Source of the DNA: a virus | Reading direction: 5' to 3' (one strand) | IMG/VR virus record: IMGVR_UViG_3300028844_003737 | Span: 1-64,000 of that record | DNA length: 64,000 nt | In this document: positions 1-64,000 of the stretch, piece by piece | How positions within the stretch are numbered: position 1 is the first letter of the stretch | Layout: each line of letters starts with the position of its first letter | Notes under the pieces: model-generated | Seen by the model: only the letters and a program-made list of their open reading frames with translations | What the model was told of the DNA's origin: nothing | The model's database searches: none | Made by a program: the position numbers and the translations under genes

Positions 1-13
1 CAATCACCCAAAG

Positions 14-1213
14 ATGAAGAAGTATCAGAAAGCTATGGAAAAATATACTTCTGATGAACTTGTTGATATGACTTTAAAAATGCCAAAGGTATTGGGAATT
101 AAAGAAAATGTAGATGAAGCTTTAGATCCATATAAAGATTTTGATGGTTCGCCAAAAGAAGAATATAATTTAAATCTCGGTGCTTTTGTTGAGCATTATC
201 AAGATTTTATAAAGTTTATGAAGAAACATAAGGAAGTACCTGATAAGAACAAAAGAGAATGGGCATTAGCAATCAGAAACAAAGTTGGTCGAGGTATGTT
301 TAATGGTCATATGAGTCAAATGAGTAACATAATGGATTTACTCCAAATGGGTGATAAATTTAGAAATTTAAAAGAAGGTGTAAATGAAGCTGCTATGGAA
401 CTAAATAAAATTAAAGATGCTATACTAATGTTTCAAAAGAAGATTAAGAAACAAGGTAGAGTTACTAATGCTAGAGATGAAGACCATCTAAAAAATCTAA
501 TAAAGGTTTATAAACAAATGGGTGGTAAGGGTGTAAAAGAATCCGTAAATGAAAGCATCTCTGCATTTGATGTAGATTTCTACAAAGACACTAACAATAG
601 ACAGACATCACATAAAGAAATAGTTAAAGGTGATAAATTTTCCGATGTAATTTCTAAAACAACAAAAGTTGCTAAATCAAAAAAAATGAATTATGTTGAA
701 CTTTATTATAAAGGTGCATTTATTGGTTCAATTAATAAGAGAAACAACTTTAAATTCAGAAAAGGTAGAAATCATCAAAAATCCCCATTATCAGTAAATG
801 AAGCTTGTTGGGTAGGATACAAACAAGTAGGAATGAAAGATAAGAATGGAAAGAAAGTTCCTAATTGTGTGAAAGAAATCTATGAAATATTCTATGAAGA
901 AGGTGGTAAAGGTCATGGATATACTTTTGAACATATAAAAGACTTATCTCTAACAGAAGCTGAGTACCAAGGTAGGAAAGTGAAGTTAGGAAAAATTATG
1001 CAGGGTGACCAAAAGAAATTTAAGGTATATGTAAAGAACCCTAAAGGTAATGTAGTAAAAGTCAACTTTGGTCAAGGAGGAGATGCCAAGGGTGGTACGA
1101 TGAGGATTCGTAAATCCAATCCTAAGGCTAGGGCTTCATTCAGAGCTAGACATAATTGTGATTCACCAGGGCCAAGACATAAGGCCCGTTACTGGAGCTG
1201 TAGAAAATGGTAA
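14..1213 (+). CDS. Putative head-internal (cargo) polyprotein, probably 5'-truncated by the window
   Basis: Frame is open back to position 2. Repeated (I/L/V)xE sites (IKE, VDE, VNE x3, LTE). Contains EACWVGYKQVG..VPNCV and C-terminal KKFKVYVK..RARHNC..RYWSCRKW modules typical of large-phage head proteins. Confidence 0.55.
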   Translation: MKKYQKAMEKYTSDELVDMTLKMPKVLGIKENVDEALDPYKDFDGSPKEEYNLNLGAFVEHYQDFIKFMKKHKEVPDKNKREWALAIRNKVGRGMFNGHMSQMSNIMDLLQMGDKFRNLKEGVNEAAMELNKIKDAILMFQKKIKKQGRVTNARDEDHLKNLIKVYKQMGGKGVKESVNESISAFDVDFYKDTNNRQTSHKEIVKGDKFSDVISKTTKVAKSKKMNYVELYYKGAFIGSINKRNNFKFRKGRNHQKSPLSVNEACWVGYKQVGMKDKNGKKVPNCVKEIYEIFYEEGGKGHGYTFEHIKDLSLTEAEYQGRKVKLGKIMQGDQKKFKVYVKNPKGNVVKVNFGQGGDAKGGTMRIRKSNPKARASFRARHNCDSPGPRHKARYWSCRKW

Positions 1214-1500
1214 AACTAAAATCATTACTTGTAGAGAAGCAAGAATTAGGCGGTGCTTATATAGAAAAGATTCGTATGCTTACCGATAGAAATAATCATA
1301 CAATGGCTAGATATGAATTAGCTAAATTGGCTGGTAGTAAACAACATATGAAATTTTATCAGGCAATTATGGATTTACAAGATGTTATAGGACACTTACC
1401 AAGAGGGCTGAGTTTAACTAGAAATGATATGGAAAAGCCATTTATGAATTTACTAAAGAAAAAGTTTTCAAATTACGATATAATACACGGAGTATTATAA
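1207..1500 (+). CDS. Putative head-internal protein with MVKLKSLLVE leader
   Basis: Leader shared with four neighbouring ORFs; overlaps adjacent genes. Confidence 0.55.
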   Translation: MVKLKSLLVEKQELGGAYIEKIRMLTDRNNHTMARYELAKLAGSKQHMKFYQAIMDLQDVIGHLPRGLSLTRNDMEKPFMNLLKKKFSNYDIIHGVL

Positions 1501-1886
1501 TGGTAAAGTTAAAGGACTTGGTAAAGGATTTAGAATTAGGTAAAGTTTATACCGATAAAGATAGACCACCATTCAAAGTAACTGAGGCTATGAATAGACA
1601 GCAAGCAGATGAACTTAGAAAACAGTTAGGTGGCAATAAGTTTATTGCTATGACAGGTGCTAAACAATTTTCATTTGGTAAACAAGGTTTAGGATTTAGA
1701 ATTGGTAAAAACTCTAAAAGTATAAACTATGTAAGAATTGATTTAAAATCTAACGACTTATATGATATGGAATTTATTAGAATAAGAGGAACTAAGATAA
1801 CAGTGGTCAAGAAAGTAACAGGTGTTTACAATGACCAACTACAAAAAATATTCACAAAGCATACAGGATTGTATACAAGACTTTAG
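1500..1886 (+). CDS. Putative head-internal protein (MVKLKDLV leader) with a conserved QLGGNKFIAMTGAK mobile-element domain
   Basis: Leader, then VTE|A site, then QLGG..MTGAK...TGLYTRL domain. Confidence 0.55.
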   Translation: MVKLKDLVKDLELGKVYTDKDRPPFKVTEAMNRQQADELRKQLGGNKFIAMTGAKQFSFGKQGLGFRIGKNSKSINYVRIDLKSNDLYDMEFIRIRGTKITVVKKVTGVYNDQLQKIFTKHTGLYTRL

Positions 1887-1895
1887 GAAACACTA

Positions 1896-2219
1896 ATGAT
1901 TAAATTGAAAAAATTACTTGAATGGAATAATAAGGACTTTGAAGGTCAACCTAATAGATGGTCTAAAAAGTTTGGTGAGTCAGATGGACTTACAGAGTTT
2001 GAAAGAAAAGGTGGTAAGGATACTGTAGTAGAGGATTTGAATGTAAACTTTTATTCTCAGATTCGTGGACAAGCAAAGTATCTATTAGACAGTGCTAAAA
2101 ACTTACAGAGAGCTATAAAGAATCAGAATGATATGACTACTATAGAAGAAATAGAATACATCTATACTAAATCAAAACTTATGTTAGAGATGACTAAAGA
2201 TAGGAAATACCAACAATGA
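1896..2219 (+). CDS. Putative head-internal protein (MIKLKKLLE leader)
   Basis: Shared leader; AGGA RBS. Confidence 0.55.
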   Translation: MIKLKKLLEWNNKDFEGQPNRWSKKFGESDGLTEFERKGGKDTVVEDLNVNFYSQIRGQAKYLLDSAKNLQRAIKNQNDMTTIEEIEYIYTKSKLMLEMTKDRKYQQ

Positions 2220-2638
2220 TAAAACTAAAAGACTTACTAACTGAAAGTTTCTTTGTTGCTATAACACCGAATCCAAGAGGAGTAGTTGCAGTTGGAAGGT
2301 CAAAGATACGTTCTAAAGGAATGGGTGCTGGAATGTTATCGGCTTCTGCTGATAAAATATTAGCTTCAGAGGTAGGTAGAAACATATCGGCTGAAGCAAA
2401 GGATAAATTAGAAATCGTAAAGACATATGATGAAAAAGGTGTACATCACGGAAGAAGTGGATATGTTAAAGCAAAGGCTGCAAGAAAATATGTTTCTGCT
2501 ATTGTTGGTGAAGTAAATTTAGATATCAAAGTTAGTAACAAAACTATACCGGTTACTAAAAACATAGATATGATAATTGGTAAAAGTCAGAAAGAAGTTG
2601 AGAACATTTTAAAGAGTAAGTATAAGGTTAGGGTATGA
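2216..2638 (+). CDS. Putative head-internal protein (MIKLKDLLTE leader)
   Basis: Shared leader; overlaps the upstream stop. Confidence 0.55.
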   Translation: MIKLKDLLTESFFVAITPNPRGVVAVGRSKIRSKGMGAGMLSASADKILASEVGRNISAEAKDKLEIVKTYDEKGVHHGRSGYVKAKAARKYVSAIVGEVNLDIKVSNKTIPVTKNIDMIIGKSQKEVENILKSKYKVRV

Positions 2639-3015
2639 TAAAATTAAAAGAACTACTGGATGAAGCATACAAGCATCCATTATATGGAAGCGATAAAGTA
2701 CATTTCTTTGTAAAGACACCATTCAATCTTTATGTAGCTAGTGGTGATAAAGAACCTACTGGACAATGGTCTAGTGCTGGTCCTGGTGGTAACAAAATGA
2801 TTTACAGAGATAAGGCTACTATGGTAAGAGCTGAAAAGGGAATGCAGATTAGTAACTTACCAGGTGGAGTATTTCTTATAGATAGAAAAAAGAAACAAGC
2901 AGCTAGAATTATTACTAAAAAAGGTGGAACAGGAAAACCATCTAATTTAGAACAGATACCACCCAACGGACATATAAACTTTCATTCATATAGTTCATGG
3001 AAAAATTGGTTATAA
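2635..3015 (+). CDS. Putative head-internal protein (MIKLKELLDE leader)
   Basis: Shared leader; ATGA overlap. Confidence 0.55.
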   Translation: MIKLKELLDEAYKHPLYGSDKVHFFVKTPFNLYVASGDKEPTGQWSSAGPGGNKMIYRDKATMVRAEKGMQISNLPGGVFLIDRKKKQAARIITKKGGTGKPSNLEQIPPNGHINFHSYSSWKNWL

Positions 3016-3033
3016 CAAACTAAAGAGGTTATT

Positions 3034-3927
3034 ATGGAAAGCTTACGGAGAACTGATAAGCTAAGAATCGAATATCATGTAACAGACAGATGTAATTTGA
3101 ATTGCAAGTCTTGTTCACATTTTTCAAATCTAAAAAGTACAAATAAAGAGATACCAAAAAACTTTGAGAAGATAAAACACGACTTCGATAAGATTTGGAA
3201 ACTAACAAAGGAAGGTAGTCCTGATTGTATAGAAAAGGTTACTCTATTAGGTGGAGAGCCACTTCTATTCAAACATCTTATACCAACAATTGATTATGTA
3301 AAACATTTATTTCCATATGAATACGATGAAGGTGGATTACAGATTGTAACTAATGGGATACTCGTACCTAAACAAAAAGAAGAATTTTGGGAATGTATAA
3401 GAAGAAATAAAGTACAAGTATGTTTATCGATATATCCTCATGATTTTACTGGTAAGAAAATAAACCATCAAAAGATTATGGCAATATTAGATGAAAAGGT
3501 TCCTGGTCTTTGGTTTTGGTATAGTGCTGGTCCTGTTAGAGAAGCTGATTCATTTGAAGAAGCAACAGTAGGACAGGAATTTAGTTCTAAATGGCTACAT
3601 TCAAATTACGATGAAGATCATGAAAGGTATTCTGTTGATTGTCACTGGAGAAAGACTTGTACGCATTTAGTCGATAATAAAATTTATATGTGCCCTATTA
3701 TTGCTTATTGGAAATATTTTGATATGCAGTTTGAGGGACAACATAACTTTGTAATTAAAGATGAGGATGCTATACATTTAGATAAATTAGAAACATTTGA
3801 TGAGTTACAAAAAGAAAGAGAAAAGGTGCCGCCTTTCTGTGGATATTGTAGAGGTTCAGAAGCAATATCTGATGAGTGGGGTATAACTAAAAATAACATA
3901 AGTGAATATGTATGGGACGGTGAATAA
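3034..3927 (+). CDS. Radical SAM enzyme with C-terminal SPASM/twitch-like Cys cluster
   Basis: CNLNCKSC (CxxxCxxC), LGGEPLL, VTNG, later C..C..CP and CGYC. Confidence 0.9.
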   Translation: MESLRRTDKLRIEYHVTDRCNLNCKSCSHFSNLKSTNKEIPKNFEKIKHDFDKIWKLTKEGSPDCIEKVTLLGGEPLLFKHLIPTIDYVKHLFPYEYDEGGLQIVTNGILVPKQKEEFWECIRRNKVQVCLSIYPHDFTGKKINHQKIMAILDEKVPGLWFWYSAGPVREADSFEEATVGQEFSSKWLHSNYDEDHERYSVDCHWRKTCTHLVDNKIYMCPIIAYWKYFDMQFEGQHNFVIKDEDAIHLDKLETFDELQKEREKVPPFCGYCRGSEAISDEWGITKNNISEYVWDGE

Positions 3928-4181
3928 TGACAGAAGACCAAAGAGAGCAACTAATAAACTTAAAGAAAGTGAAGTCTAGCCCAAGTTTACCAGAGGATTT
4001 ACAGACAGCAGTAAACTCTTTTATACAGCAAGCTATTATAGTAGGGGAGTATAGATTAGATACGATGCCGCATGAGTATGTTGACAATCTTATATCTACC
4101 ATAGTAAAGTATCCTGAATACAATTTTGTTACAAAAGAATTATTAGAAATTTTAGAAAATGAATTAAAACCTAAACTTTAA
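3927..4181 (+). CDS. Hypothetical protein
   Basis: TAATG coupling to the radical SAM gene. Confidence 0.65.
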   Translation: MTEDQREQLINLKKVKSSPSLPEDLQTAVNSFIQQAIIVGEYRLDTMPHEYVDNLISTIVKYPEYNFVTKELLEILENELKPKL

Positions 4182-4252
4182 CGCAGTATATATTATATTT
4201 ATTACTAAAGGGAAAATCACCGAGTTACTAACTAAAATAGAGGAGAATCCCA

Positions 4253-5083
4253 ATGGATAAATCCAAGGTAAAGACGGTTACACAAATCAAAGCAGACCAA
4301 CCCTGTGAGAATAAAAGACAAGCTCTATCGCAAATCAAAAGAATCGATTGGAGCTCTTTAGAGTTTAGAACACCAAATCAGAAAACATTCTATCGAACTA
4401 TTGGAAGAAACGATGTTACATTTTCAATAGGTCCTGCTGGATGTGGTAAGACATATTTGGCTACACATTATGCTCTAAAGAATCTAGCTCAAGGTAAATA
4501 TGATAAGTTGGTAATTACAAAACCACTGGTAGAAGTAGATGGAGAAAAGATGGGATATTTGCCAGGAGATATTGATGAAAAAACAGCACCATATATGATG
4601 TCGCTGTATTATAATATGGAACAGATTATCGGTAAACAAAGATTAGATGTTCTCAAAAAAGCTGGAGTAGTACAAGTTATTCCTTTGGCTTATATGAGAG
4701 GACTAACACTAACAGATAGTATAGTCGTATTGGATGAGGCGCAAAATGCCACACCATCACAGATAAAAACTTTCGTAACTCGTATAGGACAAGGAAGTAA
4801 ATATATAGTGAATGGCGATTTGATGCAATCTGATATCAAAAATGAAAATGGTTTAGAGGATGCTATCAAAAGATTTACTGGATTACGAAGAGTAGGATTC
4901 AGTCAGTTCGACTTAAGAGATGTTGTAAGACATCCTATTGTCGCTGATATGTTAGAAAGATATCAAGATGACTATGACATTGGAATCCTATCAGCGGAAG
5001 AAACCTTATCTATGTGGATAGAGAGACAGACATATGATGAACCAAAAACAAAAAATCGATATTTTTATAACTTAAGGAACTAA
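4253..5083 (+). CDS. phoH: PhoH-like ATPase
   Basis: GPAGCGKT Walker A, GYLPGD, YMRG, LDEAQN, TRIG, GDLMQSD, VVRH. Confidence 0.95.
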   Translation: MDKSKVKTVTQIKADQPCENKRQALSQIKRIDWSSLEFRTPNQKTFYRTIGRNDVTFSIGPAGCGKTYLATHYALKNLAQGKYDKLVITKPLVEVDGEKMGYLPGDIDEKTAPYMMSLYYNMEQIIGKQRLDVLKKAGVVQVIPLAYMRGLTLTDSIVVLDEAQNATPSQIKTFVTRIGQGSKYIVNGDLMQSDIKNENGLEDAIKRFTGLRRVGFSQFDLRDVVRHPIVADMLERYQDDYDIGILSAEETLSMWIERQTYDEPKTKNRYFYNLRN

Positions 5084-5084
5084 T

Positions 5085-5309
5085 ATGAAAGTACAAGTTG
5101 CAGAAAGAATTCCACCTGGAGATAGATGGAAGATGAATAATACAGTATATGATTCACTAACAGAATGTTTGAATATGATATTCTTAGATAAAGGAGTAAT
5201 GTTTTTTGAAGTTGACGCACAGAATGGAATTATTAGTATTGACGATGGTAAAGAAGCTCCAAAAGCACCTCCAAAGGCTTGGGATTTATATGGGGAAAAG
5301 AGTGGCTAA
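5085..5309 (+). CDS. Hypothetical protein
   Basis: AAGGA RBS; ORF. Confidence 0.7.
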   Translation: MKVQVAERIPPGDRWKMNNTVYDSLTECLNMIFLDKGVMFFEVDAQNGIISIDDGKEAPKAPPKAWDLYGEKSG

Positions 5310-5568
5310 AAGTAAGCAAAATAGAAGAATGAAATCTAATACTGTTTATAATGACGCTGATAATATGGTAATGGTAAAAACTAACGGAGATGAGATAAAT
5401 ATAATCTGCAATTCAGAAAATCAAATGGATGAAGTAGTAAAGCGAATGACTACTGATACTTGTTTATTATCAAGCTACGAAGAGTGGGATGAAGGCAAAG
5501 ATAAAAAATGGATTCTAACCTTTTCTGTATGTGACGAAGAGTTCAAATTTGTTCCTGAATATAATTGA
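5302..5568 (+). CDS. Hypothetical protein (GTG start preferred over 5206)
   Basis: Purine-rich RBS before GTG 5302; avoids a long overlap with the previous gene. Confidence 0.6.
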   Translation: MAKSKQNRRMKSNTVYNDADNMVMVKTNGDEINIICNSENQMDEVVKRMTTDTCLLSSYEEWDEGKDKKWILTFSVCDEEFKFVPEYN

Positions 5569-5615
5569 GGTAATGTTATATTTATAGATGGAAGTCTATC
5601 TTTAGGAGAAAAAAT

Positions 5616-6908
5616 ATGTTAAAGAAAATCTTAATAGGCCTGTTATTGGTCTCTTCATTGTTTGGAGAAAATGAACTTTGGAAGTTTTTTAAATACTCGA
5701 CTGCATATGGTAGTTTTAGTTTAAATGCGCCAAGATATCAAGACGATAGATTTGCTATTACAGGTGGATTGTCAACTGGTAACTTAGTAGTTGAAAGAAC
5801 TGAAAGAGAACTAAAGCCTGATTTTCAAACATCCTTTGGACTTCGTAAAATTGGTAGATTTCAATATGAACCAAAGAGAGGAGTCAAATCAGCTGGTAAA
5901 GGTGGAACTTGGTATGATGGTTCAGAACATAATGCTAATGAAAGTGCTACATTTGGACCTGTAAAAGGTTGGGAGTATCTAATCAAATGGTCAGAAGGTA
6001 GACAGTGGGGTAATGACTATGTAAACCAAGAATATTGGGTAAGATATATTGGTGAGTATTTGATGGGTAAAGTTGGACTAACTGAATTAGGTCTAGAAGA
6101 TATTAGCTATGTTCACGGAGATTTGAGATTACACCTCACACCAGAAGCTCTAAATGATAAACTACATTTTTCTATTGGACTAAAACATAGACAACATCCT
6201 GTATATGGATTTGATGCTATGGTTCTTGATACAACTTGGTATAAGGGACAGTGGTGGAACTTTGCTGAAGATGCTTTTGGTGTTGATGATAATATGTGGT
6301 ATGATCCAACAATGCAAGATGAAGATGGTAATTGGATAAAGAATGAATTATTTGAAATAGACCCCAACACAGGTGAACTTAGAAGAATTGAAGGTTCAGG
6401 ACCATTTTGGAATGAAGGTGGAGAATATTGGGGACATGATTGGTTATGGAGAGATGCTGATGGTCGTATCTTCGCATACACAGATAGAGAATATTTTGTA
6501 TATCACTTTCCAAGAATGTTAGAGGGATACATTGAAGATAAGAAAAAAGATTTAGGATACCAAAGTGAAACATCTTTAGTATTAGGGATAGATTGGTATC
6601 ACTATGGTGAGAACTGGTGGATACATGGTTGGGGTAATTGGTTACCGATGCACTATGGACATACTGATTATGCTTATCATAATGCTGCTCATTATCAAAC
6701 TCATTTAGAAGAAGGTAATGATCCAAGTGAATTTATGTTGATGAAACCAATGTGGCATAGTTGGAATGATTATGATATGGGTGCTATATTAGGAGTTAAG
6801 ATAAAGGATAATATGGGAGTATTTACAGAAGGTAGATATTTATATTATTGGGAAAGGCCGGCTTATGATATAAAGTTCGGTATGAATTATCAATTTGTAG
6901 GATGGTAA
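5616..6908 (+). CDS. Secreted, probable outer-membrane beta-barrel protein
   Basis: Sec signal MLKKILIGLLLVSSLFG; very Trp/Tyr/Gly-rich amphipathic strands; terminal strand YDIKFGMNYQF. Confidence 0.6.
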   Translation: MLKKILIGLLLVSSLFGENELWKFFKYSTAYGSFSLNAPRYQDDRFAITGGLSTGNLVVERTERELKPDFQTSFGLRKIGRFQYEPKRGVKSAGKGGTWYDGSEHNANESATFGPVKGWEYLIKWSEGRQWGNDYVNQEYWVRYIGEYLMGKVGLTELGLEDISYVHGDLRLHLTPEALNDKLHFSIGLKHRQHPVYGFDAMVLDTTWYKGQWWNFAEDAFGVDDNMWYDPTMQDEDGNWIKNELFEIDPNTGELRRIEGSGPFWNEGGEYWGHDWLWRDADGRIFAYTDREYFVYHFPRMLEGYIEDKKKDLGYQSETSLVLGIDWYHYGENWWIHGWGNWLPMHYGHTDYAYHNAAHYQTHLEEGNDPSEFMLMKPMWHSWNDYDMGAILGVKIKDNMGVFTEGRYLYYWERPAYDIKFGMNYQFVGW

Positions 6909-6919
6909 GGAGAACGATT

Positions 6920-6958
6920 ATGTGTGAATGTGAAAATTGCCAATGTGGTAAGAAATAA
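6920..6958 (+). CDS. 12-aa Cys-rich micropeptide MCECENCQCGKK (metallothionein-like)
   Basis: AAGGAG RBS at 6907-6912; fills the gap between two genes; CxCxxCxC. Confidence 0.5.
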   Translation: MCECENCQCGKK

Positions 6959-6973
6959 TAAACGGAGGTGACT

Positions 6974-7168
6974 ATGAAGTCAATACTAACAGGAATACTT
7001 TCTCTTTTTATTTTCTTTGGTGCTGTTCCAAATCTAAACGCTTCAGATATGAAGATGGATAATATGGAAGAAATCAAAAAGAAGAAAAAAAAGAAAGGTA
7101 AGAAAATGAAGAAGGGCAAAAAGAAAGCGAAGAAAGGTTTCTTCTCTAAGCTTATAGGCTCTAAGTAA
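6974..7168 (+). CDS. Small exported Lys-rich protein
   Basis: GGAGG RBS; signal peptide followed by a poly-Lys tail. Confidence 0.7.
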   Translation: MKSILTGILSLFIFFGAVPNLNASDMKMDNMEEIKKKKKKKGKKMKKGKKKAKKGFFSKLIGSK

Positions 7169-7179
7169 GAAAGGTAAGA

Positions 7180-7473
7180 ATGAATAATCCGATAGCAAAG
7201 TTTTATCAATGGCAAGTCTCATCTGGCGCATTAGATGGTTGGACATCATATCATTTAGCAGCTGGTTTGTTTATAGCAAAGGTTGCACAATGGTTAGGTT
7301 GTTCTGATTTTTGGGCTGTGATGTGGGTTGCCATTATCGGTGTCGCTTGGGAAATCTTCGAAGTATATGTAGAAGGTACTGAAGAAACTTATGGCACAAA
7401 GAAGAGATGGGCATATAACACAGGCGCTGACTTATTTGTAGAAATAGCAGCTGCTTGGTGGATGGTTCTGTAA
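7180..7473 (+). CDS. Small multi-pass membrane protein
   Basis: About 3 hydrophobic helices; WEIFE motif. Confidence 0.7.
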   Translation: MNNPIAKFYQWQVSSGALDGWTSYHLAAGLFIAKVAQWLGCSDFWAVMWVAIIGVAWEIFEVYVEGTEETYGTKKRWAYNTGADLFVEIAAAWWMVL

Positions 7474-7586
7474 TGGATAGCTTATCAGTTTGGAATGAAC
7501 TAAGTTATCTAGATGGTATCTTATTTACAGTATGGTTAGGTATACTATACTATGGTAAGTGCTGGATAGATAGCAAATTCAAATAG
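7473..7586 (+). CDS. 37-aa single-TM peptide (MDSLSVWNELSYLDGILFTVWLGILYYGKCWIDSKFK)
   Basis: TAATG coupling; fills the gap; absent from the ORF track. Confidence 0.55.
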   Translation: MDSLSVWNELSYLDGILFTVWLGILYYGKCWIDSKFK

Positions 7587-7592
7587 GAGACT

Positions 7593-8033
7593 ATGATGAT
7601 ATTACAAATTTTATTTTGCTTACTTATAATCCTTTATTGGTTTAGTGAAGGTGTAACCGAAGGTTGGACTTGGAGTACTAAAGCAAGAAAGAATAAGAAT
7701 AAGCTAATACATCCGAACAATGGAAAGAATGGTATATTCGATTATCATATGTGGAGAATATTAGAGAATGTAGGAATATGGGGTGCTGTAATTGTAGCAT
7801 TTTTTATCGAAGCATCGTTTGCTAAATTCTTTTGGTTAGGTGTTGGTAGTTGGTTCATCGGAACATTTTGTTATGAAGCCGCTTTGAATCACGTGAATAA
7901 AGGAACAATTTATAAACCAGTAGATTACAAATGGCATATCTTAGGATACGACATTCCTTGGTGGGGTGGTAAAAAGATTTATATCTTACCAGCTACTGGA
8001 CTAATAGTACTATTGTACGGAATGTGGATATAA
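7593..8033 (+). CDS. Multi-pass membrane protein
   Basis: 4 hydrophobic segments; AGGAG RBS. Confidence 0.7.
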   Translation: MMILQILFCLLIILYWFSEGVTEGWTWSTKARKNKNKLIHPNNGKNGIFDYHMWRILENVGIWGAVIVAFFIEASFAKFFWLGVGSWFIGTFCYEAALNHVNKGTIYKPVDYKWHILGYDIPWWGGKKIYILPATGLIVLLYGMWI

Positions 8034-8179
8034 TGCCAAATAAGAATGCTAAACAGAAAAAACAAAGAAGAGCCGCACTAAATAAAAAGTGGGCTAAAGA
8101 GGGTAGGACTGCTAATCAATATAAAAAGTGGTTAGCAAAAGAAGGAAATAAACCAAATAAAGGATTTGGTAGGAGATAA
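8033..8179 (+). CDS. 48-aa basic peptide (MPNKNAKQKKQRRAALNKKW...)
   Basis: TAATG coupling; fills the gap; absent from the ORF track. Confidence 0.6.
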   Translation: MPNKNAKQKKQRRAALNKKWAKEGRTANQYKKWLAKEGNKPNKGFGRR

Positions 8180-8182
8180 GAA

Positions 8183-8779
8183 ATGAGTTATTATGACATA
8201 TACAATAATCTAAAACTATTTTGTTTGATAGGAATGATATCTTTGTTTACATTTAATTGTGACAGTAGAGATGAAGAGCCATTAGAAGAAAGCATTGAGA
8301 TGTGGGTAAATGGCACAGAGTTTAATGTCCGTGAGTATTACGAAAGTATTACTACATACGGAGCATCATCAGTACAAGAAGATGGTTCTATAAAAAAGAT
8401 ATTTGTACTACACTTTCAAAGAGAAGATGGTAGAGTTACACCTGAGAAAGAACATTATGCTTTGATTATGTATGATAACAATGGACAAGATAATGGTCAA
8501 CTAATAGATACTAAATTATATTTAGGTGGTACTCAAATGGATTCATTATTACTTGAAACTACAAGTGGTAGAATAACATTAGAGATTGTTGGACTATCCG
8601 ATTTTACAGAATTTGCACAAGCATCAATACAAAAGTATGAGGATGGTAAAGTTAGTGGAATCGCAGATGGATACTTTTTCAACCCATATAGAAATGAAAT
8701 GCAACATGGTATAATTATTTTTGATAACTTAGAAGTGGGTACAGATCCTGAGGCTACATTTTACCAAGGAGTATATTAG
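8183..8779 (+). CDS. Putative lipoprotein
   Basis: Hydrophobic stretch ending FTFNC followed by acidic DSRDEE; beta-rich body. Confidence 0.55.
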   Translation: MSYYDIYNNLKLFCLIGMISLFTFNCDSRDEEPLEESIEMWVNGTEFNVREYYESITTYGASSVQEDGSIKKIFVLHFQREDGRVTPEKEHYALIMYDNNGQDNGQLIDTKLYLGGTQMDSLLLETTSGRITLEIVGLSDFTEFAQASIQKYEDGKVSGIADGYFFNPYRNEMQHGIIIFDNLEVGTDPEATFYQGVY

Positions 8780-9462
8780 TGAGTGAAAATGGAATCAAGT
8801 TAGGTCAGTTGTTATGTGATGAAGATGTTATCACAAAAAGACAACTAAGCAAAGCCTTACAAGAACAAGTCAAAGGTAGGAAAGGTACACTTGGTGAGAT
8901 TCTTGTAGATATGGGTGTATGTACATTTGAGGATATTACCGATGCTATGATGAATCACAATTCGGATACTCAAAAACACGAAGAGAAACACGAAGAGATT
9001 CACAAAGAACCTACACCACCACCTACAGTTCAACCTACACTACAGCCCGTAGTAGAAGAACCAAAGGTAATAGAACCAGTAGTAGAAGAACCTATAGAAC
9101 TTTCAGAAGAAAAAGTTATGGGTACAAAGTTTACAATGTCCTTGCAAACATTAGGCGCATTGATTAGTGTAATAGCCGCGGGAGTCGGTGGTTACTATAT
9201 GTTACTACAAGAGATTGAAGAAGCAAAAAATCTTCCCGAACCACCATCTATAGAATCTATATTTGGTGATGAGTATCCATCCAAGCCCGATGGACATAAC
9301 TGGCCTCGTTCATACGAACAATACAAATCACAAGTAGGTGGTTTGCAAGAAGATATGGATGCCGTCTATGAAATAATAGATGAGTACGAAGAGGCTATTG
9401 AAGATTTAGAAAAGCTCGTAGCAAATTTACGAGTTGAAGTTGCAAAGAAAAAGGACAAGTAG
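8779..9462 (+). CDS. MshEN (T2SSE_N-like) domain + Pro/Glu linker + TM helix + coiled coil
   Basis: KLGQLLCDEDVITKRQLSKALQEQ and TLGEILVDMGVCTFEDI match the tandem RLGxxLxxxGxIxxxxLxxxLxxQ motif. Confidence 0.75.
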   Translation: MSENGIKLGQLLCDEDVITKRQLSKALQEQVKGRKGTLGEILVDMGVCTFEDITDAMMNHNSDTQKHEEKHEEIHKEPTPPPTVQPTLQPVVEEPKVIEPVVEEPIELSEEKVMGTKFTMSLQTLGALISVIAAGVGGYYMLLQEIEEAKNLPEPPSIESIFGDEYPSKPDGHNWPRSYEQYKSQVGGLQEDMDAVYEIIDEYEEAIEDLEKLVANLRVEVAKKKDK

Positions 9463-9471
9463 GAGTTACTT

Positions 9472-9846
9472 ATGAAATATTTATTAGGATTATTATTATT
9501 TCTTTCTGTTACTATAGGACAAGTAAATGATAAGAACTTTAAAGAATCTATAAATGGTGGGATGGCTGTCGTAGTAGTTACAGCAGAATGGCAAGAACAA
9601 CCATTTGACGAAGATATTCTAGAAGGAGTAAAAGGATATCAGGATTGTAAAATAGTAAGAATAAAAAGTAAAGAAGCTCCAAAGGTTGTAAAGAAACTTA
9701 GGTTTAGAAACTTTCCATCTATGGCTTTATTCTATGACGGTTCTAAGAAAGAAACTTGGAAGGCTGATATGGATGGTGAGTTGGACATTGATAGTAAAGA
9801 CATAAAAGGTGCTATTGATGATGTACTAGCAGAGGACGTGTTCTAA
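9472..9846 (+). CDS. Secreted thioredoxin-fold protein lacking CxxC
   Basis: Signal peptide; NDKNFKE..VVVTAEW..RFRNFPSMALFYDG pattern. Confidence 0.6.
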   Translation: MKYLLGLLLFLSVTIGQVNDKNFKESINGGMAVVVVTAEWQEQPFDEDILEGVKGYQDCKIVRIKSKEAPKVVKKLRFRNFPSMALFYDGSKKETWKADMDGELDIDSKDIKGAIDDVLAEDVF

Positions 9847-9937
9847 GTCAAAATCTGTAAATATATTCACGTATATCTAATTATTCACACATAAACATAA
9901 TATTTATTATAGACTAACTGAAGATGAGGAGACTGTT

Positions 9938-10279
9938 GTGGAAACTAAAACAATAGAATCCCTTATCGGTGAGTATGGTTGGTTATTTATCGCGGGTGTT
10001 CTAACCCTGTTATTTCAAAGTACTATACAAGAGGCCGTTGATGGGATAATGGTTTTTTTAGGAAACGACTACAATGAAGATGATGTTGTAGAGGTTGATG
10101 GTGATCCAGGTCGTATCGTAAGAGTCGGTATGTGGAAAACTACATTCTTTATATATCATGTCGTAAATGGTAAGATAGTTGGAGGTTCAAAATTAGTAGT
10201 GGCTAATTCTAAACTCAAAGATTTGAAAATAGAAAAACCATTACCAAATTTAGATTTGTCCAAATATGATACAGAGTAA
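9938..10279 (+). CDS. Minimal MscS-family protein (TM + beta domain)
   Basis: TM3-like helix, then YNEDDVVEVDGDPGRIVRVGMWKTTF...VANSKL. Confidence 0.65.
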   Translation: METKTIESLIGEYGWLFIAGVLTLLFQSTIQEAVDGIMVFLGNDYNEDDVVEVDGDPGRIVRVGMWKTTFFIYHVVNGKIVGGSKLVVANSKLKDLKIEKPLPNLDLSKYDTE

Positions 10280-10321
10280 CAAAAGTTTACATATAGATCG
10301 GTAAATTATGTTACACAAGAT

Positions 10322-10346
10322 AGAGTGCTTACGGGCACTCTTTTTT
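10322..10346 (+). terminator. Rho-independent terminator
   Basis: AGAGTGC-TTACGG-GCACTCT followed by a T run. Confidence 0.85.
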
Positions 10347-10365
10347 GTTTAAAATAGTTGCTATC

Positions 10366-10443
10366 GTAAGTCGTTATATATCAACACATAAAATTATTTT
10401 TATTTATTTCTTGAATTTAGCATGCTTTGGTATGGTTATTGTA
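10366..10443 (+). promoter_or_regulatory. IHF-like site plus sigma54 (-24/-12)-like promoter of the pilin genes
   Basis: TAAGTCGTTATATATCAACAC at ~10367-10387; TTGGTATGGTTATTGTA with GG(10429-30)-N10-GT(10441-42). Confidence 0.5.
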
Positions 10444-10503
10444 GTATATAAGTAGAATGAGTCATTAGGACAAATTCAAATTGAATAAATAGGGAGGACT
10501 GAA

Positions 10504-11163
10504 ATGTTCGATATGATAAAAAGATTTTTCAAAAAACTAAATAAAAAGCTTAGAAAGAATACAGGAAACTCACTTGCTGAATTTGCTGTTACTACCGCTA
10601 TGATGGCAACACTTGCTACTACAGCTGCTCCTAAGTTTGGTAATGTTGGTGCTGCTGCTAAAGAGAAGAAGTCAATTGCTAACATTGATAAGATATTAAC
10701 AGTAGCCAACAACTACTACAACCAAGCAGTATCTGAAGAAGGAAAGGGAAGATTTCCTGGACAATCAAAGTATGACCAACCTGTAGGTGGGATTGACTTG
10801 TCAGATGGAGCATATACTGATGAAACTCTTGAAGCATACATTGAAACTATACTTGAACAAAAACAATCATATGAATCTGAATTAGGTGAGTTTGTTTATG
10901 TATTTTCAGCATCTTCTGATGACGATGACGCTTTACAAGATGATTGGATGAACTTAGAAACATCTGTTGGATTCAATTCAGGTGGAGCACTTGACTTCAA
11001 AAAAGACTTTGGTAACAAAGGAATCAAGTCACCATTTCAGGATGGTTCGTATGCTTACTTAGTAATACCAGGAAGTGGTAGTGGAACAGATGCTCAAGCA
11101 CCTGCTCTTGTCGTAATAGACACAGAGAATCCAGGAATGCTATTTAAAACTTTAGTACCTTAA
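10504..11163 (+). CDS. Type IV pilin-like protein with atypical class III signal (G|NSLAE)
   Basis: Basic leader, Gly-1, Glu+5, long apolar helix with Pro22 (AAPKF). Confidence 0.75.
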   Translation: MFDMIKRFFKKLNKKLRKNTGNSLAEFAVTTAMMATLATTAAPKFGNVGAAAKEKKSIANIDKILTVANNYYNQAVSEEGKGRFPGQSKYDQPVGGIDLSDGAYTDETLEAYIETILEQKQSYESELGEFVYVFSASSDDDDALQDDWMNLETSVGFNSGGALDFKKDFGNKGIKSPFQDGSYAYLVIPGSGSGTDAQAPALVVIDTENPGMLFKTLVP

Positions 11164-11198
11164 TTTAATAATAGAAACAATAACCGAAAGGAAAGAAA

Positions 11199-11642
11199 AT
11201 GAAGAACATACTCAAAAACACAAGTAAGGGTTTTACCTTGATTGAATTAGTAATGGTTACAATCATATTGGGAATCTTAGCGGCTGTAGCAATACCTCGT
11301 TATCAACAGACTGTAGATAATGCGGAAGAAGCTGCAGAAAAGACATTTGTCGATATGGTATGGGCTGGATGTGAACAAGAAGCTTCTGAAAGAATAACTG
11401 AGACTGGACTTGAGGCATGGCCTTATAATCCACTAACAGTTATTGGTAGAAGTCGTAACATATCAGTTACATTGTTTGAAGGTGTACCCGATGAAGATAA
11501 CGAATGGCAGTTTAGTGTAGATGCGGCTGGTGAACCAGCAATATTTCATCACAGACGAAACGATGAAATCTATTACTACAAGTACGATTCATTGACATTT
11601 GAGTTGGACGAACTACCTACGCTTTATACAAACGAAGGATAA
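11199..11642 (+). CDS. Type IV pilin / prepilin-type N-methylation protein
   Basis: KG|FTLIELVMVTIILGILAAVAIPRY canonical motif. Confidence 0.92.
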   Translation: MKNILKNTSKGFTLIELVMVTIILGILAAVAIPRYQQTVDNAEEAAEKTFVDMVWAGCEQEASERITETGLEAWPYNPLTVIGRSRNISVTLFEGVPDEDNEWQFSVDAAGEPAIFHHRRNDEIYYYKYDSLTFELDELPTLYTNEG

Positions 11643-11692
11643 TTAATGGGGGAATTTATAACGATTTCCCCTATTTATTATAAAGAGGTATT

Positions 11693-12136
11693 ATGAGATT
11701 AAATCTTACAGATGATATTTTAGAACTTGTATTAGGTGGATTAATAATGGTTACTTTAGGGTTCGTATTCTTTAGAAGTGACGAATCCATTAAAGTACAA
11801 AAAGAACCTACTATTGATGACTTTTATGAGTTCCCACTACAAGCGTGGCAGACCACAGACTTACAAGGTGGAGATTGTATAAAGATTAGATATATGGTTA
11901 CTAAACCAAAGACTCGTTTGATTATGAAAAGCGCTGATGGAATAAGGGTACATATGCAACCAATATCTTTGAGTCCGAGAAAAGGTGAAGATAGAATAGA
12001 AACTTATGTATGGAAACTATATCGTACAGAATGGACAGATAAAATATCACCAGGTGAATATCTTATAATAGTAGGAACCGACCACGATAGGAGACCATCC
12101 AAAACAAACTTATCAATAAAGGTAGATGTATTATGA
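11693..12136 (+). CDS. Membrane-anchored beta-rich (Ig-like) protein
   Basis: N-terminal TM; W....SPGEYLIIV pattern. Confidence 0.5.
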   Translation: MRLNLTDDILELVLGGLIMVTLGFVFFRSDESIKVQKEPTIDDFYEFPLQAWQTTDLQGGDCIKIRYMVTKPKTRLIMKSADGIRVHMQPISLSPRKGEDRIETYVWKLYRTEWTDKISPGEYLIIVGTDHDRRPSKTNLSIKVDVL

Positions 12137-12747
12137 AAAAAACCTTGACTTCTATATTTTTGATGATAGTGATAGTGAACAATCCAATATTTTCACAAGA
12201 AATCAAACGGACATCAGAGTTCAAAAGAGATGTTGCATATGGAATAGAATGTGATGATACAGAATACAGAGATTACAAAGGCTCGCCTGCTTGGAAAGGA
12301 TATGGTGGATGGATATCCGAATGCGATTCAATTCGTACAACACGATTAAATGCTGAGTTTGCTCTTAGGTCAAAAGAAAGACAAAGACAAAAAGCAATTC
12401 AAGATAGCATAGATATTGCAACAGCATCTTTTGATGATATAGACTTAGATGTTATGTGGGAAAATACAGTGTGGGAAGAGATTGACGAAATTACAGAAGT
12501 ATACGGCGAAGTAGAACAAATAACTGCTGTTGCTGGAGTTCGTGGTGCTGAAGCAGAAGATGAAGCATTGAATCATTTATACTATAGAAGAAGTATGAAA
12601 GGCTTAGCTCTAATAGATTTACAAAAAGCTTATGGCAAGTTATCAATCAAAAGGGAAAATCTTATAAAGATAAATCCAAACCATCCTAAATTGGAGAAGA
12701 TAGACAATCTTTTATCTCAATTAAAAATAAAAATGAAAAAAGTATAA
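12133..12747 (+). CDS. Secreted hypothetical protein
   Basis: Signal peptide; AVAGVRGAE motif. Confidence 0.6.
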   Translation: MKKTLTSIFLMIVIVNNPIFSQEIKRTSEFKRDVAYGIECDDTEYRDYKGSPAWKGYGGWISECDSIRTTRLNAEFALRSKERQRQKAIQDSIDIATASFDDIDLDVMWENTVWEEIDEITEVYGEVEQITAVAGVRGAEAEDEALNHLYYRRSMKGLALIDLQKAYGKLSIKRENLIKINPNHPKLEKIDNLLSQLKIKMKKV

Positions 12748-12802
12748 AAAAAATGCGTTTTGAGAATTTTACTATATACATATATATATAAAGTTTTTTG
12801 AC

Positions 12803-13227
12803 AATTTGAAAATTTGAAAAGTGCAGAGAGTAATTAACTCTGTATGGGATTGGTCGAATAATGAGTATACTTGAAGCTCATAAGACAATCTAATGTGAGT
12901 TGTGGTGACTTGGAACTCTGCTGAATGTAGTAGAGGTGTAACGGTCCTCATAGACATATGACACATAATGTACTTTCAGAAATAACAAGATGATTCTTGG
13001 ACTTTGTTGTGGGTAAGGATAAAACTGAAATCCCACCTTGTGGCTGAATAATTTAGTCTCAGAAGAGATAAGGCAATAGCACAGACATTGTAGTCGCTCT
13101 AACGTAGAACTAACCATCTATTAGGAGAACCAAAGTAACTTTTGGGTGTTAGGTACAAAGTTATAATAAATTCTGAGCTGAAAGTTGTAGGTAATCATTA
13201 ATCCTACATCCCCCTAATTTTCAATTT
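12803..13227 (+). ncRNA. Large structured ncRNA (~420 nt), possibly ROOL-like
   Basis: No + strand ORF. Ends pair (TTGAAAATT 12806-14 / AATTTTCAA 13216-24). Internal stems AGAGT/ACTCT, GATT-GTC/GAC-AATC, ATGAG/CTCAT, GTGGG/CCCAC, CCAAA/TTTGG, TGTAGG/CCTACA. Terminator follows. Confidence 0.7.
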
Positions 13228-13230
13228 TAT

Positions 13231-13302
13231 AAAAAAGGGTTCGATCTGATTTTTAGTTTCCACTATATTACAAACTTAAAAACTTTTATGAACCCTTTTT
13301 TT
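13231..13302 (+). terminator. Long hairpin terminator after the ncRNA
   Basis: AAAAAAGGGTTC...GAACCCTTTTTTT with an inner imperfect stem. Confidence 0.7.
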
Positions 13303-13305
13303 GCC

Positions 13306-13335
13306 TTGACTTATATGCGATTTCTTTTGTAAGAT
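13306..13335 (+). promoter_or_regulatory. Sigma70-like promoter, probably giving a leaderless mRNA
   Basis: TTGACT-N18-TAAGAT; ATG at 13341 with no RBS. Confidence 0.5.
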
Positions 13336-13340
13336 CTTAT

Positions 13341-13868
13341 ATGAATAAATGTAAAAAATGTAATGAAACAATGGATAATCACAGAGCTCATCTTGGTTAC
13401 TCCGAATGTGTTGAGTGTTCGACAGTAAAGAAATATTCATCGCATACTATATATCCACATAAAACTGGTGGGTATATCCAACCTGTATCAGAAGAACAAT
13501 CAGAAAATCTAAATAGGTTAGATAGAAGAGGTACATCTGGTAATAAACCAGCTAAAGGTATTGTAAAAGATAATAGTTGGGATAGGTGGTTGAAAGAATA
13601 CTATGCTCCTAAACCAGAGAAGAAGAAGTTTGTACCTAAGCCTACGACACTACCTATTTATATACCTGTAAAGGAAGCTATGACTAAGGTGATGGATATG
13701 TATGAAAATAGGGGATATGATTCAGCATACGAACTAACACAATCATTGTATACCGATGATAAAATTTCACTTATGACTAAATCAAAGATTACTAATGAGA
13801 TAACTGAGTGGCAATATATGAGTGCTAAACAAAGAAGATGGCAAAAAAAACTGGAAATAAATGCATAA
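13341..13868 (+). CDS. Zn-finger protein (CxxC...CxxC)
   Basis: CKKC...CVEC; HKTGGY motif. Confidence 0.7.
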   Translation: MNKCKKCNETMDNHRAHLGYSECVECSTVKKYSSHTIYPHKTGGYIQPVSEEQSENLNRLDRRGTSGNKPAKGIVKDNSWDRWLKEYYAPKPEKKKFVPKPTTLPIYIPVKEAMTKVMDMYENRGYDSAYELTQSLYTDDKISLMTKSKITNEITEWQYMSAKQRRWQKKLEINA

Positions 13869-13902
13869 AGTCCTTGTTTATTAGCAAATTTATTCGTAGC
13901 TT
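13843..13902 (+). promoter_or_regulatory. Repeated early promoter, copy 1
   Basis: A8-CTGGAAATAAATGCATAAAGTCC, then TTGTTT(13874)-N17-TAGCTT(13897). Confidence 0.8.
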
Positions 13903-13925
13903 TATATATAAAGAAAAGGGAAAAG

Positions 13926-16007
13926 ATGAGTAATTCAATAAAACATAATTTCAATCCGATGGCTCTCAGAGAGAAACATTCTGCTGAAAGTCGTACTAAC
14001 AGCTATTCTTCTTTTTGGTTAGATAATGGTTGGGACAACAATACTTCTATATTTGACGATGAAGAAACTAAAAAGGGTGTAGATTTAGTCGCACTGGCTT
14101 CTTATCGTAGGGCTATCAGTAATTTCGTTTCTATCGTTACTGGTGAATCAGACATCAAAGTTACTTTCAATACTTCAGGCGATAGTTATACTAATGGTAA
14201 AGAAGTTACTATCTCTTCTAAATTAGATGACAAACTATTTGACTCAACTGTTGGTCTGGCTTTGCATGAGGGTTCTCATATCAAACTTTCAGATTTTGAT
14301 TTTCTAAAACAACTTGATACTAATATTCCAGCTGAGTATTTCAATAGAGGTGAAGCACTTGGAATGGAGAGATATGAAGTAATTGGTAAACTAAAAAATT
14401 TACTAAACTATGTAGAAGATAGAAGAATTGATTATTTTGTCTTTTCAAATTCACCGGGCTACAAAGGTTATTATCATAAGATGTATGAAAAATACTTTCA
14501 TGCTAAGGTTATTGATAAGGCTTTAGGTTCTAATGAGTATACTTCAGTTGATTGGGATTCTTATGAATTTCGTATTATCAATCTCACTAACAAAAATACT
14601 CTTTTGGATGTTCTGCCTGGTTTGAAAGATATCAGAAAAGCTATTTTCAGTAATGTAAAGAATTTAGATTCTACTGCTGAGGCTTTCGCTGTTGCTCTAA
14701 ATGTCTTTGATATTATTCTTTCTAACTTAGAAGCCCAACCAAAAGTTGATGGTGGAAAAGGTGATGGCGAAGAGGGTGCTGATGGTTCTGAAAGTGGTGG
14801 TGATGAAAATGATATGGGTTCTAAAGGTGATGGTAATTCTGATGGTGAAGGCGAGTCAATGAGTGGTAAATCTTCAGAAAATCAGCCTGAGAATTCAAAT
14901 TCTGATTTATCAGAATTATCAGACAGGCAGAAAAAACAACTTAGTAATGCTGTAAAGAAGCAGAAGAAATTTATGGATGGCGACATCACTAAAAAGAAGC
15001 TAACTAAAAAAGATAAAGCTTCTATGGATGCTGTTGAATCTGCTGGAATGAAATATGTAGATGTTGCTAGTGGTGTTACAGATAATTACTATGGTAAAAA
15101 AACTCCTACTAAAGTTTTATTGGTAAAGAAATTTACTAAAGCTCTAGCTGAGTCTGATACCATTCGTATGATTCAAACACCAAACTACAGATGGGCTGGT
15201 GAAGAAACTAAAGAAGCTATTACTAAAGGTTTGGTAATGGGAACTATGTTAGGTCGTAAACTTCAAGTACGTGGAGAGTCTCGTGAGACTAAGTGGTCTA
15301 GAAAAGATTCAGGCCGTATCGATAAGAGATTGATTGCTGAGTTAGGTTTTGGTAACCAGAGAGTTTTTCATACTTCATTTGTAGAACAATATTCAGATGC
15401 TTTTCTTCACATCTCAGTTGATGCTAGTGGTTCGATGGGTGGAAAGAAGTGGGTAAATACTCAGACTTGTGTTGCTGCCATCGCTAAAGCTTGTTCAATG
15501 ATTTCAAATGTTGATTGTGTAATTTCTTACAGAAGTACGCAGGATACTGGAAACTACAGACGTGGTGGTAAGAATTTCCCACTAATGATGATTGCTTATG
15601 ATTCTCGTGTTGATAAAATCAATAAAATCAAAAATCTATTTCCATTACTTCGTCCGAGTGGAACTACTCCTGAAGGATTGTGTTTTGAAGCGATTATGAA
15701 GGAAATTGAACCGGCATCTAAGGATAAGGATTCATACTTCCTAAACTTATCAGATGGAATGCCTATGTTTTCTAATGATGATATTGACTATAACTATGAT
15801 ACGGCAATCAATCACACTAAGAGTATGGTAAATGAGATTCGTAATCGTGGTGTAAAAGTTCTTAGTTACTTCATTGGAGATAGTTATGATAGGGATAGAA
15901 GTACTTCTACTTTCAAAAAGATGTATGGCTCAGATGCTGAGTTCATCAATGTGACTTCAGTACTTCCGGTTGCTAAAACAATGAATAAAAAGTTCTTACA
16001 AAAATAA
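13926..16007 (+). CDS. vWA-domain protein with N-terminal HEXXH metallopeptidase-like domain (CobT-like MoxR partner)
   Basis: LALHEGSH; NYVEDRRID; acidic Gly/Ser linker; MIDAS VDASGSM, GTTPEG, LSDG. Confidence 0.85.
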   Translation: MSNSIKHNFNPMALREKHSAESRTNSYSSFWLDNGWDNNTSIFDDEETKKGVDLVALASYRRAISNFVSIVTGESDIKVTFNTSGDSYTNGKEVTISSKLDDKLFDSTVGLALHEGSHIKLSDFDFLKQLDTNIPAEYFNRGEALGMERYEVIGKLKNLLNYVEDRRIDYFVFSNSPGYKGYYHKMYEKYFHAKVIDKALGSNEYTSVDWDSYEFRIINLTNKNTLLDVLPGLKDIRKAIFSNVKNLDSTAEAFAVALNVFDIILSNLEAQPKVDGGKGDGEEGADGSESGGDENDMGSKGDGNSDGEGESMSGKSSENQPENSNSDLSELSDRQKKQLSNAVKKQKKFMDGDITKKKLTKKDKASMDAVESAGMKYVDVASGVTDNYYGKKTPTKVLLVKKFTKALAESDTIRMIQTPNYRWAGEETKEAITKGLVMGTMLGRKLQVRGESRETKWSRKDSGRIDKRLIAELGFGNQRVFHTSFVEQYSDAFLHISVDASGSMGGKKWVNTQTCVAAIAKACSMISNVDCVISYRSTQDTGNYRRGGKNFPLMMIAYDSRVDKINKIKNLFPLLRPSGTTPEGLCFEAIMKEIEPASKDKDSYFLNLSDGMPMFSNDDIDYNYDTAINHTKSMVNEIRNRGVKVLSYFIGDSYDRDRSTSTFKKMYGSDAEFINVTSVLPVAKTMNKKFLQK

Positions 16008-16180
16008 AGGAGAGATTGAGTTGAGTTTATTAGCATACAATAAAGAAGTACGAGATGAGATTGAAAAGCTGATTGAAGAGCATGTAAAGAAATCTAGAAG
16101 AGGTTATCCTTGGTCTGGTGAACATAAAGAAGTTACTAAAAAGATTATGAATATTTTTAGGAGAACTACTTAGTGTACAA

Positions 16181-16239
16181 GAAAAAACTGGAAATAATTG
16201 CAGAAAGTCCTTGTATATTAGCAAATTTATTCGTAGCTT
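16181..16239 (+). promoter_or_regulatory. Repeated early promoter, copy 2
   Basis: CTGGAAATAATTGCAGAAAGTCC, then TTGTAT(16211)-N17-TAGCTT(16234). Confidence 0.8.
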
Positions 16240-16284
16240 TATATGTAAACAATGAGAGAAATACTAACAAAAGGAAAAAATAAT

Positions 16285-17436
16285 ATGGATAAAAACATAA
16301 TCGTAAAAATTGAAAAGTCCGGCAATAGATATAATGCTTGGGACAAAGATGGTGTAAAATTTACATCACAGATTGGTACTTCTACCCGAAAGAAGGCTTT
16401 TCTAAGTAATATGGCTTTGGAACGTAGAACTGGTAAAGAAGGTAGAATTTACTGGTGGAAAGTTCCTATGGAGATGTTTGAATCTTCAATGGCTCCTGTA
16501 ATCGATGTTTCATCTGTAGATGTTCCATCAGATCATGCTGAGGTTCTAAACTTCATTCACACTTCTTATAATCTCAAACCACAAGGTTTGGTTATGAAAG
16601 AACTGAAGTGGAAGTACTTAGTTCGTTCCGCTGTTCGTGGTAAGAATATTTTGATGACTGGTCCTGCTGGTTGTGGAAAAACTATGGCTGCTAAGTCATT
16701 AGTCAACTCACTTGATAGGGCTGACTTCTACTTCAACTTAGGAGCGACACAGGACCCAAGAGCTACTTTGATTGGTAATGTCCACTTCGATAAAAAGAAG
16801 GGTACTTTCTTTTCCGAATCAGTTTTTGTAAAGGCTATTCAAACTCCTAACGCTGTTATTTTGTTAGATGAGTTGAGTAGGGCTCATCCTGATGCTTGGA
16901 ATATTTTGATGACTGTCTTAGATAGTGGTCAGAGATATTTGAGACTTGATGAGGCTGATGGACAACAAACTATCAATGTGGCTGAAGGTGTTACTTTTGT
17001 TGCTACCGCTAATGTTGGTAATGAGTATACTTCTACCAGAGTTATGGATAAGGCTTTGATGGATAGATTCATTATCGTAGAAATGGATGTTCTAAACTCT
17101 GATGAAGAGCATGGACTACTGAACTATATGTTTCCAAATGTAGATTCAGATTTACTGAAGTCTGTTGCTGAGATTGCTTCTTCAACGCGAAGTGAGTCAA
17201 AGTCTGAGGCTGGTAGGTTGTCTGCTGGAATCTCTACCAGAACTTCTGTTGAGATAGCTGGACTACTTTATGATGGCTTTGGATTAGATGAGGCTGCTGA
17301 AGTAACTGTCTATCCTCAGTTTTCTGATGATGGTGGGCTTGAGTCTGAAAGAACTTATGTGAAACAACTTGTTCAAAAGTTTGTCTCTGATGGTTCTTCT
17401 GAGGACTTGTTCAATGAGGAAGAGATGAACAGCTAA
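16285..17436 (+). CDS. MoxR/CbbQ/CobS-type AAA+ ATPase
   Basis: GPAGCGKT, ILLDELSRA, ATAN, DKALMDRF, STR; AAAGGA RBS before 16285. Confidence 0.9.
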   Translation: MDKNIIVKIEKSGNRYNAWDKDGVKFTSQIGTSTRKKAFLSNMALERRTGKEGRIYWWKVPMEMFESSMAPVIDVSSVDVPSDHAEVLNFIHTSYNLKPQGLVMKELKWKYLVRSAVRGKNILMTGPAGCGKTMAAKSLVNSLDRADFYFNLGATQDPRATLIGNVHFDKKKGTFFSESVFVKAIQTPNAVILLDELSRAHPDAWNILMTVLDSGQRYLRLDEADGQQTINVAEGVTFVATANVGNEYTSTRVMDKALMDRFIIVEMDVLNSDEEHGLLNYMFPNVDSDLLKSVAEIASSTRSESKSEAGRLSAGISTRTSVEIAGLLYDGFGLDEAAEVTVYPQFSDDGGLESERTYVKQLVQKFVSDGSSEDLFNEEEMNS

Positions 17437-17449
17437 ACAAATTCTCTCT

Positions 17450-17524
17450 GTGATGGTGGCAACTCATTCCACCATCACTATGGGCCTTGAGTTTTAATTT
17501 TCCTTTTTTCTCAGGGCCCATTTT
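17450..17524 (+). terminator. Tandem hairpins / terminator
   Basis: GTGATGGTGG/CCACCATCAC and ATGGGCCTTGAG/CTCAGGGCCCAT followed by Ts. Confidence 0.7.
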
Positions 17525-17553
17525 CATAATCAAAAGGATGAAGGATATAACAT

Positions 17554-17784
17554 ATGAAAAAAATAATAGAAATGGTTTTAGAAAGACACAAAGACAGGCA
17601 AACAAATTTAGCATCGGAAGGTGCTAGAAAAGCAATAGCTGCTGAAATAGAAGCTGCTATTCTTAGTAATGAAGGGGATAAATATCCTACAGATAAAGAT
17701 ATAGATAATTATTTAGTAGAACAGTACAATAGAAATAGACCTACTGATGAACACATAACAAATTATTCGGAGATTCAAAAATGA
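17554..17784 (+). CDS. Hypothetical protein
   Basis: AAGGA RBS. Confidence 0.65.
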   Translation: MKKIIEMVLERHKDRQTNLASEGARKAIAAEIEAAILSNEGDKYPTDKDIDNYLVEQYNRNRPTDEHITNYSEIQK

Positions 17785-18047
17785 CATACGAAGATTTTTT
17801 AGTAATGGCTCATAGAAGTACAGGACTTGAACCAAAATATAATGTTTATTTAGAATATGTAGAAGTTTTAGAATTTGTAAAAGCTTACGCTAATAATAAT
17901 TCTGATGTATTTTCTTATAAGAATACTATTTATAATAAGAAGATAACAATTGGCGAAGCTCAATCAATTCTAAAGAGAACTGAAAAAAAGAAGTTCGATA
18001 AAAATATTAGAATTTGTGCTCTCCAATTAGGCCTCAAATTACGATAG
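17781..18047 (+). CDS. Hypothetical protein
   Basis: ATGA overlap. Confidence 0.6.
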   Translation: MTYEDFLVMAHRSTGLEPKYNVYLEYVEVLEFVKAYANNNSDVFSYKNTIYNKKITIGEAQSILKRTEKKKFDKNIRICALQLGLKLR

Positions 18048-18058
18048 GAGAAAAAGTT

Positions 18059-18562
18059 ATGGCTAAGAAACCAGCATCATTTGAGTACAATGGTACTCTA
18101 GTAAAAGTTTTAGATGGAGATACAATCGATTGTTTTATCGATTTAGGTTTTGATTTGAAAATCAAAAAGCGAATTAGATATATGGGTATTGATACTTGGG
18201 AATCAAGAACAAGAGACTTGGATGAAAAGGCAAAAGGTTTATTAGCTAAAGCTCGTAACAAAGAATTATTAGAGGCTGGAGTTTTCAAAATAGTATCTTA
18301 CGGAACAGGTAAGTTCGGCAGGGTATTAGGTGAAATCTTTGTAGATCCATCAGCAGTTGGTCATGAAATATCAGAAAATGTTGATAGAAATAAAGATGGT
18401 TTGGTAAGTATAAATGACATTCTAATTGAAGAAGGTCATGCTTATGATTATCACGGTGGGAAGAAAAAAGATTTCAAAGCAGAAGCTAAGAAAGAGATTG
18501 ACGCGGAAAAGAAAGGTAAGTCTAAAGATTTAGTTGACAAGCCATCGGAAGAAAATCAATAA
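18059..18562 (+). CDS. Thermonuclease (SNase-like) family protein
   Basis: VLDGDTID, RIRYMGIDTWE, GKFGRVLG, GHA; AGGAG RBS. Confidence 0.88.
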   Translation: MAKKPASFEYNGTLVKVLDGDTIDCFIDLGFDLKIKKRIRYMGIDTWESRTRDLDEKAKGLLAKARNKELLEAGVFKIVSYGTGKFGRVLGEIFVDPSAVGHEISENVDRNKDGLVSINDILIEEGHAYDYHGGKKKDFKAEAKKEIDAEKKGKSKDLVDKPSEENQ

Positions 18563-19002
18563 ATTATGAAAAATAAAGTAAAGGGAAAAAGGTCACATGC
18601 CAACGAAGGAGAAAAAACAGAAGTGTTTGATTCCTGATTTAGAAATAATTCCTAAATTAGATCATATACTAACTGAAGAAGATGTAAAAGTATCATTATT
18701 AGAATTGAAGCGGAGAGTGGGTGCTCCAAAAATAAGTTTTAGGAAAAAGAGATGAGTGAATTAGAAGAGTCTGTATTGCGGAGCCAGACAATTCTTATGA
18801 TGGCTCGTAACGATAAAAATAGTAAGATGGTAAAAAGAATTCTAAAAAGATTTATGAAATTTGTAACTAGCAAATGAGGTTGTAATGTCAAAGAAAAACA
18901 AGAGTCAATGGAAAGACTATAAAACATACACACTTAGTGATGGTACTAAATTTTTAGCACGTGATGATAGTGATGCTAAATTGTATCGTTCAAAGGTCGG
19001 AG

Positions 19003-19188
19003 ATGAAGGATAAATGTGTAGTCTGTAAAAAAGATTCTCATCACAATAAAGACGAACACATAAAAGTTCGTATCGGATACATCGAAGGTTCAGGACAATT
19101 ATGCTTGAATTGTTATGATGATATTTATAATATAAAAAAAAGCAGAGGTAAAAATGATAATAAAAATAATAGTACCATACGCTACTGA
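19003..19188 (+). CDS. Small Zn-finger protein
   Basis: CVVC...RIGYIEGSGQLCLNC. Confidence 0.6.
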   Translation: MKDKCVVCKKDSHHNKDEHIKVRIGYIEGSGQLCLNCYDDIYNIKKSRGKNDNKNNSTIRY

Positions 19189-19220
19189 AAGTTCATCTCA
19201 GACTTGTAGATATATGAGGT

Positions 19221-19406
19221 TTGACAGTGAATAAAAGTAAGTGTGAAGTTTTACAGACAGTAACTACTGTAGACGGAACTCTTTATGAGGGTGAAGTTGT
19301 TACTGTTCAAGACAAAGAAAAAAATGGCGATATAAGAGTCAAGGATACTATGGGAAAAATATGGTACATAAAAGATGATATTTTAAAGTCGATGGAAGGA
19401 AAATAA
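19221..19406 (+). CDS. Small SH3-like hypothetical protein
   Basis: GAGG RBS; TTG start; beta-rich. Confidence 0.55.
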   Translation: MTVNKSKCEVLQTVTTVDGTLYEGEVVTVQDKEKNGDIRVKDTMGKIWYIKDDILKSMEGK

Positions 19407-19676
19407 AATGACTAAATTTGAAGAAGTAATTCATAATCTTACCAACTTTATAGTTGGCGAACAGAAAGAAGAAGTAGAAGTGTCTGCTAAAATACAAGTA
19501 GGATTTACTGCTCCTAAAAAGAAACGAAAGTATACAAGAAGGAAGAAAGTCAATGCCAGCAAAAAGAAGTAGTGATAGAACACCTAAGATCATATCCTTA
19601 CTAAAAAAAATGGAAAAACGATATGATATAATAGCTGAGTCTTTAGAAAAAATTGAGAAGAAATTGGAGAAAATAA

Positions 19677-19922
19677 ATGAAAACAGCTAAATACTTTAGT
19701 GCTGTTTGGTGTGGGCCTTGTAAACAATTCAAGCCTATAATGGAAGAGTTATCTAATGAAGGATATAATATAGAGTTTATAGATGGTGATGAGAACAAAC
19801 AAATGGCTATTGATGCTAATATTCGTTCAGTACCAACAACGCTTATTATGGATGGTGATAAAGAAGTAAATCGTATTGTCGGTGTGAGGAGTAAAGAAGA
19901 AATGATCAAGGAACTTTCATAA
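19677..19922 (+). CDS. trx: Thioredoxin
   Basis: WCGPC active site; IRSVPT. Confidence 0.93.
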   Translation: MKTAKYFSAVWCGPCKQFKPIMEELSNEGYNIEFIDGDENKQMAIDANIRSVPTTLIMDGDKEVNRIVGVRSKEEMIKELS

Positions 19923-20515
19923 TGGTATTAGATAGTTTATTGGCTGGTGTAATGCTGTTCAGTTCTTTTGCTGCTCGTACGCCAAATGTACAGCCCAATC
20001 CTGATGATTATGAAGTTAGTGTTGGAATAAGTAATGATAATTTTTATGCTAACAGACAATGGGAAAGAGAACTTGGCGAGTTCTATATAGATGATTTGTT
20101 TTGGTATAAGTTTGACAATGGTATTTATTTCAAACCTGAGTATATGGATAAACAAAGTCAAGATGTAAGGTATCTCAAAATTGATGCAAGACGAAGTTTT
20201 AAAGATTGGTCTTTTGGTTTTACAAGTCGTAACACAAATAAAGATGTATTCAGTAGAAACTTCGTAACATTCGTATCCTTTGGTATGTCTAAAAAGAAAA
20301 AGTATTACAATGATAAAATAGAAGTTGAGGCTACATTTGATGGGTATTTTCCACCAAACGAAGAAGATGGTAGAGATGTATTTGAATTTGAAGATAAATT
20401 CAAAGTATCATATAAAATAACAGAGAAACTTAGGTTGTATAACGTAGGTGAAATATCCAAACTTCAAGGTAACGAATTTTATAAGGCTAAGATAGGTTTT
20501 GAATATTCTTTGTAA
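19922..20515 (+). CDS. Putative small outer-membrane beta-barrel protein
   Basis: Signal-like N-terminus; alternating aromatic strands; C-terminal KAKIGFEYSL. Confidence 0.5.
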   Translation: MVLDSLLAGVMLFSSFAARTPNVQPNPDDYEVSVGISNDNFYANRQWERELGEFYIDDLFWYKFDNGIYFKPEYMDKQSQDVRYLKIDARRSFKDWSFGFTSRNTNKDVFSRNFVTFVSFGMSKKKKYYNDKIEVEATFDGYFPPNEEDGRDVFEFEDKFKVSYKITEKLRLYNVGEISKLQGNEFYKAKIGFEYSL

Positions 20516-20551
20516 TTGATTATATTTATTAGTATCTAATGGAGAACTCAT

Positions 20552-20866
20552 GTGGGTGAAAAAGATTTGGTAACTAAAGATGCTAGACAAAATCAAAAAC
20601 ATTTTATAAATGTAAAATTAGTAGATCTAATTGAATACAGACAATCACGAAAGTGGTATGTTAGTATTGCTGTTGTAGGTATGTTTGCTGTAATACTCAT
20701 ACTTATGATTTATTTTATGAGCCAAGGTAAAGATGTTACCGATGGATGGAAGGAAATTCTCTTACTAATGTTAGGTGGATTTGTTGGTTCATTTGCTAAG
20801 GTAATAGACTTCTGGTTCAATAATCAAGAGAATGATAATAAACTCTTAGAACACGCAGACGACTAA
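20552..20866 (+). CDS. Two-TM holin-like protein
   Basis: 2 TM helices ending ..VIDFWF; upstream of the endolysin. Confidence 0.5.
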   Translation: MGEKDLVTKDARQNQKHFINVKLVDLIEYRQSRKWYVSIAVVGMFAVILILMIYFMSQGKDVTDGWKEILLLMLGGFVGSFAKVIDFWFNNQENDNKLLEHADD

Positions 20867-21519
20867 TGAATATTGCTACGTTAGCTGGTCATCTAGCATT
20901 TGGACTCATTGGTTTTTCATTCTTAGTCAAAGATATATTTTGGCTTAGAATGGTATCTATAGCTGCGAGTTTATTCTCAGTATTTTATAACTACACCATT
21001 CCAACTGAACCAATGTGGTTAGCTATCAATTGGAACTTTATTTTTATCGCAGTAAATGCTTATCATATAGGAGTTATTTTATATGAGAAGCGAGCGGTAA
21101 AGATGGACTCTAAAAACGAAGAGTTATACCAAACCTTATTTAGTGAGATGACTCCAGTAGAATATCTAAAAGTTAGTAGAGCAGCTAAATGGGAGACAGT
21201 AAAATCAGGAGAACGGCTCATAACACAAGGTATGCCAGTTCCTGATTTGTATCTTATATATAATGGTACAGTAGATGTATTGGTTGATAACAGCACAATA
21301 GCTCAACTAAAAGATGGAGAGTTTGTTGGTGAGATGTCTTTCCTCACAGAAAAAGTAGCTACAGCAACCTGTAAAGTAAAATACGATGCAATATGTTTGG
21401 TTTGGAAACAAAGAGAATTTAAGGAATTACTAAAGCGTAATCCGTCACTATACTTTACTATACAATCTGTATTATCAGCGCAGGTATCAGATAAGTTAGT
21501 AAGTAGTACAAAGAAATAG
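20866..21519 (+). CDS. Popeye-like membrane protein with a cyclic-nucleotide-binding domain
   Basis: 3 TM (KDIFWLR, WN motifs), then CNBD LITQG..LYLIYNGTVDV..GEFVGEMSF..ATAT. Confidence 0.85.
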   Translation: MNIATLAGHLAFGLIGFSFLVKDIFWLRMVSIAASLFSVFYNYTIPTEPMWLAINWNFIFIAVNAYHIGVILYEKRAVKMDSKNEELYQTLFSEMTPVEYLKVSRAAKWETVKSGERLITQGMPVPDLYLIYNGTVDVLVDNSTIAQLKDGEFVGEMSFLTEKVATATCKVKYDAICLVWKQREFKELLKRNPSLYFTIQSVLSAQVSDKLVSSTKK

Positions 21520-21528
21520 GAGATAATA

Positions 21529-22005
21529 ATGTTGACTAAATTTGACGATATAATAGAAGTAGTATTACACCACGAAGGTGGTTATGTAAATGACCCAAAA
21601 GATCCTGGCGGAGAGACTAATTTTGGTATAGCTAAAAGAAGTCATCCTGATGTGGATATAAAAAATCTAACCAAAGAAGGTGCTAAAGAAATTTATTATG
21701 AAACATATTGGTGTGATAATAAAGTACCTCATATGCCAGAAAACCTAAAGCATATTTACTTTGATATGTGTGTTAACCAAGGTAGAGGGCGAGCAGTAAA
21801 GATATTACAGATAGCAGCTAACGCTAAAGGAGCAGATTTGAAAGTAGATGGTGGTATGGGTCCTAAAACTATCGCTGCTATGAGTGGAGTTGAGTTGGAT
21901 AGAGTGAGAGCATATCGTGTTAAGTACTATGCTGATTTAGTTACCCGTAAACCAGATTTAGAAAAATTTTACTTTGGGTGGTTCAGAAGAGCACTGGAAG
22001 TTTAA
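21529..22005 (+). CDS. Endolysin, glycoside hydrolase family 108, with a peptidoglycan-binding domain
   Basis: HEGGYVNDPKDPGGETNFGI; VDGGMGPKT; GWFRR. Confidence 0.92.
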   Translation: MLTKFDDIIEVVLHHEGGYVNDPKDPGGETNFGIAKRSHPDVDIKNLTKEGAKEIYYETYWCDNKVPHMPENLKHIYFDMCVNQGRGRAVKILQIAANAKGADLKVDGGMGPKTIAAMSGVELDRVRAYRVKYYADLVTRKPDLEKFYFGWFRRALEV

Positions 22006-22055
22006 TAAAAAAATAATTGTATATAAATAAAGTTTATGATATTTATATATAAGTT

Positions 22056-22248
22056 TCATACATACCAAAAGGATGGGGAGCATAGATAGATAACAGGGGA
22101 CAACAATTGTTTCAGACAGTGATGAGATACCCGCTCTACTTTTGGGAAGTATGACAAAAGAATTATGTTGCTCTATAAGAGAACATATGTAAAACGAATA
22201 TCAAGGTTCAAATGAAATTGATATTCATAGTTGACTAATGTAACTAAA
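22056..22248 (+). promoter_or_regulatory. Structured leader / ncRNA upstream of hsp20
   Basis: Rod TCATAC/GTATGA, CCAAAAG/CTTTTGG, GAGC/GCTC, then hairpins TATGTT/AACATA, GAATATCAA/TTGATATTC and AGTT/AACT before the RBS. Confidence 0.55.
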
Positions 22249-22262
22249 ATAGGAGAAATAAA

Positions 22263-22736
22263 ATGACTAAAGTTACTTTACACGGAATACCCGTAATCGA
22301 TAGAGATTCCTTTCTAACACCCTTTGACAAAATGTTTGATGACATCATAGGAAAATCATTTCCTGAAATCAACAAGCAAGTCGGAGTAAATCCTTTTCAA
22401 GGTACAGCATACCCAAAAGTAAATGTATATGAATTTGATGAAAAGGTAGCCGTAATTGCTGAAATACCTGGTCTTGATAAGAAAGACCTAAATGTTGAAG
22501 TTGAGGATGGCGTACTTACTATAGCTGGTGAAAAGCATAACGGATTGATTGATGAAGCTAAAGCTAAAGTTCTCAGAAGAGAATTGAAGCAATCATCTTT
22601 CAAACGATCTTTTACCTTGGGTGATCTATTAGATGGGGAAAGTATTACAGCAGACTTCAAAGATGGCATTCTATCCGTAGATATACCAAAGATAGAGCCC
22701 GAACTCCCAAAGAAGAATATTGTCAAAATTAGGTAA
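22263..22736 (+). CDS. hsp20: Small heat-shock protein (Hsp20/alpha-crystallin)
   Basis: YPKVNVYE, AEIPGL, SFKRSFTL, ADFKDGILSVDIPK. Confidence 0.95.
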   Translation: MTKVTLHGIPVIDRDSFLTPFDKMFDDIIGKSFPEINKQVGVNPFQGTAYPKVNVYEFDEKVAVIAEIPGLDKKDLNVEVEDGVLTIAGEKHNGLIDEAKAKVLRRELKQSSFKRSFTLGDLLDGESITADFKDGILSVDIPKIEPELPKKNIVKIR

Positions 22737-22926
22737 TAAACTTATTACCTTAGGCAATGACCTGTATATCGTTCTTGGAACGGTATCGGCATCTTCTGGT
22801 TTTACTGGTGAAAAAATTAAAAGTATGTGGAGATTAGCTGATACCGTTCTAAAGAACGGCTCAAATCACGATGAATTATATGTTTGTCAAAAAATACAAG
22901 AAGCTGAATATTTGGACATTAATTAG
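22720..22926 (+). CDS. Hypothetical protein
   Basis: ORF overlapping the end of hsp20. Confidence 0.55.
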   Translation: MSKLGNKLITLGNDLYIVLGTVSASSGFTGEKIKSMWRLADTVLKNGSNHDELYVCQKIQEAEYLDIN

Positions 22927-22965
22927 GTTTTACATATTTATTACTAATAAATAGGAGATTACCCG

Positions 22966-23853
22966 ATGTTTGAATCATCAAAATCATTTCATAAGTTAGT
23001 AGGATTTTCAGCATTAGCAATAGCTGGGAGCGCTGCTTTCTTTTCGGTTTTTGGGTTATCAAAATTATTTGCTGGTGCTCAATTTGCTGTAGTTATAATG
23101 GCTGGTTCATTAGAATTTGGTAAGTTAGTAGCAGCATCGTTTTTATATAGATATTGGGAAAGAATCAATATCATGCATAAAACTTATATGACAATAGCAA
23201 CCATCATACTCGTACTGATAACATCTGCTGGCATATTTGGATTTTTATCCAATGCTTATCAAGGTGCTACAGTAGGATTTGAAAAGGAATCTACTGCATT
23301 GATATATAAGGAAGATAGGTTAGACCAATTACAAGATGACAAAAAATTTCTGAAAGAGGAATTAGAAGCAGCTGTAAGTGAACTACCTGAAAACTATCGT
23401 ACTGCTAAAAGAAAACTAAGAGAAGAGTATCAACCAAAAATAAATCAAATCAATACTGATATGATGAATTTGAAGTCTGATATTGGAGATTTAAAAATAG
23501 CACTAGTAGAAACAGGAGTAGAAGTAGGACCAGCTATTTATTTAGCTAGGGTATTCGACACCGATGTAGATACAGTAGTGAAATTTTTTATCTTTGTTCT
23601 TATCTTTGTTTTTGATCCAATGGCAGTTCTTTTTGTTATTAGTTACAATGTTATTTTAGAAAAAGATAATATTACACCTACACCAAAAAAGAAAAATAAA
23701 AAAAGATGGTGGGAAGTATATGGTGAAAGTGCTAAACAAAAAAAGAAAGAATGGAAAGATAACATAAAATCTACAGTTAGTAACGATGAACGATTCGATA
23801 CAAAACCTAAAGAAGACCCTGTCCAATCAAGACAAGGAAGAAAAATAATATAA
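22966..23853 (+). CDS. Membrane protein with coiled coil (common in T4-like phages)
   Basis: 3 TM, coiled coil, EVGP..FVFDPMA TM. Confidence 0.7.
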   Translation: MFESSKSFHKLVGFSALAIAGSAAFFSVFGLSKLFAGAQFAVVIMAGSLEFGKLVAASFLYRYWERINIMHKTYMTIATIILVLITSAGIFGFLSNAYQGATVGFEKESTALIYKEDRLDQLQDDKKFLKEELEAAVSELPENYRTAKRKLREEYQPKINQINTDMMNLKSDIGDLKIALVETGVEVGPAIYLARVFDTDVDTVVKFFIFVLIFVFDPMAVLFVISYNVILEKDNITPTPKKKNKKRWWEVYGESAKQKKKEWKDNIKSTVSNDERFDTKPKEDPVQSRQGRKII

Positions 23854-23912
23854 AAAAAACTGGAAATAAATGCATAAAGTCCTTGACTTGCATTGCATTT
23901 TAATGTTAGCTT
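23852..23912 (+). promoter_or_regulatory. Repeated early promoter, copy 3
   Basis: 34 bp identical to 13843-13876; TTGACT-N18-(TGn)TAGCTT. Confidence 0.75.
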
Positions 23913-23935
23913 TAGACATAATGCGGAGACAATAT

Positions 23936-24466
23936 ATGATAAAAACAAAAACAGCAATTACTGCTGTAGTAGCAGTAACTTTAGTAAACGGAATTTTTTC
24001 GACTAATATGTTTGAGTCTTACAAAAATATGTACTCAGGTAAGATAGAACATTTAGAGAAAGAAAATCAGATTCTAAAAGATGAACTATCTCATTATGAT
24101 GAATATGGTATTGTAGTAGATGTAACTATGTATCAACCAAATACTATTCAATGTGATGATACGCCAGACGTTACTGCTGATGGAACTAAGATTCGTATCA
24201 GTAAAGCATCAGATTATAAGTTTGTTGCTTTATCCCGTAACTTACTAAAACGATGGGGTGGGCCTTTTGATTATGGTGATTTTATATTACTCAAAGGTGC
24301 TGACAAAAAAAGTGGTGTATACCAAGTAAGAGATACTATGAATCCTAAATGGGTAAATGTAGTAGATATTTTAGAATCAGAGCATGTAGAACCTTACAAA
24401 TATACAGATGCTCATATATTTAAATTGAACTGGATAACAAACAAAAAGGAAACAACGAATGGCTAA
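23936..24466 (+). CDS. 3D-domain (lytic transglycosylase-like) exported protein
   Basis: Signal anchor; coiled coil; VTMY..TADGT..VALSR..VRDTM..VDI. Confidence 0.75.
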   Translation: MIKTKTAITAVVAVTLVNGIFSTNMFESYKNMYSGKIEHLEKENQILKDELSHYDEYGIVVDVTMYQPNTIQCDDTPDVTADGTKIRISKASDYKFVALSRNLLKRWGGPFDYGDFILLKGADKKSGVYQVRDTMNPKWVNVVDILESEHVEPYKYTDAHIFKLNWITNKKETTNG

Positions 24467-24890
24467 AAGTACATTTGAAAAGAACGGTGGTTACTTCATT
24501 GATGGAGTAGCGTATATGGATTGCAAAGTAACAGGTGAGCCTGTTGCTAATGTGAGTACAGAAGCAGCATCTGTAATAGGTAGTAGGGCTGTGATGGGTA
24601 TGGTAGGAATGCCAGACGAACCTAAACAAAAAGTATCAACCGGCAGACCTGCTGGCTGGCATTTTATGAATGAGTTCGTAGATAAAGATGGTAATGTGTT
24701 TCATAAAGGTAAAGAACAAAAAAAGTTGAAAGGTACTTTACCACCTACTAAGGTGAAACCGGCTAAGAAAAAAACAAAACGTAGGACTAAACAAGAAATA
24801 CTTGTTGCTAGACAGGCTGAAAAGAAAGCTGCTTTGAAGAAAGCTGTACAACAACAGAAGGACTTTATCAATCATAAACTTGGTAAGTAA
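24459..24890 (+). CDS. Basic hypothetical protein
   Basis: GRPAGWHFMNEFVDKDGNVFHKG motif; RBS. Confidence 0.7.
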   Translation: MAKSTFEKNGGYFIDGVAYMDCKVTGEPVANVSTEAASVIGSRAVMGMVGMPDEPKQKVSTGRPAGWHFMNEFVDKDGNVFHKGKEQKKLKGTLPPTKVKPAKKKTKRRTKQEILVARQAEKKAALKKAVQQQKDFINHKLGK

Positions 24891-25528
24891 TGTTATCAGA
24901 GGACTTTCTGTTGGAAAGAGGGTATTGTTGTGGGCACGGATGTTTGATGTGCCCATACATCCCAAAACATAAAAAGGATAATACAGTAGTTATGAAAAAA
25001 GTTATAGATTGTTATCAAAATGAAAATCCAATAATAAATAAAGAACTCAGAGAAGTATCAGTAAACGAAGGCTTAGAAATTGCTACTGAACTATTTCAGA
25101 TACTAAATAAAAGAGGAGATGGTATAGGACTGGCAGCTAATCAAGTTGGTATTGATGCTCAAGTAGCTGTAGTAAATGTTATTGAACCATTGATTCTAAT
25201 CAATCCAAAAATAATTATAAAAGAAAATGAGATACCTTATTACGAAGGATGTTTATCTTTTCCTAAACAAGGTATTCATACTAAAAGATATAGAGATATA
25301 GTTGTAACCTCCACGCAAACAGACGCTAAGTTAGTATTTGGTGGCTCTGATGATGAGAAGGTAATATTAGAGTCTGTGTGTGTCCAACACGAAATAGACC
25401 ATCTTATGGGTAAAACAATTCATGATAGACAAGTAGATACTACTTATGTTGCTGAAAAGAAACCAGGACGTAACGAACCTTGTCATTGTGGTTCAGGAAA
25501 AAAATATAAAAAATGTTGTATCAGTTAG
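24890..25528 (+). CDS. def: Peptide deformylase with N-terminal Cys cluster and C-terminal SEC-C motif
   Basis: GIGLAANQ, EGCLS, QHEIDH; CCGHGCLMCPY; GRNEPCHCGSGKKYKKCC. Confidence 0.93.
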   Translation: MLSEDFLLERGYCCGHGCLMCPYIPKHKKDNTVVMKKVIDCYQNENPIINKELREVSVNEGLEIATELFQILNKRGDGIGLAANQVGIDAQVAVVNVIEPLILINPKIIIKENEIPYYEGCLSFPKQGIHTKRYRDIVVTSTQTDAKLVFGGSDDEKVILESVCVQHEIDHLMGKTIHDRQVDTTYVAEKKPGRNEPCHCGSGKKYKKCCIS

Positions 25529-26067
25529 AATTATTTGATATAGATAAAAGTGATTTACAAGTAAAGGATGAAGTAAATGTCTATTTAGATTATTTACAAA
25601 CGCCAAACGAAGCATTTAGTGGAATGCCAGTATGTCCTTTTCTAAAAGCTGAATTACAAAGTTATAAACTTATGATAGAGGTTTGGAGACCTGGTGAAAA
25701 ACCACTAAACGAATTATGGAGAAAGTTCTTCGATTCAGATTTTACTTCAGCAGTATTTATATGTATGGATACAGAAGAACTAAAATGGAAAGATGTACCA
25801 AGAGATTCTTATCAGAAAAGTATACAAGGATTTCTAAAGAATTGGTCTGATGAAAGTAGAAAATATAAAGCAATATTATTTTCACCTTTTGAAGAAAGAA
25901 CAGCAGCTGGTGAGTCTACTAGAAAAAAGTCGCCATACTTTCTTATAAATGTAGCTACAAGAGAAGAGTTACATTTATCACATACAAAATTATTAGACAG
26001 TAAATATTTCGATAACTTCTCAGAAGAGGAATTGAAAAAACTAAAAGTCAAAAAGGATAAAAAATGA
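25513..26067 (+). CDS. Hypothetical protein (CPF motif; DUF1415-like)
   Basis: PVCPF...SPY motifs. Confidence 0.5.
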   Translation: MLYQLELFDIDKSDLQVKDEVNVYLDYLQTPNEAFSGMPVCPFLKAELQSYKLMIEVWRPGEKPLNELWRKFFDSDFTSAVFICMDTEELKWKDVPRDSYQKSIQGFLKNWSDESRKYKAILFSPFEERTAAGESTRKKSPYFLINVATREELHLSHTKLLDSKYFDNFSEEELKKLKVKKDKK

Positions 26068-26420
26068 AAAGAATAAATCTAACAGTAATTCATATAATAA
26101 TTGCTTTAGTAGCAGTAATGTTTGGTAGTCTAAAGGGACAGCAAAATCCTATATTACTATCAGAGAAGCCTGAAATAATAGCGTACAGATTAGTTCCGTC
26201 TTGGGACGTTCATTGTCAAATAAAAATAGAAATTGTAGAGGGGTTAGGTTGGGACAATCTACATAAACCTCAAATGGAAGAGACTATGGAAGTTATTATG
26301 GATAGAATAGTATTTGAAGAAACCAATAGATATGCTATGAGAGAAATGTTTTATGTAGACAATAAACCTTATTATTTAGTTAGATTACCTTTTACGGATG
26401 GACAACAATGGGCAGACTAG
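26064..26420 (+). CDS. Secreted hypothetical protein
   Basis: Signal peptide. Confidence 0.6.
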   Translation: MKRINLTVIHIIIALVAVMFGSLKGQQNPILLSEKPEIIAYRLVPSWDVHCQIKIEIVEGLGWDNLHKPQMEETMEVIMDRIVFEETNRYAMREMFYVDNKPYYLVRLPFTDGQQWAD

Positions 26421-26713
26421 GAAAGTGGGATACGGTTGAACGTAAAAAAAGAATAAAAACTTATTCAAAACAAGACGAATTTTTTGATTATTTGAAAATA
26501 GCATTATACTTATTATTGACATATCTATATTTTCATTTTATAATAATGGGATGGCATTTATGATTACAAAAAGATACATAGAAAGTATCATAAAAGATTT
26601 AGATATAGGGATGTATCTTCTAAAGATACAGTTCTATTTAGCATTAGTATTTAGTTATATTGCTAAATCTATATACTCTATATTTTTTTATAAACAAAAG
26701 AAAAAGAAAGATT

Positions 26714-27037
26714 ATGAAGAAGAATTATTTATCTAATAAATACTTTATTTTAGCAAAGTCATTTCTGTATGGCATGGGTACATTTGTATTAGTTGGATTT
26801 TTACTTAGCTTACCTATGATGCTTTTATGGAATTGGCTAATGCCATTTATATTTGGATTACCAGAACTCACTATACTACAGACATTTGGATTTTCTATGT
26901 TGGTAAATATGTTTACAACAAAGTTAGACATAAATACTGATGTAACGGGTGGGGTATCTAATTTATCAAACATACCATCTCTTGCAAAAAAATATTTTGA
27001 TTTACGAAATGATTTAGAAGAAAAATTGACTAAGTAA
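26714..27037 (+). CDS. Membrane protein
   Basis: LLWNWLMPFIFGLPELT motif; 2 TM. Confidence 0.65.
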   Translation: MKKNYLSNKYFILAKSFLYGMGTFVLVGFLLSLPMMLLWNWLMPFIFGLPELTILQTFGFSMLVNMFTTKLDINTDVTGGVSNLSNIPSLAKKYFDLRNDLEEKLTK

Positions 27038-27071
27038 CATATTTATATCCATCAAGTCGGAGAAATGTAAT

Positions 27072-27203
27072 ATGGATATGGATTGGATACTAAACACATT
27101 GAAAGAAGCTAGAGATGACGAAGATTGGGATTTAGTAAGAGAAGTGATTTCTTATATTGAACAATATTCAGAAATGGCTGATGAATCTTGGATGGGCGAG
27201 TAG
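27072..27203 (+). CDS. 43-aa acidic peptide
   Basis: GGAG RBS; downstream of an ATATTTAT motif; absent from the ORF track. Confidence 0.55.
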   Translation: MDMDWILNTLKEARDDEDWDLVREVISYIEQYSEMADESWMGE

Positions 27204-27217
27204 AAATATAATTACCA

Positions 27218-27326
27218 CTTTAGCCAGAGGGAAGTTAGTGGATAAAGAAACTGCCAGTTAGTCTATCTGAACAAATAGGCCTATGGTTGGTTACTGGTGA
27301 CTACCGAACGTGGAACCAGGCTAAAA
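27218..27326 (+). ncRNA. Putative small structured RNA
   Basis: Nested stems TTTAGCC/GGCTAAA, GCCAGT/ACTGGT and GTCTAT/ATAGGC in an intergenic gap. Confidence 0.35.
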
Positions 27327-27341
27327 TTACAGGAGATATAA

Positions 27342-27419
27342 ATGGGAACAATGCTACTAATATTCGTAATATTTCATTGTGTTTTTATGTCATTACTTTT
27401 TATTTATATGGATGACTAA
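27342..27419 (+). CDS. 25-aa TM peptide
   Basis: AGGAG RBS; TAATG coupling to the next gene. Confidence 0.5.
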   Translation: MGTMLLIFVIFHCVFMSLLFIYMDD

Positions 27420-27826
27420 TGGCTAGTATATTATTACCACCAGCAATAGCAGCTAAAGGATTTATTGATGCGGCTATACCAATCAATGTTACTGCTACAG
27501 CTGCTTTGGCTGGATATGGAGCTGCTATCGTACCAGCAGTTACAGCTATAACATCCGCTGGTACATCAATTGGAATTATACAGACTACTCTTTTACCAAG
27601 CGGAGCAATACAACCACCAGCTAAAATTGGACTAAATACTACAGCAACTATTTTAGCTCAGATAGCTACTATACAAGGAACCATAGTCGCTACTATACCA
27701 CAATCTGTTGCTGTTGCGGGAGCACCATCACCATCATTTCCAGCATCAGCCGCTTTAGTCGGAACACAATTAGCAACATTATCGGCTGCTATATTCACTA
27801 CTCTAATAACACCACAAACAGTATAA
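27419..27826 (+). CDS. Ala/Thr/Ile/Pro-rich, almost uncharged protein
   Basis: Only 3 charged residues in 135 aa; translationally coupled. Confidence 0.7.
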   Translation: MASILLPPAIAAKGFIDAAIPINVTATAALAGYGAAIVPAVTAITSAGTSIGIIQTTLLPSGAIQPPAKIGLNTTATILAQIATIQGTIVATIPQSVAVAGAPSPSFPASAALVGTQLATLSAAIFTTLITPQTV

Positions 27827-27837
27827 AAAATAAAAAA

Positions 27838-27881
27838 ATCTGGACTTTTTGCTTGTATCTTAGCAAATTTATTCGTAGCTT
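27838..27881 (+). promoter_or_regulatory. Repeated early promoter, copy 4
   Basis: TCTGGACTTTTT, then TTGTAT(27853)-N17-TAGCTT(27876). Confidence 0.8.
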
Positions 27882-27904
27882 TATATGTTATGAAAGGGAT
27901 AAAT

Positions 27905-28417
27905 ATGAAAGATAAAAAAACAATAATATTTGATTTGGATGGGACTCTTGCTGATATCGATATTCGTAGGGATAAATCTCTCAAACCTAATGGTAAATTA
28001 GATTGGAAGATATTTGCTTCACCTACTTCTATTATGGATTGGGATAAACCAAATTTACCAGTAATCAAAATGGCTCAAATGTTCAAAGCTGATGGATTCA
28101 AAATTGTAATCTTCTCAGGTAGAAATGATAGGGCTTTCTATGCTACTAAAGATTGGTTGAAAATTCACAATGTACCATTTGATTTGTTAGTGATGAGGCC
28201 TGATAAGTTCAAAGCTGATTCATGGCCAATTGCTATTGGAAATCCAGCTACTAAAGCTATGAGATTTATGCCTGATGAAATCCTAAAGAAATCTATGTTA
28301 GATACCTTTGTTGATATCAATGATGTTTTTCTTGTCGTTGATGATAGAGATAAGGTTGTGAAGATGTGGAGAGATTTGGGATTGAATACATTTCAAGTTG
28401 CTCCTGGTGATTTTTGA
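27905..28417 (+). CDS. HAD-family phosphatase (PseT/polynucleotide kinase phosphatase-like)
   Basis: FDLDGTL, SGR, MRP, VDDR, FQVAPGDF. Confidence 0.88.
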   Translation: MKDKKTIIFDLDGTLADIDIRRDKSLKPNGKLDWKIFASPTSIMDWDKPNLPVIKMAQMFKADGFKIVIFSGRNDRAFYATKDWLKIHNVPFDLLVMRPDKFKADSWPIAIGNPATKAMRFMPDEILKKSMLDTFVDINDVFLVVDDRDKVVKMWRDLGLNTFQVAPGDF

Positions 28418-28553
28418 TGCCGTACTTTTTACTAAAAATTTTTTGGTGGTTTGATGGCATCATCTCACTATTTAAAAATGTAATCTTTATGATGATGTAT
28501 AAGAGACATCTAAAAAAGCGAATAGAAAAAAATAACTTTGGAAGAAGAGAGGA

Positions 28554-29504
28554 ATGGTAATGAATATAGGATATGCTTGTATCAACATGCAATTGTCGTA
28601 CCCACAAAAATATGGTGGTCAACCTAAAGGTGTAAAGCCGATAACTACTGGTAGGAGTATGATAAAACGAACATTTCTATCTAAGGGTGTAGACTATGCT
28701 AGTGAACTTACACTAGCCAATGCTATGGACTTAGATAAGATTATGGATTGGAATATACTGAATGGGTACAATTTCTTTCGTATCACATCAGGCCTCGCAC
28801 CTTGGAAGTCTGAGTATGAATGGGATGACTTGAAAGATATTGAAAAGATTAGACAATACTTACACTCTGCTGGCGTGAAAGCTAAAACTCATAATATTCG
28901 TATCACATCTCATCCAGGTCCTTTCAATGTACTTACATCGCCACATCCGCATGTAGTTGAAAATTGTATTGGTGATTTGACTGACCATGCTGCTACATTT
29001 GATATGATGGGACTAAGTGAGACGCCATACAACAAAATCAATATTCATATTGGCGGTGCTTATGGAGATAAAGAATCAGCTATGAAGAGATTCTGTGAAA
29101 ACTTCAAAATGTTACCAAAATCTGTACAGAGTAGACTAACAGTAGAAAACGATGACAAAGCTAGTATGTATTCAGTTAGGGATTTGTATGATGGTGTTTA
29201 CAAAGTAATTGGTATTCCTATCGTATTTGATTACCACCACCATCAGTTTTGTACAGGCGATTTATCAGAACAACAAGCTTTGGAGTTGGCTATATCAACT
29301 TGGCCTGATGGTATCACACCAGCTACTCACTATTCAGAGAGTAGACGAGATGAACAGAAAGATGAGACTATCAGAGTTCAAGCTCATTCAGATTATGTTT
29401 TACAAAAAATCAATACTTATGGTAATGAGATTGATGTTATGGTAGAAGCTAAACACAAAGAACTAGCAGTAGAAAAATATAAGGAATTACATATGGGGCT
29501 GTAG
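28554..29504 (+). CDS. uvsE: UV damage endonuclease UvdE/UvsE
   Basis: IGYACIN, FFRITS, HPGPF, IHIGG, ENDD, FDYHHH, HYS, AHSD, MVEAKHKE. Confidence 0.93.
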   Translation: MVMNIGYACINMQLSYPQKYGGQPKGVKPITTGRSMIKRTFLSKGVDYASELTLANAMDLDKIMDWNILNGYNFFRITSGLAPWKSEYEWDDLKDIEKIRQYLHSAGVKAKTHNIRITSHPGPFNVLTSPHPHVVENCIGDLTDHAATFDMMGLSETPYNKINIHIGGAYGDKESAMKRFCENFKMLPKSVQSRLTVENDDKASMYSVRDLYDGVYKVIGIPIVFDYHHHQFCTGDLSEQQALELAISTWPDGITPATHYSESRRDEQKDETIRVQAHSDYVLQKINTYGNEIDVMVEAKHKELAVEKYKELHMGL

Positions 29505-29567
29505 CTCAGTTGGGAGAGCGCTTCCCTTGCACGGAAGAAGTCGCAGGTTCGATCCCTGTCAGCTCCA
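29495..29567 (+). tRNA. tRNA-Ala(UGC), CCA not encoded
   Basis: GGGGCTG/CAGCTCC acceptor with G3:U70; CTTCC-CTTGCAC-GGAAG anticodon arm; GGTTCGATCC T-arm. Confidence 0.95.
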
Positions 29568-29573
29568 CATATT

Positions 29574-29837
29574 ATGTGGTATAAAATAAAAGCAAAAGAT
29601 ATGTCGTTAGGTAAACCAAATGGAATAGTTGTTACATTTTCTATTTGGGCTGATGATGAAAAGAAACTCAGTAAGATATTAGCTGATAAAAATTGTGTTG
29701 ATATTAGTATATTAGATAGTACAGAAGAAGAGTGGACTCCTGAATGGGCTGATTCAGTAGATGAAAATTCGGTTATTGAGATGATACCAGACCCAAAAGA
29801 TATACCTAATATTGAAAGTGAAAATCCCTTTTGGTAA
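29574..29837 (+). CDS. Hypothetical acidic protein
   Basis: ORF. Confidence 0.55.
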   Translation: MWYKIKAKDMSLGKPNGIVVTFSIWADDEKKLSKILADKNCVDISILDSTEEEWTPEWADSVDENSVIEMIPDPKDIPNIESENPFW

Positions 29838-29937
29838 ATAAATGAGCTTTTCTGGAATAAAAGTATGCCGATACTGCAATTTCTCACTCCATGGATCATG
29901 TAAACACAAATGAGTGAGTATAAAAAAAGATCAATAA

Positions 29938-29981
29938 ATCTGGACTTTTTACTTGTATATATGCTCAAAAATGTGTAGCTT
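29938..29981 (+). promoter_or_regulatory. Repeated early promoter, copy 5
   Basis: TCTGGACTTTTT, then TTGTAT(29953)-N17-TAGCTT(29976). Confidence 0.8.
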
Positions 29982-30007
29982 TATATATAATGAAAGAGGA
30001 AAATAAA

Positions 30008-30601
30008 ATGAATAAGAATCAAATCGAAACAGACATCAATTATCATATTTCTATGGTATATGAATTGGCTTCAAATATGGGAGTAAGTAACCCATTTGAT
30101 AAATATAAATTTAGAGAACTTCAGGTTGGTTCTATTTTAGGACATGAGGTTTTCGAAGGTGCTTCTAATGGTGGAGACAATGATGAGACATTTGGTGCTG
30201 ATGCTCATGAAGCAGATGGTTCTAAAGCTGAGTATAAGTCTGTAACTTTGGATAAGAAAGAGTTAGATAAGTTCTTAGGTAACAATGTTCGTGGAACTAC
30301 TTTGAAAGCAGCTGGTGTCTATAATGGTGCTTACTCTGCTGAAAGTATCAATAGGTATAGAGAATGTAACCACTACTTCTCACTTCATTATGGTGGTGAT
30401 GTTGTCGCTATTGTAAAAGTAGACACAACTTATGTATGTGATACTTTGATGGCTAATAACAATAAGAGAGAAGAAAAGACTATGAAGTTGATTGCTGAAG
30501 GTGCTAAGAAACTTCCAACTACTAATTGTAACTCTGTATCAGTTGAGGTTGTTGATTCAAACCCAATTATAGAGTTTGTCTATGTAAATGAGAAATACTA
30601 A
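30008..30601 (+). CDS. PD-(D/E)XK endonuclease, PvuII-like
   Basis: GADAHEADGSKAEYKS has the D-x9-E-x-K spacing of R.PvuII (GNDAVDNAGQEYELKS, from memory). Confidence 0.55.
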   Translation: MNKNQIETDINYHISMVYELASNMGVSNPFDKYKFRELQVGSILGHEVFEGASNGGDNDETFGADAHEADGSKAEYKSVTLDKKELDKFLGNNVRGTTLKAAGVYNGAYSAESINRYRECNHYFSLHYGGDVVAIVKVDTTYVCDTLMANNNKREEKTMKLIAEGAKKLPTTNCNSVSVEVVDSNPIIEFVYVNEKY

Positions 30602-30643
30602 AAATAAAATTGTATTTCAGGTATTATATAGATATATATTATT

Positions 30644-30715
30644 GCGGGTGAAGTGTTATAGGAAACACACTTCGATACCATCGAAGAGATGTAGGTTCGA
30701 CTCCCACCACCCGCT
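30644..30715 (+). tRNA. tRNA-Gly with ACC anticodon
   Basis: Acceptor GCGGGTG/CACCCGC with U73 (Gly identity); D-stem GTGT/ACAC; anticodon arm CTTCG-ATACCAT-CGAAG (ACC at 30677-79); GGTTCGACTCC T-arm. Confidence 0.85.
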
Positions 30716-30777
30716 CAAACTTTCGGCCATCAAAGGCTATTTACTAATTACTAATTGAATATTTATAGGAAAATGTT

Positions 30778-31971
30778 ATGAGTTTCACCGACTTTTTTGA
30801 CGAACCCAAGTTTGACTTCGAAGCTGAACGTAAGAAGTTTATCGATAATTTAGACTATCTAAAGTCTATGTCTGTTCAAGAACAAACGCTTTATAAAAAA
30901 TGGTTAGAGTTCAATGCTGATGTCTATTCTATGACTCAGAAAGCTCCACACTTTTCTAAGATAGAGAAATCTATTTGGACACCAAAAGATATAAATAATA
31001 AAGAACAAACTATCAAAGAGATAGAAGCCTTAGAACCTTATGTTGAGATGACAGAACAAGGTAACACTAAACATAATGAAGAGTGGACATTGGTTCGTAG
31101 GTTGATTCATACTATGGAATTTACTGCTAATCCTGGCAGAAATGTAAAGTTCTATGTAAAAGATAAAGTAACTAAAAAGATTTTAGGTATTATATGTTTA
31201 GGCTCTGATGTAACATCATTGGGAGCTAGAGATAATTTTATTGGTTGGACAAAAGATAATAAGTTCAAAGATGGTAAATTGAAATATACTTCCATCGGTA
31301 CTACTATTTGTTGTGCTCAACCATTAGGTTTTAATTTTTTGGGGGGTAAGTTAGTAGCCGCTTTAGTAACTTCATCGGTTGTAAGAGACGCTTGGAAGAA
31401 ACTATACGGGCAGACACTTGTTGGACTATCAACTACATCGCTATACGGAATACATTCTATGTATAACTCTATACCACTTTGGAGAACTATGGGTTCTTCT
31501 AAAGGTAGGATTGCGCTAAAGCCTGACGATGAGACTTATGATATATGGCACCAGTGGTTGAAGGAAAATAAAGAAGAAGAGTACTTAGCGGCTACTACAC
31601 AAAAAGAGGGCGTTGCTGGTCCTCCAACTGGAGTAAAACAAAAGACAATCAATTTGATTTTCAAAGCAGTTGGAATCAAAGCATCTGAATATCAACACGG
31701 ATTCAAACGTGGTATTTACTTTGCTGATATCTATGAAAATGGTAAAGAGTTTTTGCGTGGTGAGATAGAAGAAAAAGATTTGAAGATGAAGAAAAAGTAT
31801 GTCGAAGATTCTGATTATATTATGAAGTGGTGGAAACCAAAGGCTATCAAGAGATATAGTAAGTTATTTGATGAAGGTAGACTAAAGCCAGAAAAACTTT
31901 TCTATGGTGATATCGTAGGAACTGAATGGGAAGAAACAAAGAAAAAGTATTTAGGAGAAGTAGGTAGATGA
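30778..31971 (+). CDS. DUF4338 (DruA-like) family protein
   Basis: PGRNVKF, LGSDV..RD..IGW, QPLGFNFLGGKL, TTSLYG. Confidence 0.75.
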   Translation: MSFTDFFDEPKFDFEAERKKFIDNLDYLKSMSVQEQTLYKKWLEFNADVYSMTQKAPHFSKIEKSIWTPKDINNKEQTIKEIEALEPYVEMTEQGNTKHNEEWTLVRRLIHTMEFTANPGRNVKFYVKDKVTKKILGIICLGSDVTSLGARDNFIGWTKDNKFKDGKLKYTSIGTTICCAQPLGFNFLGGKLVAALVTSSVVRDAWKKLYGQTLVGLSTTSLYGIHSMYNSIPLWRTMGSSKGRIALKPDDETYDIWHQWLKENKEEEYLAATTQKEGVAGPPTGVKQKTINLIFKAVGIKASEYQHGFKRGIYFADIYENGKEFLRGEIEEKDLKMKKKYVEDSDYIMKWWKPKAIKRYSKLFDEGRLKPEKLFYGDIVGTEWEETKKKYLGEVGR

Positions 31972-32759
31972 TATTAGAAAATAAAGATTGTTTAGAATTT
32001 TTATCAGAGTTAGATACAGAATCAGTAGATTTAGTTCTAACAGACCCACCTTACTTTATAGGTTATGATGGTGGTAAGGGCTGGGATTCTGCTTGGGACA
32101 GTGAAGAAGAATATTTAGACTGGTGCATGAAGTGGAGTGAAGAATGTGTAAGAGTCTTGAAACCTAGTGGGTGTATGTATGTTTGGGGTACTACTAAAAC
32201 CGATACATTTTTGAAATATAAATTAGATATTCTAAACTCTTTTGAAGATATGGTTTACCAAAGTTGGATAATATGGTCTTATGATTGGGGTGGTAGAACG
32301 AAGAAAAACTTTGCTAGAAAGCATGAGGACTTACTTATGTATTCTAAAGGTAAAGAGTTTATGTTCAATAGAGACGATATTAGAATTCCTTATATTATGA
32401 AAAAAAGTGTTCGTAAAGGAACAGAACTAAATCCACTTGGTAAGATACCAACTGATGTTTGGCCTAAAAATAATCATACAACATCAAAAGAATATGCTGG
32501 ATGGCATCCAACTCAAAAGCCAGTTGAGTTATTGGAAAGAATTATAAAAGCTCATACAAATCCTCATGATGTAGTATTAGATATATTCAATGGAAGTGGA
32601 AGTACTACTATAGCTTGTGCTAATACTCAAAGAGATTTCTTAGGGTGCGAGTTAGATAAAGAATATTATGATAAGTCTCTGAAGAGAATTGATGAGTTGA
32701 CTGGTATTGGTAAGTTTACAAGTAATAAACTAATTGATATTTTAGGAAAAAGTACTTGA
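31968..32759 (+). CDS. DNA N6-A/N4-C methyltransferase (beta class)
   Basis: TDPPY, RVLKPSG, HPTQKP, DIFNGSGST, GCELD. Confidence 0.93.
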   Translation: MILENKDCLEFLSELDTESVDLVLTDPPYFIGYDGGKGWDSAWDSEEEYLDWCMKWSEECVRVLKPSGCMYVWGTTKTDTFLKYKLDILNSFEDMVYQSWIIWSYDWGGRTKKNFARKHEDLLMYSKGKEFMFNRDDIRIPYIMKKSVRKGTELNPLGKIPTDVWPKNNHTTSKEYAGWHPTQKPVELLERIIKAHTNPHDVVLDIFNGSGSTTIACANTQRDFLGCELDKEYYDKSLKRIDELTGIGKFTSNKLIDILGKST

Positions 32760-32784
32760 CTTTTAGCATAATTATTTGTAGCTT
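32756..32784 (+). promoter_or_regulatory. Repeated early promoter, copy 6
   Basis: TTGACT-N17-TAGCTT. Confidence 0.75.
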
Positions 32785-32811
32785 TAGATATAATAAAATG
32801 GAAAATAAAAA

Positions 32812-34704
32812 ATGAATAACAGAAAACCATTCAATAAACTTTTCAACAATGTTCTATCATCTGCTAAACCACCTGAAGAAAAGGGTTTGGGTGTAAGAGT
32901 AGAAGGTAAGGGTAGAACTGAGGCTAGAGAAGTTTCACTCACACCTCAGATAATTGAGGATATATTCAACGAACAAGATGGAAAGTGTGCTTTATCAGGA
33001 GCTGATTTAGACTTAGATGCTTTGTACATACCTAACAGTCCATTAGCACCATCTATCGATAGGATATCTAATAACTATGGATACCATCGTGATAATGTTC
33101 ATATCGTTCTAAGATTTGTAAATATGGGTCGTGGAAAAAGTGAAGTAAATGAAGCTGTAGCAGCTATAAATTCTATAAAAGCTGCAGACTATGAAATTGG
33201 GCCTTGGTACTTTCCACCTATACCATACGATGAACTATTCTATAAACCTATAGCTAATTCTCTTGAAGCAGCTCAGTTGGGTTTGATAAATATCTTACAA
33301 GCACCGATGGGTGCTGGTAAAACTTACACAGCATTCATGCATCTTATTCCTGAACTGATTACTAAAAAGGATGTTGATGTAATATGGTTCTTTGCTCCAA
33401 ATTGTGACAACATACCTAAGGATGAGTTCAATGATTATTTGGATGAGTGGTATGGGGATGAACGATTTGAGGGTATGAATCTTAGAAAGATAAAGATAAT
33501 AAAAGTTGGTGGTCTTAATGCAAGACCTTGGAGAGAAGCAAAGAAAAAAATTAGAGATGGTTATACAACTATATTTATTTCTACCGATGCCACTATAGGT
33601 AAAGTGCTCTTAGAAAAAGATACATATGAACCAACTGAAGATTATAAATACTTGAAGTCTTTAGGGCAAAGGTTTGCTTTACTGAGAGATGAAATACACT
33701 ATGGTTCTGTATCGGATAAGAAACTATTGAAAAAGGTTATGGGTGGTTCTGAGAACGAAAAGTATAAAGCCAGAATGTACAATGTTATGTCTGAGTTTAC
33801 GGAAGTTACTCCTTGGGTATTTGGGTTTTCAGCAACACCAACATCAGAACAAATAGAAGAAGAAGTTGGAACAAGTAAGTATCAAATAATAAATGGTTGG
33901 GTTTCTCCAAAAGATTGTATAGCAAATAGTGCTTGGATAGGTAATATCTATCAAACATTAGATTTGAAAAAGTATTGTGATGATAATTATATGATGAAGT
34001 CTTTGAGGAGACTAATGTCTCGTGTAGAAAGTAGAAGTCTGATTATGGATAAGATGGTAGAATCAAACTCAAAGGACTTTCCAATACTAAATAAACTGAT
34101 AACTAAAACTACTGGTATGATAAAGGTTGATGTTGGAAGTGATAAAGAACATAAAGCATGTTTGTATAGAGTAAAAAAACTTTTAGTAAAAGCTGGTATT
34201 CCAAGTGATTGGACATTCATTGAAACTACTGCAGATGGATGGGTAGAGTATAATTCAAAAGGTAGAGTTGAACAAAAGAATACAGGTCTTGGATGGTTGA
34301 GTGAAATAAATGATCCAAATAGTTCTGCTAGATTACTTGTTGTTGTGAATAAAGGTGATAAAGGTATAAATGTACCTACACTAACAGATGGATTGATTTT
34401 TAGAAATCCAACACCAAGAGACAAAGAGTTAGGTATTTGGATTGTTAGAAATCCATTACAATTATTAGGTAGATGGGTTCGTAAGAATTGGGGTGGTTTA
34501 TCTTTAGAGGAAATAAATTCTCTATCAAGAGAAATAAGCTATCAAATTTTTTCTCAACTAAACACTTTTGATATTGAGGTACCAGATACACCACAATGGA
34601 AACAGACTATCGAAGAGTTTACACATCCAGTAAATGGTTATGCTGTAAGTGCTATAGATATATTAGGTTATGAATTTCAATGGCAAAGAAAAAAGACTGC
34701 ATGA
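32812..34704 (+). CDS. HNH-like nuclease fused to an SF2 (DExH, Res-like) helicase
   Basis: QDGKCALSG..PSIDRI..GYHRDNV; APMGAGKT, DEIH, SAT, GINVP, QLLGR. Confidence 0.75.
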   Translation: MNNRKPFNKLFNNVLSSAKPPEEKGLGVRVEGKGRTEAREVSLTPQIIEDIFNEQDGKCALSGADLDLDALYIPNSPLAPSIDRISNNYGYHRDNVHIVLRFVNMGRGKSEVNEAVAAINSIKAADYEIGPWYFPPIPYDELFYKPIANSLEAAQLGLINILQAPMGAGKTYTAFMHLIPELITKKDVDVIWFFAPNCDNIPKDEFNDYLDEWYGDERFEGMNLRKIKIIKVGGLNARPWREAKKKIRDGYTTIFISTDATIGKVLLEKDTYEPTEDYKYLKSLGQRFALLRDEIHYGSVSDKKLLKKVMGGSENEKYKARMYNVMSEFTEVTPWVFGFSATPTSEQIEEEVGTSKYQIINGWVSPKDCIANSAWIGNIYQTLDLKKYCDDNYMMKSLRRLMSRVESRSLIMDKMVESNSKDFPILNKLITKTTGMIKVDVGSDKEHKACLYRVKKLLVKAGIPSDWTFIETTADGWVEYNSKGRVEQKNTGLGWLSEINDPNSSARLLVVVNKGDKGINVPTLTDGLIFRNPTPRDKELGIWIVRNPLQLLGRWVRKNWGGLSLEEINSLSREISYQIFSQLNTFDIEVPDTPQWKQTIEEFTHPVNGYAVSAIDILGYEFQWQRKKTA

Positions 34705-35957
34705 TGAGAAAATTTTTTGAAGAATCAGACGAAAGTAGAGAATATAAATATAGGTGTTTGGTATATCCTAATATAACCTTTCAGAAGGACTTTACTAAGG
34801 ATAGTTATTATATTATAATGTCTAACATACTAAAGTATTTGACAGCGCTGAGAGAGGATATACACTTTACAGTGCTTACTCCAGAAATAATGCCTGGCTT
34901 TCAATATGAGAATACTGAACAAGTTCTTTACAAACAACCAACTTATCCAAATGAGATGAGACAACATTTCGATACTTATCAACTGAAAAAGATTACCGAC
35001 TATAAAACTAAAGATTGGGATTTTGTATATTGTTATTTACCTGAACATGCGCTACAATTAGAAAATCATTTCAACAATATGACTAATTGTAGACCTATTA
35101 TATTTGGTTATGATGCTTATATAGAAATACCAAAGACGACTGGTTATGAGTCAAGTTTACTTAGACAGCATTATGCTGGCTTGATGTCTATGAATAGTGT
35201 TGGTGTAAATTCACAGGCAGTAAAAGATACTATTATAGAACACGCACCAAGTTGTTTACCTGATAAAGATGTAGAGGTACTAAAAGATAAGATAAAACCT
35301 TTACCTCGTGGTTGGGATAATGTAGAAGGCCCAAGAAAAAAACCAAACTCAGAGTCTAAAGTAATTGTTTGGAATCATAGGGCTAATAGTTACAAAAGCT
35401 ATCCTTGGTTCTTACAACAGATGGATAAGTTATGGGAACAAAGAAAAGATTTTACAGTATGGGTGCCGCTAGCTGATTCAATAGATAGAGAATATATCTA
35501 TAATGATAAATTTGATAGACAAGGATACTTTACAGAACTATCTAAGTGTTGGGTAGGTGCTTGTGGACAATCACATCATACAGGATGGGCTAACTCTGCT
35601 TCCGATGGTATGGCTGTTGGTGTACCTTATATCTTTTATGATGCTGATTACTACTCACAATATGCTGAGGATGCTGGTATCTACTTCAAAAAAGATGAAG
35701 AGTTCATAAAAGAAATGAATAATATATTAGATGACGAAGATTATAGAAATTTATATTCTGAGAAATCAGAGACATTGGGAAAGCAAAACTCTTGGGAAGT
35801 TGTGGATTATATCCACAAAATTGGCTCAGTAACAAAAAAGCAGCTGTTAGAATATATTGGATGGGGTAGAGGAATACCTTTCAATATCTACAGAAATAGA
35901 CTTAGAACTGAACCTACAATAATATTAACTAAATATGGATATGAGGTAAGAAAATGA
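34701..35957 (+). CDS. GT-B glycosyltransferase (possible DNA-modifying)
   Basis: WNHR..K, SASDGMAVGVPYIF motif; ATGA overlap. Confidence 0.75.
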   Translation: MMRKFFEESDESREYKYRCLVYPNITFQKDFTKDSYYIIMSNILKYLTALREDIHFTVLTPEIMPGFQYENTEQVLYKQPTYPNEMRQHFDTYQLKKITDYKTKDWDFVYCYLPEHALQLENHFNNMTNCRPIIFGYDAYIEIPKTTGYESSLLRQHYAGLMSMNSVGVNSQAVKDTIIEHAPSCLPDKDVEVLKDKIKPLPRGWDNVEGPRKKPNSESKVIVWNHRANSYKSYPWFLQQMDKLWEQRKDFTVWVPLADSIDREYIYNDKFDRQGYFTELSKCWVGACGQSHHTGWANSASDGMAVGVPYIFYDADYYSQYAEDAGIYFKKDEEFIKEMNNILDDEDYRNLYSEKSETLGKQNSWEVVDYIHKIGSVTKKQLLEYIGWGRGIPFNIYRNRLRTEPTIILTKYGYEVRK

Positions 35958-36721
35958 AACAGCTAACAGAAAAACAGATAGTAGAAAATTGGGAAAGCCT
36001 AATGAAACTTATCGAAGATACATTTGAAGGAGAACGTAAAGAGAAACTCTTAGGAATGTATAAGTATTTCGAAGATAGAATGTCAGTAGCGCCTGCTAGT
36101 GGAAAAGCACATTACCATAATGCTATGGTGGGTGGATATGTAGAGCATGTATTGCATGTTACAAATTGCGCTTTGAAGATAAAAAAGTTATGGGTTGAAG
36201 ATGGTGCTACAATAAACTTTACAGACGAAGAACTTATCTTCGCTGCTATGCATCATGACTTGGGTAAGGTTGGTGACTTAGAAGAGGATTACTATATACC
36301 ACAAGATTCGGAATGGCATAGAAAGAATCAAGGTTCTATATTCAAACACAATCCGAAACTACAGTATATGTCTGTTACTGATAGAGCATTATTTATTTTA
36401 CAGCACTTCGGAATACCAATGTCGGAATGGGAATATATTGGATTGAGACTTACGGATGGAATGTATGAAGAAGCTAATAAGACATATTATATGAATTATA
36501 ATCCTGATTGGTCTTTAAAGTCTAATATAGCTTACATACTTCATCAGGCTGATATGATGGCTACTCATATTGAGGGTGACGAATGGAATAGATTAGACGA
36601 AGAATCAAATGTAAAGGTTGCTACTAATATGAAAAAAGCAGTAGAAACAAAAACTGATGATAGTGATAGATTGAAAACTAAATCAGCTGATTTATTTGAA
36701 GAACTATTTGGAGAAAAATAA
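35954..36721 (+). CDS. HD-domain phosphohydrolase
   Basis: PAS..HN..GGYVEH, HHDLGK, QAD. Confidence 0.88.
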   Translation: MKQLTEKQIVENWESLMKLIEDTFEGERKEKLLGMYKYFEDRMSVAPASGKAHYHNAMVGGYVEHVLHVTNCALKIKKLWVEDGATINFTDEELIFAAMHHDLGKVGDLEEDYYIPQDSEWHRKNQGSIFKHNPKLQYMSVTDRALFILQHFGIPMSEWEYIGLRLTDGMYEEANKTYYMNYNPDWSLKSNIAYILHQADMMATHIEGDEWNRLDEESNVKVATNMKKAVETKTDDSDRLKTKSADLFEELFGEK

Positions 36722-36987
36722 TGATGATTCTGGAAATAATCCTTGTATTATTGGCACTTTTATGTGTAGCTTCTTGTTATGGATTATGGAACACTATGAA
36801 AAAGATGGAAATGATGGAAGATTGGATAGATGAATATAGTACGAGAATGTTGAATGTAAACAAAACCATAAAACAACTTGACTATAAAGATTACTTTGCT
36901 GAAGATGATGAGGTAGGAATTATATTCAAAGAAATAGAAAAAGCAGTTAATGAACTAGAAATAGAAAAGGAGCCTGTAAGTGGGTAG
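36721..36987 (+). CDS. Small membrane protein
   Basis: N-terminal TM; DDEVG..F motif. Confidence 0.7.
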   Translation: MMILEIILVLLALLCVASCYGLWNTMKKMEMMEDWIDEYSTRMLNVNKTIKQLDYKDYFAEDDEVGIIFKEIEKAVNELEIEKEPVSG

Positions 36988-37741
36988 AAAAGCAAAAAAA
37001 GGAAGTAGTAGATATTACTTCACAATGGATACTGAAAAAGCAATTATCAGATACAATAATGCACCAGACAAACCTAGATTGAGAAATACGATATACAATG
37101 AGCATATCAGAAAGTCTTTTGAAAAGTTAGTTGAGAACATTATTCATACATTTAAGTTCTACTACTTTGATGTATCGTCTGAAGAAGTAAAGCATGAAGT
37201 CGTTTCTTTCTTAGTAATGAACATGCATAAATTCAAAGAGGGTAAAGGTAGGGCATTCTCTTATTTTAGCATTGTTGCTAAAAATTACCTTATCCTAAAT
37301 AATAATAAAAACTATAAGATGGGTAAGATTCATTCACAAATGGATGTATTAGATTATAAGAGAAATACACAAAGTGAAAGGTCTGCTGAGGCTGCTAGTG
37401 AAAGTGCTTCTTTATTTATAGATGAGTTACATAGGTTTTGGGATACCAACCTTACTAATGTTTTCAAACGACAAAAAGACATTAGGGTAGCTGATTCTGT
37501 ATTACATATTTTTCGTATAAAAGAAAATATTGAGAACTTCAATAAGAAGGCTCTTTATATTCTTATTCGTGAAATGACAGGCTCTAATACACAGCACATT
37601 ACTCGTATTATCAATGTTATGAAAAAGTTCAATGATAGGTTATATCATGAGTTTGATAACTATGGTACAGTTGATATTTCATATACAGGCTCTTTAGTAA
37701 GAGAAAAAGATAATCCATTGGATATACAAGCTACTTACTAA
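36980..37741 (+). CDS. gp55-like late transcription sigma factor
   Basis: Region 2-like KFKEGKGRAFSYFSIVAKNYL, comparable to T4 gp55 FAYFT; precedes the structural block. Confidence 0.65.
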   Translation: MGRKAKKGSSRYYFTMDTEKAIIRYNNAPDKPRLRNTIYNEHIRKSFEKLVENIIHTFKFYYFDVSSEEVKHEVVSFLVMNMHKFKEGKGRAFSYFSIVAKNYLILNNNKNYKMGKIHSQMDVLDYKRNTQSERSAEAASESASLFIDELHRFWDTNLTNVFKRQKDIRVADSVLHIFRIKENIENFNKKALYILIREMTGSNTQHITRIINVMKKFNDRLYHEFDNYGTVDISYTGSLVREKDNPLDIQATY

Positions 37742-37760
37742 CTTTTCAACTCACATCACT

Positions 37761-37786
37761 AAAGGGAAGTAATACTTCCCTTTTTT
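37761..37786 (+). terminator. Rho-independent terminator
   Basis: AAAGGGAAGT-AAT-ACTTCCCTTTTTT. Confidence 0.85.
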
Positions 37787-37874
37787 GTGCCTTGTTATAT
37801 TTTTTTATCAAAAGTTATAAAATTGGATATTTATATATAACCAACATTTTATTATATATCCATGGAGTCTAATT

Positions 37875-38258
37875 ATGGCTAATGATTACGAAATATTCAA
37901 AGGTAAATCTTTGTCTGATTTATTTGAAGATATTTACAAAAATACAGAACGGAATAAAACACAATTAGAGGTTCTTATGAAAGAAGTGACCTCATTCATA
38001 AAAGATGGTGATACTGCCGTTCAAATAATTCCTATGCTCAAAGAGTATTTGGAAATAAATGTTAAAAATGATGACCAACTTGTAAAGATGGCAGCTATCG
38101 TACAGAGAATCATATCTACTGAAAATAAAGGTAGCTCTGAAGATGAGTTTGGTTTATCGGATGCTGAAAAAGAACAACTTCTAAATGCTGTAGAAGAAGT
38201 TGCTAGTGATGTTCAAAGACATTCTGATGATTTGGAGAGTAAAATTGTCAATAGCTGA
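37875..38258 (+). CDS. Conserved helical phage protein
   Basis: GGAG RBS; follows an ATATTTAT motif. Confidence 0.7.
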   Translation: MANDYEIFKGKSLSDLFEDIYKNTERNKTQLEVLMKEVTSFIKDGDTAVQIIPMLKEYLEINVKNDDQLVKMAAIVQRIISTENKGSSEDEFGLSDAEKEQLLNAVEEVASDVQRHSDDLESKIVNS

Positions 38259-39369
38259 AACTAGAATTGCGAGTACATCCCCTCAACAAAAAAGAGCTGG
38301 TTTATTATCACATAATGAGGCAATCGAATTATTTAAATCGATGCAAGGAGAAGTTGAACACAAACAATATGTGAGTGGGAGAGTACTAAAGGTTTATTCA
38401 ACTCAAGAAGATTTACCTACAAGAACTAGAAAGGATGGCGTATCAACATATGCTTGGGAATTTCACGGTAACTTAGATGTAAAACTAAATTATAATCAGA
38501 AAGTTGTAACAAATGTAGGGCCTTTGTGCTCACATTTCAATTGTATGCCGTTAGTTGATGAAGAAGTGGTTTTAGTAGAACATGACGGACAAGTGTTTTA
38601 CGACTTTCCGTTGAATCGAATGGGAAAGGTAAATCACAATAGGTCTGATAAGGTGATTGGTGAAGAGAGAGTAGTTGAATCAACTACTTATATGGCTAGA
38701 CCAGTAATGTCAAATCACGGAGATACTACTATTCAAGGAAGATTTGGTAACTATATGATGTTTACTTCTGAACCTGAGGTGAATGGTTATAGGTCTTACC
38801 CAAAAATTGTAATTGGAAATAATCAAGATAAAGATACTTTACAAGTAGGTCATAAAAACTACGATAAACATTTTCCACACTTTCACGAACCAAATTCTAT
38901 GGGTTCGGTTATTGAAATGACAAGCAATCCTCAACAAGCAGATTTAGAACCATCAGCTCTTGAAGAAGAACAAGAAGAGTTTTTCGATACTACAGGAGAT
39001 ACAATTACAATTTCATCCGATACTATACATATAAATTCTAATAGTCCTGGTTCTATGTATGTAACATCAGGTGATAGTATAAGTATGACAGCAATGGATG
39101 AAATAAATTTAGCAACTATTGGTGGTAGGGTAAATTTAGGATCAAGTGACACTCAAAGTCCAATAGTAAAAGGTACTGCTATGAGAAATTTTGTAAATGA
39201 TTTGCTAATAAATATAGAAGGATTTTGTAATACTTTAGCAGCATTTGAAGGAGATGGTTCTGCTCAAATACAGTCTGCTGCTGATAGTCTAAGGGCTGGA
39301 ATTACTTCTATGAGTAAAAAGTATATACAAGAAGAAAATCTTTTTAGTAAAAAAGTATATTCTGAATAA
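38245..39369 (+). CDS. Baseplate hub/spike (gp5/VgrG-like) protein
   Basis: PLVDEEV OB-like region, GDTTIQGRFGN, beta-helix-like repeats, VNLG..PIVKG; upstream of gp25. Confidence 0.55.
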   Translation: MSIAETRIASTSPQQKRAGLLSHNEAIELFKSMQGEVEHKQYVSGRVLKVYSTQEDLPTRTRKDGVSTYAWEFHGNLDVKLNYNQKVVTNVGPLCSHFNCMPLVDEEVVLVEHDGQVFYDFPLNRMGKVNHNRSDKVIGEERVVESTTYMARPVMSNHGDTTIQGRFGNYMMFTSEPEVNGYRSYPKIVIGNNQDKDTLQVGHKNYDKHFPHFHEPNSMGSVIEMTSNPQQADLEPSALEEEQEEFFDTTGDTITISSDTIHINSNSPGSMYVTSGDSISMTAMDEINLATIGGRVNLGSSDTQSPIVKGTAMRNFVNDLLINIEGFCNTLAAFEGDGSAQIQSAADSLRAGITSMSKKYIQEENLFSKKVYSE

Positions 39370-39381
39370 TGGGGGAGATAT

Positions 39382-40092
39382 ATGCCACACGCTGATTGGC
39401 ACAAAAAGCCTGTTTTAGCAACGATACTAAAAGAAGCAATAAGAAAGGAAAGTGCTGAAGAAGTAGTTCGTCTAAATGAGATTACCGATGACCTAATTCA
39501 ACAAATTGAATCGAATGAAGAAACTGCTGATAAGTATTGGCAATCATTGATGAAAATAAAAGAAGGCATTGAGGATATAAAGAAGTTTTGGGCAGATACT
39601 GTTGAAACAAGAAAAAAAGTTAAATCAGCAATAAAAGTTGCTACAACAGCAAAAAAGGCTGGTGAGACTACTGATAAGGCTAGTACAATATCTATGTCGT
39701 TGAATCCAGTAGTAGCTGCTGTACAATATGCTACAAAACTGCTGATTGAATTATTACAATCTGAAATTACAGCATTGAGTGATGTTGTATCGATAATGGA
39801 GCCAACGCAAGATGAGTTCATATCATTTTCAGGCGGTCGTACCTCTTCTAATGTCGTGGTAAAAGGAACTTTCAATGAAAAAATAGAACAGCTAGAAAAG
39901 AGATTGGCTGATAAGAGAGCGATTAGAAAGGTAAGGAGAGAAAAATTACGACAAAAGAGACTTGCGAGAATAAATAATGCTGCAAAAAACTTAGCTGATG
40001 CAGGAAAAGAATTAACTGAAAATCTTAAAGATAGTCTTGGTGGAACAGGAGAAGATCCACCAAAGGCAGAATTAGTGAGTCATCAAAAATAA
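39382..40092 (+). CDS. Helical hypothetical protein in the baseplate cluster
   Basis: GGGGAG RBS; coiled coil. Confidence 0.6.
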   Translation: MPHADWHKKPVLATILKEAIRKESAEEVVRLNEITDDLIQQIESNEETADKYWQSLMKIKEGIEDIKKFWADTVETRKKVKSAIKVATTAKKAGETTDKASTISMSLNPVVAAVQYATKLLIELLQSEITALSDVVSIMEPTQDEFISFSGGRTSSNVVVKGTFNEKIEQLEKRLADKRAIRKVRREKLRQKRLARINNAAKNLADAGKELTENLKDSLGGTGEDPPKAELVSHQK

Positions 40093-40146
40093 GTGGATTT
40101 TCCCTTATGTTTATATTTATATAATAACAGGAGTTAGGAGTCTTAA

Positions 40147-40617
40147 ATGTCTACAAAGAAAAATAAATTGGTAAAAATGTTGAGAGAAATCATCAAACGT
40201 GAGGTACAAAAAGAGGTAAAGAAGATATTTATTAGTGAAGGTATGAAAGTACCATCTAATAAAATTGTCAATGATGTGCCCGAAGTTTTACCTAAACCAA
40301 AAAATAGAGAAGAAGTTAGTTATACTAAAAACCCTATGTTGAATAAAGTACTCAATGAAACAGCACAACAAAATGAAATGGAAGAATATCCAACGATGGG
40401 TGGTGGGACATTTGATAGTACAAAGATGGCACAGGCTATGGGATATGGAAATATGATGGGTAATCCTGAAGATAAGAGAAAGCTAGGTGCTATACAAACT
40501 GCACAAGCAGCTGGTGCTGATACATCAAATAAAGCAGTTCAAGATGTAATGAGTAATCTTACCAAAGACTATAGTGGTGTTATGAAAGCATTAGATAAAA
40601 AGGATGGCAAGATTTAG
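40147..40617 (+). CDS. Hypothetical virion-associated protein
   Basis: IIKREV..ISE, VLNETA, DYSGVMKA; follows an ATATTTAT motif. Confidence 0.6.
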   Translation: MSTKKNKLVKMLREIIKREVQKEVKKIFISEGMKVPSNKIVNDVPEVLPKPKNREEVSYTKNPMLNKVLNETAQQNEMEEYPTMGGGTFDSTKMAQAMGYGNMMGNPEDKRKLGAIQTAQAAGADTSNKAVQDVMSNLTKDYSGVMKALDKKDGKI

Positions 40618-40630
40618 GAGATAATAAATA

Positions 40631-41086
40631 ATGAGTGTAATACAAAATGATTTAGATCCAGATGTACTGATAGGACTACAATTACCATTAGGAGTTCATC
40701 AAGATGGAGTGTTCAAGCAAACACAGACTTTGCTAGAGCAAACTAAATCAAATATCAGAAATTTATTATTGACAAGAAGAGGAGAAAGATTAGGTAATCC
40801 TACATTTGGTTCGGATTTATTATCGGTAGTATTTGAACCAATAAATGATGATACCCAAAATTCTATAGAAGAAAAAATAAGAGCATCTATTAGTGAATTT
40901 TTACCTCATGTAAAAGTTGTTCGTGTACTATTTGAAGATTCTGAAAATGTGTTATCTCCAAGAATAATTTTTTCAATAAATACGGATACTACTACATTAG
41001 ATGATATAACTTTAGAGTTGGGTAGTTTAAAAGATTCGGAAACAGGCGAAGTTGGACAACCTTTTAGTAGACAATTAGGTGGATAA
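40631..41086 (+). CDS. Baseplate wedge subunit (gp25-like)
   Basis: NIRNLLLTRRGERLGNPTFGSDL. Confidence 0.9.
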   Translation: MSVIQNDLDPDVLIGLQLPLGVHQDGVFKQTQTLLEQTKSNIRNLLLTRRGERLGNPTFGSDLLSVVFEPINDDTQNSIEEKIRASISEFLPHVKVVRVLFEDSENVLSPRIIFSINTDTTTLDDITLELGSLKDSETGEVGQPFSRQLGG

Positions 41087-41099
41087 CTGGAGAAAATAA

Positions 41100-43055
41100 A
41101 TGCCATATACAGCACCAAAAAATAATTCAATAAAAGAAGTAAAGTATCTAAATAAAGATTTTAGTTCTCTAAAATCAAATTTGATAGAATTTGCTAAGGT
41201 TTATTTTCCAAATAGTTATAATGATTTTAATGAATCTTCACCAGGAATGATGTTTATAGAAATGGCTTCATATGTGGGAGATGTTCTATCCTATTATGTA
41301 GATAACCAATTCAAAGAAAGTTTACTAGCATATGCAGAAGAAAAAAAGACAGTATACAATATGGCTCAAGCATTGGGATACAAACCCAAACAAGCTTCAC
41401 CAGCTTCTGTAGTATTAGATATATTCCAAACAGTGCCAGCAAAGTCAAGTGGTACAGGTGCTAACTTTACTACTTCTCCTGATTTATCATATGCTCTAAA
41501 TATAAAAAGTAATATGAAAGTTCAGTCAGCATCTGGTATTTCATTTTCATCTACTGAAGATTGTAACTTCAAATTTTCTTCTTCATACGACCCAATGAGT
41601 ATTAGTATTTTTGAAACTGCTGGTAATGTACCAGTAAATTATTTATTGAGAAAATCTGTTAGAGCAAAGAGTGGTCAGGTAACTACAGAATATATTACTG
41701 TAGGGAGTGCTGAAAAGTATAAAAGAATTGCTTTAGCTAATGCTGATGTTACTGAGATTATTTCTTGTGTAGACAGCGATAATAATAGTTGGTATGAAGT
41801 TCCATTTTTAGCACAAGATACAGTATTTACAGATGCTGAAAATACAACAGCATCAGATCCTGATTTAGCATCCCAATCAGACCAATCTCCGTATTTACTA
41901 AAATTATTAAAAACATCAAGAAGATTTACAACATATATAATGGAAAATGGTAGAACTGAAATCAGATTTGGTGCTGGTATATCAGATAGTCCTGATGAAG
42001 AGATTATACCTAATCCTGATTCGGTTGGCTCTTCGTTGCCAGGCTCACCATCACAATTAGGAAATGCTTTTGATCCATCAAACTTTTTAAAGACTAAAGC
42101 ATATGGTCAAGCACCATCAAATACTACTTTACAAATTACTTATAGATATGGTGGTGGTATAAGTAGTAATGTTGCTTCAAATACAATAACCACTGTACAA
42201 AAAATAGATGTAGCTATTGACACAAATGGATTATCAGCTCCCTTATTGTCACAAACAAGAAACTCTGTGGGGATTACAAATCCTCAACCTGCTACAGGAG
42301 GTAGGTCTGCTGAAAGCGTAACTGAAGTTAAAAATAACGCACTAGCATACTTTCAGGCACAATCAAGAGCTGTAACTAAAGAAGATTATATAACAAGAGT
42401 ATATGCTATACCACCTAAATATGGTAATATAGCTAAAGCATATATCGTACAAGACAGTCAATTAGATACTGTAGATACAGGTGCTAATTCTGATAGTAGA
42501 ATTATAAATCCATTGGCACTAAATTTATATGTATTAGGATATAATTCTATAAAAAAACTAACTAATCTGAATCAGGCAGTAAAGGAAAATATACAAACTT
42601 ACCTAACTCAGTTTAGGATGGTAACGGATGCTGTAAATATAAAAGATGCTTTTGTAATCAATATAGCAGTAAAATTTAATATTATAACTAAAGTCGGATA
42701 TAATGGAGAAGAAGTATTGCTAAGAGCAATACAGGTAGTAAGAAGTTTTTTCAATATTGATAACTGGCAAATCGGACAACCTATAATTTTATCTGATTTA
42801 GCTTATAAAATCTCACTTACGGATGGAGTATCAGCAGTCGTTCCTCCTGAAGAAAATAATCCTAACGGATTACCAATATTACTTACTAATAAATTTTTGA
42901 GTTCTGATGGGTATTCAGGAAATATGTATGATATAGCATCTGCTACTAAAGACGGAGTTGTCTATCCATCTATGGATCCAAGTTGTTTTGAATTGAAGTT
43001 TCCAGCAACAGATGTAGAAGGAAGAGTAGTCGGTTCTTCATCAGGAGATAACTAA
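41100..43055 (+). CDS. Baseplate wedge subunit (gp6/baseplate J-like)
   Basis: KDFSSLK, YVGDVLSYY, LGYKP, RFGAG, GG..AES, RAVTKEDY. Confidence 0.88.
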   Translation: MPYTAPKNNSIKEVKYLNKDFSSLKSNLIEFAKVYFPNSYNDFNESSPGMMFIEMASYVGDVLSYYVDNQFKESLLAYAEEKKTVYNMAQALGYKPKQASPASVVLDIFQTVPAKSSGTGANFTTSPDLSYALNIKSNMKVQSASGISFSSTEDCNFKFSSSYDPMSISIFETAGNVPVNYLLRKSVRAKSGQVTTEYITVGSAEKYKRIALANADVTEIISCVDSDNNSWYEVPFLAQDTVFTDAENTTASDPDLASQSDQSPYLLKLLKTSRRFTTYIMENGRTEIRFGAGISDSPDEEIIPNPDSVGSSLPGSPSQLGNAFDPSNFLKTKAYGQAPSNTTLQITYRYGGGISSNVASNTITTVQKIDVAIDTNGLSAPLLSQTRNSVGITNPQPATGGRSAESVTEVKNNALAYFQAQSRAVTKEDYITRVYAIPPKYGNIAKAYIVQDSQLDTVDTGANSDSRIINPLALNLYVLGYNSIKKLTNLNQAVKENIQTYLTQFRMVTDAVNIKDAFVINIAVKFNIITKVGYNGEEVLLRAIQVVRSFFNIDNWQIGQPIILSDLAYKISLTDGVSAVVPPEENNPNGLPILLTNKFLSSDGYSGNMYDIASATKDGVVYPSMDPSCFELKFPATDVEGRVVGSSSGDN

Positions 43056-44176
43056 TGCACTATTTTATTTTTCCAGACAAAGATACAACCTTATATCAAG
43101 AAAGCGGTAGCCAGAATACTGGGCTTGATGAAATTTTAGAAGTTCAGAAAGAGCTAAGTGCTGCTGGAACTAATCCAAAAGTATCAAGAGCTCTACTAAA
43201 GTTTGACTTGGCTGAAATATCACAATCAATTGTAAGAGGACAGATATCTACTGATGCTAAATACTATCTAAATTTATATGATGCTAATCCAAGAGAATTA
43301 TCAGTAAGTCAGTCACTATGGGCTTATCCTATAAGTCAAAGTTGGGCTGAAGGTGAAGGATTCAAAGCTGACAGTCCAGCAACACAAGCTGGTGCTAGTT
43401 GGAATTACTTAGATGATGCTGATACTAAAACTCAATGGTATGGTCCTCTAACTGGTTCTGGTGGTACTTGGTTTACAGATGTATACGCTTCCCAATCACT
43501 TCAGTATGAGACAAGAGACATAAGAATGGATGTTACGCCAATCGTAACTTCTTGGTTGAATGGTACATATACTAACGAAGGATTCATAGTAAAGAGAAGT
43601 GGTAGTTTTGGTAATGGTGATACCAATACCGATGAGGGTAGTACAAAAAGACTTGGTAGTTTATCTTTCTTTTCAAGACAAACTAATACCATATATCCGC
43701 CAAAGTTAGAGGTTGAGTGGTATGATACAAAATGGACAACTGGTTCATTATCAGCATTACCTAAATCAGAATTAGAAGATTTACAAATTTATATGAAAAA
43801 TATAAGACCTGAATATAAAGAAAAATCAAAAGCTAAGTTTAGATTAGTTGGTAGAGGAAGATATCCAACAAAATCTTATTCGAATACATCGTCTCCTTAT
43901 CTAACTTCTAAATATTTACCAAGTGGAAGTAAGTTAGTAAATGATGGTGCTTATTATTCAGTTGTTGATGCTGATACTAAGGATGTAATAATTCCATTTA
44001 GCACTGGTTCATTGATAAGTTGCGATTCAGATGGCAATTATTTTAATCTTTGGATGAACGGATTGCAGTCGGAAAGATATTATAAATTTGAATTCAAAGT
44101 AGTTAGTGGTAGTAATACTACTGAAGAGATGGTAAACTATTTTGATGATGATTTTACATTCAAAGTTGTGAGGTAA
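43055..44176 (+). CDS. Virion structural protein (DNRLRE-like)
   Basis: KDTTLY..NTG, SRALLKFD, W.EG, NEGFI, PPKLEV. Confidence 0.65.
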   Translation: MHYFIFPDKDTTLYQESGSQNTGLDEILEVQKELSAAGTNPKVSRALLKFDLAEISQSIVRGQISTDAKYYLNLYDANPRELSVSQSLWAYPISQSWAEGEGFKADSPATQAGASWNYLDDADTKTQWYGPLTGSGGTWFTDVYASQSLQYETRDIRMDVTPIVTSWLNGTYTNEGFIVKRSGSFGNGDTNTDEGSTKRLGSLSFFSRQTNTIYPPKLEVEWYDTKWTTGSLSALPKSELEDLQIYMKNIRPEYKEKSKAKFRLVGRGRYPTKSYSNTSSPYLTSKYLPSGSKLVNDGAYYSVVDADTKDVIIPFSTGSLISCDSDGNYFNLWMNGLQSERYYKFEFKVVSGSNTTEEMVNYFDDDFTFKVVR

Positions 44177-44178
44177 AA

Positions 44179-44493
44179 ATGCCATATACAAAAGAGCAGC
44201 TTCAGAAAAATGAGTATTACCAAAATCTCAAAGATGCTGATGAACAAGCGTATTTAGCACAAAGAGAATATTATAAAACTCAATTTTATGATAGTCCAGA
44301 ATTTGGTTCTAACGATGGAAGTTTAGTTGTAAGAGATACAAATGGAACTATGTTATTATTTGAAGATCCTTATAGTGGTGTATTATATGATGACGAAACT
44401 ACAGTAATAGTAAAAAATCTCAGTACACCACAATATAGAATAAATGATGAAATATTAGATGAAGTAATAGATAGAGATATAACGGAATTATAA
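44179..44493 (+). CDS. Small structural-cluster protein
   Basis: Coupled to the next gene. Confidence 0.65.
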   Translation: MPYTKEQLQKNEYYQNLKDADEQAYLAQREYYKTQFYDSPEFGSNDGSLVVRDTNGTMLLFEDPYSGVLYDDETTVIVKNLSTPQYRINDEILDEVIDRDITEL

Positions 44494-47400
44494 TGTCAAG
44501 TAAACTAACAAATATAGATAAGCAATTACTAGATGCTGGTAATGAAATTCGTATAGGTAATAAGCCTTATGAAAATGGAATTTTTGGATCAAATCCAAAT
44601 AGAGATACTATTGAACTTACTATATTCAATACAAGCGGAGGACTTATAGATTCTATCACTAAATCTTTTAGTGATATACAATTTGATAACGATGATAAAT
44701 TATTACTAAGGCCGGTTGCTGATTTAACTTTAGCTGGATTAGAATCTGGAACATATGATTTACAATATAGATTTCTTAGAAAGTTAGCAGGTAGTGAAGA
44801 TGATGTGCTAGTTCGTACTGTTCCTAATGAACAAGGAAAATTTGATATTTTTGAAGATGTTGAATCAATAGATATAACAGATGATGGTAAAATATTTGAA
44901 AAAATAGGTAGTGACAGAGGACAAGAACTACAGCTAAAGAAGATGACTCTATTAGTGGATGCTGTCTCACCATCAAGAACAGAAATACGGATAAAGGCTT
45001 CAGATGTAAATGGAAGAGGTAATTTTGAAGATTTTTCTAGATTAGGAGAATCTGTACGGAGAACAGAAGTTCCAACTGGCATAGTTCAATTTGGTACTGG
45101 TGGTGATGAAAATTTCATTACAAATACAAATGTTATGACTCTTACTCCTGAAGATGGTGGGTTTATATTTACACCTCGTATGGTAGGTGGTACTCTTTAT
45201 GTAAAAGATGTATACCATACTTCGACTATAACTACTACTCCAACTACTGAAAATAATATAGTAACAGATCAAGAACAACTAAGAAAAGATGATTACGGCG
45301 AAGTTATAAAATATGGAGAATCTTTACCTTGGGATAGCAACTTACACGCAAACGCAGTAAGACCATTAGGCGATTGGAGTGCAGGATATTTACAATGGTA
45401 TGCTAACAGTGAATTATGGGGCAACTCAACTCATTTAGGGTATTGGGGACATTGGGTTCAAGGAGAAGGTCGTGATGGTGGTGTATGTTTTAAATTTCCT
45501 GATATAAATCAATCTTTTGCTGAGGACTTTACTGCGTGGCCATTAGAAAATCCACATAGAGGTTTGATGTTATCTCATACCTTTAAAGATAAAAGTTTAG
45601 AGGTATTGGGTGTAACAGGCGAAGATAGTATTTTGATATCAGGATACATAAAGTCTAATGTCAATAATAAACAAATAAGAATTACAACTAAGTTCCCACA
45701 AGATTTATTATCTGAAGCGGAACCTGATAGCCCGCCAGAAGGATTTTTTGTAGAGGGTAGTCCTTTATTAGAAGAAAAGCCATCATCTCCTCCTGATAAT
45801 TACAATCCCCTAACAATTGAAGCAGCTCAGTCAATAGAAAATGTTCCAGCTATAGCTATAATGGAAAATGGATATTCGACTGGAATGAATATTACAGCGT
45901 TTTTAAATGCGAGGGAAGGTTACGGGTGGAGTGTTGGACAGACGCCTAATGTTGCTACTGGTAATGACAGTACCCAACTAAATCGTAAGTCTCCACCAAG
46001 ACCAGCCACTTATGGAACAGGAGTTTGGAAACTTCATATAGAAACAGACCAATCAGAAGCCGTAATTAGTTTAGAACTCAATCACTCTTGGGGTGATGCA
46101 AACGGATACAGTAACGGTGCTGGTACACTTAGTGAAGGTGGAGATTGGAAATGGGACGGAGAACAATGGACTGGATACCCAATAGCTACTGAAGTAGAAC
46201 CTATAGTTGGTCATGATTCTAATGGTGGGGTATATAGAACTGTAAATCCAAACCAATTTCCTACGGCTGTAAATGCACACCCTTACAGACAAAGCGAAGA
46301 ATTAGTTCAGACTAGAAGGCCGTTATTTGAAAGGTCTTTACCATCATCTACTGGATTTGAGTATGGGTGTACGATAGGAAAGGCATTTTATGCGTGGTTA
46401 TTAGATGGACGTTGGGAAGTAAATAGTACCATTATTAACAGAGGAGATATTTCTGTTAAATATGTTATGCTTGGTAAACAAGACTTAATTTGGATAACAA
46501 AAGTTAATCAATCAAGCTCAGATAAAGTATTACTTCGTACGTGGGATGAAGTATTTCCTCAATTGAGAACAAGCTATATAGATAGAGAAGTCGATGGTGA
46601 AACTAAACAAGTAAGTATTTATGAAGATATATTTGAATTTGGATTTGTACAAAGTATAGTACCGGCACAGCATAGAAATAAAAATGTTACTGTAATGGGC
46701 AGTTTTCATATATTCTATAATGATGGAAATGGAAATAATAAATCTTTTAGAGTTGATACGTTTAGATCTGGTACGAATACAATTAGCTCAACACTTTCTA
46801 ATAATACTATTTATCCAAACATAGGAAGTGATAGAGTATATAATATACGCGATTTAGATGAACCATTTGATAATACTATAAATGATAATGATTCTAAGGT
46901 AAAGTGGACTGTAAATAGGGACGATGGAGATTTTAGATTTTATGCTTTCGTAGGAAACCAATATTACAGAGTCGATGATGGAGATGGAGATCTTTACGAA
47001 ATAAATGAGAGTGATTCTAATTGGTTTAAAGATGACTATCCAAGAACAATAAATGAAGATGGCTTTGAAGATTTTATTCAAAATCCTGATGTTGTATTTG
47101 AAAGAGATTTAACACCAAATGAAAGCGATTGGACAAAATGGGGTATTATAAAAGGTAGCCAATACTATAAACAAGAAGATGATAAGCATGTACTGATATC
47201 TACCTTTGATGAAGCCTTTATAGGAGCTGGTACAGTACAGAGTGGTGGTGAAGAACTTGTAGTTGGTACTAGAAATCCTGGAAAAGATAATTGGTTATTA
47301 GATGATGAAGGTAATACTTTACCTAATGTACCATATATTGATAATGGAAGTGGAAATTTAATAATCGGAATGACATCCGATAGAATTGGTACGGTAAGTC

Positions 47401-50400
47401 CTGAAGAACAATGGATTTGGACAGGACCAGATGATGCTAGTTCCGTACACTATTGGAAATATTCAGGTCCTATGCCACCACAATATAGTTTTGCCAGACC
47501 AACAAGCGGTGATTATGCTAAATTCATAGAAAATGTAACAGCAAATGAATGGGAAAGGTTTGAAGTTGCTGTACCTGTTCATCCTAATTGGAGATTGGGT
47601 GTTCCTGGATGGCAAGTTGTCTTTGAAGGAAATATAGGATCTAAACCTGGCATAGTATGGATGGATGATATTGATGTTAGATTTAGGTTGGATAGTCAAT
47701 CTGTTGATCAATTAGTAAAAAAGCCATTTGTTGCTCAAATAAGTTCTGTAAATGAAACTGGAACACTGGTGGAATTAGATAAAACTTTTGAGGATGGAGC
47801 AATTGAAGTTAGCGATGATGATGATCCAGCAAATGCTTATTATCAAGATGGTGCTCAAGCAGGATCTTATACTGGATTTGAAGTAACATATACTATATTC
47901 AATCCAAGAGAACTTAGAACTTATTTGAAATTTGGAAACAATCATTATCTAACAACAAACTTTAGACAAGATAGAGCATCAGTTATAAAATGGCCACATT
48001 CTATAAATTTTAAAACTTACGAACCTTTACCACCAAGTATACAAAAGTTTTCCGAAGTTACAGTTGTAAAGGAAATGATTGAGCCACTATCCGAAACCGT
48101 TAGAATTGTAAATTTTACAGACAGTCCTCTTGGAGATAGACTACTAAAGAGTCCTGATTTGAACAATGTAGACAGTCCTTTACAAAGAAGAACTACACAA
48201 TTCAAAAATGAATCAGAAATTCTAACATCGGATTCAATAGTTTCAGCTGAACTTAAAAACAAAATAGTTTCTGCTAGTACAGATAGTGCTGAAATAAATG
48301 TTGACTACAGCAGATATGAAAATTTTAATAATTTTGGTTCCGTTGAGAGAAGAATTGAAAACTTCAAATATAAATTAGAACTAATTGAAAGTTATAACGC
48401 ATCAAGTGCGTCTTTAGTTTCTATTTCAGGTTCTGGCGATAATAGAGATTTGTGGTTACAAAGAACAAATGAACTAAAAAATGACTTTGATGGATTTGAA
48501 AATTATATGTATCATATTAGTTCATCATATGTTAGCAGTTCATTGGGGCAATTTTATGATAATGCGTGGCCGAAAGTTAGTGGTGCTGGAACTTTAACAA
48601 GTCCATATGTATTAGCACACACTACTTCTTCACAAGCAACTACTTGGTTTGAAAAAAATGTAGTTTCGGCATCTTTATTCGATGAAGAGAATGGTAATAA
48701 ATTAAGTGGGTTGTTACCACAGCATATAATTGACGATAACAGCAACACAGATTATCTAAAATTTACTGATATGATAGCACATCATTTTGATAATATATGG
48801 ATTTACATAAAAGGATTGAGTGACACTTTTGATAGAAGAGATAAATTAGATGAAGGACTTTCTAAAGATTTATTATATAGTGTAGGTAGGTCTTTGGGAT
48901 GGAATTTAAATGATAGTTCGGATACAGTTGAGTTATCCAGATTTCATTCAGGACACGAAGTATCAGGTTCAAGTTTATCTGTTTACTCTGAGGTTTCTCA
49001 GAAAGATATAACAAGAGAAATTTGGGGTCGTATAATAAACAACATGCCTTTCTTTCTAAAAAATAAAGGTACTGTAAAAGCATTGAAAGGACTCATAAAT
49101 ATTTATGGTATACCATCAACAATATTGAGAGTAAAGGAATATGGGGGTCCCGCTATATCAGATGATGAAGCACCACAATTTGAGATAACAAGAAAATTTA
49201 CAAAAGCATTAGATTTTAGGTCAAGTCAATTTGTAAAAGTAGCTTGGGCAAATGATACTGATTCGGAAAGAAAGCCTGATACTATAGAGTTTAGATTTAG
49301 AGCAGTCAGTAGTTCTAATCAAGTATTGGTAGAAAAGATAGGTAGTGACTTTACATCTAGCTTCAACATTAGTTTAAAAGATAATAATTCCGCTGACAAT
49401 TATGGTTATGTCGCATTTACCCTATCAGGCTCAGATGGTCAAAAACAGGTTCAAAGTGGTGAACTTCCTATATATGATGGAGATTTTTATTCTGTGATGT
49501 TGAGGAGAACTTCAGGCTCAGATTCAGCTGAGGTAACTCAATCATTTCAATTATCTGTTGGTAAATATGATTCTAGTAGAAGTAAGATACATCTGTTTTC
49601 TGCAGCTACTATGTCTACAGATATTGCTGATTCAGGATCTTATAATCTTGCTTATGCTAATAATGGTACAATATTTATCGGTGGTGCTTCAAACACTACA
49701 AGAGGAGCTGCTTCTCAGACTGGCTCTTTTGGTGGTCAACTATCAGGTTCTATGATGGAGTATAGACATTGGACTGAAACATTGGGTGTAAAACAATTCA
49801 AAAATCATGTGGCTAATCCACAAGCATATAATGGAAATACTATATCATCATCATATGATAATTTAGTTTTGAGATACTCAATGAATGATAACAAAGATTT
49901 GAGTTCTGATACTGGTGGGATTAGAGATGTAAGTTCAAATCAAACAGCAACATTGTCAGGATCACATAGTGGATTTACTGGTAACTTTTTCAGTAATGTT
50001 GTTGATGAATTACAATCTCATATACCAAGTATAGGTGCTTTGAGAAGAACTACTAAGAAAATACGAATAGAATCAAATAATATAAAAGATGGTCAGATTT
50101 TACAGAGAACTAAAAGAGTTACTAATAGTCAATATGATACAGCAGCTAATGACTCTAATAAATTAGGTATATTTTTTGCTCCTACTGATGTTATAAATAA
50201 TGATATTATACAATCTGTGGGTGATTTGAATTTTGAAAATTACTTAGGAGACCCAAGAGATAGGTTAGAAAATAGCTACAGAGGTCTAAAAGGTGTTGCT
50301 GATAATTACTGGCAAAAATACACCGAACCAAATAATTTTTGGGACTATATTAGATTACTGAAATACTACGATTCTTCTTTATTTCCACAACTTAGAAAAC

Positions 50401-51332
50401 TAATTCCTGCTAGAGCAAAAGCTGATATTGGAATATTAATTGAGCCAAATATATTTGAAAGGTCTAAGGTTGTAGCAGGAAAAGAACCTGTAGTCACACA
50501 AGAAAATTATAGAGGTACGATAGATGTCAGTACAGACTTTATAGCTATAACATCATCTTATAATGCGGGTGTTAGTGTTAGTACATTTGATGCTTATTCA
50601 GATACTATCAGTATATCAAGAACAACTGAGTCAGGATCTATAATAACTGCTACTGGTTCATATGATACATACAATGGTACAATCGATGAACTAAAAGCGA
50701 GAAATTTTGATATAAGTATTTTTCAAAAATTAGGTAATGTTGGATTATATTCTAATGTAACTATGTCTCTTGAATCCGACACTTTGAATGGAGTAGTAGA
50801 AGTTCATCAGCCTGTTATTTCAGGATCAAGAATATATGGAAGAAATCAAAAGCAAATGAAATTCTATACCACCGAAGCTAGTCATTCACTAAACTTGTTT
50901 AACTCTTCTTCTTTCTATAATGTAGACTTAGATAATTTAGCAGACCATTCACAAGCCAAACTAAATTCTTTTTATTCTGGCGTAAAGAATACTTCAAAGA
51001 CTACAATCGATGGTGGAAGACCAGTTGAAATTACAATAACATCTCCAACTAAACTTGTCACACAAGAAAGTGGAGAATCTACTTTGGAAACTGGTGATGG
51101 TAAGGTATCTAACTTCAAATTCAAAGATAAGAAAAAGAAGAAAAAAATCAAGAAAGTAAGTAAGAAAGGATTCCTTGCTAGTGGTATGCCTGATGTAAAG
51201 GAAATTGAAAAACAGAGAAAAATGTTTTCAAAGCCTAAGGATAGATTTGTTGAGGTGAAAGGCGAATCATCAAAGAATATATCTAAGAAAAAAGATGATG
51301 AAATACAGAGAGATGAGGAAAATGAGAAATAA
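44493..51332 (+). CDS. Very large baseplate/tail protein with a LamG-like domain
   Basis: 2279 aa; SPSRTEIR, NFGS..RIENFKYK, KNKGT..GIP..EYGG; LamG-like TIEFRF..EYRHW. Confidence 0.7.
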   Translation: MSSKLTNIDKQLLDAGNEIRIGNKPYENGIFGSNPNRDTIELTIFNTSGGLIDSITKSFSDIQFDNDDKLLLRPVADLTLAGLESGTYDLQYRFLRKLAGSEDDVLVRTVPNEQGKFDIFEDVESIDITDDGKIFEKIGSDRGQELQLKKMTLLVDAVSPSRTEIRIKASDVNGRGNFEDFSRLGESVRRTEVPTGIVQFGTGGDENFITNTNVMTLTPEDGGFIFTPRMVGGTLYVKDVYHTSTITTTPTTENNIVTDQEQLRKDDYGEVIKYGESLPWDSNLHANAVRPLGDWSAGYLQWYANSELWGNSTHLGYWGHWVQGEGRDGGVCFKFPDINQSFAEDFTAWPLENPHRGLMLSHTFKDKSLEVLGVTGEDSILISGYIKSNVNNKQIRITTKFPQDLLSEAEPDSPPEGFFVEGSPLLEEKPSSPPDNYNPLTIEAAQSIENVPAIAIMENGYSTGMNITAFLNAREGYGWSVGQTPNVATGNDSTQLNRKSPPRPATYGTGVWKLHIETDQSEAVISLELNHSWGDANGYSNGAGTLSEGGDWKWDGEQWTGYPIATEVEPIVGHDSNGGVYRTVNPNQFPTAVNAHPYRQSEELVQTRRPLFERSLPSSTGFEYGCTIGKAFYAWLLDGRWEVNSTIINRGDISVKYVMLGKQDLIWITKVNQSSSDKVLLRTWDEVFPQLRTSYIDREVDGETKQVSIYEDIFEFGFVQSIVPAQHRNKNVTVMGSFHIFYNDGNGNNKSFRVDTFRSGTNTISSTLSNNTIYPNIGSDRVYNIRDLDEPFDNTINDNDSKVKWTVNRDDGDFRFYAFVGNQYYRVDDGDGDLYEINESDSNWFKDDYPRTINEDGFEDFIQNPDVVFERDLTPNESDWTKWGIIKGSQYYKQEDDKHVLISTFDEAFIGAGTVQSGGEELVVGTRNPGKDNWLLDDEGNTLPNVPYIDNGSGNLIIGMTSDRIGTVSPEEQWIWTGPDDASSVHYWKYSGPMPPQYSFARPTSGDYAKFIENVTANEWERFEVAVPVHPNWRLGVPGWQVVFEGNIGSKPGIVWMDDIDVRFRLDSQSVDQLVKKPFVAQISSVNETGTLVELDKTFEDGAIEVSDDDDPANAYYQDGAQAGSYTGFEVTYTIFNPRELRTYLKFGNNHYLTTNFRQDRASVIKWPHSINFKTYEPLPPSIQKFSEVTVVKEMIEPLSETVRIVNFTDSPLGDRLLKSPDLNNVDSPLQRRTTQFKNESEILTSDSIVSAELKNKIVSASTDSAEINVDYSRYENFNNFGSVERRIENFKYKLELIESYNASSASLVSISGSGDNRDLWLQRTNELKNDFDGFENYMYHISSSYVSSSLGQFYDNAWPKVSGAGTLTSPYVLAHTTSSQATTWFEKNVVSASLFDEENGNKLSGLLPQHIIDDNSNTDYLKFTDMIAHHFDNIWIYIKGLSDTFDRRDKLDEGLSKDLLYSVGRSLGWNLNDSSDTVELSRFHSGHEVSGSSLSVYSEVSQKDITREIWGRIINNMPFFLKNKGTVKALKGLINIYGIPSTILRVKEYGGPAISDDEAPQFEITRKFTKALDFRSSQFVKVAWANDTDSERKPDTIEFRFRAVSSSNQVLVEKIGSDFTSSFNISLKDNNSADNYGYVAFTLSGSDGQKQVQSGELPIYDGDFYSVMLRRTSGSDSAEVTQSFQLSVGKYDSSRSKIHLFSAATMSTDIADSGSYNLAYANNGTIFIGGASNTTRGAASQTGSFGGQLSGSMMEYRHWTETLGVKQFKNHVANPQAYNGNTISSSYDNLVLRYSMNDNKDLSSDTGGIRDVSSNQTATLSGSHSGFTGNFFSNVVDELQSHIPSIGALRRTTKKIRIESNNIKDGQILQRTKRVTNSQYDTAANDSNKLGIFFAPTDVINNDIIQSVGDLNFENYLGDPRDRLENSYRGLKGVADNYWQKYTEPNNFWDYIRLLKYYDSSLFPQLRKLIPARAKADIGILIEPNIFERSKVVAGKEPVVTQENYRGTIDVSTDFIAITSSYNAGVSVSTFDAYSDTISISRTTESGSIITATGSYDTYNGTIDELKARNFDISIFQKLGNVGLYSNVTMSLESDTLNGVVEVHQPVISGSRIYGRNQKQMKFYTTEASHSLNLFNSSSFYNVDLDNLADHSQAKLNSFYSGVKNTSKTTIDGGRPVEITITSPTKLVTQESGESTLETGDGKVSNFKFKDKKKKKKIKKVSKKGFLASGMPDVKEIEKQRKMFSKPKDRFVEVKGESSKNISKKKDDEIQRDEENEK

Positions 51333-51410
51333 AAAAATGAAAAATTTAATATTGTGATATTTATATATGATACCACAATCCAAACATACAAAAAATATTA
51401 GGAGTAAGAT

Positions 51411-52088
51411 ATGGGATTCTTAAACAACGCTACCATAACCGTAGACGCTATACTCACTAAAAAAGGTAGGGAGTTGCTAGCTCAGGGAACTGATGCTTTC
51501 AATATTACAAAATTTGCTCTATCTGATGATGAGGTGGACTACAGACTTTGGGATGTAACGCATCCTAACGGAAGTGACTTTTATGGTAAAACAATTGAAA
51601 ATATGCCACTATTAGAAGCTTTTTCTGATGAGAATCATGTAATGAGGTATAAATTGGTAACACTACCAAAGAATACAGCTAGAATGCCGGTTCTCAATGT
51701 AAATCCAAACTCAGTAACATTTACTGCAGCTGGTGGATTGAATCAGTCAGCTATTGTGGTACAAGCTACAACAACAAATGTAAACGACACAAGTTATACA
51801 TTCATACTACATGATCAATCTGTAGTAACTATGAATGTGGCTACAGGAGGTGGTGCTGGAGCACCAGGTGCTACTACACCTTTCTTTTTAGGAGAAGATG
51901 ATGCACCAAATAGTAAAACTGTAGTTGCTAATTCTGTTAGATTAAGTTTACTACCTTTACCTCAGTCAACTCCTGTAGGTGGTAAGTCAACACAACTAAC
52001 AGTTATTGGAAATGATACTGGTGCTACGAGTTCGATAACAATTACTAACGCGGTCAGATTGACTGGTACGTTGACAGCCGCAGGTTAA
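51411..52088 (+). CDS. Virion structural protein
   Basis: MGFLNN..DAILTKKGRELLA..FALSDDEVDY conserved large-phage motif. Confidence 0.7.
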   Translation: MGFLNNATITVDAILTKKGRELLAQGTDAFNITKFALSDDEVDYRLWDVTHPNGSDFYGKTIENMPLLEAFSDENHVMRYKLVTLPKNTARMPVLNVNPNSVTFTAAGGLNQSAIVVQATTTNVNDTSYTFILHDQSVVTMNVATGGGAGAPGATTPFFLGEDDAPNSKTVVANSVRLSLLPLPQSTPVGGKSTQLTVIGNDTGATSSITITNAVRLTGTLTAAG

Positions 52089-52098
52089 GGAGTAGATA

Positions 52099-53121
52099 AT
52101 GGCAATTTATAAATTATTCAATTCCGATAGTGATGTAATAAGTAACGTAAAAGATACTGTTTCCTCAGGAATGTGGGAAAATGGTTCAGGAACATTAACT
52201 GCTTTTTACACATCATCAGTTCAATCAGGTAGTTCTGGCGAACATTATTTAGATGTTTTCGGATCTCCATCAACTACAACAGCTAGAAAAACTCAATTTT
52301 CAGTAGCCTTTGGTCACTTCAATGGAAGTGGTTCTTTAGGTGCTAAAGGAGTCGATGGTAATAGAGCATCTGCTGTTATATATCGTCAATTATCAAATAC
52401 TTTATTAGGTCCTAACGAAAACCAATTTACTTTTGCTGGTAGTGGAGACCATACAACACCAAAGTATGTGTATGCTTTATCTGTTAGCAGAGAGTTTTTG
52501 AGAGAAAAAATGGATCCAGGCAATTGGGAGCTAAGATTAGGTAATGCTGGTGGTAAAACTTTACGATTTATTGACGATAGTGGTGCTACTACTAATCCAA
52601 CTGTAAATCAAGGTGGTAGAGTATTCAATATTGTTAGTGGTTCTATTGCTAGTGGTGTTGCTGTAACTAAGACAACAGCAGCTAATCAACAGGGTGGTGC
52701 TTATGGACTATTTTATCCTGATTTGGGAATATTGATATTCAATGGACCTGTACTAAATACAAGTGCTTCCTTGGCTACTAATATTACTTCCAATACAAAC
52801 GGAGACAATTCATTCAAATTATTTTCAAAGATTGCATCTGGTTCTCACTTTCAGGCTCGTAGAGAAGAAGTGATTACTTCACAGCATTATTTCGTGAGAG
52901 TACCTAATCAGGAATTTAATTTTAGTTCTAATCCAACTTTTGCTACAGCATCAGATGGTTCGTTTTCTGTTCCAAGCTATTATAAAAATCCAAAGTCTTT
53001 TGTAACGCAAGTGGGATTGTATAATGACTCTAATGAATTGTTAGCAGTTGCTAAATTAAGTAAACCACTATTGAAATCGTTTTCGAGAGAAGCTCTTATA
53101 AAAGTCAAATTAGATTTCTAA
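52099..53121 (+). CDS. Virion structural (tail/baseplate) protein
   Basis: C-terminal VGLYNDSNELLAVAKLSKP..KLDF. Confidence 0.7.
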   Translation: MAIYKLFNSDSDVISNVKDTVSSGMWENGSGTLTAFYTSSVQSGSSGEHYLDVFGSPSTTTARKTQFSVAFGHFNGSGSLGAKGVDGNRASAVIYRQLSNTLLGPNENQFTFAGSGDHTTPKYVYALSVSREFLREKMDPGNWELRLGNAGGKTLRFIDDSGATTNPTVNQGGRVFNIVSGSIASGVAVTKTTAANQQGGAYGLFYPDLGILIFNGPVLNTSASLATNITSNTNGDNSFKLFSKIASGSHFQARREEVITSQHYFVRVPNQEFNFSSNPTFATASDGSFSVPSYYKNPKSFVTQVGLYNDSNELLAVAKLSKPLLKSFSREALIKVKLDF

Positions 53122-53139
53122 ACTGGGAGATATTAGGTC

Positions 53140-54162
53140 ATGTTTAAGACACTAGACCCAGGCGATATAAGAATAACACCATTCAAAGTTGGTAAGGAAT
53201 TTACTGTTTCCAATACTGATAGTGGGAGTGGTGTATATTCATTTAGAGCAATTAGTGGCAGTTTACATAACTTTCTAACAGGTTCTGCTAATGTAAAAGT
53301 TTATCCAAATAGTGCTTCATTCTATTCAGGTCCTTCTTGGGCTATGATAAATAAAATGTATTATAATCAGATAAATGCGTCTACACCAAAGGACTGGACG
53401 GAACTGAATCCATACGATAACTTTGGTGCTAATAATGATAAACAATATAGACACTTACATAAATCAGCATCAATAATTTCTGTTCCTCAAAATTTATTTG
53501 GTGAGAGAATAAAACCAAAATCTATTACGTTGTCAGATGACAGCGGAGAGACTACGCTAACTATAAAAGACGATGGTGATGGTAATTTATATGATAATAA
53601 TTATTCAGCTTCATATGCTAAATTTAGAAGTGGTAGTTTAGCTAATGGGAAATTTGATTTTACTCAAATAACAGCTACTACAGGATCTGTAGTTGGTAAT
53701 GTTTTTTACGAACACGGCATAATTGTTATGACAGATACTGGAAGTAAGTATATCGATGTTGGTCAGAAAGAAGGTACTGATGGATTTTCTTTGAGATATA
53801 AAGCTCAACAAACTATTAGAGAGTATGAATATACTTGTGTAGTTGGTGAAAATGAATTCAATGGTACGATGAACATAACTGCTACTAAAGAACGAAGTGG
53901 TAGTATAAGTGTTACAGGTGCTGATGCGTGGAAATTGTTTCCACCAGGACATGCAACTGCTAAATCAGGCTCATTTAATAATTCATATACAGCTGCTGAT
54001 TCATATGAAAATTTCGTCACACATTCCGAATTTAGACCATATGTAACTAAAGTTGGGTTGTATAACGACTTCAACCAACTTATAGCGATAGGACAACTAT
54101 CAGCACCCATAAAGAACGAAAAGGATCTGTCTTTGGGAATTGTTGTTAGGTTCGATTTATAG
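53140..54162 (+). CDS. Virion structural protein, paralog of 52099-53121
   Basis: DDGDGNL, GNVFYEHG, VGLYNDFNQLIAIGQLSAP..RFD. Confidence 0.7.
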   Translation: MFKTLDPGDIRITPFKVGKEFTVSNTDSGSGVYSFRAISGSLHNFLTGSANVKVYPNSASFYSGPSWAMINKMYYNQINASTPKDWTELNPYDNFGANNDKQYRHLHKSASIISVPQNLFGERIKPKSITLSDDSGETTLTIKDDGDGNLYDNNYSASYAKFRSGSLANGKFDFTQITATTGSVVGNVFYEHGIIVMTDTGSKYIDVGQKEGTDGFSLRYKAQQTIREYEYTCVVGENEFNGTMNITATKERSGSISVTGADAWKLFPPGHATAKSGSFNNSYTAADSYENFVTHSEFRPYVTKVGLYNDFNQLIAIGQLSAPIKNEKDLSLGIVVRFDL

Positions 54163-54881
54163 TGGGTAAATTTAAGAAACTGTGGGAAGTATCTAATGTT
54201 CCAGGCTATTCTGCTGATTCAGGTGAACCTGATACTGGATTTATAAAAGGTAAAGAGAAAAGAACTTTAGGTATATTACAAGGAAGACCTGAACCTTGGT
54301 ATGAAAGGGGTGGTTACACTCAAACTTCTTTTCCAGAAGCTGATTTCATTTATGGTGAAGATGGAGAGGAACAATTTAGTGTAACTAAAACAGCATTCGT
54401 CAATGATATCAATGATGATTTTGAAGCACATTTTGAAAGTTGGGAAGATTGGATTGCTGATGAAGATTTTGAGACACAAAATACTGATAAAATTGAAGAG
54501 TCAAATTACAGTAAAGCTATGAAGTTTAGTTTATTGGAAAGAATAGATTATTTAGATGTAGCTACAAACTTAGTAAAGCAGTATGGGCTGAAGTCTAAAG
54601 TAAAGTTTGGAAGCGGAAAAGATTTTGGAGAGTATGTACCTGAAATAGATACTGTAACTCTAAGAAGGTCATACCCATCTGTAAAAGAGTTCCTATTGAC
54701 AATACTGCATGAAATAGGTCATGCACTTGATGCTAAAAGATTAGGAGTCAAAAAGTATATAAAAAAATATACTCAGGCTGGAACAATGGCTACCTACAAA
54801 GGATTAGACCCACATGACGATAATAAGTGGGAAGAGAAGGCTGAAAGATTTGCAAGAAAAGAATTATCTAAGTGGTTGTAA
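54162..54881 (+). CDS. Zn-metallopeptidase-like (HEXXH) protein, possible head cargo
   Basis: ILHEIGHA..WEEKAERFA; leader MGKFKKLWE and internal LLE. Confidence 0.65.
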   Translation: MGKFKKLWEVSNVPGYSADSGEPDTGFIKGKEKRTLGILQGRPEPWYERGGYTQTSFPEADFIYGEDGEEQFSVTKTAFVNDINDDFEAHFESWEDWIADEDFETQNTDKIEESNYSKAMKFSLLERIDYLDVATNLVKQYGLKSKVKFGSGKDFGEYVPEIDTVTLRRSYPSVKEFLLTILHEIGHALDAKRLGVKKYIKKYTQAGTMATYKGLDPHDDNKWEEKAERFARKELSKWL

Positions 54882-55009
54882 AATATTTTTGATTAACAAA
54901 TAATTCTGTAATATATATTACTAATAATATTATTAATTTCTGGTTATATAAAAAATCACAGAAAGTTTTTTATACAAGAACCGTTTGACCTTTTTGACAA
55001 ATAATGGCT

Positions 55010-55080
55010 TAAGTACTTAACCAGGTAGCAAGCAAGATAAGCAAGGCAAGCAAGACAAGTATTAACAAGTACCAGGAAGA
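55010..55080. repeat. (G)CAAG short-repeat tract, candidate origin element
   Basis: GCAAGCAAGATAAGCAAGGCAAGCAAGACAAG flanked by two ACCAGG copies, downstream of an AT-rich tract. Confidence 0.55.
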
Positions 55081-55096
55081 AATAATAGAGATAAAT

Positions 55097-55450
55097 ATGA
55101 AAACAAGAAGCGCAAAGAACAAAGGTAAGAGATTACAAAATAATGTAAGAGACTTACTATTAGAAACATTTTCAGACTTAGAACCAGATGACATTGGTTC
55201 ACAAATAATGGGAGTGAGTGGTGAGGATATCGTCCTTTCTCCTGCAGCTCGTAGACTAATACCATATTCATTTGAGTGTAAGAATCAAGAAAAACTAAAT
55301 ATTTGGGATTCTTTACAACAAGCAGAAAAAAATTGTGGTGTTTACGATCCTGTATTGATATTTAAAAGAAACAGAAGTAAGACATATGCTGTCATAAACA
55401 TTGAGAAATTTATAGAACTAATAAATGAAAATAACAAATCTACTAAATAG
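55097..55450 (+). CDS. PD-(D/E)XK Holliday junction resolvase-like nuclease
   Basis: SAKNKGKRLQ, MGVSGEDI, FECKNQE, FKRNRS. Confidence 0.75.
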   Translation: MKTRSAKNKGKRLQNNVRDLLLETFSDLEPDDIGSQIMGVSGEDIVLSPAARRLIPYSFECKNQEKLNIWDSLQQAEKNCGVYDPVLIFKRNRSKTYAVINIEKFIELINENNKSTK

Positions 55451-56372
55451 AGTAATAGGTAACAATGGTAGGCCTGTAAAGAAACTAAATGAATATGTTT
55501 GGTGGTCTCCATTTGTACATCATCATAAACCAAAACTACAGATAAATGTAAAAACTGGCAAATGGCATTGTTGGGTTTCTAATCAAGGTGGACATAACCT
55601 ATTTCAGTTACTCAAAAAACTAAAAGCTAGTAGAGAACACTTTGAAGAACTATCAGAATTAGTTGGCTCCCCAAAAAAATCACTATCACTATCATCAAAT
55701 CGTGATGATGTCAAGCAAAAAGTTCTAAGATTACCTGATGAGTACAAGCCACTTTGGGAAAGTGATAATAGTATTGTCAAAAAACACGCATTAGTACATT
55801 TGAAAAAAAGAAAGATAGAGATGTGTGATATTATTAGATACAATATTGGTTATTGTGAAAGTGGCTTATATGGAAATAGAATAATCGTACCATCTTATGA
55901 TGATACTGGAGAACTAAACTATTTTATAGCCAGAAGTATTTTTGATGGCGGGATGAAATACAAAAATCCACCAGTATCTAAAGATGTTGTTGGTTTGGAT
56001 TTATTTATAAATTGGGACGAGCCTATTGTATTATGTGAGGGTATATTTGATGCTATAGCCATAAAAAGAAATGCTATTCCATTATTTGGTAAAACTCTAC
56101 CAAATTCGCTAATGAAAAAAATATACGAAAAAAAGGTCAATGAGATATATATATTATTAGACAACGATGCCGTAAAAGACTCAATAAGAATTACAGACAA
56201 ACTTATGAGAAATGGTATAAATGTTTATTATGTTAAACTAACAGATAAAGATCCATCAGATATGGGATTTGAATCAGTTACAAATCTTATAAAAGGTGTA
56301 GGCAAAACAACTTTTTCTGATTTTATTAGGATGAGGCTAAATGGTAAGAAAAAACGATATATGGAAATTTAA
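55425..56372 (+). CDS. DNA primase (DnaG-like, TOPRIM)
   Basis: PF..HHK..WHCW Zn-finger-like; KYKNP, CEGIFDA, LDNDA, KDPSD. Confidence 0.88.
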   Translation: MKITNLLNRVIGNNGRPVKKLNEYVWWSPFVHHHKPKLQINVKTGKWHCWVSNQGGHNLFQLLKKLKASREHFEELSELVGSPKKSLSLSSNRDDVKQKVLRLPDEYKPLWESDNSIVKKHALVHLKKRKIEMCDIIRYNIGYCESGLYGNRIIVPSYDDTGELNYFIARSIFDGGMKYKNPPVSKDVVGLDLFINWDEPIVLCEGIFDAIAIKRNAIPLFGKTLPNSLMKKIYEKKVNEIYILLDNDAVKDSIRITDKLMRNGINVYYVKLTDKDPSDMGFESVTNLIKGVGKTTFSDFIRMRLNGKKKRYMEI

Positions 56373-56562
56373 CGATGGTGAGTGGAAAGTACACTTTACA
56401 GATAAAGAACTTTGTAAAAAAGTAAAAATAAATTTTGATTTGGGAAAATCTGTGACTATTTATTATGAGAGTGGTTCTTTTAAGAAAGAAACTGCTTGGG
56501 ATATTATAGTACCAGACAATAAAATAACAAAAGTGAAAAAATTCATAAAGGATAATTCTTGA
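56341..56562 (+). CDS. Hypothetical protein
   Basis: GAGG RBS. Confidence 0.6.
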   Translation: MVRKNDIWKFNDGEWKVHFTDKELCKKVKINFDLGKSVTIYYESGSFKKETAWDIIVPDNKITKVKKFIKDNS

Positions 56563-59500
56563 AAAAAGAAACTGTTGTAAAAGTTCCTTTTCGTAAACTA
56601 AAACACATCCACCATATTTCAGATATACAGATTCGTAATCTAAAGCGACACAAAGAGTATGAACAAGTATTTGAAAGAACATACGAAGAAGTAAGAAAAA
56701 ATAAAGATAATGCCGTAGTCTATATCGGTGGTGATATAGCTCATTCAAAAACCGAAATGTCACCTGAATTAGTCGACCAGTTATCTAGATTATTTAAAAA
56801 TCTCGCAGACATCTGCCCTACAATATTGATTGCTGGTAATCACGATTGTAATTTAAATAATATGTCTAGAATGGATGTCCTTTCTCCAATCGTAAATAAT
56901 TTACGCCATCCCAATTTACATTACCTCAAACGTAGTGGAATCTACAAATGTGCTGATGTAAAATTTGTCGTATGGGATGTATGGGAAAAGGAAGATGACT
57001 ATATTGAGGCTAAAGATGTTGAAGGTGAAACAAAAATAGTTCTCTTTCACGGAACAGTGGATAAGTCAGAAACAGACTTGGGTTTTCATTTACCATCTGA
57101 TGTGAAAATATCTAAGTTCAAAGGTTATGATTTGGGGCTGCTTGGAGATATCCACAAAAGACAGCACCTAGATAAAAAAGAAACTATATCCTATTGTGGT
57201 AGTTTGGTTCAACAGAACCACGGAGAAGGACTTTCGCATGGTTATTTATTATGGGATGTAGCAAAGAGAACATCTGAGTACATAGAAATACCGAATGACT
57301 ACGGCTATTATACAATTGATATTGAAGATGGTAAGGTGCCTGATTGTCACGATATACCTAAGAAGGCTCGATTGAGAGTTAGGGTATCTAACACCACACC
57401 ATCACAGCTAAAGAAAGCTATGACTTTGATTCATAGTACTTATGGTGTAAAGGAAGTATCTATTACAAAAACAGATTCTCTAACATCACAAGACAAAGTC
57501 AGAGGACAACATATAGCAGTAGGTAATGTGAGAGATGCTGACTATCAGTATGGATTGATAGAAGAGTATTTGAAAACAAATCATTATGTAGATGATAATA
57601 CTTTACTTGATATCAAAAAAATAAATAAAGAACTAAACACGATACTTCCAGCAGACAATGTTCAGAGAGGTGTGACTTGGGAAGTAAAAAAGTTTGAATT
57701 TTCAAATATGTTTTCATACGGAGAAGATAATGTAGTTGACTTCACCAAACTAAATGGTATCGTAGGTATATTTGCTCCAAATGCTAGTGGTAAATCTTCT
57801 TTATTAGATGCTCTTTCGTTTTGTTTATTTGACACATCATCTAGAGCTTATAAAGCTCTCAATGTTTTGAATAGTAAAAAGAGTACTTTCTATTGTAAAG
57901 CTACAATTGAAGTTGATGGTTGTGAATATTATATTGAAAGAAAAGCTAAAAAGTTAAGAAGTGGTCACGTAAAAGTTGATGTAGACTTTTGGACAACTGA
58001 TGATGCTGGTGATAAACTTTCTATGAACGGAGACCAAAGACGAACTACTGATGTAAACATTCGTAAGGTTATTGGAACTTATGATGACTTTATAATGACA
58101 GCACTTTCTCTACAAACAAACTCAACTGTATTTATTGACAAGACACAAAAAGAAAGAAAAGACTTGCTTGCACAATTTATGGGTATTGGTGTATTTGACC
58201 AACTTTATAATTTAGCTGCTGACGAAATATCTGATGTGAGTTCTCTACTAAAATCTTTTAAGAATAATAACTATGATAGAGAATTAGCAGATATAAAAGA
58301 ATCTTTAGTTGATTTTAGAGCTAATTCAAGATCTTTATCTAAAGAAAAAAATGAAAACATTATTGATAAAAAAGAAGTAGATAAGTCAATAATATCATTG
58401 ACAAAGAAACTAAAGAAAGTAGACACATCAGCTTTAAATATTTCTGAGTTAGAAGAAGAAAAGGCTAAATTATCATCTGAGTTAGATAACGCTAATGATA
58501 AAGTTGGGAAGTTGAAAACTCTATCAGAACAATACAAGGTAGAAGAGACAGAACTAAACGAAAAGATAAGCATCTATAAAGAAAATGAGATTGATAAAAA
58601 GTTTGCCCAATTGGAACAGTATACTTTAGAAAAGGGTAACAATCAAATTGAAATAGATAAACTAAAAATAGAAGTACATAACAAACTTGACAAAATAAAT
58701 AAATTAGGTAATTTAGAATATGATCCTGATTGTTCTTATTGTATGAGTAATCCATTTACGTTGGATGCTATGGAAACTGAAAAGAAATTGAATCAAGATA
58801 AAAAATTAGCTGATAAATTTATCAAAGAATCAGATAAATTAGAAACTATAATAAATGGTCTTTCTCATATAACATCACATAAACAGCAAATGGATGAGTG
58901 TATACAGCAATTTAGTTTACTAACTTCTAATATCAGTAAAGTAGATAGTGACGAAAAGTTGACTATTGAAAGAAAGAAAAATCTAATTAGCCAATTAGCA
59001 ATTACAGAAGATAAAATAAACTTATATCACGAACAAGAAAAAGATATACAATATAATATTGGTTTACAAAAAGAAATAGAAGCTATAGAATTGGAATCGG
59101 AAGAGTTAGAACATACTATAGAAGAGTTGGATAAAAAATTACAATCTGTAAATGGTGAGATAAAGGTATTAGAAACTAATCGTAAAAATATATTATCTAA
59201 TATCAAAAAGGTAGAGGAATTAGAAGATAAGTATGCTGCTTATCAATATTATATGGATGCTGTAAAAAGAGATGGTATTCCATATGAGTTGATATCAAAA
59301 GCACTTCCAACAATTGAGGGTGCTGTAAATGATATCCTATCTCAAATTGTAGACTTTTCTATGATATTAGAAATGGATGGTAAAAATATAAATTGCTATA
59401 TAGTATATGATGATGATAATGTATGGCCTTTAGAACTATCTAGCGGTATGGAACGATTTATATCATCTTTAGCTATGCGTGTGGGATTGATAAATGTATC

Positions 59501-59714
59501 TAACCTACCAGCACCTAACTTCTTAGCAATCGATGAAGGTTGGGGAACTATGGATTCGGATAATCTAAATTCTGTTTATAATCTATTTCAGTATCTAAAG
59601 TCGCAATTTCAATTTACAATGATTGTATCTCATATAGATTCTATGAGAGATGCTGTAGATACCTTATTAGAAATAAAAAAAGAAAATACCTTTTCTAACG
59701 TGCATTTCGACTAG
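56559..59714 (+). CDS. Fused SbcD/Mre11 nuclease - SbcC/Rad50 ATPase (gp47-gp46 fusion)
   Basis: HISDIQ, GGD, GNHD, GDIH; APNASGKSS, CSYC hook, SSGME, IDEG, SH. Confidence 0.9.
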   Translation: MKKETVVKVPFRKLKHIHHISDIQIRNLKRHKEYEQVFERTYEEVRKNKDNAVVYIGGDIAHSKTEMSPELVDQLSRLFKNLADICPTILIAGNHDCNLNNMSRMDVLSPIVNNLRHPNLHYLKRSGIYKCADVKFVVWDVWEKEDDYIEAKDVEGETKIVLFHGTVDKSETDLGFHLPSDVKISKFKGYDLGLLGDIHKRQHLDKKETISYCGSLVQQNHGEGLSHGYLLWDVAKRTSEYIEIPNDYGYYTIDIEDGKVPDCHDIPKKARLRVRVSNTTPSQLKKAMTLIHSTYGVKEVSITKTDSLTSQDKVRGQHIAVGNVRDADYQYGLIEEYLKTNHYVDDNTLLDIKKINKELNTILPADNVQRGVTWEVKKFEFSNMFSYGEDNVVDFTKLNGIVGIFAPNASGKSSLLDALSFCLFDTSSRAYKALNVLNSKKSTFYCKATIEVDGCEYYIERKAKKLRSGHVKVDVDFWTTDDAGDKLSMNGDQRRTTDVNIRKVIGTYDDFIMTALSLQTNSTVFIDKTQKERKDLLAQFMGIGVFDQLYNLAADEISDVSSLLKSFKNNNYDRELADIKESLVDFRANSRSLSKEKNENIIDKKEVDKSIISLTKKLKKVDTSALNISELEEEKAKLSSELDNANDKVGKLKTLSEQYKVEETELNEKISIYKENEIDKKFAQLEQYTLEKGNNQIEIDKLKIEVHNKLDKINKLGNLEYDPDCSYCMSNPFTLDAMETEKKLNQDKKLADKFIKESDKLETIINGLSHITSHKQQMDECIQQFSLLTSNISKVDSDEKLTIERKKNLISQLAITEDKINLYHEQEKDIQYNIGLQKEIEAIELESEELEHTIEELDKKLQSVNGEIKVLETNRKNILSNIKKVEELEDKYAAYQYYMDAVKRDGIPYELISKALPTIEGAVNDILSQIVDFSMILEMDGKNINCYIVYDDDNVWPLELSSGMERFISSLAMRVGLINVSNLPAPNFLAIDEGWGTMDSDNLNSVYNLFQYLKSQFQFTMIVSHIDSMRDAVDTLLEIKKENTFSNVHFD

Positions 59715-59871
59715 ACGAATACATTATATTTTTTGGTTTAGTTTCACCACGCTTTAGACTTAGTATATACTGATTCAAAATAGCACTCATACTAGTACTT
59801 TCTCCTTTAGCATAGACTCTAAGCCATTCCATTAGTGATTCTTCTATAGTAAAAGAATATTTCTTTTTCAT
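59695..59871 (-). CDS. Ribbon-helix-helix (CopG-like) DNA-binding protein, 58 aa
   Basis: MKKKYSFTIEESLMEWLRVYAKGESTSMSAILNQYI; AAGGAG RBS on the - strand; absent from the ORF track. Confidence 0.75.
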   Translation of the reverse strand: MKKKYSFTIEESLMEWLRVYAKGESTSMSAILNQYILSLKRGETKPKNIMYSSSRNAR

Positions 59872-59952
59872 ACCGATAATCTCCTTAGTTTGTATATATA
59901 ATAAATACTATTTTTTTAAGATTTTATATTTATTACTATATCGGAAAACTGA

Positions 59953-62900
59953 ATGAGCATTACTAAAAAATACAACAAACCCCACGAATTAGATGAATTA
60001 GATGTATTGATTGATGATAGAGATAAATCTCAACACATCATCATTACTGATATGCCTGAGAGTCTCCCACAAGGAAAGAGTTCTTTTCTTATAGAGACAG
60101 GTCCTTATATGAAGGATGGTGTAGAAATTCTTATAGACTTCATTGATTCAGAAGGAAACTCAATTTATTCAGAACCTATATCAGAATATCTTGAAGGAAC
60201 TTCTAGAAGAATAACAGTAGAAATATACGATGATACTGCTCCTGGCGTTGCTAATCTGATAATTGTAGGTGAGTTAGATTCTGTACCTACTGATCTTGGA
60301 TTATTTAGTGATGTCGAAGAAGTACCTGATGAGTTCAAAGGTGCTTATAATGTTAGATTGACTCGTGAGGTCATAATAAATTCAGCTGCTGTAAATACAC
60401 AGCCTATTAGATTTTGGAATGCTCCTAAAATATCAATAGCTGAAAAAAGATTTGGTACATTAGTTAGAACCGAAACTACTAGCTCTATATCAACACCATC
60501 GTTTACAATAGAAGGTAGACCAACCGATGGATTTGAATTCAAAGAGATATCACAAAACGAGCCAGCACAAGGTTCAATTGCTGAACAAGATAAAATATTA
60601 GAAGATTTTAAACCAGTAGATAAAACAAGAGAAATTACAAAGCAAAGAAAAAAACTAAAATCAAAAAAAGGAAAACGAAAGTCAAAATTTGGTAGACGAA
60701 TTGGTCAGATTTCTAAAAGAAGCTCTCCTGAAGAATTTCCATATAGCTATAAAAGTGATGGTAAATTTCTAAGTAAACATATAGGCGGTAAGCTGGTATT
60801 TGATAGTATAGATACTAGTATTTATAGTGATGAACAACTAAAAGAATATGGGATTGAAGTTCCATCTCTAACCAACAAGCATACAAGTTCTTTAGACGAA
60901 GTAATAAATTCAAGTACATCACTTGTCTCAAAACCATTTTCAGTACCTGCTGTTGGTAGAGAAAGTAGTGAAATAATCTTACCATTCAAAGGTACTGCTC
61001 ATATAGAATTTGAGGCCGAACCAACACAATCTTATAATGTTGCGAACATCATATCTTATGCTGATGTAACATTGAGCAACCTCAGAGTATTTTCAGGCGA
61101 TGTATATAAAGCAAAGGTTATGGTTAGAAGTGAGGGTTCTTTTGATGATTTCAAAACTTTAGCAGAAATGCCAGTAGAATCATCTGAGTTGTTAGTGGAT
61201 AAAACTTCAATCGGTGAGGGAATAAGAACTGGATATTTTGAGAATATAGCAGACATCACTAATTATTGGGAAAAGTTCGGTGGTACGAATGGTACACAAT
61301 CAAGCACATCTGAAGTATTTACATATGATAATGATGTATTATTAGACGCAGTTTATCTTTCAGGAAGCTTAGATACCTTTGGTAATCAATTAAGGTTTCA
61401 ACAAAAAAGTGATTATAAATTTAACTTGGTTGCTGGTTTAGATTATACTATATCATTTATTGCTTGTGGTAAAAAGGGTATAAGTAATACAGCAACATTG
61501 CTTCCCTACATTTCAGGTTCATCATCATACCAAAAGACAAATCAACAATTCATTGATGAGACATCTCAGACTGTATTAGAAGAACCTGCTCAATATGGTA
61601 GAAGGTTGGGAAGCTTGGAAATGAATAGTAGTGATGATACTGAAAAAGATTTTGGTTTAGTAAAACATCAATTTACTGCTGATAAAGATGGTGATGCTAT
61701 TTTACAATTTAGAGTTCTTGATGGTTCTTGGTACATATCTGATGTGTCTATAAAACCATCTCAAGATACTGGATTCTCCCCGTCTCTATTTCAGTTCTTA
61801 CAAGAAATGCCAAAAGAGTATCAACATAAAAGACCCGAAACTTTTGAATTTTTAGTAGAGTTTTATGATGCTAATAATAATATTGCTGATTCTATTGCAT
61901 TCAATACCGGCTCTGTATTCGATGGAAGTAATATAGTAATAAGCGGTAACGATAATATTCAAAGTGGTGATATGTTTTTAGGTGGGGATACTACTGGAAG
62001 TGGTATACATTTTGGAGGAGTGGATTCAAAGCTACCTGAAACAGGCGGAGATGGAGCAGAAGGCTCAGGCTTTATTCGTTCTATAGGATATCAAGGATTT
62101 ACAAGTGCTTCAAATGATTCACTTGGTGGAACTGCTGGATTTATGATTTACAGTGGTTCTGTTTTACCAGATAGTGGAGAAAACTATGCTGGTGTTGGTT
62201 TAGAATTAGTTGCTAAAAGTGGTTCTTTAAAATTCAGAACGAATCCATCAGTATTTGATGTTAGGGCTGACTCATTTTTCGTAGGAAAAACTACCACACA
62301 ATTCCTAAGTGGTTCAGGTGGAAATGTGGAAATAAGTTCGAGTAACTTTCACCTAACGCCTGAAGGTAATGTTACTATGAGTGGTACAATTACTGCTGAG
62401 GCTGGATTTTTAGGAAACTTTTCAATAGACGATGGCAGAATTAGTGGTAGTAATATTACTATGGATGCTAATAACTCGACTATATTCAAATCAGACCAAG
62501 GTCCAGGTAGTGATTCTTCAGCTGCTTTTCCTGAGTTACGAAACGAATATTATTTAGATTTCTCTCCTACAGTAGAAAATCCTGATAACTTTTTTGTAAA
62601 ATTTGGTCCTAACTTTATGGTTGATAAAGATGGAATTCTTATTGCTAGTGGCGCTCAATTTGAGGGAAGTATAACTGCTAGTAGTGGAATGATAGGTGGA
62701 TTTCAAATAAGTAGTGCTTCTTTATTTTCTGATAATTTTTTTATAAGTGGTTCTGCTACTGGTAATGACAAATTTATATCTACAAGTAATTTTAATGTAA
62801 AGGCGAGTGGGGATATTACAGGCTCTAAAGTTCTCTTTACTGGTGGTAAGATTGCTGGATTTGATATTAGTGGAACTAAGTTACAACAAGGAACATCATT

Positions 62901-64000
62901 CAATTTAGATGGTGCTTCTAGTGCTACATACTTTATATCATCTTCTAATTTTCAAGTTACTCCAAGCGGAGAAGTAAGTGGTTCAGAGGTTCTTTTTACT
63001 GGTGGTAAAATAGGTGGATTTGTAGTAGGCTCCGGCTCACTAAAAAATATTGAAAATTCAATAGAATTAGATAGTGCTTTGCCTGGATTTAGAGTAAGAG
63101 ATGGTGGTGGTACAAGTAGAGTAGAAGTAAAATCTGGTTCATTATCAACTGTTGGTGGTGGCGCACAATATATAGGTAATAAAAGTTTTGAGGATGATTC
63201 CATATCTGCTGGTAGAAATGTAGTAGCAACTGCCACAAGTTGGTCTTTTGCTCTTACTGGAAAGGTTAGTGCTAGTCTAACTGATAGAAGTGGATTTGCT
63301 GATGATGATAAAGCAGTAAGTGGTGACAATACTCTTGATATGGTTGTACCTGCTGGAGCTGCTAGTTATGCTTCGAACAACCAATATGAAATAACACAGG
63401 TTATAACTTCATCTTTTACAGCTGGCGATGTACTTTCATTTAGTTCTGTTGCTCGTTTTAGTTCATCATTTGGTGGTAGAGGAAAGGACAGAGCATTAGG
63501 TCCTCAGTATTTTAGATTAGAATATTATAATGGTTCTACATATGTTCCGTTTTTACCACAAGCAAACTTTACTTCTTCAAATGGATTTGGAGAATACTTT
63601 TTAGGTAGTGGACAATACAATAGTTTTGGTGCTAGTGCTGAGTTACCAGCAGATGCCACCTTTGTAAAAGTTAGATTGAGTGGTTCTATAAATGATGATA
63701 CTGGATTTACTATTGAAAAGCCATTGTTTGTCGGTGCTAAAGGAACTGTAGATTCTTCACTTAGTGGGAAAAAATTTAAAAAGACAGTAAAGGGAAGTGC
63801 TACAGCAGAGTTTCCTGAAACAGAACTTACTTGGGATAACTTTTCGGTTCGTAGTAATAGAAGAAGAGTAGAACTTACAGACCAAGGTTTATTAATTTAT
63901 AATTCAGAAGATAGTTTCTTCAAAATGGATTCTACTGGTATTGAGTATAGAGGTGGAAGTGGCTTGGCTAGTTTCGGGCAATCTATAAACAGAGAATCAT
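59953..64000 (+). CDS. Large virion structural (tail/baseplate/fibre) protein, runs off the window end
   Basis: Frame from MSITKKYNK appears open to the end (spot-checked); ISGS/SSNF/GGKIGGF beta-repeats. Confidence 0.75.
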   Translation, partial: MSITKKYNKPHELDELDVLIDDRDKSQHIIITDMPESLPQGKSSFLIETGPYMKDGVEILIDFIDSEGNSIYSEPISEYLEGTSRRITVEIYDDTAPGVANLIIVGELDSVPTDLGLFSDVEEVPDEFKGAYNVRLTREVIINSAAVNTQPIRFWNAPKISIAEKRFGTLVRTETTSSISTPSFTIEGRPTDGFEFKEISQNEPAQGSIAEQDKILEDFKPVDKTREITKQRKKLKSKKGKRKSKFGRRIGQISKRSSPEEFPYSYKSDGKFLSKHIGGKLVFDSIDTSIYSDEQLKEYGIEVPSLTNKHTSSLDEVINSSTSLVSKPFSVPAVGRESSEIILPFKGTAHIEFEAEPTQSYNVANIISYADVTLSNLRVFSGDVYKAKVMVRSEGSFDDFKTLAEMPVESSELLVDKTSIGEGIRTGYFENIADITNYWEKFGGTNGTQSSTSEVFTYDNDVLLDAVYLSGSLDTFGNQLRFQQKSDYKFNLVAGLDYTISFIACGKKGISNTATLLPYISGSSSYQKTNQQFIDETSQTVLEEPAQYGRRLGSLEMNSSDDTEKDFGLVKHQFTADKDGDAILQFRVLDGSWYISDVSIKPSQDTGFSPSLFQFLQEMPKEYQHKRPETFEFLVEFYDANNNIADSIAFNTGSVFDGSNIVISGNDNIQSGDMFLGGDTTGSGIHFGGVDSKLPETGGDGAEGSGFIRSIGYQGFTSASNDSLGGTAGFMIYSGSVLPDSGENYAGVGLELVAKSGSLKFRTNPSVFDVRADSFFVGKTTTQFLSGSGGNVEISSSNFHLTPEGNVTMSGTITAEAGFLGNFSIDDGRISGSNITMDANNSTIFKSDQGPGSDSSAAFPELRNEYYLDFSPTVENPDNFFVKFGPNFMVDKDGILIASGAQFEGSITASSGMIGGFQISSASLFSDNFFISGSATGNDKFISTSNFNVKASGDITGSKVLFTGGKIAGFDISGTKLQQGTSFNLDGASSATYFISSSNFQVTPSGEVSGSEVLFTGGKIGGFVVGSGSLKNIENSIELDSALPGFRVRDGGGTSRVEVKSGSLSTVGGGAQYIGNKSFEDDSISAGRNVVATATSWSFALTGKVSASLTDRSGFADDDKAVSGDNTLDMVVPAGAASYASNNQYEITQVITSSFTAGDVLSFSSVARFSSSFGGRGKDRALGPQYFRLEYYNGSTYVPFLPQANFTSSNGFGEYFLGSGQYNSFGASAELPADATFVKVRLSGSINDDTGFTIEKPLFVGAKGTVDSSLSGKKFKKTVKGSATAEFPETELTWDNFSVRSNRRRVELTDQGLLIYNSEDSFFKMDSTGIEYRGGSGLASFGQSINRES

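What the first reader, a model, noticed from the sequence alone, without database searches (positions are those of the whole stretch)
5616..12747. Phage-encoded envelope / type IV pilus remodelling island
Seen: a contiguous ~7-kb run in which nearly every product is exported or membrane-bound. It includes a beta-barrel-like protein, a lipoprotein, an MshEN-TM protein, a periplasmic Trx-fold protein, a mini-MscS and two pilins. No PilB/PilC/PilQ/PilD gene is present in the window. Known: type IV pili are common phage receptors, pilins need host PilD/PilB, and MshEN domains regulate PilB/MshE through c-di-GMP. Inference: the phage hijacks the host pilus machine, either swapping in its own pilins to mask the receptor (superinfection exclusion) or changing adhesion of infected cells. 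This is the best candidate in the window for an undescribed system.
Basis: partly seen in the sequence, partly recalled or inferred. Interest (0 to 1): 0.85.

Follow-up and report, generated by a model that had tools for sequence, protein, structure and literature searches.

The report
Phage pilin operon beside envelope trio
An uncultured ocean phage that probably infects SAR406 (Marinimicrobia) bacteria carries two separate gene sets side by side: pilus-subunit genes copied from its host, still behind a host-type promoter, and a virus-only set of outer-membrane, inner-membrane and periplasmic proteins that lies among the cell-bursting genes of other phages. It is not one pilus-remodelling machine.

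Summary
Window 5616-12747 encodes 13 co-directional proteins, and 12 have a signal peptide or a membrane helix. The calls for barrel, lipoprotein candidate, MshEN-TM, Cys-less thioredoxin fold and two pilins were confirmed; "mini-MscS" stayed below threshold. No PilB, PilC, PilD or secretin gene occurs in six related phage records.

Module 1 (A-F-G-H, 5616-9846) is a virus-only barrel / coiled-coil / redox-dead thioredoxin set. It recurs in unrelated marine phages that lack pilins, usually next to endolysin and holin genes. It is therefore a candidate device for the outer-membrane step of lysis. Its MshEN-type domain is an optional N-terminal addition.

Module 2 (10428-12747) is a pilin operon captured from Marinimicrobia type IV pilus loci. 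The N-terminal helix matches the host's, a sigma54-type promoter is conserved, and host and phage have exchanged these genes repeatedly. The pilins must rely on host PilD, PilB, PilC and secretin. Their likeliest role is altering pili of infected cells, as with Pseudomonas P-FimU.

The two modules are adjacent in 23 related loci and separate in 16. This scan reached the same readings earlier on other DNA (e1-6007509, e1-3862023 and others). No function has been tested.

The parts
5616..6908 (+). A: 430-aa outer-membrane beta-barrel candidate (module 1)
   Evidence: It has a signal peptide and a C-terminal aromatic residue. AF2 pLDDT is 74, and all top Foldseek hits are OM barrels such as NanC, FapF, BcsC and porins. 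The family is virus-only with 279 representatives. No homolog was found in 5 candidate host genomes.
6968..8179 (+). B, C, D, E: small exported, membrane or basic proteins (66, 97, 146, 51 aa); variable passengers
   Evidence: Hydrophobic segments are present in B, C and D. Their presence and position vary among related loci. No family hits were found.
8183..8779 (+). F: 198-aa lipoprotein candidate (optional member of module 1)
   Evidence: A Cys conserved after the signal sequence is followed by acidic residues. F is present in 45 related loci and in some distant lineages between A and G.
8779..9462 (+). G: bitopic inner-membrane protein. Cytoplasmic MshEN_N-type four-helix domain (residues 7-60), Pro/Glu linker, TM helix (~118-140), periplasmic conserved motif and coiled coil
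   Evidence: NF053729 scores 47.3 bits against a cut-off of 38. The PDB profile search hits PilF, PilB and MshE. Distant lineages carry a 94-aa form with only the TM helix and coiled coil.
9472..9846 (+). H: exported thioredoxin-fold protein without CxxC (module 1)
   Evidence: Pfam Thioredoxin E = 4e-4 here and 7e-6 (above cut-off) in the sister lineage. The sequence has WQEQ where WCGPC would stand.
9938..10279 (+). I: 113-aa single-TM protein with weak MscS beta-domain similarity; mobile passenger
   Evidence: MS_channel_2nd E = 0.038, below the cut-off. It lies before A or after M in other loci.
10322..10341 (+). Intrinsic terminator-like hairpin with T-run that closes the upstream unit
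10428..10443 (+). sigma54-type -24/-12 promoter variant TGGTAT-N5-TTGTA upstream of J
   Evidence: It is the only match in 64 kb. The same variant is found in 39 of 45 distinct phage J upstream regions, against 20 of 398 random segments. Host J genes carry the canonical TGGCAY-N5-TTGCW.
10504..11163 (+). J: 219-aa Marinimicrobia-type pilin (G|NSLAEFAVTTAMMATLATTAAPKF; Glu5, Pro22)
11199..11642 (+). K: 147-aa canonical type IV pilin (G|FTLIE)
   Evidence: Pfam N_methyl, TIGR02532 and PHROG 3433 'pilin' all match. Host K arrays are seen and K classes.
11648..11671 (+). Terminator-like hairpin directly after K
11693..12136 (+). L: 147-aa membrane-anchored Ig-like beta-sandwich protein with an invariant Glu before the TM helix; phage-specific
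   Evidence: AF2 pLDDT is 85. Foldseek gives only generic beta-sandwich matches. No host homolog was found.
12133..12747 (+). M: 204-aa exported protein. The N-terminal half has two Cys. The C-terminal half is homologous to a 152-aa secreted host protein
   Evidence: The alignment is. Host matches score 1e-38 to 1e-44 in 5 of 5 genomes.

Best explanation
The stretch holds two adjacent but independent modules of a large uncultured marine myovirus whose host is most likely a Marinimicrobia (SAR406) bacterium.

Module 2 (promoter at 10428, then J, K, L, M) is a pilin operon captured from the host's type IV pilus locus. It is transcribed by host sigma54 RNA polymerase. The prepilins are cleaved by host PilD and fed into the host PilB/PilC/secretin machine, so infected cells carry pili that contain phage-specific subunits. 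The most likely benefit is a changed pilus surface that blocks adsorption of competing phages, as shown for P-FimU. L and M are phage-added periplasmic accessories.

Module 1 (A, F, G, H) is a virus-only set spanning the envelope: an outer-membrane barrel, an inner-membrane protein with a periplasmic coiled coil, an exported redox-dead thioredoxin fold and an optional lipoprotein. It most likely acts on the outer membrane at lysis, in a role analogous to spanins. In this lineage, G carries an extra cytoplasmic MshEN-type domain that could add a c-di-GMP or protein-binding input.

Shown: gene content, homologies, synteny, promoter conservation and absence of machinery genes. Inferred: processing, incorporation, exclusion, the lysis role and ligand binding.
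For: Separateness of the two modules:
- H is followed by J in 23 loci, and the two are apart in 16.
- A-G'-H' occurs in 57 of 57 loci of a lineage where A is only about 27% identical, with no J or K nearby.
- Complete genomes of 31.5, 36 and 164 kb and a 90% complete genome of 32 kb carry A and G but no N_methyl match and no J-profile match. The window served as positive control.
- A terminator and a promoter lie between I and J.

Pilins derive from the host:
- J homologs at 35-47% tblastn identity occur in 45 loci, mostly Marinimicrobia, including single-cell genomes and contigs of 220-583 kb.
- The host N-terminus is the same.
- Hosts have tandem arrays of 2-6 J genes followed by 1-17 K genes.
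- One host locus reads RR - PilD - PilB - sigma54 activator - PilC - J J - K x10, with a secretin downstream.
- Some phage J proteins are 76-80% identical to host J but only 49-54% to the window's J. Phage K classes are 59-69% identical to host K.

Promoter: conserved in phage and host. rpoN is present in 5 of 5 hosts and in none of the phage records.

Link of module 1 to lysis:
- Three non-homologous cell-wall hydrolase candidates occupy the slot after H': Amidase_2 with PG_binding_1, Peptidase_M15_3, and an unassigned 206-aa family.
- A Phage_holin_4_1 holin follows them.
- In small phages, a GH24 lysozyme or an M15 peptidase abuts G/A/H.

Precedent: P-FimU and P-PilA (PMC12952977).
Against: - No experiment exists for any step.
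- In the window's own lineage the trio is not beside a recognisable endolysin. An SLT-domain gene lies 14-30 kb away in two related records, and none was found in this record.
- G differs from i-spanins by its long cytoplasmic domain.
- No small o-spanin-like lipoprotein is present, and there is no sequence similarity to known spanins.
- The window's J sits on a long phage-specific branch and is at most 55% identical to any sampled host J. Incorporation into the pilus is therefore not assured.
- It is unknown whether any phage of this host uses pili as a receptor.
- The -12 element is GT rather than the conserved GC, so sigma54 dependence is inferred, not shown.
- Motif II of G has Thr and His where Arg and Gln stand. 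These are changes of the kind seen in the non-binding PilF GSPII-A domain (PMC12002112).
- The tree is a quick search, not the finished careful one.
Confidence: 0.6

Rival explanations
1. One reading: all 13 genes form one phage-encoded pilus-remodelling system. The MshEN-TM protein controls host PilB through c-di-GMP or by mimicking its N-domain, the barrel and lipoprotein serve the filament at the outer membrane, and the pilins replace host subunits.
For: The genes are adjacent and co-directional here and in 23 related loci. G's N-domain belongs to the same family as the N-domain of host PilB, which lies beside the host pilin array. The hosts encode a GGDEF protein.
Against: The trio, including the MshEN-bearing form of G, occurs in complete phage genomes without pilins. 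The modules are apart in 16 loci. They are separate transcription units. G is only 25-30% identical to host PilB N-domains. The hosts have their own secretin.
Confidence: 0.12
2. The pilin operon is an auxiliary 'maintenance' gene set. The phage resupplies fast-turnover pilus subunits so that a host pilus function, such as attachment to particles or DNA uptake for nucleotides, continues after host transcription declines.
For: The host-type promoter is kept and the N-terminal helix matches the host's. Pilins are repeatedly refreshed from hosts. The neighbourhood holds other host-like metabolic genes such as PhoH.
Against: The main phage J clade has diverged far from host J in its globular part, which fits altered rather than preserved function. 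L and the N-terminal half of M are phage-specific additions. The function of pili in SAR406 is unknown.
Confidence: 0.18
3. Module 1 is not a lysis device. It is a surface-modification or exclusion complex, for example for receptor masking or blocking of DNA entry, that merely travels near lysis genes.
For: In this lineage it sits among host-interaction genes, far from the only endolysin candidate. Phage outer-membrane proteins and lipoproteins with exclusion roles are known (general knowledge: lambda Lom and Bor, T5 Llp).
Against: The set is tightly and repeatedly juxtaposed with endolysins of at least four kinds and with holins in unrelated lineages.
Confidence: 0.2
4. The pilin segment is a chimeric assembly or a stray host insert without function in the phage.
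For: Pilins are host-like. One short contig binned with a bacterial MAG (L125) carries the phage-type cluster.
Against: The same J-K-L-M order between the same phage flanks is found in dozens of independent viral contigs from many samples. GC content is uniform. The proteins are conserved and the promoter is conserved. Near-identical sequence is present in metatranscriptome libraries.
Confidence: 0.02

Closest known systems
P-FimU and P-PilA: pilus subunits encoded by Pseudomonas F10-like prophages, Xylella prophages and some virulent phages (Sztanko et al., Cell Rep 2026, PMC12952977)
   Same: A phage-encoded homolog of a host type IV pilus subunit with no machinery of its own. It is expected to be processed and assembled by the host and to change what other phages see.
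   Different: Here a whole host-style operon is carried: a J-type pilin plus one to three K-type pilins, a sigma54-type promoter and two phage-specific periplasmic partners. It sits in a large, apparently virulent marine phage of an uncultured phylum. No adsorption or incorporation data exist.
Two-component spanins (lambda Rz/Rz1; survey by Kongari et al. 2018, PMC6139136)
   Same: G, or its short form G', is an inner-membrane protein with a periplasmic coiled coil, paired with an outer-membrane partner. In other lineages the genes lie in lysis cassettes.
   Different: The outer-membrane partner would be a 350-430-aa beta-barrel rather than a small lipoprotein. A Cys-less thioredoxin-fold protein is always included. 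There is no sequence similarity to any spanin family. G here has a 117-aa cytoplasmic extension. In this window no endolysin is adjacent.
MshEN (GSPII) c-di-GMP-binding domains of MshE, PilB, PilF and NfrB (Wang et al. 2016, PMC5013675)
   Same: G has tandem 24-residue motifs forming the 53-residue four-helix unit and passes NCBIfam NF053729.
   Different: The domain stands alone, with no ATPase or glycosyltransferase and no second (PF05157) subdomain, and is tethered to a TM helix and a periplasmic coiled coil. Arg is replaced by Lys in motif I. In motif II, Arg is replaced by Thr and Gln by His.
Phage inhibitors of the type IV pilus motor (Tip, Aqs1, PlzR-type; PMC13436744, PMC11461919)
   Different: Those are small cytoplasmic proteins that bind PilB or PilZ. 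G is a membrane protein whose family is linked to the barrel/thioredoxin set, not to pilins.

Membership tests
Type IV pilin (class III signal peptide) | Prepilin cleavage/methylation motif G|(F/M)xxxE recognised by curated models | tested here: met
   K scores PF07963 30 bits (cut-off 21.2) and TIGR02532 28.4 (cut-off 16.3). J is not recognised by these models. It shows G|NSLAE with Glu5, and its profile hits pilin N-termini at E = 1.5e-4.
Type IV pilin (class III signal peptide) | Hydrophobic N-terminal alpha-helix with Pro22 (and Gly14) | tested here: met
   Read from the sequence. In J the mature residues 1-24 are NSLAEFAVTTAMMATLATTAAPKF (Pro22). In K they are FTLIELVMVTIILGILAAVAIPRY (Gly14, Pro22).
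Type IV pilin (class III signal peptide) | Cellular homologs lie in pilus gene clusters with PilD, PilB and PilC | tested here: met
   Host locus L152 and its contig G007:C1.
Type IV pilin (class III signal peptide) | Cleavage by prepilin peptidase and assembly into a filament | not testable with these tools
   Needs expression in a piliated host.
MshEN / GSPII c-di-GMP receptor domain | Two 24-residue motifs joined by a short spacer (53-residue unit) | tested here: met
   NF053729 scores 47.3 bits against a cut-off of 38 over residues 7-57. The spacer is 6 residues where MshE has 5.
MshEN / GSPII c-di-GMP receptor domain | Key ligand residues: Arg at motif position 1, Gln at position 24, and the conserved Leu/Gly positions | tested here: inconclusive
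   The hydrophobic and Gly positions are kept. The polar positions read K7, Q30, T37 and H60. Changes of the Thr/His type occur in the non-binding PilF GSPII-A domain.
MshEN / GSPII c-di-GMP receptor domain | Second alpha/beta subdomain (Pfam PF05157) and a fused output domain | tested here: not met
   G gives no PF05157 hit. Host PilB does, at residues 72-155.
MshEN / GSPII c-di-GMP receptor domain | Binds c-di-GMP | not testable with these tools
   Needs ITC or DRaCALA on residues 1-65.
Two-component spanin | i-spanin: N-terminal TM helix with a periplasmic coiled coil | tested here: inconclusive
   The short form G' fits (94 aa). G here has the TM helix at about residue 118, after a cytoplasmic domain.
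Two-component spanin | o-spanin: small outer-membrane lipoprotein gene embedded in, overlapping or directly after the i-spanin gene | tested here: not met
   F is 198 aa, lies upstream of G and is optional.
Two-component spanin | Located in the lysis cassette | tested here: inconclusive
   Met in distant lineages. Not met in this window or its lineage.
Two-component spanin | Sequence membership in a known spanin family | tested here: not met
   A, F, G and H give no PHROG, Pfam or NCBIfam spanin hit.
Thioredoxin | Thioredoxin-fold HMM match | tested here: inconclusive
   20.8 bits against 23.5 here. 26.4 bits against 23.5 for the sister-lineage ortholog.
Thioredoxin | CxxC active site | tested here: not met
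   WQEQ stands in place of WCGPC, and the site is absent in all orthologs seen.
MscS mechanosensitive channel | MS_channel domain match and at least 3 TM helices | tested here: not met
   The beta-domain match has E = 0.038, below the cut-off, and only one TM helix is present.

The most novel reading that the evidence does not exclude
The barrel / coiled-coil / dead-thioredoxin set is an undescribed class of phage device for breaching the outer membrane, used by many marine phages that lack recognisable spanins. In the SAR406-phage lineage and some small phages, its inner-membrane subunit has acquired an MshEN-type sensor, so that outer-membrane disruption, and hence lysis, is gated by the host's c-di-GMP state.
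Probability: 0.2. Interest if true: 0.8.

Novelty: new variant of a known kind. Interest (0 to 1): 0.55.

Why it matters
1. It gives sequence-based host assignment for an abundant, uncultured group of large marine phages to Marinimicrobia (SAR406), a phylum with no cultured phage-host system. The assignment rests on repeated pilin exchange.

2. It extends phage-encoded pilus subunits, so far shown for Pseudomonas and Xylella prophages, to a full host-style pilin operon with a retained sigma54-type promoter in an ocean virus. This suggests that pili are a contested receptor or function in the open ocean.

3. It separates from the pilins a virus-only envelope trio that sits in lysis cassettes elsewhere. 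If the trio is the missing outer-membrane step of lysis for these phages, that would fill a known gap, since about 15% of phages of Gram-negative hosts have no identifiable spanin (bioRxiv 10.1101/515445).

4. A stand-alone, membrane-tethered MshEN unit is an unusual architecture for this receptor domain.

Tried and rejected
- GenBank phages (50,697 records): no DNA match, and no protein match for A, G or J.
- Profile-versus-PDB searches for A and M found nothing useful.
- Foldseek on L gave only generic Ig-like sandwiches, so a pilin fold for L was rejected.
- A single-protein search for A in 5 host genomes found nothing. The G profile found only PilB N-termini there.
- Endolysin families Peptidase_M15_3, Phage_lysozyme, Amidase_2 and Peptidase_M15_4 were not found in the window's lineage. 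Only an SLT-domain gene was found, far from the trio.
- tblastn with the sister lineages' endolysins and holin found nothing in this record.
- The first sigma54 regular expression had the wrong spacing and found nothing. It was corrected.
- The careful maximum-likelihood tree did not finish, so the quick tree and pairwise identities were used.
- Metatranscriptome contigs from one study cover the whole stretch. They cannot show strand, level or transcript ends, and the libraries may contain DNA. They are counted as presence only.
- The Pfam 'Heliorhodopsin', 'Hemopexin', 'NifZ' and 'FabG' matches are sub-threshold and were judged chance.
- The GTA_holin_3TM hit of L020:13784-14209 is below the cut-off and has no homolog in this record.

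Full report
**What is there**

The window is one strand of a phage genome with about 33% GC, and almost all long ORFs are on the + strand. The record is a 74-kb fragment estimated at 40% complete. Its baseplate protein is nearest to those of Microcystis phage Mel-JY01 (48%) and Flavobacterium phage immuto (41%), so it is a large myovirus.

Between 5616 and 12747 lie 13 genes, labelled A to M here. Hydrophobicity scans give a signal peptide or TM helix for all but E, with J's Ala/Thr-rich helix just under the threshold. The flanking proteins have none.

- **A** is an outer-membrane barrel candidate. It has a signal peptide and a C-terminal aromatic residue. The AF2 model has pLDDT 74 with long antiparallel strands, and every top Foldseek hit is an outer-membrane barrel, although TM-scores are low.
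- **F** has a conserved Cys after its signal sequence, followed by acidic residues.
- **G** passes NCBI's curated model for the 53-residue MshE-type c-di-GMP motif domain (47.3 bits, cut-off 38). Its family profile finds PilF, PilB and MshE N-domains among solved structures.
- **H** is a thioredoxin fold without CxxC.
- **I** as "mini-MscS" rests on a sub-threshold hit.
- **K** is a textbook type IV pilin.
- **J** has G|NSLAEF with Glu5 and Pro22, and its profile matches pilin N-termini.

No PilB, PilC, PilD or secretin is encoded in this record or in five related records of 106-132 kb.

**Related phages show two modules**

Scans of IMG/VR with A and K returned 122 loci. Mapping all window proteins onto them gives two conserved blocks, A-(F)-G-H and J-K(x1-3)-L-M. 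B, C, D, E and I come and go or change place.

H is followed by J within 6 kb in 23 loci. In 16 loci with at least 6 kb of downstream sequence there is no J. In several contigs the pilin block lies about 20 kb from the barrel block.

In the window, a terminator-like hairpin (10322-10341) and a promoter-like site (10428-10443) separate I from J. A second hairpin follows K.

**The pilin block comes from Marinimicrobia**

A scan of one genome per prokaryotic species with the J alignment found 45 loci. Most are titled Marinimicrobia/Neomarinimicrobiota, including single-cell genomes and contigs of 220-583 kb.

The host proteins share the N-terminus G|(Q/N)SLAEFAVTTAMMATLATTAAPKF almost letter for letter. 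Host loci hold 2-6 tandem J genes followed by 1-17 K genes.

One host locus reads: response regulator, PilD, PilB (MshEN plus T2SSE), sigma54 activator, PilC, a restriction-like gene, two J genes, about ten K genes, minor pilins and a large LamG protein. A secretin lies a few kb further on.

The J tree places the window's J in a phage clade on a long stem. A second group of phage J proteins nests among host sequences. Pairwise values confirm this: those J proteins are 76-80% identical to host J but 49-54% to the window's J. Phage K paralogs likewise each have a closer host K (59-69%) than the window's K (43-47%). The operon has therefore been captured or refreshed from hosts more than once. 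This is the strongest available evidence for the host and for selection on compatibility with the host machine.

Host J genes are preceded by canonical sigma54 promoters, TGGCAY-N5-TTGCW (37 of 71 strict matches). Phage J genes are preceded by a fixed variant, TGGTAY-N5-TTGTA, in 39 of 45 distinct upstream regions against 20 of 398 random segments. The window's copy is the only match in 64 kb. All five host genomes tested encode sigma54, and no phage record does.

L is a membrane-anchored Ig-like sandwich (pLDDT 85) with an invariant Glu before its helix, no Gly at -1 and no host homolog. The C-terminal half of M matches a 152-aa secreted host protein in 5 of 5 host genomes. That host gene lies next to a TPR protein and a DUF5723 barrel, not in the pilus locus.

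**The barrel block is older, wider and linked to lysis**

An exhaustive profile search found 279 representative relatives of A, and the Atlas labels the nearest clusters viral.

Loci around two distant subfamilies keep the order A, then a short G' (94 aa: TM helix plus periplasmic coiled coil, no MshEN unit), then H' (thioredoxin fold, no CxxC). This holds in 57 of 57 loci with enough flank.

In about half of them the next genes are, in order:

- a cell-wall hydrolase candidate of one of three unrelated kinds: Amidase_2 with PG_binding_1, Peptidase_M15_3, or an unassigned 206-aa family;
- a Phage_holin_4_1 holin;
- a 370-aa membrane/coiled-coil protein, whose homolog lies at 22966-23853 in the window.

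In small phage genomes, a GH24 lysozyme lies two genes before an MshEN-bearing G and an A homolog. In another, the order is A, G, H, M15 peptidase.

Complete or 90% complete genomes of these lineages (31.5, 32, 36 and 164 kb) contain no N_methyl pilin and no J-type pilin, while the window gives both as controls. The G of the 36-kb type passes the NF053729 cut-off (44.7 bits). The short G' gives no hit.

The trio is thus a mobile phage module that does not depend on pilins. Its MshEN unit is an optional N-terminal addition that is also independent of pilins.

In the window's own lineage the trio is not next to an endolysin. The only candidate, an SLT-domain gene, lies 14-30 kb away in two related records.

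**How it most likely works**

For the pilins the chain is as follows, and every step is inferred:

1. Host sigma54 holoenzyme reads the retained promoter.
2. Host PilD cleaves after Gly.
3. The conserved Glu5/Pro22 helix docks into the host filament core.
4. The diverged globular parts change the pilus surface.

The documented precedent is P-FimU. It is incorporated without loss of pilus function and blocks phages that bind the pilus. PilA-like genes are also noted there in virulent phages. I put about 0.4 on exclusion as the benefit, 0.2 on maintenance of a pilus function and the rest on unknown.

For the trio, the architecture (inner-membrane coiled coil, outer-membrane barrel, periplasmic adaptor) and its place in lysis cassettes suggest a role at the outer-membrane step of lysis. 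It fails several defining features of spanins (see the membership test). It would therefore be an analog, not a member.

Whether G binds c-di-GMP cannot be told. The hydrophobic and Gly positions that carry most of the binding energy in MshE are kept. Motif II, however, has Thr and His at the Arg and Gln positions, like the non-binding GSPII-A domain of PilF. The hosts do encode one GGDEF protein each, in 4 of 5 genomes. G's N-domain is only 25-30% identical to host PilB N-domains, which themselves carry Lys rather than Arg at motif position 1.

**Comparison, novelty and verdict**

Phage-borne pilins are a known kind. This is a new, richer variant in an uncultured host phylum.

I found no description of the barrel/coiled-coil/thioredoxin trio in the literature searched. 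Earlier agents of this scan reached the same reading on other DNA: e1-3862023, e1-5743116, e1-6009862 and others for the trio, and e1-6007509 for the SAR406 pilin-plus-envelope island. I re-derived both here independently before seeing those notes.

Near-identical sequence is present across the whole stretch in four metatranscriptome libraries of one study. This shows presence only.

It is partly wrong: the barrel, lipoprotein, MshEN-TM protein and thioredoxin belong to a different, probably lysis-related, module.

Noticed in passing
window 10428-10443; phage loci upstream of J; host loci L126-L164: Phage J genes carry a fixed sigma54-type promoter variant (TGGTAY-N5-TTGTA, with GT instead of GC at -12). 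Each host J gene has the canonical TGGCAY-N5-TTGCW. The consistent -12 change across the phage lineage may alter the promoter's dependence on an activator.
   Followed up: partly
L149:11668-20200 and L152:11647-17063 (Marinimicrobia genomes): Host pilus loci contain very long tandem arrays of K-type pilin genes, about 17 in one and 10 in the other, after 2-3 J-type genes. This is an unusual degree of pilin multiplicity for free-living plankton.
   Followed up: no
window 20552-21519: A 217-aa membrane protein is 72% identical to L020:12973-13626, which matches Pfam POPDC1-3 and cNMP_binding. A 104-aa TM protein lies next to it. In related phages these two genes directly follow H, so about 11 kb, including the pilin operon, appears inserted here.
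   Followed up: partly
L202:10240-10860 and relatives (sister-lineage loci): A 201-206-aa protein family without any Pfam hit occupies the endolysin slot between H' and the holin in 16-18 loci. It contains an S-A-G-C-Q-V motif reminiscent of L,D-transpeptidase-type catalytic sites. It is a candidate new endolysin family.
   Followed up: no
L281:1444-1902 (host) against window 12133-12747: The C-terminal half of M, with the motif AVAGVRGAEAEDEAL...LYYR(R/K)SMKG, is homologous to a 152-aa secreted protein present once in each of 5 Marinimicrobia genomes. That gene lies beside a TPR protein and a DUF5723 outer-membrane barrel. Its function is unknown.
   Followed up: partly
window 11648-11671: A strong hairpin with a T-rich tail lies directly after the K pilin gene. 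This suggests that J-K is a short, highly expressed unit with read-through into L-M, as is common for major pilin genes.
   Followed up: no
G002:C1:10961-11245 and G003:C1:35703-35981 (related phage records): An SLT (lytic transglycosylase) domain gene of about 200 aa is the only endolysin candidate found in the window's lineage. It is not near the barrel trio and was not found in this 74-kb record.
   Followed up: partly
L125 (2.7-kb contig binned in a bacterial MAG), also L129, L135, L159: One short contig of phage type (J, K, K, K, L, M) is filed inside a bacterial MAG. Several host-type pilin contigs carry titles of other phyla (Balneolaceae, Methanobacteriota, Gammaproteobacteria). These are probably binning or labelling errors.
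   Followed up: no

What the first reader, a model, noticed from the sequence alone, without database searches (positions are those of the whole stretch)
8779..9462. Stand-alone, membrane-tethered MshEN c-di-GMP receptor
Seen: tandem MshEN-like motifs (with R->K and G->D substitutions in the first), a Pro/Glu linker, one TM helix and a coiled coil, with no ATPase domain. It lies ~1 kb from the pilins. Inference: a c-di-GMP sponge, a PilB N-domain mimic, or a sensor that transmits cytoplasmic c-di-GMP across the membrane.
Basis: partly seen in the sequence, partly recalled or inferred. Interest (0 to 1): 0.75.

Follow-up and report, generated by a model that had tools for sequence, protein, structure and literature searches.

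The report
Phage membrane protein with MshEN-type sensor head
An abundant uncultured ocean phage encodes an inner-membrane, spanin-like protein whose cytoplasmic end copies the c-di-GMP-binding module of pilus motor ATPases, probably as a regulatory input to a late envelope or lysis module rather than to the nearby pilin genes.

Summary
ORF 8779-9462 (227 aa) has an N-terminal MshEN_N-type four-helix module, an acidic Pro/Glu linker, one TM helix and a periplasmic coiled coil, with no ATPase domain. The family profile matches PilF at E 4.9e-11. Foldseek's top seven hits are c-di-GMP-bound MshE/PilF domains.

- **Motifs:** motif I is intact (K7, L8, G9, L23, L27, Q30). Motif II is degenerate at two ligand positions (T37, H60), the kind of change that abolishes binding in PilF GSPII-A.
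- **Pilins:** they occur in only 23 of 80 related loci and lie behind a terminator.
- **Conserved partners:** an outer-membrane barrel (76/80) and a redox-dead thioredoxin-like protein (77/80).
- **Lysis link:** holin-like genes lie within 3.5 kb in 38 of 51 relatives.
- **Short forms:** versions of 112-113 aa without the MshEN head sit in lysis cassettes of other phages.
- **H-NOX:** in deeper relatives the head keeps near-canonical motifs and overlaps a phage H-NOX gas-sensor gene.

My best reading is the inner-membrane subunit of a late, lysis-linked envelope module with an added sensor head. The scan has noted this module before on other DNA. Host and ligand remain unknown.

The parts
8779..9462 (+). 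Target ORF, 227 aa: MshEN_N head, acidic linker, TM helix, periplasmic motif and coiled coil
8797..8868 (+). Motif I (residues 7-30). K7, L8, G9, L23, L27 and Q30 are all kept. Position 10 is Asp (D16).
   Evidence: Q30 is invariant in 64/64 distinct family domains.
8887..8958 (+). Motif II (residues 37-60). L38, G39, I53 and M57 are kept. Position 1 is T37 and position 24 is H60, both degenerate.
   Evidence: literature
8965..9114 (+). Disordered acidic Pro/Glu linker (residues 63-112), hypervariable in the family (12-49 aa)
9130..9210 (+). Single TM helix (about residues 118-144, glycine-rich), preceded by the conserved ELSE..TKF juxtamembrane motif
9247..9348 (+). Conserved periplasmic motif EYPSKPxGHNWPRSYEQYKxQVGGLQEDMD (residues 157-190; 19 of 34 positions invariant)
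9307..9450 (+). Long C-terminal helix / coiled coil (residues 177-224)
   Evidence: pLDDT 83-92; only weak coiled-coil matches
5576..5585 (+). Candidate late-promoter motif TTATATTTAT, 40 nt upstream of the operon's first gene
   Evidence: All 5 copies in the window are intergenic, 30-60 nt before a start. The others precede the holin-like gene, a baseplate block, a fibre-like ORF and phoH.
5616..6908 (+). Outer-membrane beta-barrel protein, first gene of the operon; conserved with the target in 76/80 loci
   Evidence: 137 Foldseek hits at E<=1e-3; all 40 listed are OM barrels
8183..8779 (+). Probable lipoprotein whose stop overlaps the target's start. It is the only lipobox ORF found in the 64-kb window.
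   Evidence: (63/80 loci)
9472..9846 (+). Exported thioredoxin-fold protein without the CxxC motif; conserved directly downstream in 77/80 loci and also next to the short forms
10322..10351 (+). Intrinsic terminator (8-bp stem, T run) that closes the envelope transcription unit before the pilin genes
20552..20866 (+). Holin-like 2-TM gene with the same upstream motif. Its homologues lie within 3.5 kb of the target in many relatives.
20866..21519 (+). 3-TM POPDC-like protein with a cNMP-binding domain. It lies directly after the Trx-like gene in many relatives.
21529..22005 (+). GH108 endolysin with a PG_binding_3 domain
   Evidence: E 7e-25; phrog_315, E 3e-48

Best explanation
The gene encodes a bitopic inner-membrane protein of an uncultured marine myovirus, with the N-terminus inside the cell and the C-terminus outside.

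Its ancestral core is the juxtamembrane motif, the TM helix and the periplasmic motif with its coiled coil. This core works with an exported, redox-dead thioredoxin-fold protein. In this lineage it also works with an outer-membrane barrel and a lipoprotein. Together they form a late-expressed, spanin-like trans-envelope module linked to the lysis genes.

The cytoplasmic MshEN_N four-helix module is an add-on regulatory input, joined through a floppy acidic linker. In deeper-branching relatives this head keeps near-canonical c-di-GMP motifs and is translationally coupled to a phage H-NOX haem gas sensor. In the window's clade the second half-site has decayed (T37, H60). Here it probably binds c-di-GMP weakly or not at all, and may read another ligand or a protein partner.

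Shown: the fold, the architecture, the synteny and the motif states. Inferred: the topology, the late timing, the role in outer-membrane disruption or lysis control, and the regulatory direction.
For: Fold and sequence identity of the head.

Conserved gene set in 80 IMG/VR loci:
- OM barrel in 76 loci
- thioredoxin-like gene in 77
- lipoprotein in 63
- pilins in only 23

OM barrel fold.

Lysis linkage:
- Of 51 loci with at least 3.5 kb downstream, 38 have a holin-like, POPDC/cNMP or GTA_holin_3TM-like gene within 3.5 kb. Ten of the 13 without one have pilins inserted there.
- In the window those genes abut a GH108 endolysin.
- The envelope operon, the holin-like gene and structural blocks share the intergenic motif [AT]TATATTTAT.

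Modularity of the head:
- Short forms of 112-113 aa lack it but keep the thioredoxin-like partner, in other phage lineages.
- In L092 the short form sits with small lipoproteins, small TM proteins and a phrog_465 endolysin (E 3e-31) 1.6 kb downstream.
- In L094 the next gene weakly matches Rz-like spanin phrog_739 (E 2.6e-4).

Signal-input role:
- An H-NOX gene (PF07700, E 1e-44 to 1e-46; E 4e-42 to Nostoc H-NOX, with the proximal His and YxSxR kept) overlaps the start of MshEN-bearing forms. This holds for all 8 distinct cases and never for short forms.
- Conservation is high in the head (0.78), the pre-TM motif (0.81) and the periplasmic motif (0.84), but only 0.35 in the linker.
Against: - There is no experimental datum; every functional step rests on genomic context.
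- In the window itself the module lies 11 kb from the holin-like gene and the endolysin.
- No significant sequence match to any named spanin family was found. The target reaches only E 0.032 to phrog_1009, a family of unknown function.
- The lipoprotein is large (about 175 aa mature), lies upstream and is dispensable (63/80 loci). This is unlike classical o-spanins.
- An OM barrel and a Trx-fold partner have no precedent in spanin systems.
- The periplasmic part is short (82 aa).
- The holin assignments rest on topology and on sub-threshold GTA_holin_3TM hits.
- The late-promoter motif is inferred from 5 sites only and also precedes phoH.
Confidence: 0.48

Rival explanations
1. It is a true c-di-GMP (or other cyclic dinucleotide) receptor. 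The head binds the nucleotide at physiological concentrations, and that binding is the point of the protein, either as a membrane-tethered sponge or as a sensor relaying host c-di-GMP status to the periplasm.
For: - Half-site I is fully canonical under the extended consensus (R/K/L)LG...L...L..Q.
- Q30, a solvent-exposed ligand contact, is invariant in 64/64 family domains.
- G9 and G39, whose mutation kills binding in MshE, are invariant.
- Isolated MshEN_N binds c-di-GMP at 0.35 uM without MshEN_C.
- Changes to charged residues cost no more than 5-fold in MshE.
- H-NOX, which in bacteria typically controls c-di-GMP enzymes (my own knowledge), is coupled to relatives whose motif II is K...Q.
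- MshEN can also bind cGAMP, according to a section heading in PMC5013675; I did not read that section.
Against: - Motif II has T37 and H60. In PilF GSPII-A, Ser at that first position alone abolishes binding, and Gln at the last position must be restored.
- Both motifs fail the relaxed published pattern.
- In non-H-NOX family members, motif II position 24 drifts freely (S19, H17, N7, T6, Q2 and others), so it is not under ligand constraint.
- No GGDEF gene was found in this record or in five 120-131 kb relatives.
- If the host is SAR11, as one MAG binning hints, only 5 of 151 Pelagibacterales genomes carry a GGDEF gene.
Confidence: 0.2
2. It is an envelope-remodelling or superinfection-exclusion device unrelated to lysis. 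The OM barrel, the lipoprotein, this protein and the Trx-like protein alter the host surface or block incoming phage DNA during infection.
For: - The island is rich in exported proteins: OM barrel, lipoprotein, Trx-fold protein, an MscS-like protein and pilins.
- Pilin morons are inserted next to it in some lineages.
- Phages are known to re-fit host surfaces and to block type IV pili (PMC11656802).
Against: - The short forms lie between tail genes and an endolysin, together with small TM proteins.
- The upstream motif is shared with the holin-like and structural genes.
- The phage looks lytic, and exclusion functions are typically early or lysogenic.
Confidence: 0.17
3. It is a PilB/MshE N-domain mimic. 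The tethered head competes with the host pilus or T2SS ATPase for a partner (PilM, PilC, PilZ or GspL-type), and so controls assembly of the phage-encoded pilins.
For: - The best sequence matches are PilB/PilF N-domains.
- Two pilin-like genes lie 1 kb downstream.
- Phage peptides that target PilB exist, such as Tip, Aqs1 and Zip.
Against: - Pilins are present in only 23/80 loci and in 17 of 51 well-flanked loci. They appear to be an insertion between the module and the holin-like genes.
- They form a separate transcription unit behind a terminator.
- The head lacks MshEN_C, the subdomain that Pfam PF05157 models.
- No MshEN_N-like sequence was found in 150 other Pelagibacterales genomes. That is relevant only if SAR11 is the host.
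Confidence: 0.07

Closest known systems
MshEN_N subdomain (N-terminal four-helix half of the MshEN/GSPII domain) of V. cholerae MshE and T. thermophilus PilF GSPII-B/C
   Same: Both have tandem 24-residue motifs forming two helical hairpins. Identity is 28-37% and rmsd 1.5-1.9 A. The hydrophobic guanine platform, both glycines and the motif I Gln are kept. Lys at position 1 is also found in the tightest natural binders.
   Different: There is no MshEN_C subdomain and no ATPase. The module is tethered to the membrane through a disordered linker, and it is viral. Motif II lacks the stacking residue and the Gln (T37, H60). The spacer is 6 residues rather than 5, and position 10 of motif I is Asp.
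PilF GSPII-A, the natural non-binding MshEN-like domain (PMC12002112)
   Same: It shows the same kind of decay: a small hydroxyl residue at motif II position 1 (Ser39 there, Thr37 here) and a non-Gln residue at a motif end (His33/Arg62 there, His60 here). The fold is unaffected.
   Different: GSPII-A also blocks binding through an N-cap and through contacts with its C-subdomain, neither of which exists here. Here the motif I Gln is intact.
Two-component spanins (lambda Rz/Rz1, T4 PseT.3/PseT.2)
   Same: Both are bitopic inner-membrane proteins with a periplasmic coiled coil. The gene is coupled to a lipoprotein gene. The family lies in or beside lysis cassettes in relatives. Short forms of 112-113 aa sit next to small lipoproteins with about 32-45 aa mature length.
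   Different: There is no significant homology to named spanin families. The protein has a 117-aa cytoplasmic extension with a sensor-type domain. A Trx-fold partner and an OM barrel are obligatory. The lipoprotein lies upstream, is large and is optional. The periplasmic part is short.
E. coli NfrB, an inner-membrane glycosyltransferase with a C-terminal MshEN domain (PMC8669469, PMC8669472)
   Same: It is a membrane-bound protein carrying an MshEN c-di-GMP module outside the ATPase context. A membrane-tethered MshEN is therefore not unprecedented (titles and abstracts).
   Different: NfrB is a host enzyme with a complete, binding-competent MshEN domain. The output here is a periplasmic coiled coil, not a catalytic domain.
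Bacterial H-NOX signalling pairs (H-NOX with a diguanylate cyclase/phosphodiesterase or a histidine kinase)
   Same: In relatives, a haem H-NOX gene is translationally coupled to the signalling partner gene.
   Different: The partner here is a receptor-type MshEN module on a membrane anchor, not an enzyme. The pair is phage-encoded. It is absent from the window itself. That bacterial H-NOX proteins regulate c-di-GMP enzymes is from my own knowledge, not tested here.

Membership tests
MshEN_N (c-di-GMP-binding half of MshEN/GSPII) | Two tandem 24-residue motifs folding into a compact four-helix module, homologous to MshE/PilB N-termini | tested here: met
   phmmer against PDB gives E 4.1e-8 to PilF. 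The family profile gives 4.9e-11 to PilF and 1.5e-5 to MshE. AF2 predicts four helices. Foldseek's top 7 hits are MshE/PilF at rmsd 1.5-1.9 A.
MshEN_N (c-di-GMP-binding half of MshEN/GSPII) | Six key ligand residues in motif I: (R/K/L) L G ... L ... L .. Q | tested here: met
   K7, L8, G9, L23, L27 and Q30 are present. Q30 and G9 are invariant in the family. K is accepted at position 1.
MshEN_N (c-di-GMP-binding half of MshEN/GSPII) | Six key ligand residues in motif II | tested here: not met
   The residues are T37, L38, G39, I53, M57 and H60. Positions 1 and 24 deviate. The analogous Ser/His/Arg in PilF GSPII-A prevent binding. The relaxed pattern [RKPN]hGxxhhxx[GAS]hh....h...h..[QNKRYWST] fails in both motifs.
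MshEN_N (c-di-GMP-binding half of MshEN/GSPII) | Binds c-di-GMP with micromolar or better affinity | not testable with these tools
   This needs ITC, DRaCALA or DSF on residues 1-62.
Full MshEN / T2SSE_N domain (Pfam PF05157) | MshEN_C alpha/beta subdomain that the Pfam model covers | tested here: not met
   No PF05157 hit at E<=1. In the control P0238 the model maps only to residues 121-204, after the helical motifs. The target goes straight from helix 4 into a disordered linker.
PilB/MshE/GspE secretion ATPases | C-terminal T2SSE ATPase domain | tested here: not met
   The protein is 227 aa with no such domain. Five related records of 120-131 kb have no PF00437 hit above the cut-off.
i-spanin of a two-component spanin | N-in/C-out single-pass inner-membrane protein with a periplasmic coiled coil | tested here: inconclusive
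   One TM helix and a long C-terminal helix are predicted. The topology is inferred from the cytoplasmic nature of MshEN and the lack of a signal peptide, not measured.
i-spanin of a two-component spanin | Adjacent or overlapping outer-membrane lipoprotein gene | tested here: inconclusive
   A lipobox ORF at 8183-8779 overlaps the start. It is large, lies upstream and is present in 63/80 loci. Small lipoproteins flank the short forms in L090 and L092.
i-spanin of a two-component spanin | Location in a lysis cassette with holin and endolysin | tested here: inconclusive
   In the window it is 11 kb from the holin-like gene and the GH108 endolysin. In relatives, 38 of 51 loci have holin-like genes within 3.5 kb. 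In L092 a phrog_465 endolysin lies 1.6 kb downstream.
i-spanin of a two-component spanin | Sequence membership in a described spanin family | tested here: not met
   PHROGs gives only phrog_1009 (unknown function) at E 0.032. The short form has no spanin hit. Only a neighbouring ORF in L094 hits Rz-like phrog_739, at E 2.6e-4.

The most novel reading that the evidence does not exclude
This would be the first sensor-coupled spanin-type system. A widespread group of ocean phages would gate the last, outer-membrane step of lysis, or another trans-envelope act, through a cytoplasmic MshEN head. That head would read host c-di-GMP or another cyclic dinucleotide. In some lineages it would also read NO or O2, through a phage-encoded H-NOX protein docked on it. 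A neighbouring cNMP-binding membrane protein would provide a second nucleotide input. Lysis timing in abundant marine phages would then be wired to host second messengers.
Probability: 0.15. Interest if true: 0.85.

Novelty: new variant of a known kind. Interest (0 to 1): 0.6.

Why it matters
Spanins and other outer-membrane disruptors are regarded as constitutive end-effectors of phage lysis; to my knowledge none is known to carry a cytoplasmic sensor domain. This family is large. It has 2,825 homologues at 90% clustering and more than 100 IMG/VR contigs. The 30 nearest ESM Atlas clusters are all viral.

If the MshEN head, and H-NOX in some lineages, controls an envelope step, host signalling state would feed directly into burst timing of abundant ocean phages. 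The family also offers a natural series of MshEN_N variants, from near-canonical to decayed, for testing the sequence rules of c-di-GMP recognition. On the practical side, the work shows that Pfam's 'MshEN' model does not see the ligand-binding half of the domain.

Tried and rejected
- **Pfam on the target:** no PF05157 hit, only a weak partial DUF4388 match (E 0.057). This is explained by the model's coverage, so I rejected it as a refutation.
- **PHROGs on the target:** nothing significant.
- **tblastn against 50,697 isolate phage records:** no match for the target or the OM barrel. The nearest isolates by baseplate and CobS are Microcystis phage Mel-JY01 and Flavobacterium phage immuto. megablast of 12 kb found no match.
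- **The look-up of encoding contigs:** Contexts of distant relatives came from viral-contig scans instead.
- **Alignment A1:** too diverse for a locus scan.
- **Host identification failed.**
  - The only genome-collection hit is a 72-kb phage-like contig binned in a Ca. Pelagibacter TMED166 MAG.
  - There is no nucleotide similarity to 150 Pelagibacterales genomes beyond phoH.
  - No MshEN_N-like match was found in those genomes.
  - Cluster look-up gave no taxonomy.
  - SAR406 and Flavobacteria, proposed in earlier scan notes, could not be tested.
- **GGDEF, T2SSE and HNOB searches:** negative in this record or in five large relatives. These records are only 40-72% complete.
- **Expression:** two 'metatranscriptomic' runs cover the whole region like a DNA run and hold 67-71 kb contigs, so DNA is present and no transcription can be claimed. 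A third run has only short pieces from relatives.
- **ESM Atlas:** only unnamed viral clusters.
- **First lipobox rule:** it was too strict and missed the known lipoprotein, so I loosened it.
- **Literature:** searches found no paper describing a phage-encoded MshEN protein among those listed. That is no proof that none exists.
Full report
**What the window is.** The window is part of an IMG/VR virus record of 74,387 b that CheckV rates about 40% complete. GC is about 33% and essentially all genes lie on the + strand. It encodes a T4-type baseplate wedge protein, and its nearest isolates are Microcystis phage Mel-JY01 (48% aa) and Flavobacterium phage immuto (41%). It also carries PhoH, CobS/CobT-like genes and a GH108 endolysin. 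It is therefore an uncultured marine myovirus with no close cultured relative.

**The observation.** The ORF at 8779-9462 starts at GTG, 7 nt after an AAGGAG site, and overlaps the stop of the upstream gene.
- Residues 7-30 and 37-60 are two MshEN-type 24-residue motifs.
- Residues 63-112 form an acidic Pro/Glu linker.
- Residues 118-144 form the only hydrophobic segment.
- The C-terminus is one long helix.

The similarity to MshEN is real. phmmer against PDB gives E 4.1e-8 to T. thermophilus PilF and 2e-4 to 9e-4 to Geobacter PilB. A nine-sequence family profile gives 4.9e-11 to PilF, 5.4e-10 to PilB and 1.5e-5 to V. cholerae MshE. Foldseek's seven best PDB hits for the AF2 model are all c-di-GMP-bound MshE or PilF GSPII-B domains, at rmsd 1.5-1.9 A over 54-57 columns and 28-37% identity. 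Their E-values are only 0.08-0.4 because the module is short.

**Why there is no Pfam hit.** Pfam gave no PF05157 hit, but the test is not valid. In a bacterial PilB-like fragment (P0238, 45% identical to the target's head), PF05157 'MshEN' matched residues 121-204 only. That is the alpha/beta MshEN_C subdomain. The two helical motif pairs in front of it drew only partial DUF4388 hits. The target therefore has MshEN_N alone. According to Wang et al. 2016, the isolated MshEN_N subdomain binds c-di-GMP by itself with KD 0.35 uM (PMC5013675).

**Can this copy bind c-di-GMP?**
- Motif I is canonical at all six ligand positions (K7, L8, G9, L23, L27, Q30).
- Lys at position 1 is native to the tightest binders, and the consensus has been extended to (R/K/L)LG (PMC11731258).
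- G->D at position 10 is a turn residue, not a ligand contact. Geobacter PilB has Asn there.
- Motif II has T37 at position 1 and H60 at position 24.
- In the naturally non-binding PilF GSPII-A, Ser at motif II position 1 alone abolishes binding in a resurrected construct. Gln must also be restored at the motif ends (PMC12002112).
- Both motifs fail the relaxed pattern Wang et al. used for database searches.
- Against this, changes to charged residues in MshE cost no more than five-fold, whereas the hydrophobic platform and the two glycines matter most. Those are all kept here.

Across 64 distinct family domains the motif I Gln is invariant. Motif II position 1 is T35/S9/K8/A3/R1, and position 24 drifts (S19, H17, N7, T6, Q2 and others) in members without H-NOX. 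I put binding at useful affinity by the window protein at about 20%.

**Context: not the pilins.** I fetched 80 related IMG/VR loci.
- The OM-barrel gene is present in 76.
- The Trx-like gene is present in 77.
- The lipoprotein gene is present in 63.
- Each pilin gene is present in only 23.

The OM-barrel assignment rests on a signal peptide, a C-terminal aromatic residue, a beta-rich AF2 model (pLDDT 68.7, pTM 0.62) and 137 Foldseek hits at E<=1e-3; all 40 listed are outer-membrane barrels. The Trx-like protein has a signal peptide and no CxxC motif. A strong terminator at 10322-10341 ends the unit before the pilin genes. No PilB-type ATPase was found in five related records of 120-131 kb.

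**Context: lysis genes.** In the window, a holin-like 2-TM gene (20552-20866), a POPDC-like cNMP-binding 3-TM protein (20866-21519) and a GH108 endolysin (21529-22005) form a block. Homologues of the first two lie directly after the Trx-like gene in many relatives.
- Of 51 loci with at least 3.5 kb downstream, 38 have such a gene, or a GTA_holin_3TM-like ORF (sub-threshold, E 3e-4 to 1e-3), within 3.5 kb.
- Ten of the 13 without one have pilins there instead.

The pilin island therefore looks like an insertion between the envelope module and the lysis-associated genes. The motif [AT]TATATTTAT occurs five times on the + strand, always intergenic and 30-60 nt before a start. The starts are phoH, the OM barrel, the holin-like gene, a baseplate block and a large fibre-like ORF. 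It is a candidate late promoter shared by the module and the lysis and structural genes.

**Modularity of the head.** Scans with distant members revealed two further forms.
- Short forms of 112-113 aa begin exactly at the conserved pre-TM motif and lack the head and linker. They are still followed by the Trx-like gene. They lie after tail genes in a different phage lineage (L089-L093).
- In L092 they are flanked by small lipoproteins and small TM proteins. An endolysin (phrog_465, E 3e-31) lies 1.6 kb downstream.
- In L094 and L095, a head-plus-TM form is followed by a 94-aa TM coiled-coil ORF. That ORF weakly matches Rz-like spanin phrog_739 (E 2.6e-4) and phrog_1009. The window protein also touches phrog_1009, at E 0.032.

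The membrane and periplasmic half is therefore the core, and the MshEN head is an add-on. Conservation agrees: head 0.78, pre-TM motif 0.81, periplasmic motif 0.84 and linker 0.35, with linker length varying from 12 to 49 aa.

**H-NOX coupling.** In 15 viral contigs, a 182-183-aa H-NOX gene lies immediately upstream of the head-bearing gene and overlaps its start.
- It matches PF07700 at E 1e-44 to 1e-46 and Nostoc Alr2278 H-NOX at E 4e-42.
- The proximal His and the YxSxR motif are conserved.
- This arrangement holds wherever downstream sequence is held, in 8 distinct domain sequences, and is never seen with short forms.
- These heads have motif II position 1 as K in 6 of 8 and position 24 as Q in 5 of 8, which is near-canonical.
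- H-NOX is absent from the window and from five large relatives.

This is the strongest evidence that the head is a signal-input domain. It also suggests the window's clade carries a decayed derivative.

**Host and second messenger.** The host remains unknown.
- The only hit in the genome collection is a phage-like contig binned in a Ca. Pelagibacter MAG.
- GGDEF genes occur in 5 of 151 Pelagibacterales genomes sampled.
- No GGDEF gene was found in this record or in five relatives.
- Earlier scan notes propose SAR406 or Flavobacteria; I could not test either.
- The acidic run after the lipobox Cys in the lipoproteins resembles Bacteroidota-type export signals. This comparison is from my own knowledge.

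**Verdict.** The domain identity is supported. The c-di-GMP and pilus readings are weakened. The best-supported reading is the inner-membrane subunit of a late, lysis-linked, spanin-like envelope module with a sensor head (confidence about 0.5). All functional steps are inferred from genomics.

Earlier follow-ups in this scan reached a similar 'envelope triad linked to lysis' reading on other genomes. I re-derived the synteny and the lysis linkage independently. New here are the short forms, the H-NOX coupling, the clade-specific decay of motif II and the point about Pfam coverage.

Noticed in passing
L085:6447-6992, L094:6460-7008, L084:339-887, L062/L079:7450-8001, L097-L111: Phage-encoded H-NOX haem sensor genes occur in 15 viral contigs. 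They match PF07700 at E about 1e-45 and are closest to Nostoc Alr2278. Each overlaps the start of an MshEN_N-TM gene.
   Followed up: partly
window 20866-21519: A 3-TM POPDC-like protein with a cNMP-binding domain (PF00027 E 9e-15, PF04831 E 2.5e-13) sits between a holin-like gene and the GH108 endolysin. In many relatives it sits directly after the Trx-like gene of the module.
   Followed up: partly
window 4193, 5576, 20520, 40111, 59924: The motif [AT]TATATTTAT occurs five times on the + strand, always intergenic and 30-60 nt before a gene start. It is a candidate late promoter. A variant, ATAATATTTAT, lies at 9897, before the gene at 9938.
   Followed up: partly
window 10504-11163 and 11199-11642: There are two pilin-like genes. 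One has a canonical N_methyl signal (PF07963 E 3e-7). They are present in only 23/80 related loci and seem inserted between the envelope module and the holin-like genes.
   Followed up: partly
window 8024-8179: A 51-aa, very basic peptide (MPNKNAKQKKQRR...) has homologues in 31 of 80 related loci, at varying positions inside or next to the module. Its function is unknown.
   Followed up: no
window 6920-6958: A 12-codon ORF, MCECENCQCGKK, with its own AGGAG lies just after the OM-barrel gene. An earlier scan note also flagged it.
   Followed up: no
L082 (NHHP01000001.1, 71,886 b): A contig with the same phage synteny (OM barrel, target, Trx-like, holin-like, cNMP) is filed in a 'Ca. Pelagibacter sp. 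TMED166' MAG. It is probably a phage contig binned with a host-like genome. It is a weak host hint or contamination.
   Followed up: partly
window 19922-20515: A 197-aa ORF with a signal-peptide-like N-terminus and a beta-rich, aromatic sequence lies directly upstream of the holin-like gene. It has no family hit and may be a second small outer-membrane protein.
   Followed up: no
L005:12140-14653, L046:9967-12846, L082:10202-12086: In relatives, arrays of small ORFs that all start MIKLKDLL... follow the module.
   Followed up: no
runs X9, X13 laid on window 4000-13000: Two runs labelled metatranscriptomic hold 67-71 kb contigs and cover the region evenly, like a DNA run. They evidently contain phage DNA and cannot be used as evidence of expression.
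   Followed up: yes

What the first reader, a model, noticed from the sequence alone, without database searches (positions are those of the whole stretch)
12803..13302. ~420-nt ornate ncRNA with paired ends and its own terminator
Seen: the largest non-coding gap in a gene-dense genome, with 5'/3' pairing and at least six internal helices. Segments such as GTGGGTAAGG..GAAATCCCAC and GAAAGTTGTAGGTAATC..CCTAC remind me of ROOL RNA, a large phage-associated RNA of unknown function. That match is from memory. A compact variant in a marine-type large phage, or a new RNA class, would be notable.
Basis: partly seen in the sequence, partly recalled or inferred. Interest (0 to 1): 0.8.

Follow-up and report, generated by a model that had tools for sequence, protein, structure and literature searches.

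The report
Two-core manA-type phage RNA gene
The gene-free stretch holds a real, elaborately folded non-coding RNA gene of about 430-510 bases from an uncultured marine phage; it is not ROOL but an enlarged form of the known "manA" phage RNA, with a second manA core built into the first, and it looks like a gene of its own, not a switch for its neighbour.

Summary
Observation confirmed; the ROOL reading is wrong. Window 12748-13340 is the largest ORF-free gap. Rfam gives a full-length manA (RF01745) match at 13008-13212 (69.3 bits, cut-off 55.2) and nothing for ROOL or GOLLD.

More than 100 distinct homologues in IMG/VR contigs keep the whole ~425-nt unit. On 60 of them, 98.6% of cells in 91 predicted pairs are paired, against 34-43% when partners are slid. 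Compensatory changes occur in 59 pairs.

The fold is a manA scaffold whose 5' parts lie in the first half (12821-12979) and whose 3' parts lie at the end (13178-13212). A second manA core (13002-13160) is nested between them. Three covarying long-range helices and a closing helix lock the halves together.

A conserved sigma70-like promoter precedes the RNA, and a specific, conserved terminator hairpin follows it. The next gene has its own promoter and differs between relatives. Metatranscriptome contigs from three studies cover only the RNA, which is weak evidence.

A 2026 preprint shows that single-core manA RNAs self-assemble in vitro through kissing loops. This RNA carries a palindromic apical loop kept palindromic by a double change.

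Earlier notes of this scan describe the same double-manA type on other DNA. I found it in neither Rfam nor the papers I could search. Verdict: a new variant of a known kind.

The parts
12760..12788 (+). Sigma70-like promoter of the RNA: TTGAGA (12760-12765), 17 nt, TATATA (12783-12788). The inferred start lies near 12793-12797.
   Evidence: TTGRGA-N17-TATAWT-like boxes are conserved at this position upstream of the RNA in most of 64 homologues. The start site is inferred, not mapped.
12795..13303 (+). Whole inferred transcript: leader, two-core manA-type RNA and terminator domain, about 510 nt.
   Evidence: The unit is conserved end to end in IMG/VR contigs, and the core is 422-446 nt in nearly all.
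12806..12814 (+). Closing helix P0, 5' strand UUGAAAAUU. It pairs with 13216-13224.
   Evidence: cognate duplexes beat non-cognate and shuffled ones. The sequence differs between lineages but stays complementary (UUGAAAUUU/AAAUUUCAA, UUUGGAAU/AUUCCAAA, UGAAAUC/GAUUUCA).
12821..12845 (+). Hairpin P1a, equivalent to the manA 5' hairpin, with apical loop AGUAAUUAA that contains the palindrome UAAUUA.
   Evidence: Stem covaries: CAGAG/CUCUG, GAGAG/CUCUC, CGAAG/CUUCG. Loop palindromes.
12846..12850 (+). GGGAU, 5' strand of the long-range helix with AUCCC (13208-13212). It equals the GGGAG/CUCCC helix of the manA model.
   Evidence: One search aligns it to the model's GGGaG. GGGAU/AUCCC in 90 rows, and GGAAU/AUUCC (compensatory) in 14.
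12851..12966 (+). Core 1. It has the internal-loop module UGGUCGAAUAA-hairpin-AUAAGAC (12851-12886). It also has a multi-hairpin junction (12893-12966) whose first loop is the manA-type GUGGUG.
   Evidence: Rfam manA aligns to 12822-13000 as model positions 1-156 (14 bits, E 0.12 over all families). The core-2 model R1 hits 12851-12886 (8.7 bits, E 0.009). Covariation: helices 3-7.
12972..12979 (+). ACUUUCAG, 5' strand of the long-range helix with CUGAAAGU (13178-13185). It equals the penultimate helix of manA.
   Evidence: helix 8: 6 of 8 pairs show compensatory changes; at least 8 different fully complementary versions.
12987..12998 (+). Small linker hairpin AAGA-UGAU-UCUU between the cores.
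   Evidence: Read from alignment A2: AUAGAA/UUCUAU, ACAGAA/UUCUGU, AAAGAA/UUCUUU, UAAGAA/UUCUUA. MAFFT misaligns the 5' arm, so it was not counted formally.
13002..13160 (+). Core 2, closed by its own helix CUUUG (13002-13006)/CAAAG (13156-13160). It contains hairpin P1b (13009-13036), the module UGGCUGAAUAA-hairpin-AUAAGGC, and a three-hairpin junction with UAACCA and GUAAC loops.
   Evidence: helices 10-18. Model R1, built from this part, finds cyanophage manA: P-SSM4 31 bits, P-SSM2 30 bits.
13008..13212 (+). Rfam manA (RF01745) match, full model 1-192.
   Evidence: 69.3 bits against a cut-off of 55.2, E 1.5e-15. In this local alignment the GGGAG/CUCCC helix is deleted, and the penultimate helix is marked non-canonical.
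13178..13185 (+). CUGAAAGU, 3' strand of the long-range helix with 12972-12979.
13187..13207 (+). Terminal hairpin GUAGG-UAAUCAUUAAU-CCUAC, the manA 3' hairpin.
   Evidence: helix 19: GUAGG/CCUAC, GUGAG/CUCAC, GUUGG/CCAAC.
13208..13212 (+). AUCCC, 3' strand of the long-range helix with 12846-12850.
13216..13224 (+). Closing helix P0, 3' strand AAUUUUCAA.
13231..13302 (+). 3' terminator domain. It consists of an A run, outer stem GGGUUC (13237-13242)/GAACCC (13290-13295), a conserved apical part with AUUUUUAGUUUCCAC (13249-13263), and a U run (13296-13302).
   Evidence: z -4.5; 45 of 46 homologues have an outer stem of 5 or more pairs, in at least 8 different sequences; the apical motif occurs once per locus, only here.
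13306..13335 (+). Separate sigma70-like promoter of the next gene: TTGACT-N18-TAAGAT, 5 nt before ATG 13341. It is not part of the RNA.
   Evidence: The same arrangement (TTGACA-N17-TATATT, then ATG) is seen in L004/L006.

Best explanation
The stretch is an independent gene for a ~430-nt structured RNA, ~510 nt with its terminator hairpin. The RNA is a nested two-core variant of the manA family.

Shown:
- A manA scaffold is split. Its 5' elements (5' hairpin, GGGAU strand, GAAUAA/UAAG internal-loop module, GUGGUG-loop junction, 5' strand of the penultimate helix) lie at 12821-12979.
- Its 3' elements (3' strand of that helix, terminal hairpin, AUCCC strand) lie at 13178-13212.
- A second, self-closed manA core (13002-13160) sits where single-core manA has a small hairpin.
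- A further helix pairs the two ends.

Inferred from sequence:
- The RNA is transcribed from its own sigma70-like promoter and stopped by its own conserved terminator hairpin, so it acts in trans and not as a leader of the next gene.

Inferred from family behaviour (Ren et al. 2026, in vitro only):
- Like single-core manA RNAs, it most likely works as a self-associating RNA that builds RNA-only oligomers through loop-loop contacts.
- The palindromic P1a loop (UAAUUA) is a candidate for contacts between molecules.
- The GUGGU loop of core 1 and the ACCAU loop of core 2 are candidates for a contact within or between molecules.

What such an assembly does for the phage is unknown.
For: Identity:
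- Rfam manA scores 69.3 bits against a cut-off of 55.2 at 13008-13212.
- The first half alone aligns to manA model positions 1-156 as its best Rfam hit.
- A model of core 2 finds cyanophage manA at E 1e-7 and the module of core 1 at E 0.009.

Structure:
- 60-sequence alignment A2: 98.6% of cells paired against 34-43% with slid partners.
- 59 compensatory pairs against 12-19 with slid partners; 0 of 500 shuffles reach the covariation score.
- Long-range helices covary; the closing helix covaries.

Independent unit:
- Promoter boxes are conserved.
- The terminator has a covarying outer stem and a motif found only here.
- The next gene has its own promoter.
- The downstream gene differs: a gp32-like SSB in 48 loci, a 175-aa ORF plus CobT-like gene here, others elsewhere. 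The upstream gene varies too.
- RNA contigs of three marine metatranscriptome studies lie only on 12823-13224 of the 3.5 kb laid (weak, contigs only).
- Single-core manA in S-CREM1 sits between two tRNA genes with no room for a leader role.

Self-association:
- manA RNAs form 8-, 10- and 60-mers in vitro by kissing loops (10.64898/2026.07.01.735769).
- The P1a loop holds a 6-nt palindrome in 8 of 19 loop types (1.9 expected). UAAUUA is replaced by UUAUAA, a double change that keeps self-complementarity.
Against: - No transcript ends were mapped. All RNA runs were contigs, and one run (X10) covers the flanks as well, so a discrete transcript is only hinted at.
- A terminator directly after a conserved fold, followed in 48 loci by the same gene pair (SSB, RecA), is also what a transcription-attenuating riboswitch looks like. 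Three relatives (L004, L006, L085) lack the terminator.
- Self-assembly is known only in vitro, for single-core manA, from one preprint. I could not map that paper's loop numbers onto this RNA.
- Loop types are related by descent, so the palindrome count overstates independence.
- Some lineages carry non-palindromic GACG-type loops.
- The GUGGU/ACCAU loop pairing has only one-sided changes and one lineage with a register shift.
- The first half reaches only 14 bits against Rfam manA by itself.
Confidence: 0.7

Rival explanations
1. Cis-acting riboswitch or attenuator. The two-core fold would be a (tandem) aptamer. The hairpin at 13231-13302 would be its expression platform, and ligand binding would decide read-through into the downstream gene (SSB/RecA in most relatives, the 175-aa ORF here). 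This is the original 2010 proposal for manA.
For: - Rfam and Weinberg et al. 2010 file manA as a cis-regulatory riboswitch candidate.
- The RNA is followed by a terminator and lies on the same strand as the next gene.
- 48 of about 58 loci have the same downstream gene.
- The A run before the terminator stem could pair either with the U tail or with the leader's U run.
Against: - The terminator's G+C stem does not overlap any strand of the conserved fold, so no mutually exclusive pairing is evident.
- The downstream genes have their own promoter directly after the terminator.
- The downstream gene is replaced in several lineages, including this window, while the RNA stays intact.
- S-CREM1 manA lies between tRNA genes.
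- RNA contigs of three studies do not extend into the next gene (weak).
Confidence: 0.15
2. Trans-acting RNA that does not self-assemble. It would be a protein- or small-molecule-binding scaffold or decoy that uses the duplicated GAAUAA/UAAG internal loops as two binding sites. A ribozyme is another possibility.
For: - It shares the evidence for an independent unit with the best explanation.
- The most conserved unpaired nucleotides are the two copies of the internal-loop module and the junction loops.
- In-vivo assembly of manA has not been shown (no 'in vivo' statement in the preprint).
Against: No partner is known. The only experimental behaviour reported for the family is homo-oligomerisation. 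The palindromic loop kept by a double change points to RNA-RNA contacts.
Confidence: 0.12
3. A compact ROOL/GOLLD-type RNA or an entirely new RNA class.
For: It shares size class, ornate fold, phage origin and its own terminator. The resemblance to ROOL was from memory only.
Against: There is no ROOL or GOLLD match even at E <= 10, whereas manA scores above its curated cut-off. Every conserved element maps onto the manA model.
Confidence: 0.02

Closest known systems
manA RNA motif (Rfam RF01745; Weinberg et al. 2010, PMC2864571), e.g. Prochlorococcus phages P-SSM4 and P-SSM2, Synechococcus phage S-CREM1
   Same: - 5' hairpin followed by a GGGAG-type strand that pairs with a 3' CUCCC-type strand.
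- YGAAUAA-hairpin-UAAGR internal-loop module.
- Multi-hairpin junction with GUGGUG and ACCA loops.
- Penultimate helix and terminal hairpin UGuGGUA..AAUCCnaC.
- Marine phage origin.
- The Rfam score is above the cut-off.
   Different: - Single-core manA is 186-215 nt. This RNA is about 425 nt with two cores.
- The scaffold helices are made between the flanks of core 1 and the 3' end, and core 2 is nested inside.
- The GUGGUG loop is kept only in core 1 and the ACCA loop only in core 2.
- It has an extra closing helix and a dedicated conserved terminator domain.
- The score is much lower (69 bits against 97-184).
- The hosts are unknown. The nearest cultured phages (Microcystis phage Mel-JY01, Flavobacterium immuto phages) have no manA.
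Self-assembling manA RNAs of Ren et al. 2026 (bioRxiv 10.64898/2026.07.01.735769)
   Same: They belong to the same family, and the assemblies are held by kissing loops. This RNA has a palindromic apical loop and a complementary loop pair.
   Different: Those are single-core RNAs under 200 nt studied in vitro. No two-core form is described there. Assembly of this RNA is untested.
ROOL and GOLLD (large ornate phage-associated RNAs)
   Same: Large, ornate, phage-borne, of unknown function.
   Different: No sequence or structure match in Rfam. The size is smaller and the conserved elements are different.
Tandem riboswitch aptamers (e.g. glycine riboswitch)
   Same: Two homologous ligand-binding-type cores in one RNA that contact each other.
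   Different: Here the second core is nested inside the first, not placed side by side. No ligand is known and no expression-platform logic is evident.

Membership tests
manA RNA (RF01745) | Covariance-model score at or above the curated gathering score (55.2 bits) | tested here: met
   69.3 bits, model 1-192, at 13008-13212.
manA RNA (RF01745) | GGGAG strand after the 5' hairpin pairing with CUCCC at the 3' end | tested here: met
   It is absent inside the local Rfam hit, where those columns are deleted. It is present at long range as GGGAU 12846-50 / AUCCC 13208-12. One search aligns it to the model's GGGaG, and relatives have the compensatory GGAAU/AUUCC.
manA RNA (RF01745) | Internal-loop module YGAAUAA - hairpin - UAAGR | tested here: met
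   It is present twice, at 12851-12886 and 13041-13074. The flanking helices covary.
manA RNA (RF01745) | Junction of three hairpins carrying the GUGGUG and ACCA loops in one core | tested here: inconclusive
   Both cores have the junction. GUGGUG is only in core 1 (about 12902-12907) and UAACCA only in core 2 (about 13111-13116). Core 2 has UUGUAG in place of GUGGUG.
manA RNA (RF01745) | Penultimate helix and terminal hairpin UGnnGGUA...AAUCCnnC | tested here: met
   The terminal hairpin is at 13187-13207. The penultimate helix is formed by 12972-79 with 13178-85, not by a local strand.
manA RNA (RF01745) | Single core of about 190-215 nt | tested here: not met
   There are two cores, about 425 nt between the closing strands. 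Canonical examples are 186-215 nt with tight flanks.
manA RNA (RF01745) | Position in a 5' UTR with a cis-regulatory role (as filed in Rfam) | tested here: inconclusive
   It lies upstream of a gene on the same strand, but it is separated from that gene by its own terminator and a second promoter. The downstream gene varies.
manA RNA (RF01745) | Homo-oligomerisation through kissing loops (Ren et al. 2026) | not testable with these tools
   Only sequence hints are available: the palindromic P1a loop and the GUGGU/ACCAU loop pair.
ROOL (and GOLLD) | Match to the Rfam covariance model | tested here: not met
   No match at gathering score in the whole window, nor at E <= 10 in 12650-13450.

The most novel reading that the evidence does not exclude
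The two-core RNA is a natural covalent 'dimer' of the cage-forming manA subunit. In infected cells it would assemble, through its palindromic and complementary loops, into RNA-only particles of a geometry different from single-core manA. Such particles would have a role in early infection, for example enclosing or sequestering a host or phage factor. manA-type RNAs in general would then be stand-alone assembling RNAs, not riboswitches.
Probability: 0.25. Interest if true: 0.85.

Novelty: new variant of a known kind. Interest (0 to 1): 0.6.

Why it matters
manA has been an orphan 'riboswitch candidate' since 2010, and in 2026 it was reported to build RNA-only cages in vitro.

- A widespread natural form fuses and interlocks two cores. 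It has more than 100 distinct sequences in marine viral contigs and is present in marine RNA libraries.
- This form gives an independent, evolution-made clue to which contacts of the manA fold matter.
- It argues that these RNAs are genes of their own.
- It offers a larger, rigid subunit for structural work.
- It also shows that Rfam's model annotates only half of such RNAs.

Tried and rejected
- ROOL/GOLLD: no Rfam match.
- Coding gap: no conserved frame.
- blastn of the gap and of 7 kb around it against 50,697 phage records: no match.
- Exact core-1 motif in 185,579 prokaryote genomes: none.
- manA in the nearest cultured relatives (Mel-JY01, immuto, LR756508): none. Syn9 and S-RSM4 also have none.
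- The terminator as a general terminator of this phage: rejected, because its apical motif is single-copy.
- Pairing of the terminator loop CCAC(UAU) with the GUGGUG loop of core 1: only 4 bp. The lineage whose core-1 loop reads AUAGUGG has a different terminator without CCACUAU, so I dropped it.
- TTGACA at 12798-12803 as the RNA's -35 box: rejected. No -10 box follows, the spacing varies, it reads TTGAAA in half of the relatives, and it lies just 5' of the paired leader (P0 starts at 12806).
- The core-1 motif in the stored part of the 2010 manA alignment: not found, but the file is cut and gapped, so this says little.
- MAFFT-based pair counts for the terminator outer stem were noisy, so I replaced them with per-sequence folds.
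- RNA run X10 covers flanks and RNA alike, so it cannot tell transcription from DNA carry-over.
- Absence of cover on the flanks in X17, X19 and X20 is a hint only.

Full report
OBSERVATION. Window 12748-13340 (593 nt) is the largest stretch without a + strand ORF of 50 or 70 codons. All + frames of the RNA part carry 11-18 stops. The longest open frames in 60 homologues differ in frame and length.
- The ends pair: 12806-12814 with 13216-13224.
- There are many internal helices.
- A long hairpin with a U run lies at 13231-13302 (z = -4.5).
The single-sequence folding energy of the whole RNA is only about 2 sd better than shuffles. The case therefore rests on comparison with homologues.

IDENTITY. 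A scan of the window with all 4227 Rfam families gives a full-length manA match (RF01745) at 13008-13212. It scores 69.3 bits against a curated cut-off of 55.2. A permissive scan of 12650-13450 adds nothing credible, and no ROOL or GOLLD match. In that alignment two things are odd. The model's GGGAG/CUCCC helix is deleted, and the 5' strand of the penultimate helix is non-canonical. The upstream 200 nt, scanned alone, also has manA as its best hit: model positions 1-156, 14 bits, E 0.12 over all families. There the hairpin, GGGA, UG..GAAUAA, UAAG, GUGGUG and GUA all align.

HOMOLOGUES.
- The flanking proteins led to six IMG/VR loci in which the entire gap is conserved.
- An exact 22-base motif of the first half found 75 viral contigs, which give 64 distinct RNAs. 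They are 63-85% identical to the window, and nearly all are 422-446 nt long.
This added about 50 further distinct RNAs whose first half differs.
- None was found in 185,579 prokaryote genomes or by blastn in cultured phage records.
- The nearest cultured phages by baseplate and RecA proteins are Microcystis phage Mel-JY01, Flavobacterium immuto phages and the uncultured LR756508. None has manA.

STRUCTURE. On the 60-sequence alignment A2, RNAalifold predicts 91 pairs in 19 helices, and 59 pairs show compensatory changes. Counting gives the following:
- 98.6% of cells are paired, against 34-43% when partners are slid by 1-3 columns.
- 59 compensatory pairs are seen, against 12-19 with slid partners.
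- No shuffle out of 500 reaches the covariation score.
Four long-range elements define the architecture:
1. GGGAU 12846-50 pairs with AUCCC 13208-12. This helix is invariant in A2, but it reads GGAAU/AUUCC in 14 of the added relatives.
2. ACUUUCAG 12972-79 pairs with CUGAAAGU 13178-85. Six of its eight pairs are compensatory, and at least eight different complementary versions exist.
3. CUUUG 13002-06 pairs with CAAAG 13156-60.
4. The closing helix pairs 12806-14 with 13216-24. Cognate leader/tail duplexes average -9.5 kcal/mol, non-cognate pairs -7.5 and shuffled tails -3.7, with p 1e-8.

ARCHITECTURE. I compared the RNA with single-core manA of S-CREM1 (96.6 bits). Its order is hairpin, GGAUG, GAAUAA module, junction, GU-UCUAGAG, small hairpin, CUCUAGU, terminal hairpin, CAUCC. 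The window RNA follows the same scaffold:
- Its 5' elements are all in the first half (12821-12979).
- Its 3' elements are at the very end (13178-13212).
- The small hairpin is replaced by a linker hairpin (12987-98) plus a complete, self-closed second core (13002-13160).
Infernal's best local match joins core 2 to the 3' elements. That explains the deleted helix and the mismatched strand.
A covariance model of core 2 alone (R1) gives these results:
- It finds manA of P-SSM4 (31 bits, E 1.5e-7), P-SSM2 (30 bits) and S-CREM1 (13.5 bits).
- In the first half of the window it finds the internal-loop module at 12851-12886 (E 0.009).
The two cores are therefore related, but outside that module core 1 has diverged. 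Canonical manA RNAs are 186-215 nt with tight flanks:
- P-SSM4: 15 nt after pstS.
- P-SSM2: between regA and purL.
- S-CREM1: between tRNA-Leu and tRNA-Asn.

TRANSCRIPTION UNIT (inferred).
- Upstream, TTGRGA-N17-TATAWT-like boxes are conserved. In the window these are 12760-65 and 12783-88. Many relatives have a small extra hairpin between them and the RNA.
- Downstream, about 46 of the 64 core-1-motif homologues carry a terminator hairpin with the same apical part, and most others carry a different long terminator hairpin. Its G+C outer stem exists in at least eight different complementary versions. Its apical part (AUUUUUAGUUUCCAC...AAACUUAAAAA) is nearly invariant and occurs once per locus, only here. 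It is thus a dedicated 3' domain, not a generic terminator. Other sub-lineages use other long terminator hairpins. L004, L006 and L085 have none.
- A second sigma70-like promoter follows the terminator.
- The downstream genes are a gp32-like SSB in 48 loci and a RecA/UvsX recombinase in 41.
- In this window the downstream genes are a 175-aa ORF and CobT/CobS-like genes. No SSB or RecA lies in the 64 kb.
- Upstream genes vary widely.

RNA DATA. The stretch is held by runs of 11 studies, all marine or seawater, six of them RNA libraries. I laid 3.5 kb (11500-15000) on four RNA runs from four studies. Contigs of X17, X19 and X20 lie only on 12823-13224, apart from one 44-nt piece. X10 covers everything. 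These are contigs, so neither ends, strand nor level can be read. I count this as a weak hint of a discrete, abundant RNA.

MECHANISM. Weinberg et al. 2010 proposed manA as a riboswitch candidate in 5' UTRs. Earlier notes of this scan pointed me to Ren et al. 2026 (bioRxiv 10.64898/2026.07.01.735769), which I read. Single-core manA RNAs form octamers, decamers and a 60-mer icosahedral cage in vitro. The assemblies are built from pentamers held by kissing loops. Nothing is shown in vivo. Three sequence hints are relevant here:
- The apical loop of P1a holds the palindrome UAAUUA.
- Unbiased relatives have UUAUAA, a double change at the two positions that would pair in a self-duplex. Others have UAAUUG or GAUC, and some lineages have non-palindromic GACG-type loops. 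A 6-nt palindrome occurs in 8 of 19 loop types against 1.9 expected, though the types are not independent.
- Core 1 keeps the GUGGUG loop and core 2 keeps the ACCA loop, while single-core manA has both. GUGGU/ACCAU can pair, and most variants stay compatible, but the evidence is one-sided.
I therefore favour a stand-alone, trans-acting, self-associating RNA. The independent-gene part is moderately well supported. The assembly part is inference.

RIVALS. A terminator-controlling riboswitch remains possible, at about 0.15. Against it:
- The terminator stem shares no strand with the fold.
- The next gene has its own promoter.
- The next gene is exchangeable.
A non-assembling protein- or ligand-binding RNA is also possible, at about 0.12. 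ROOL or a new class is excluded.

NOVELTY. The family is known. I found the nested two-core form with interlocking helices, a closing helix and a dedicated terminator domain in neither Rfam nor the papers I could search. Earlier follow-up notes of this scan describe the same type on other DNA (e1-6074940, e1-6078515; e1-5833224, e1-5362657). I reached the two-core reading before seeing them, and I took from them only the lead to the 2026 preprint.

LIMITS.
- Transcript ends are not mapped.
- The whole RNA exceeds the size limit for a covariance model, so alignments are MAFFT-based. The closing helix, linker hairpin and terminator stem had to be judged per sequence.
- Homologue sets were fished with exact motifs, so invariance of those motifs is by construction.

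Noticed in passing
L120:1133-1502 (S-CREM1, OP535465 10132-10501): Canonical manA sits between tRNA-Leu and tRNA-Asn with 1-nt or no spacers. Sequences in the 2010 seed alignment are also flanked by tRNA-like sequence and by a terminator. manA may generally be a stable RNA gene in tRNA arrays, not a leader.
   Followed up: partly
window 12827 and 13208 (run X17); relatives at the position of 13213-13224 (run X19): One RNA-library contig carries Illumina adapter sequence directly at 12827 and at 13208. A relative's contig ends in 18 or more A right after the closing-helix strand. These could mark defined or processed ends upstream of the terminator domain, or they could be library artefacts.
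   Followed up: no
window 13306-13343: The promoter-like TTGACT-N18-TAAGAT ends 5 nt before ATG 13341. L006 has TTGACA-N17-TATATT-AACGT-ATG. The downstream 175-aa gene, which has an N-terminal CxxC...CxxC motif, may be translated from a leaderless or nearly leaderless mRNA.
   Followed up: no
L060, L089, L103, L105, L115, L155 (between the RNA's 3' end and the terminator): Some relatives carry an extra element of about 65 nt (UUGGAAAGUAUCCUUACAG...CCCUAACUUUCCAA, ends paired) inserted between the closing helix and a different terminator hairpin.
   Followed up: no
upstream of the RNA in many loci, e.g. L056, L064, L095: A small hairpin with a covarying stem (GUAUC..GAUAC, UACUUAA..UUAAGUA, GUCU..AGAC) lies between the promoter boxes and the conserved AAAGUUUUUUGA leader. 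It is absent in the window.
   Followed up: no
window 11199-11642 and neighbours: The ORF has a prokaryotic N-terminal methylation (type IV pilin-like) motif (PF07963, E 3e-7) in a phage contig. First-stage notes on a pilin/envelope island exist for 5616-12747.
   Followed up: no
window 13926-17436: A CobT-like (phrog_5298) 693-aa protein and a MoxR/CbbQ-type AAA+ ATPase (PF07728, PF08406) follow the RNA locus. In L026, L037, L079 and L111 the same 693-aa gene follows the RNA.
   Followed up: partly
L141, L213: The core-2 loop motif also hit two contigs in which the surroundings do not align to the RNA. These are probably chance or coding matches, and I left them out of all counts except the 111-row alignment.
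   Followed up: partly
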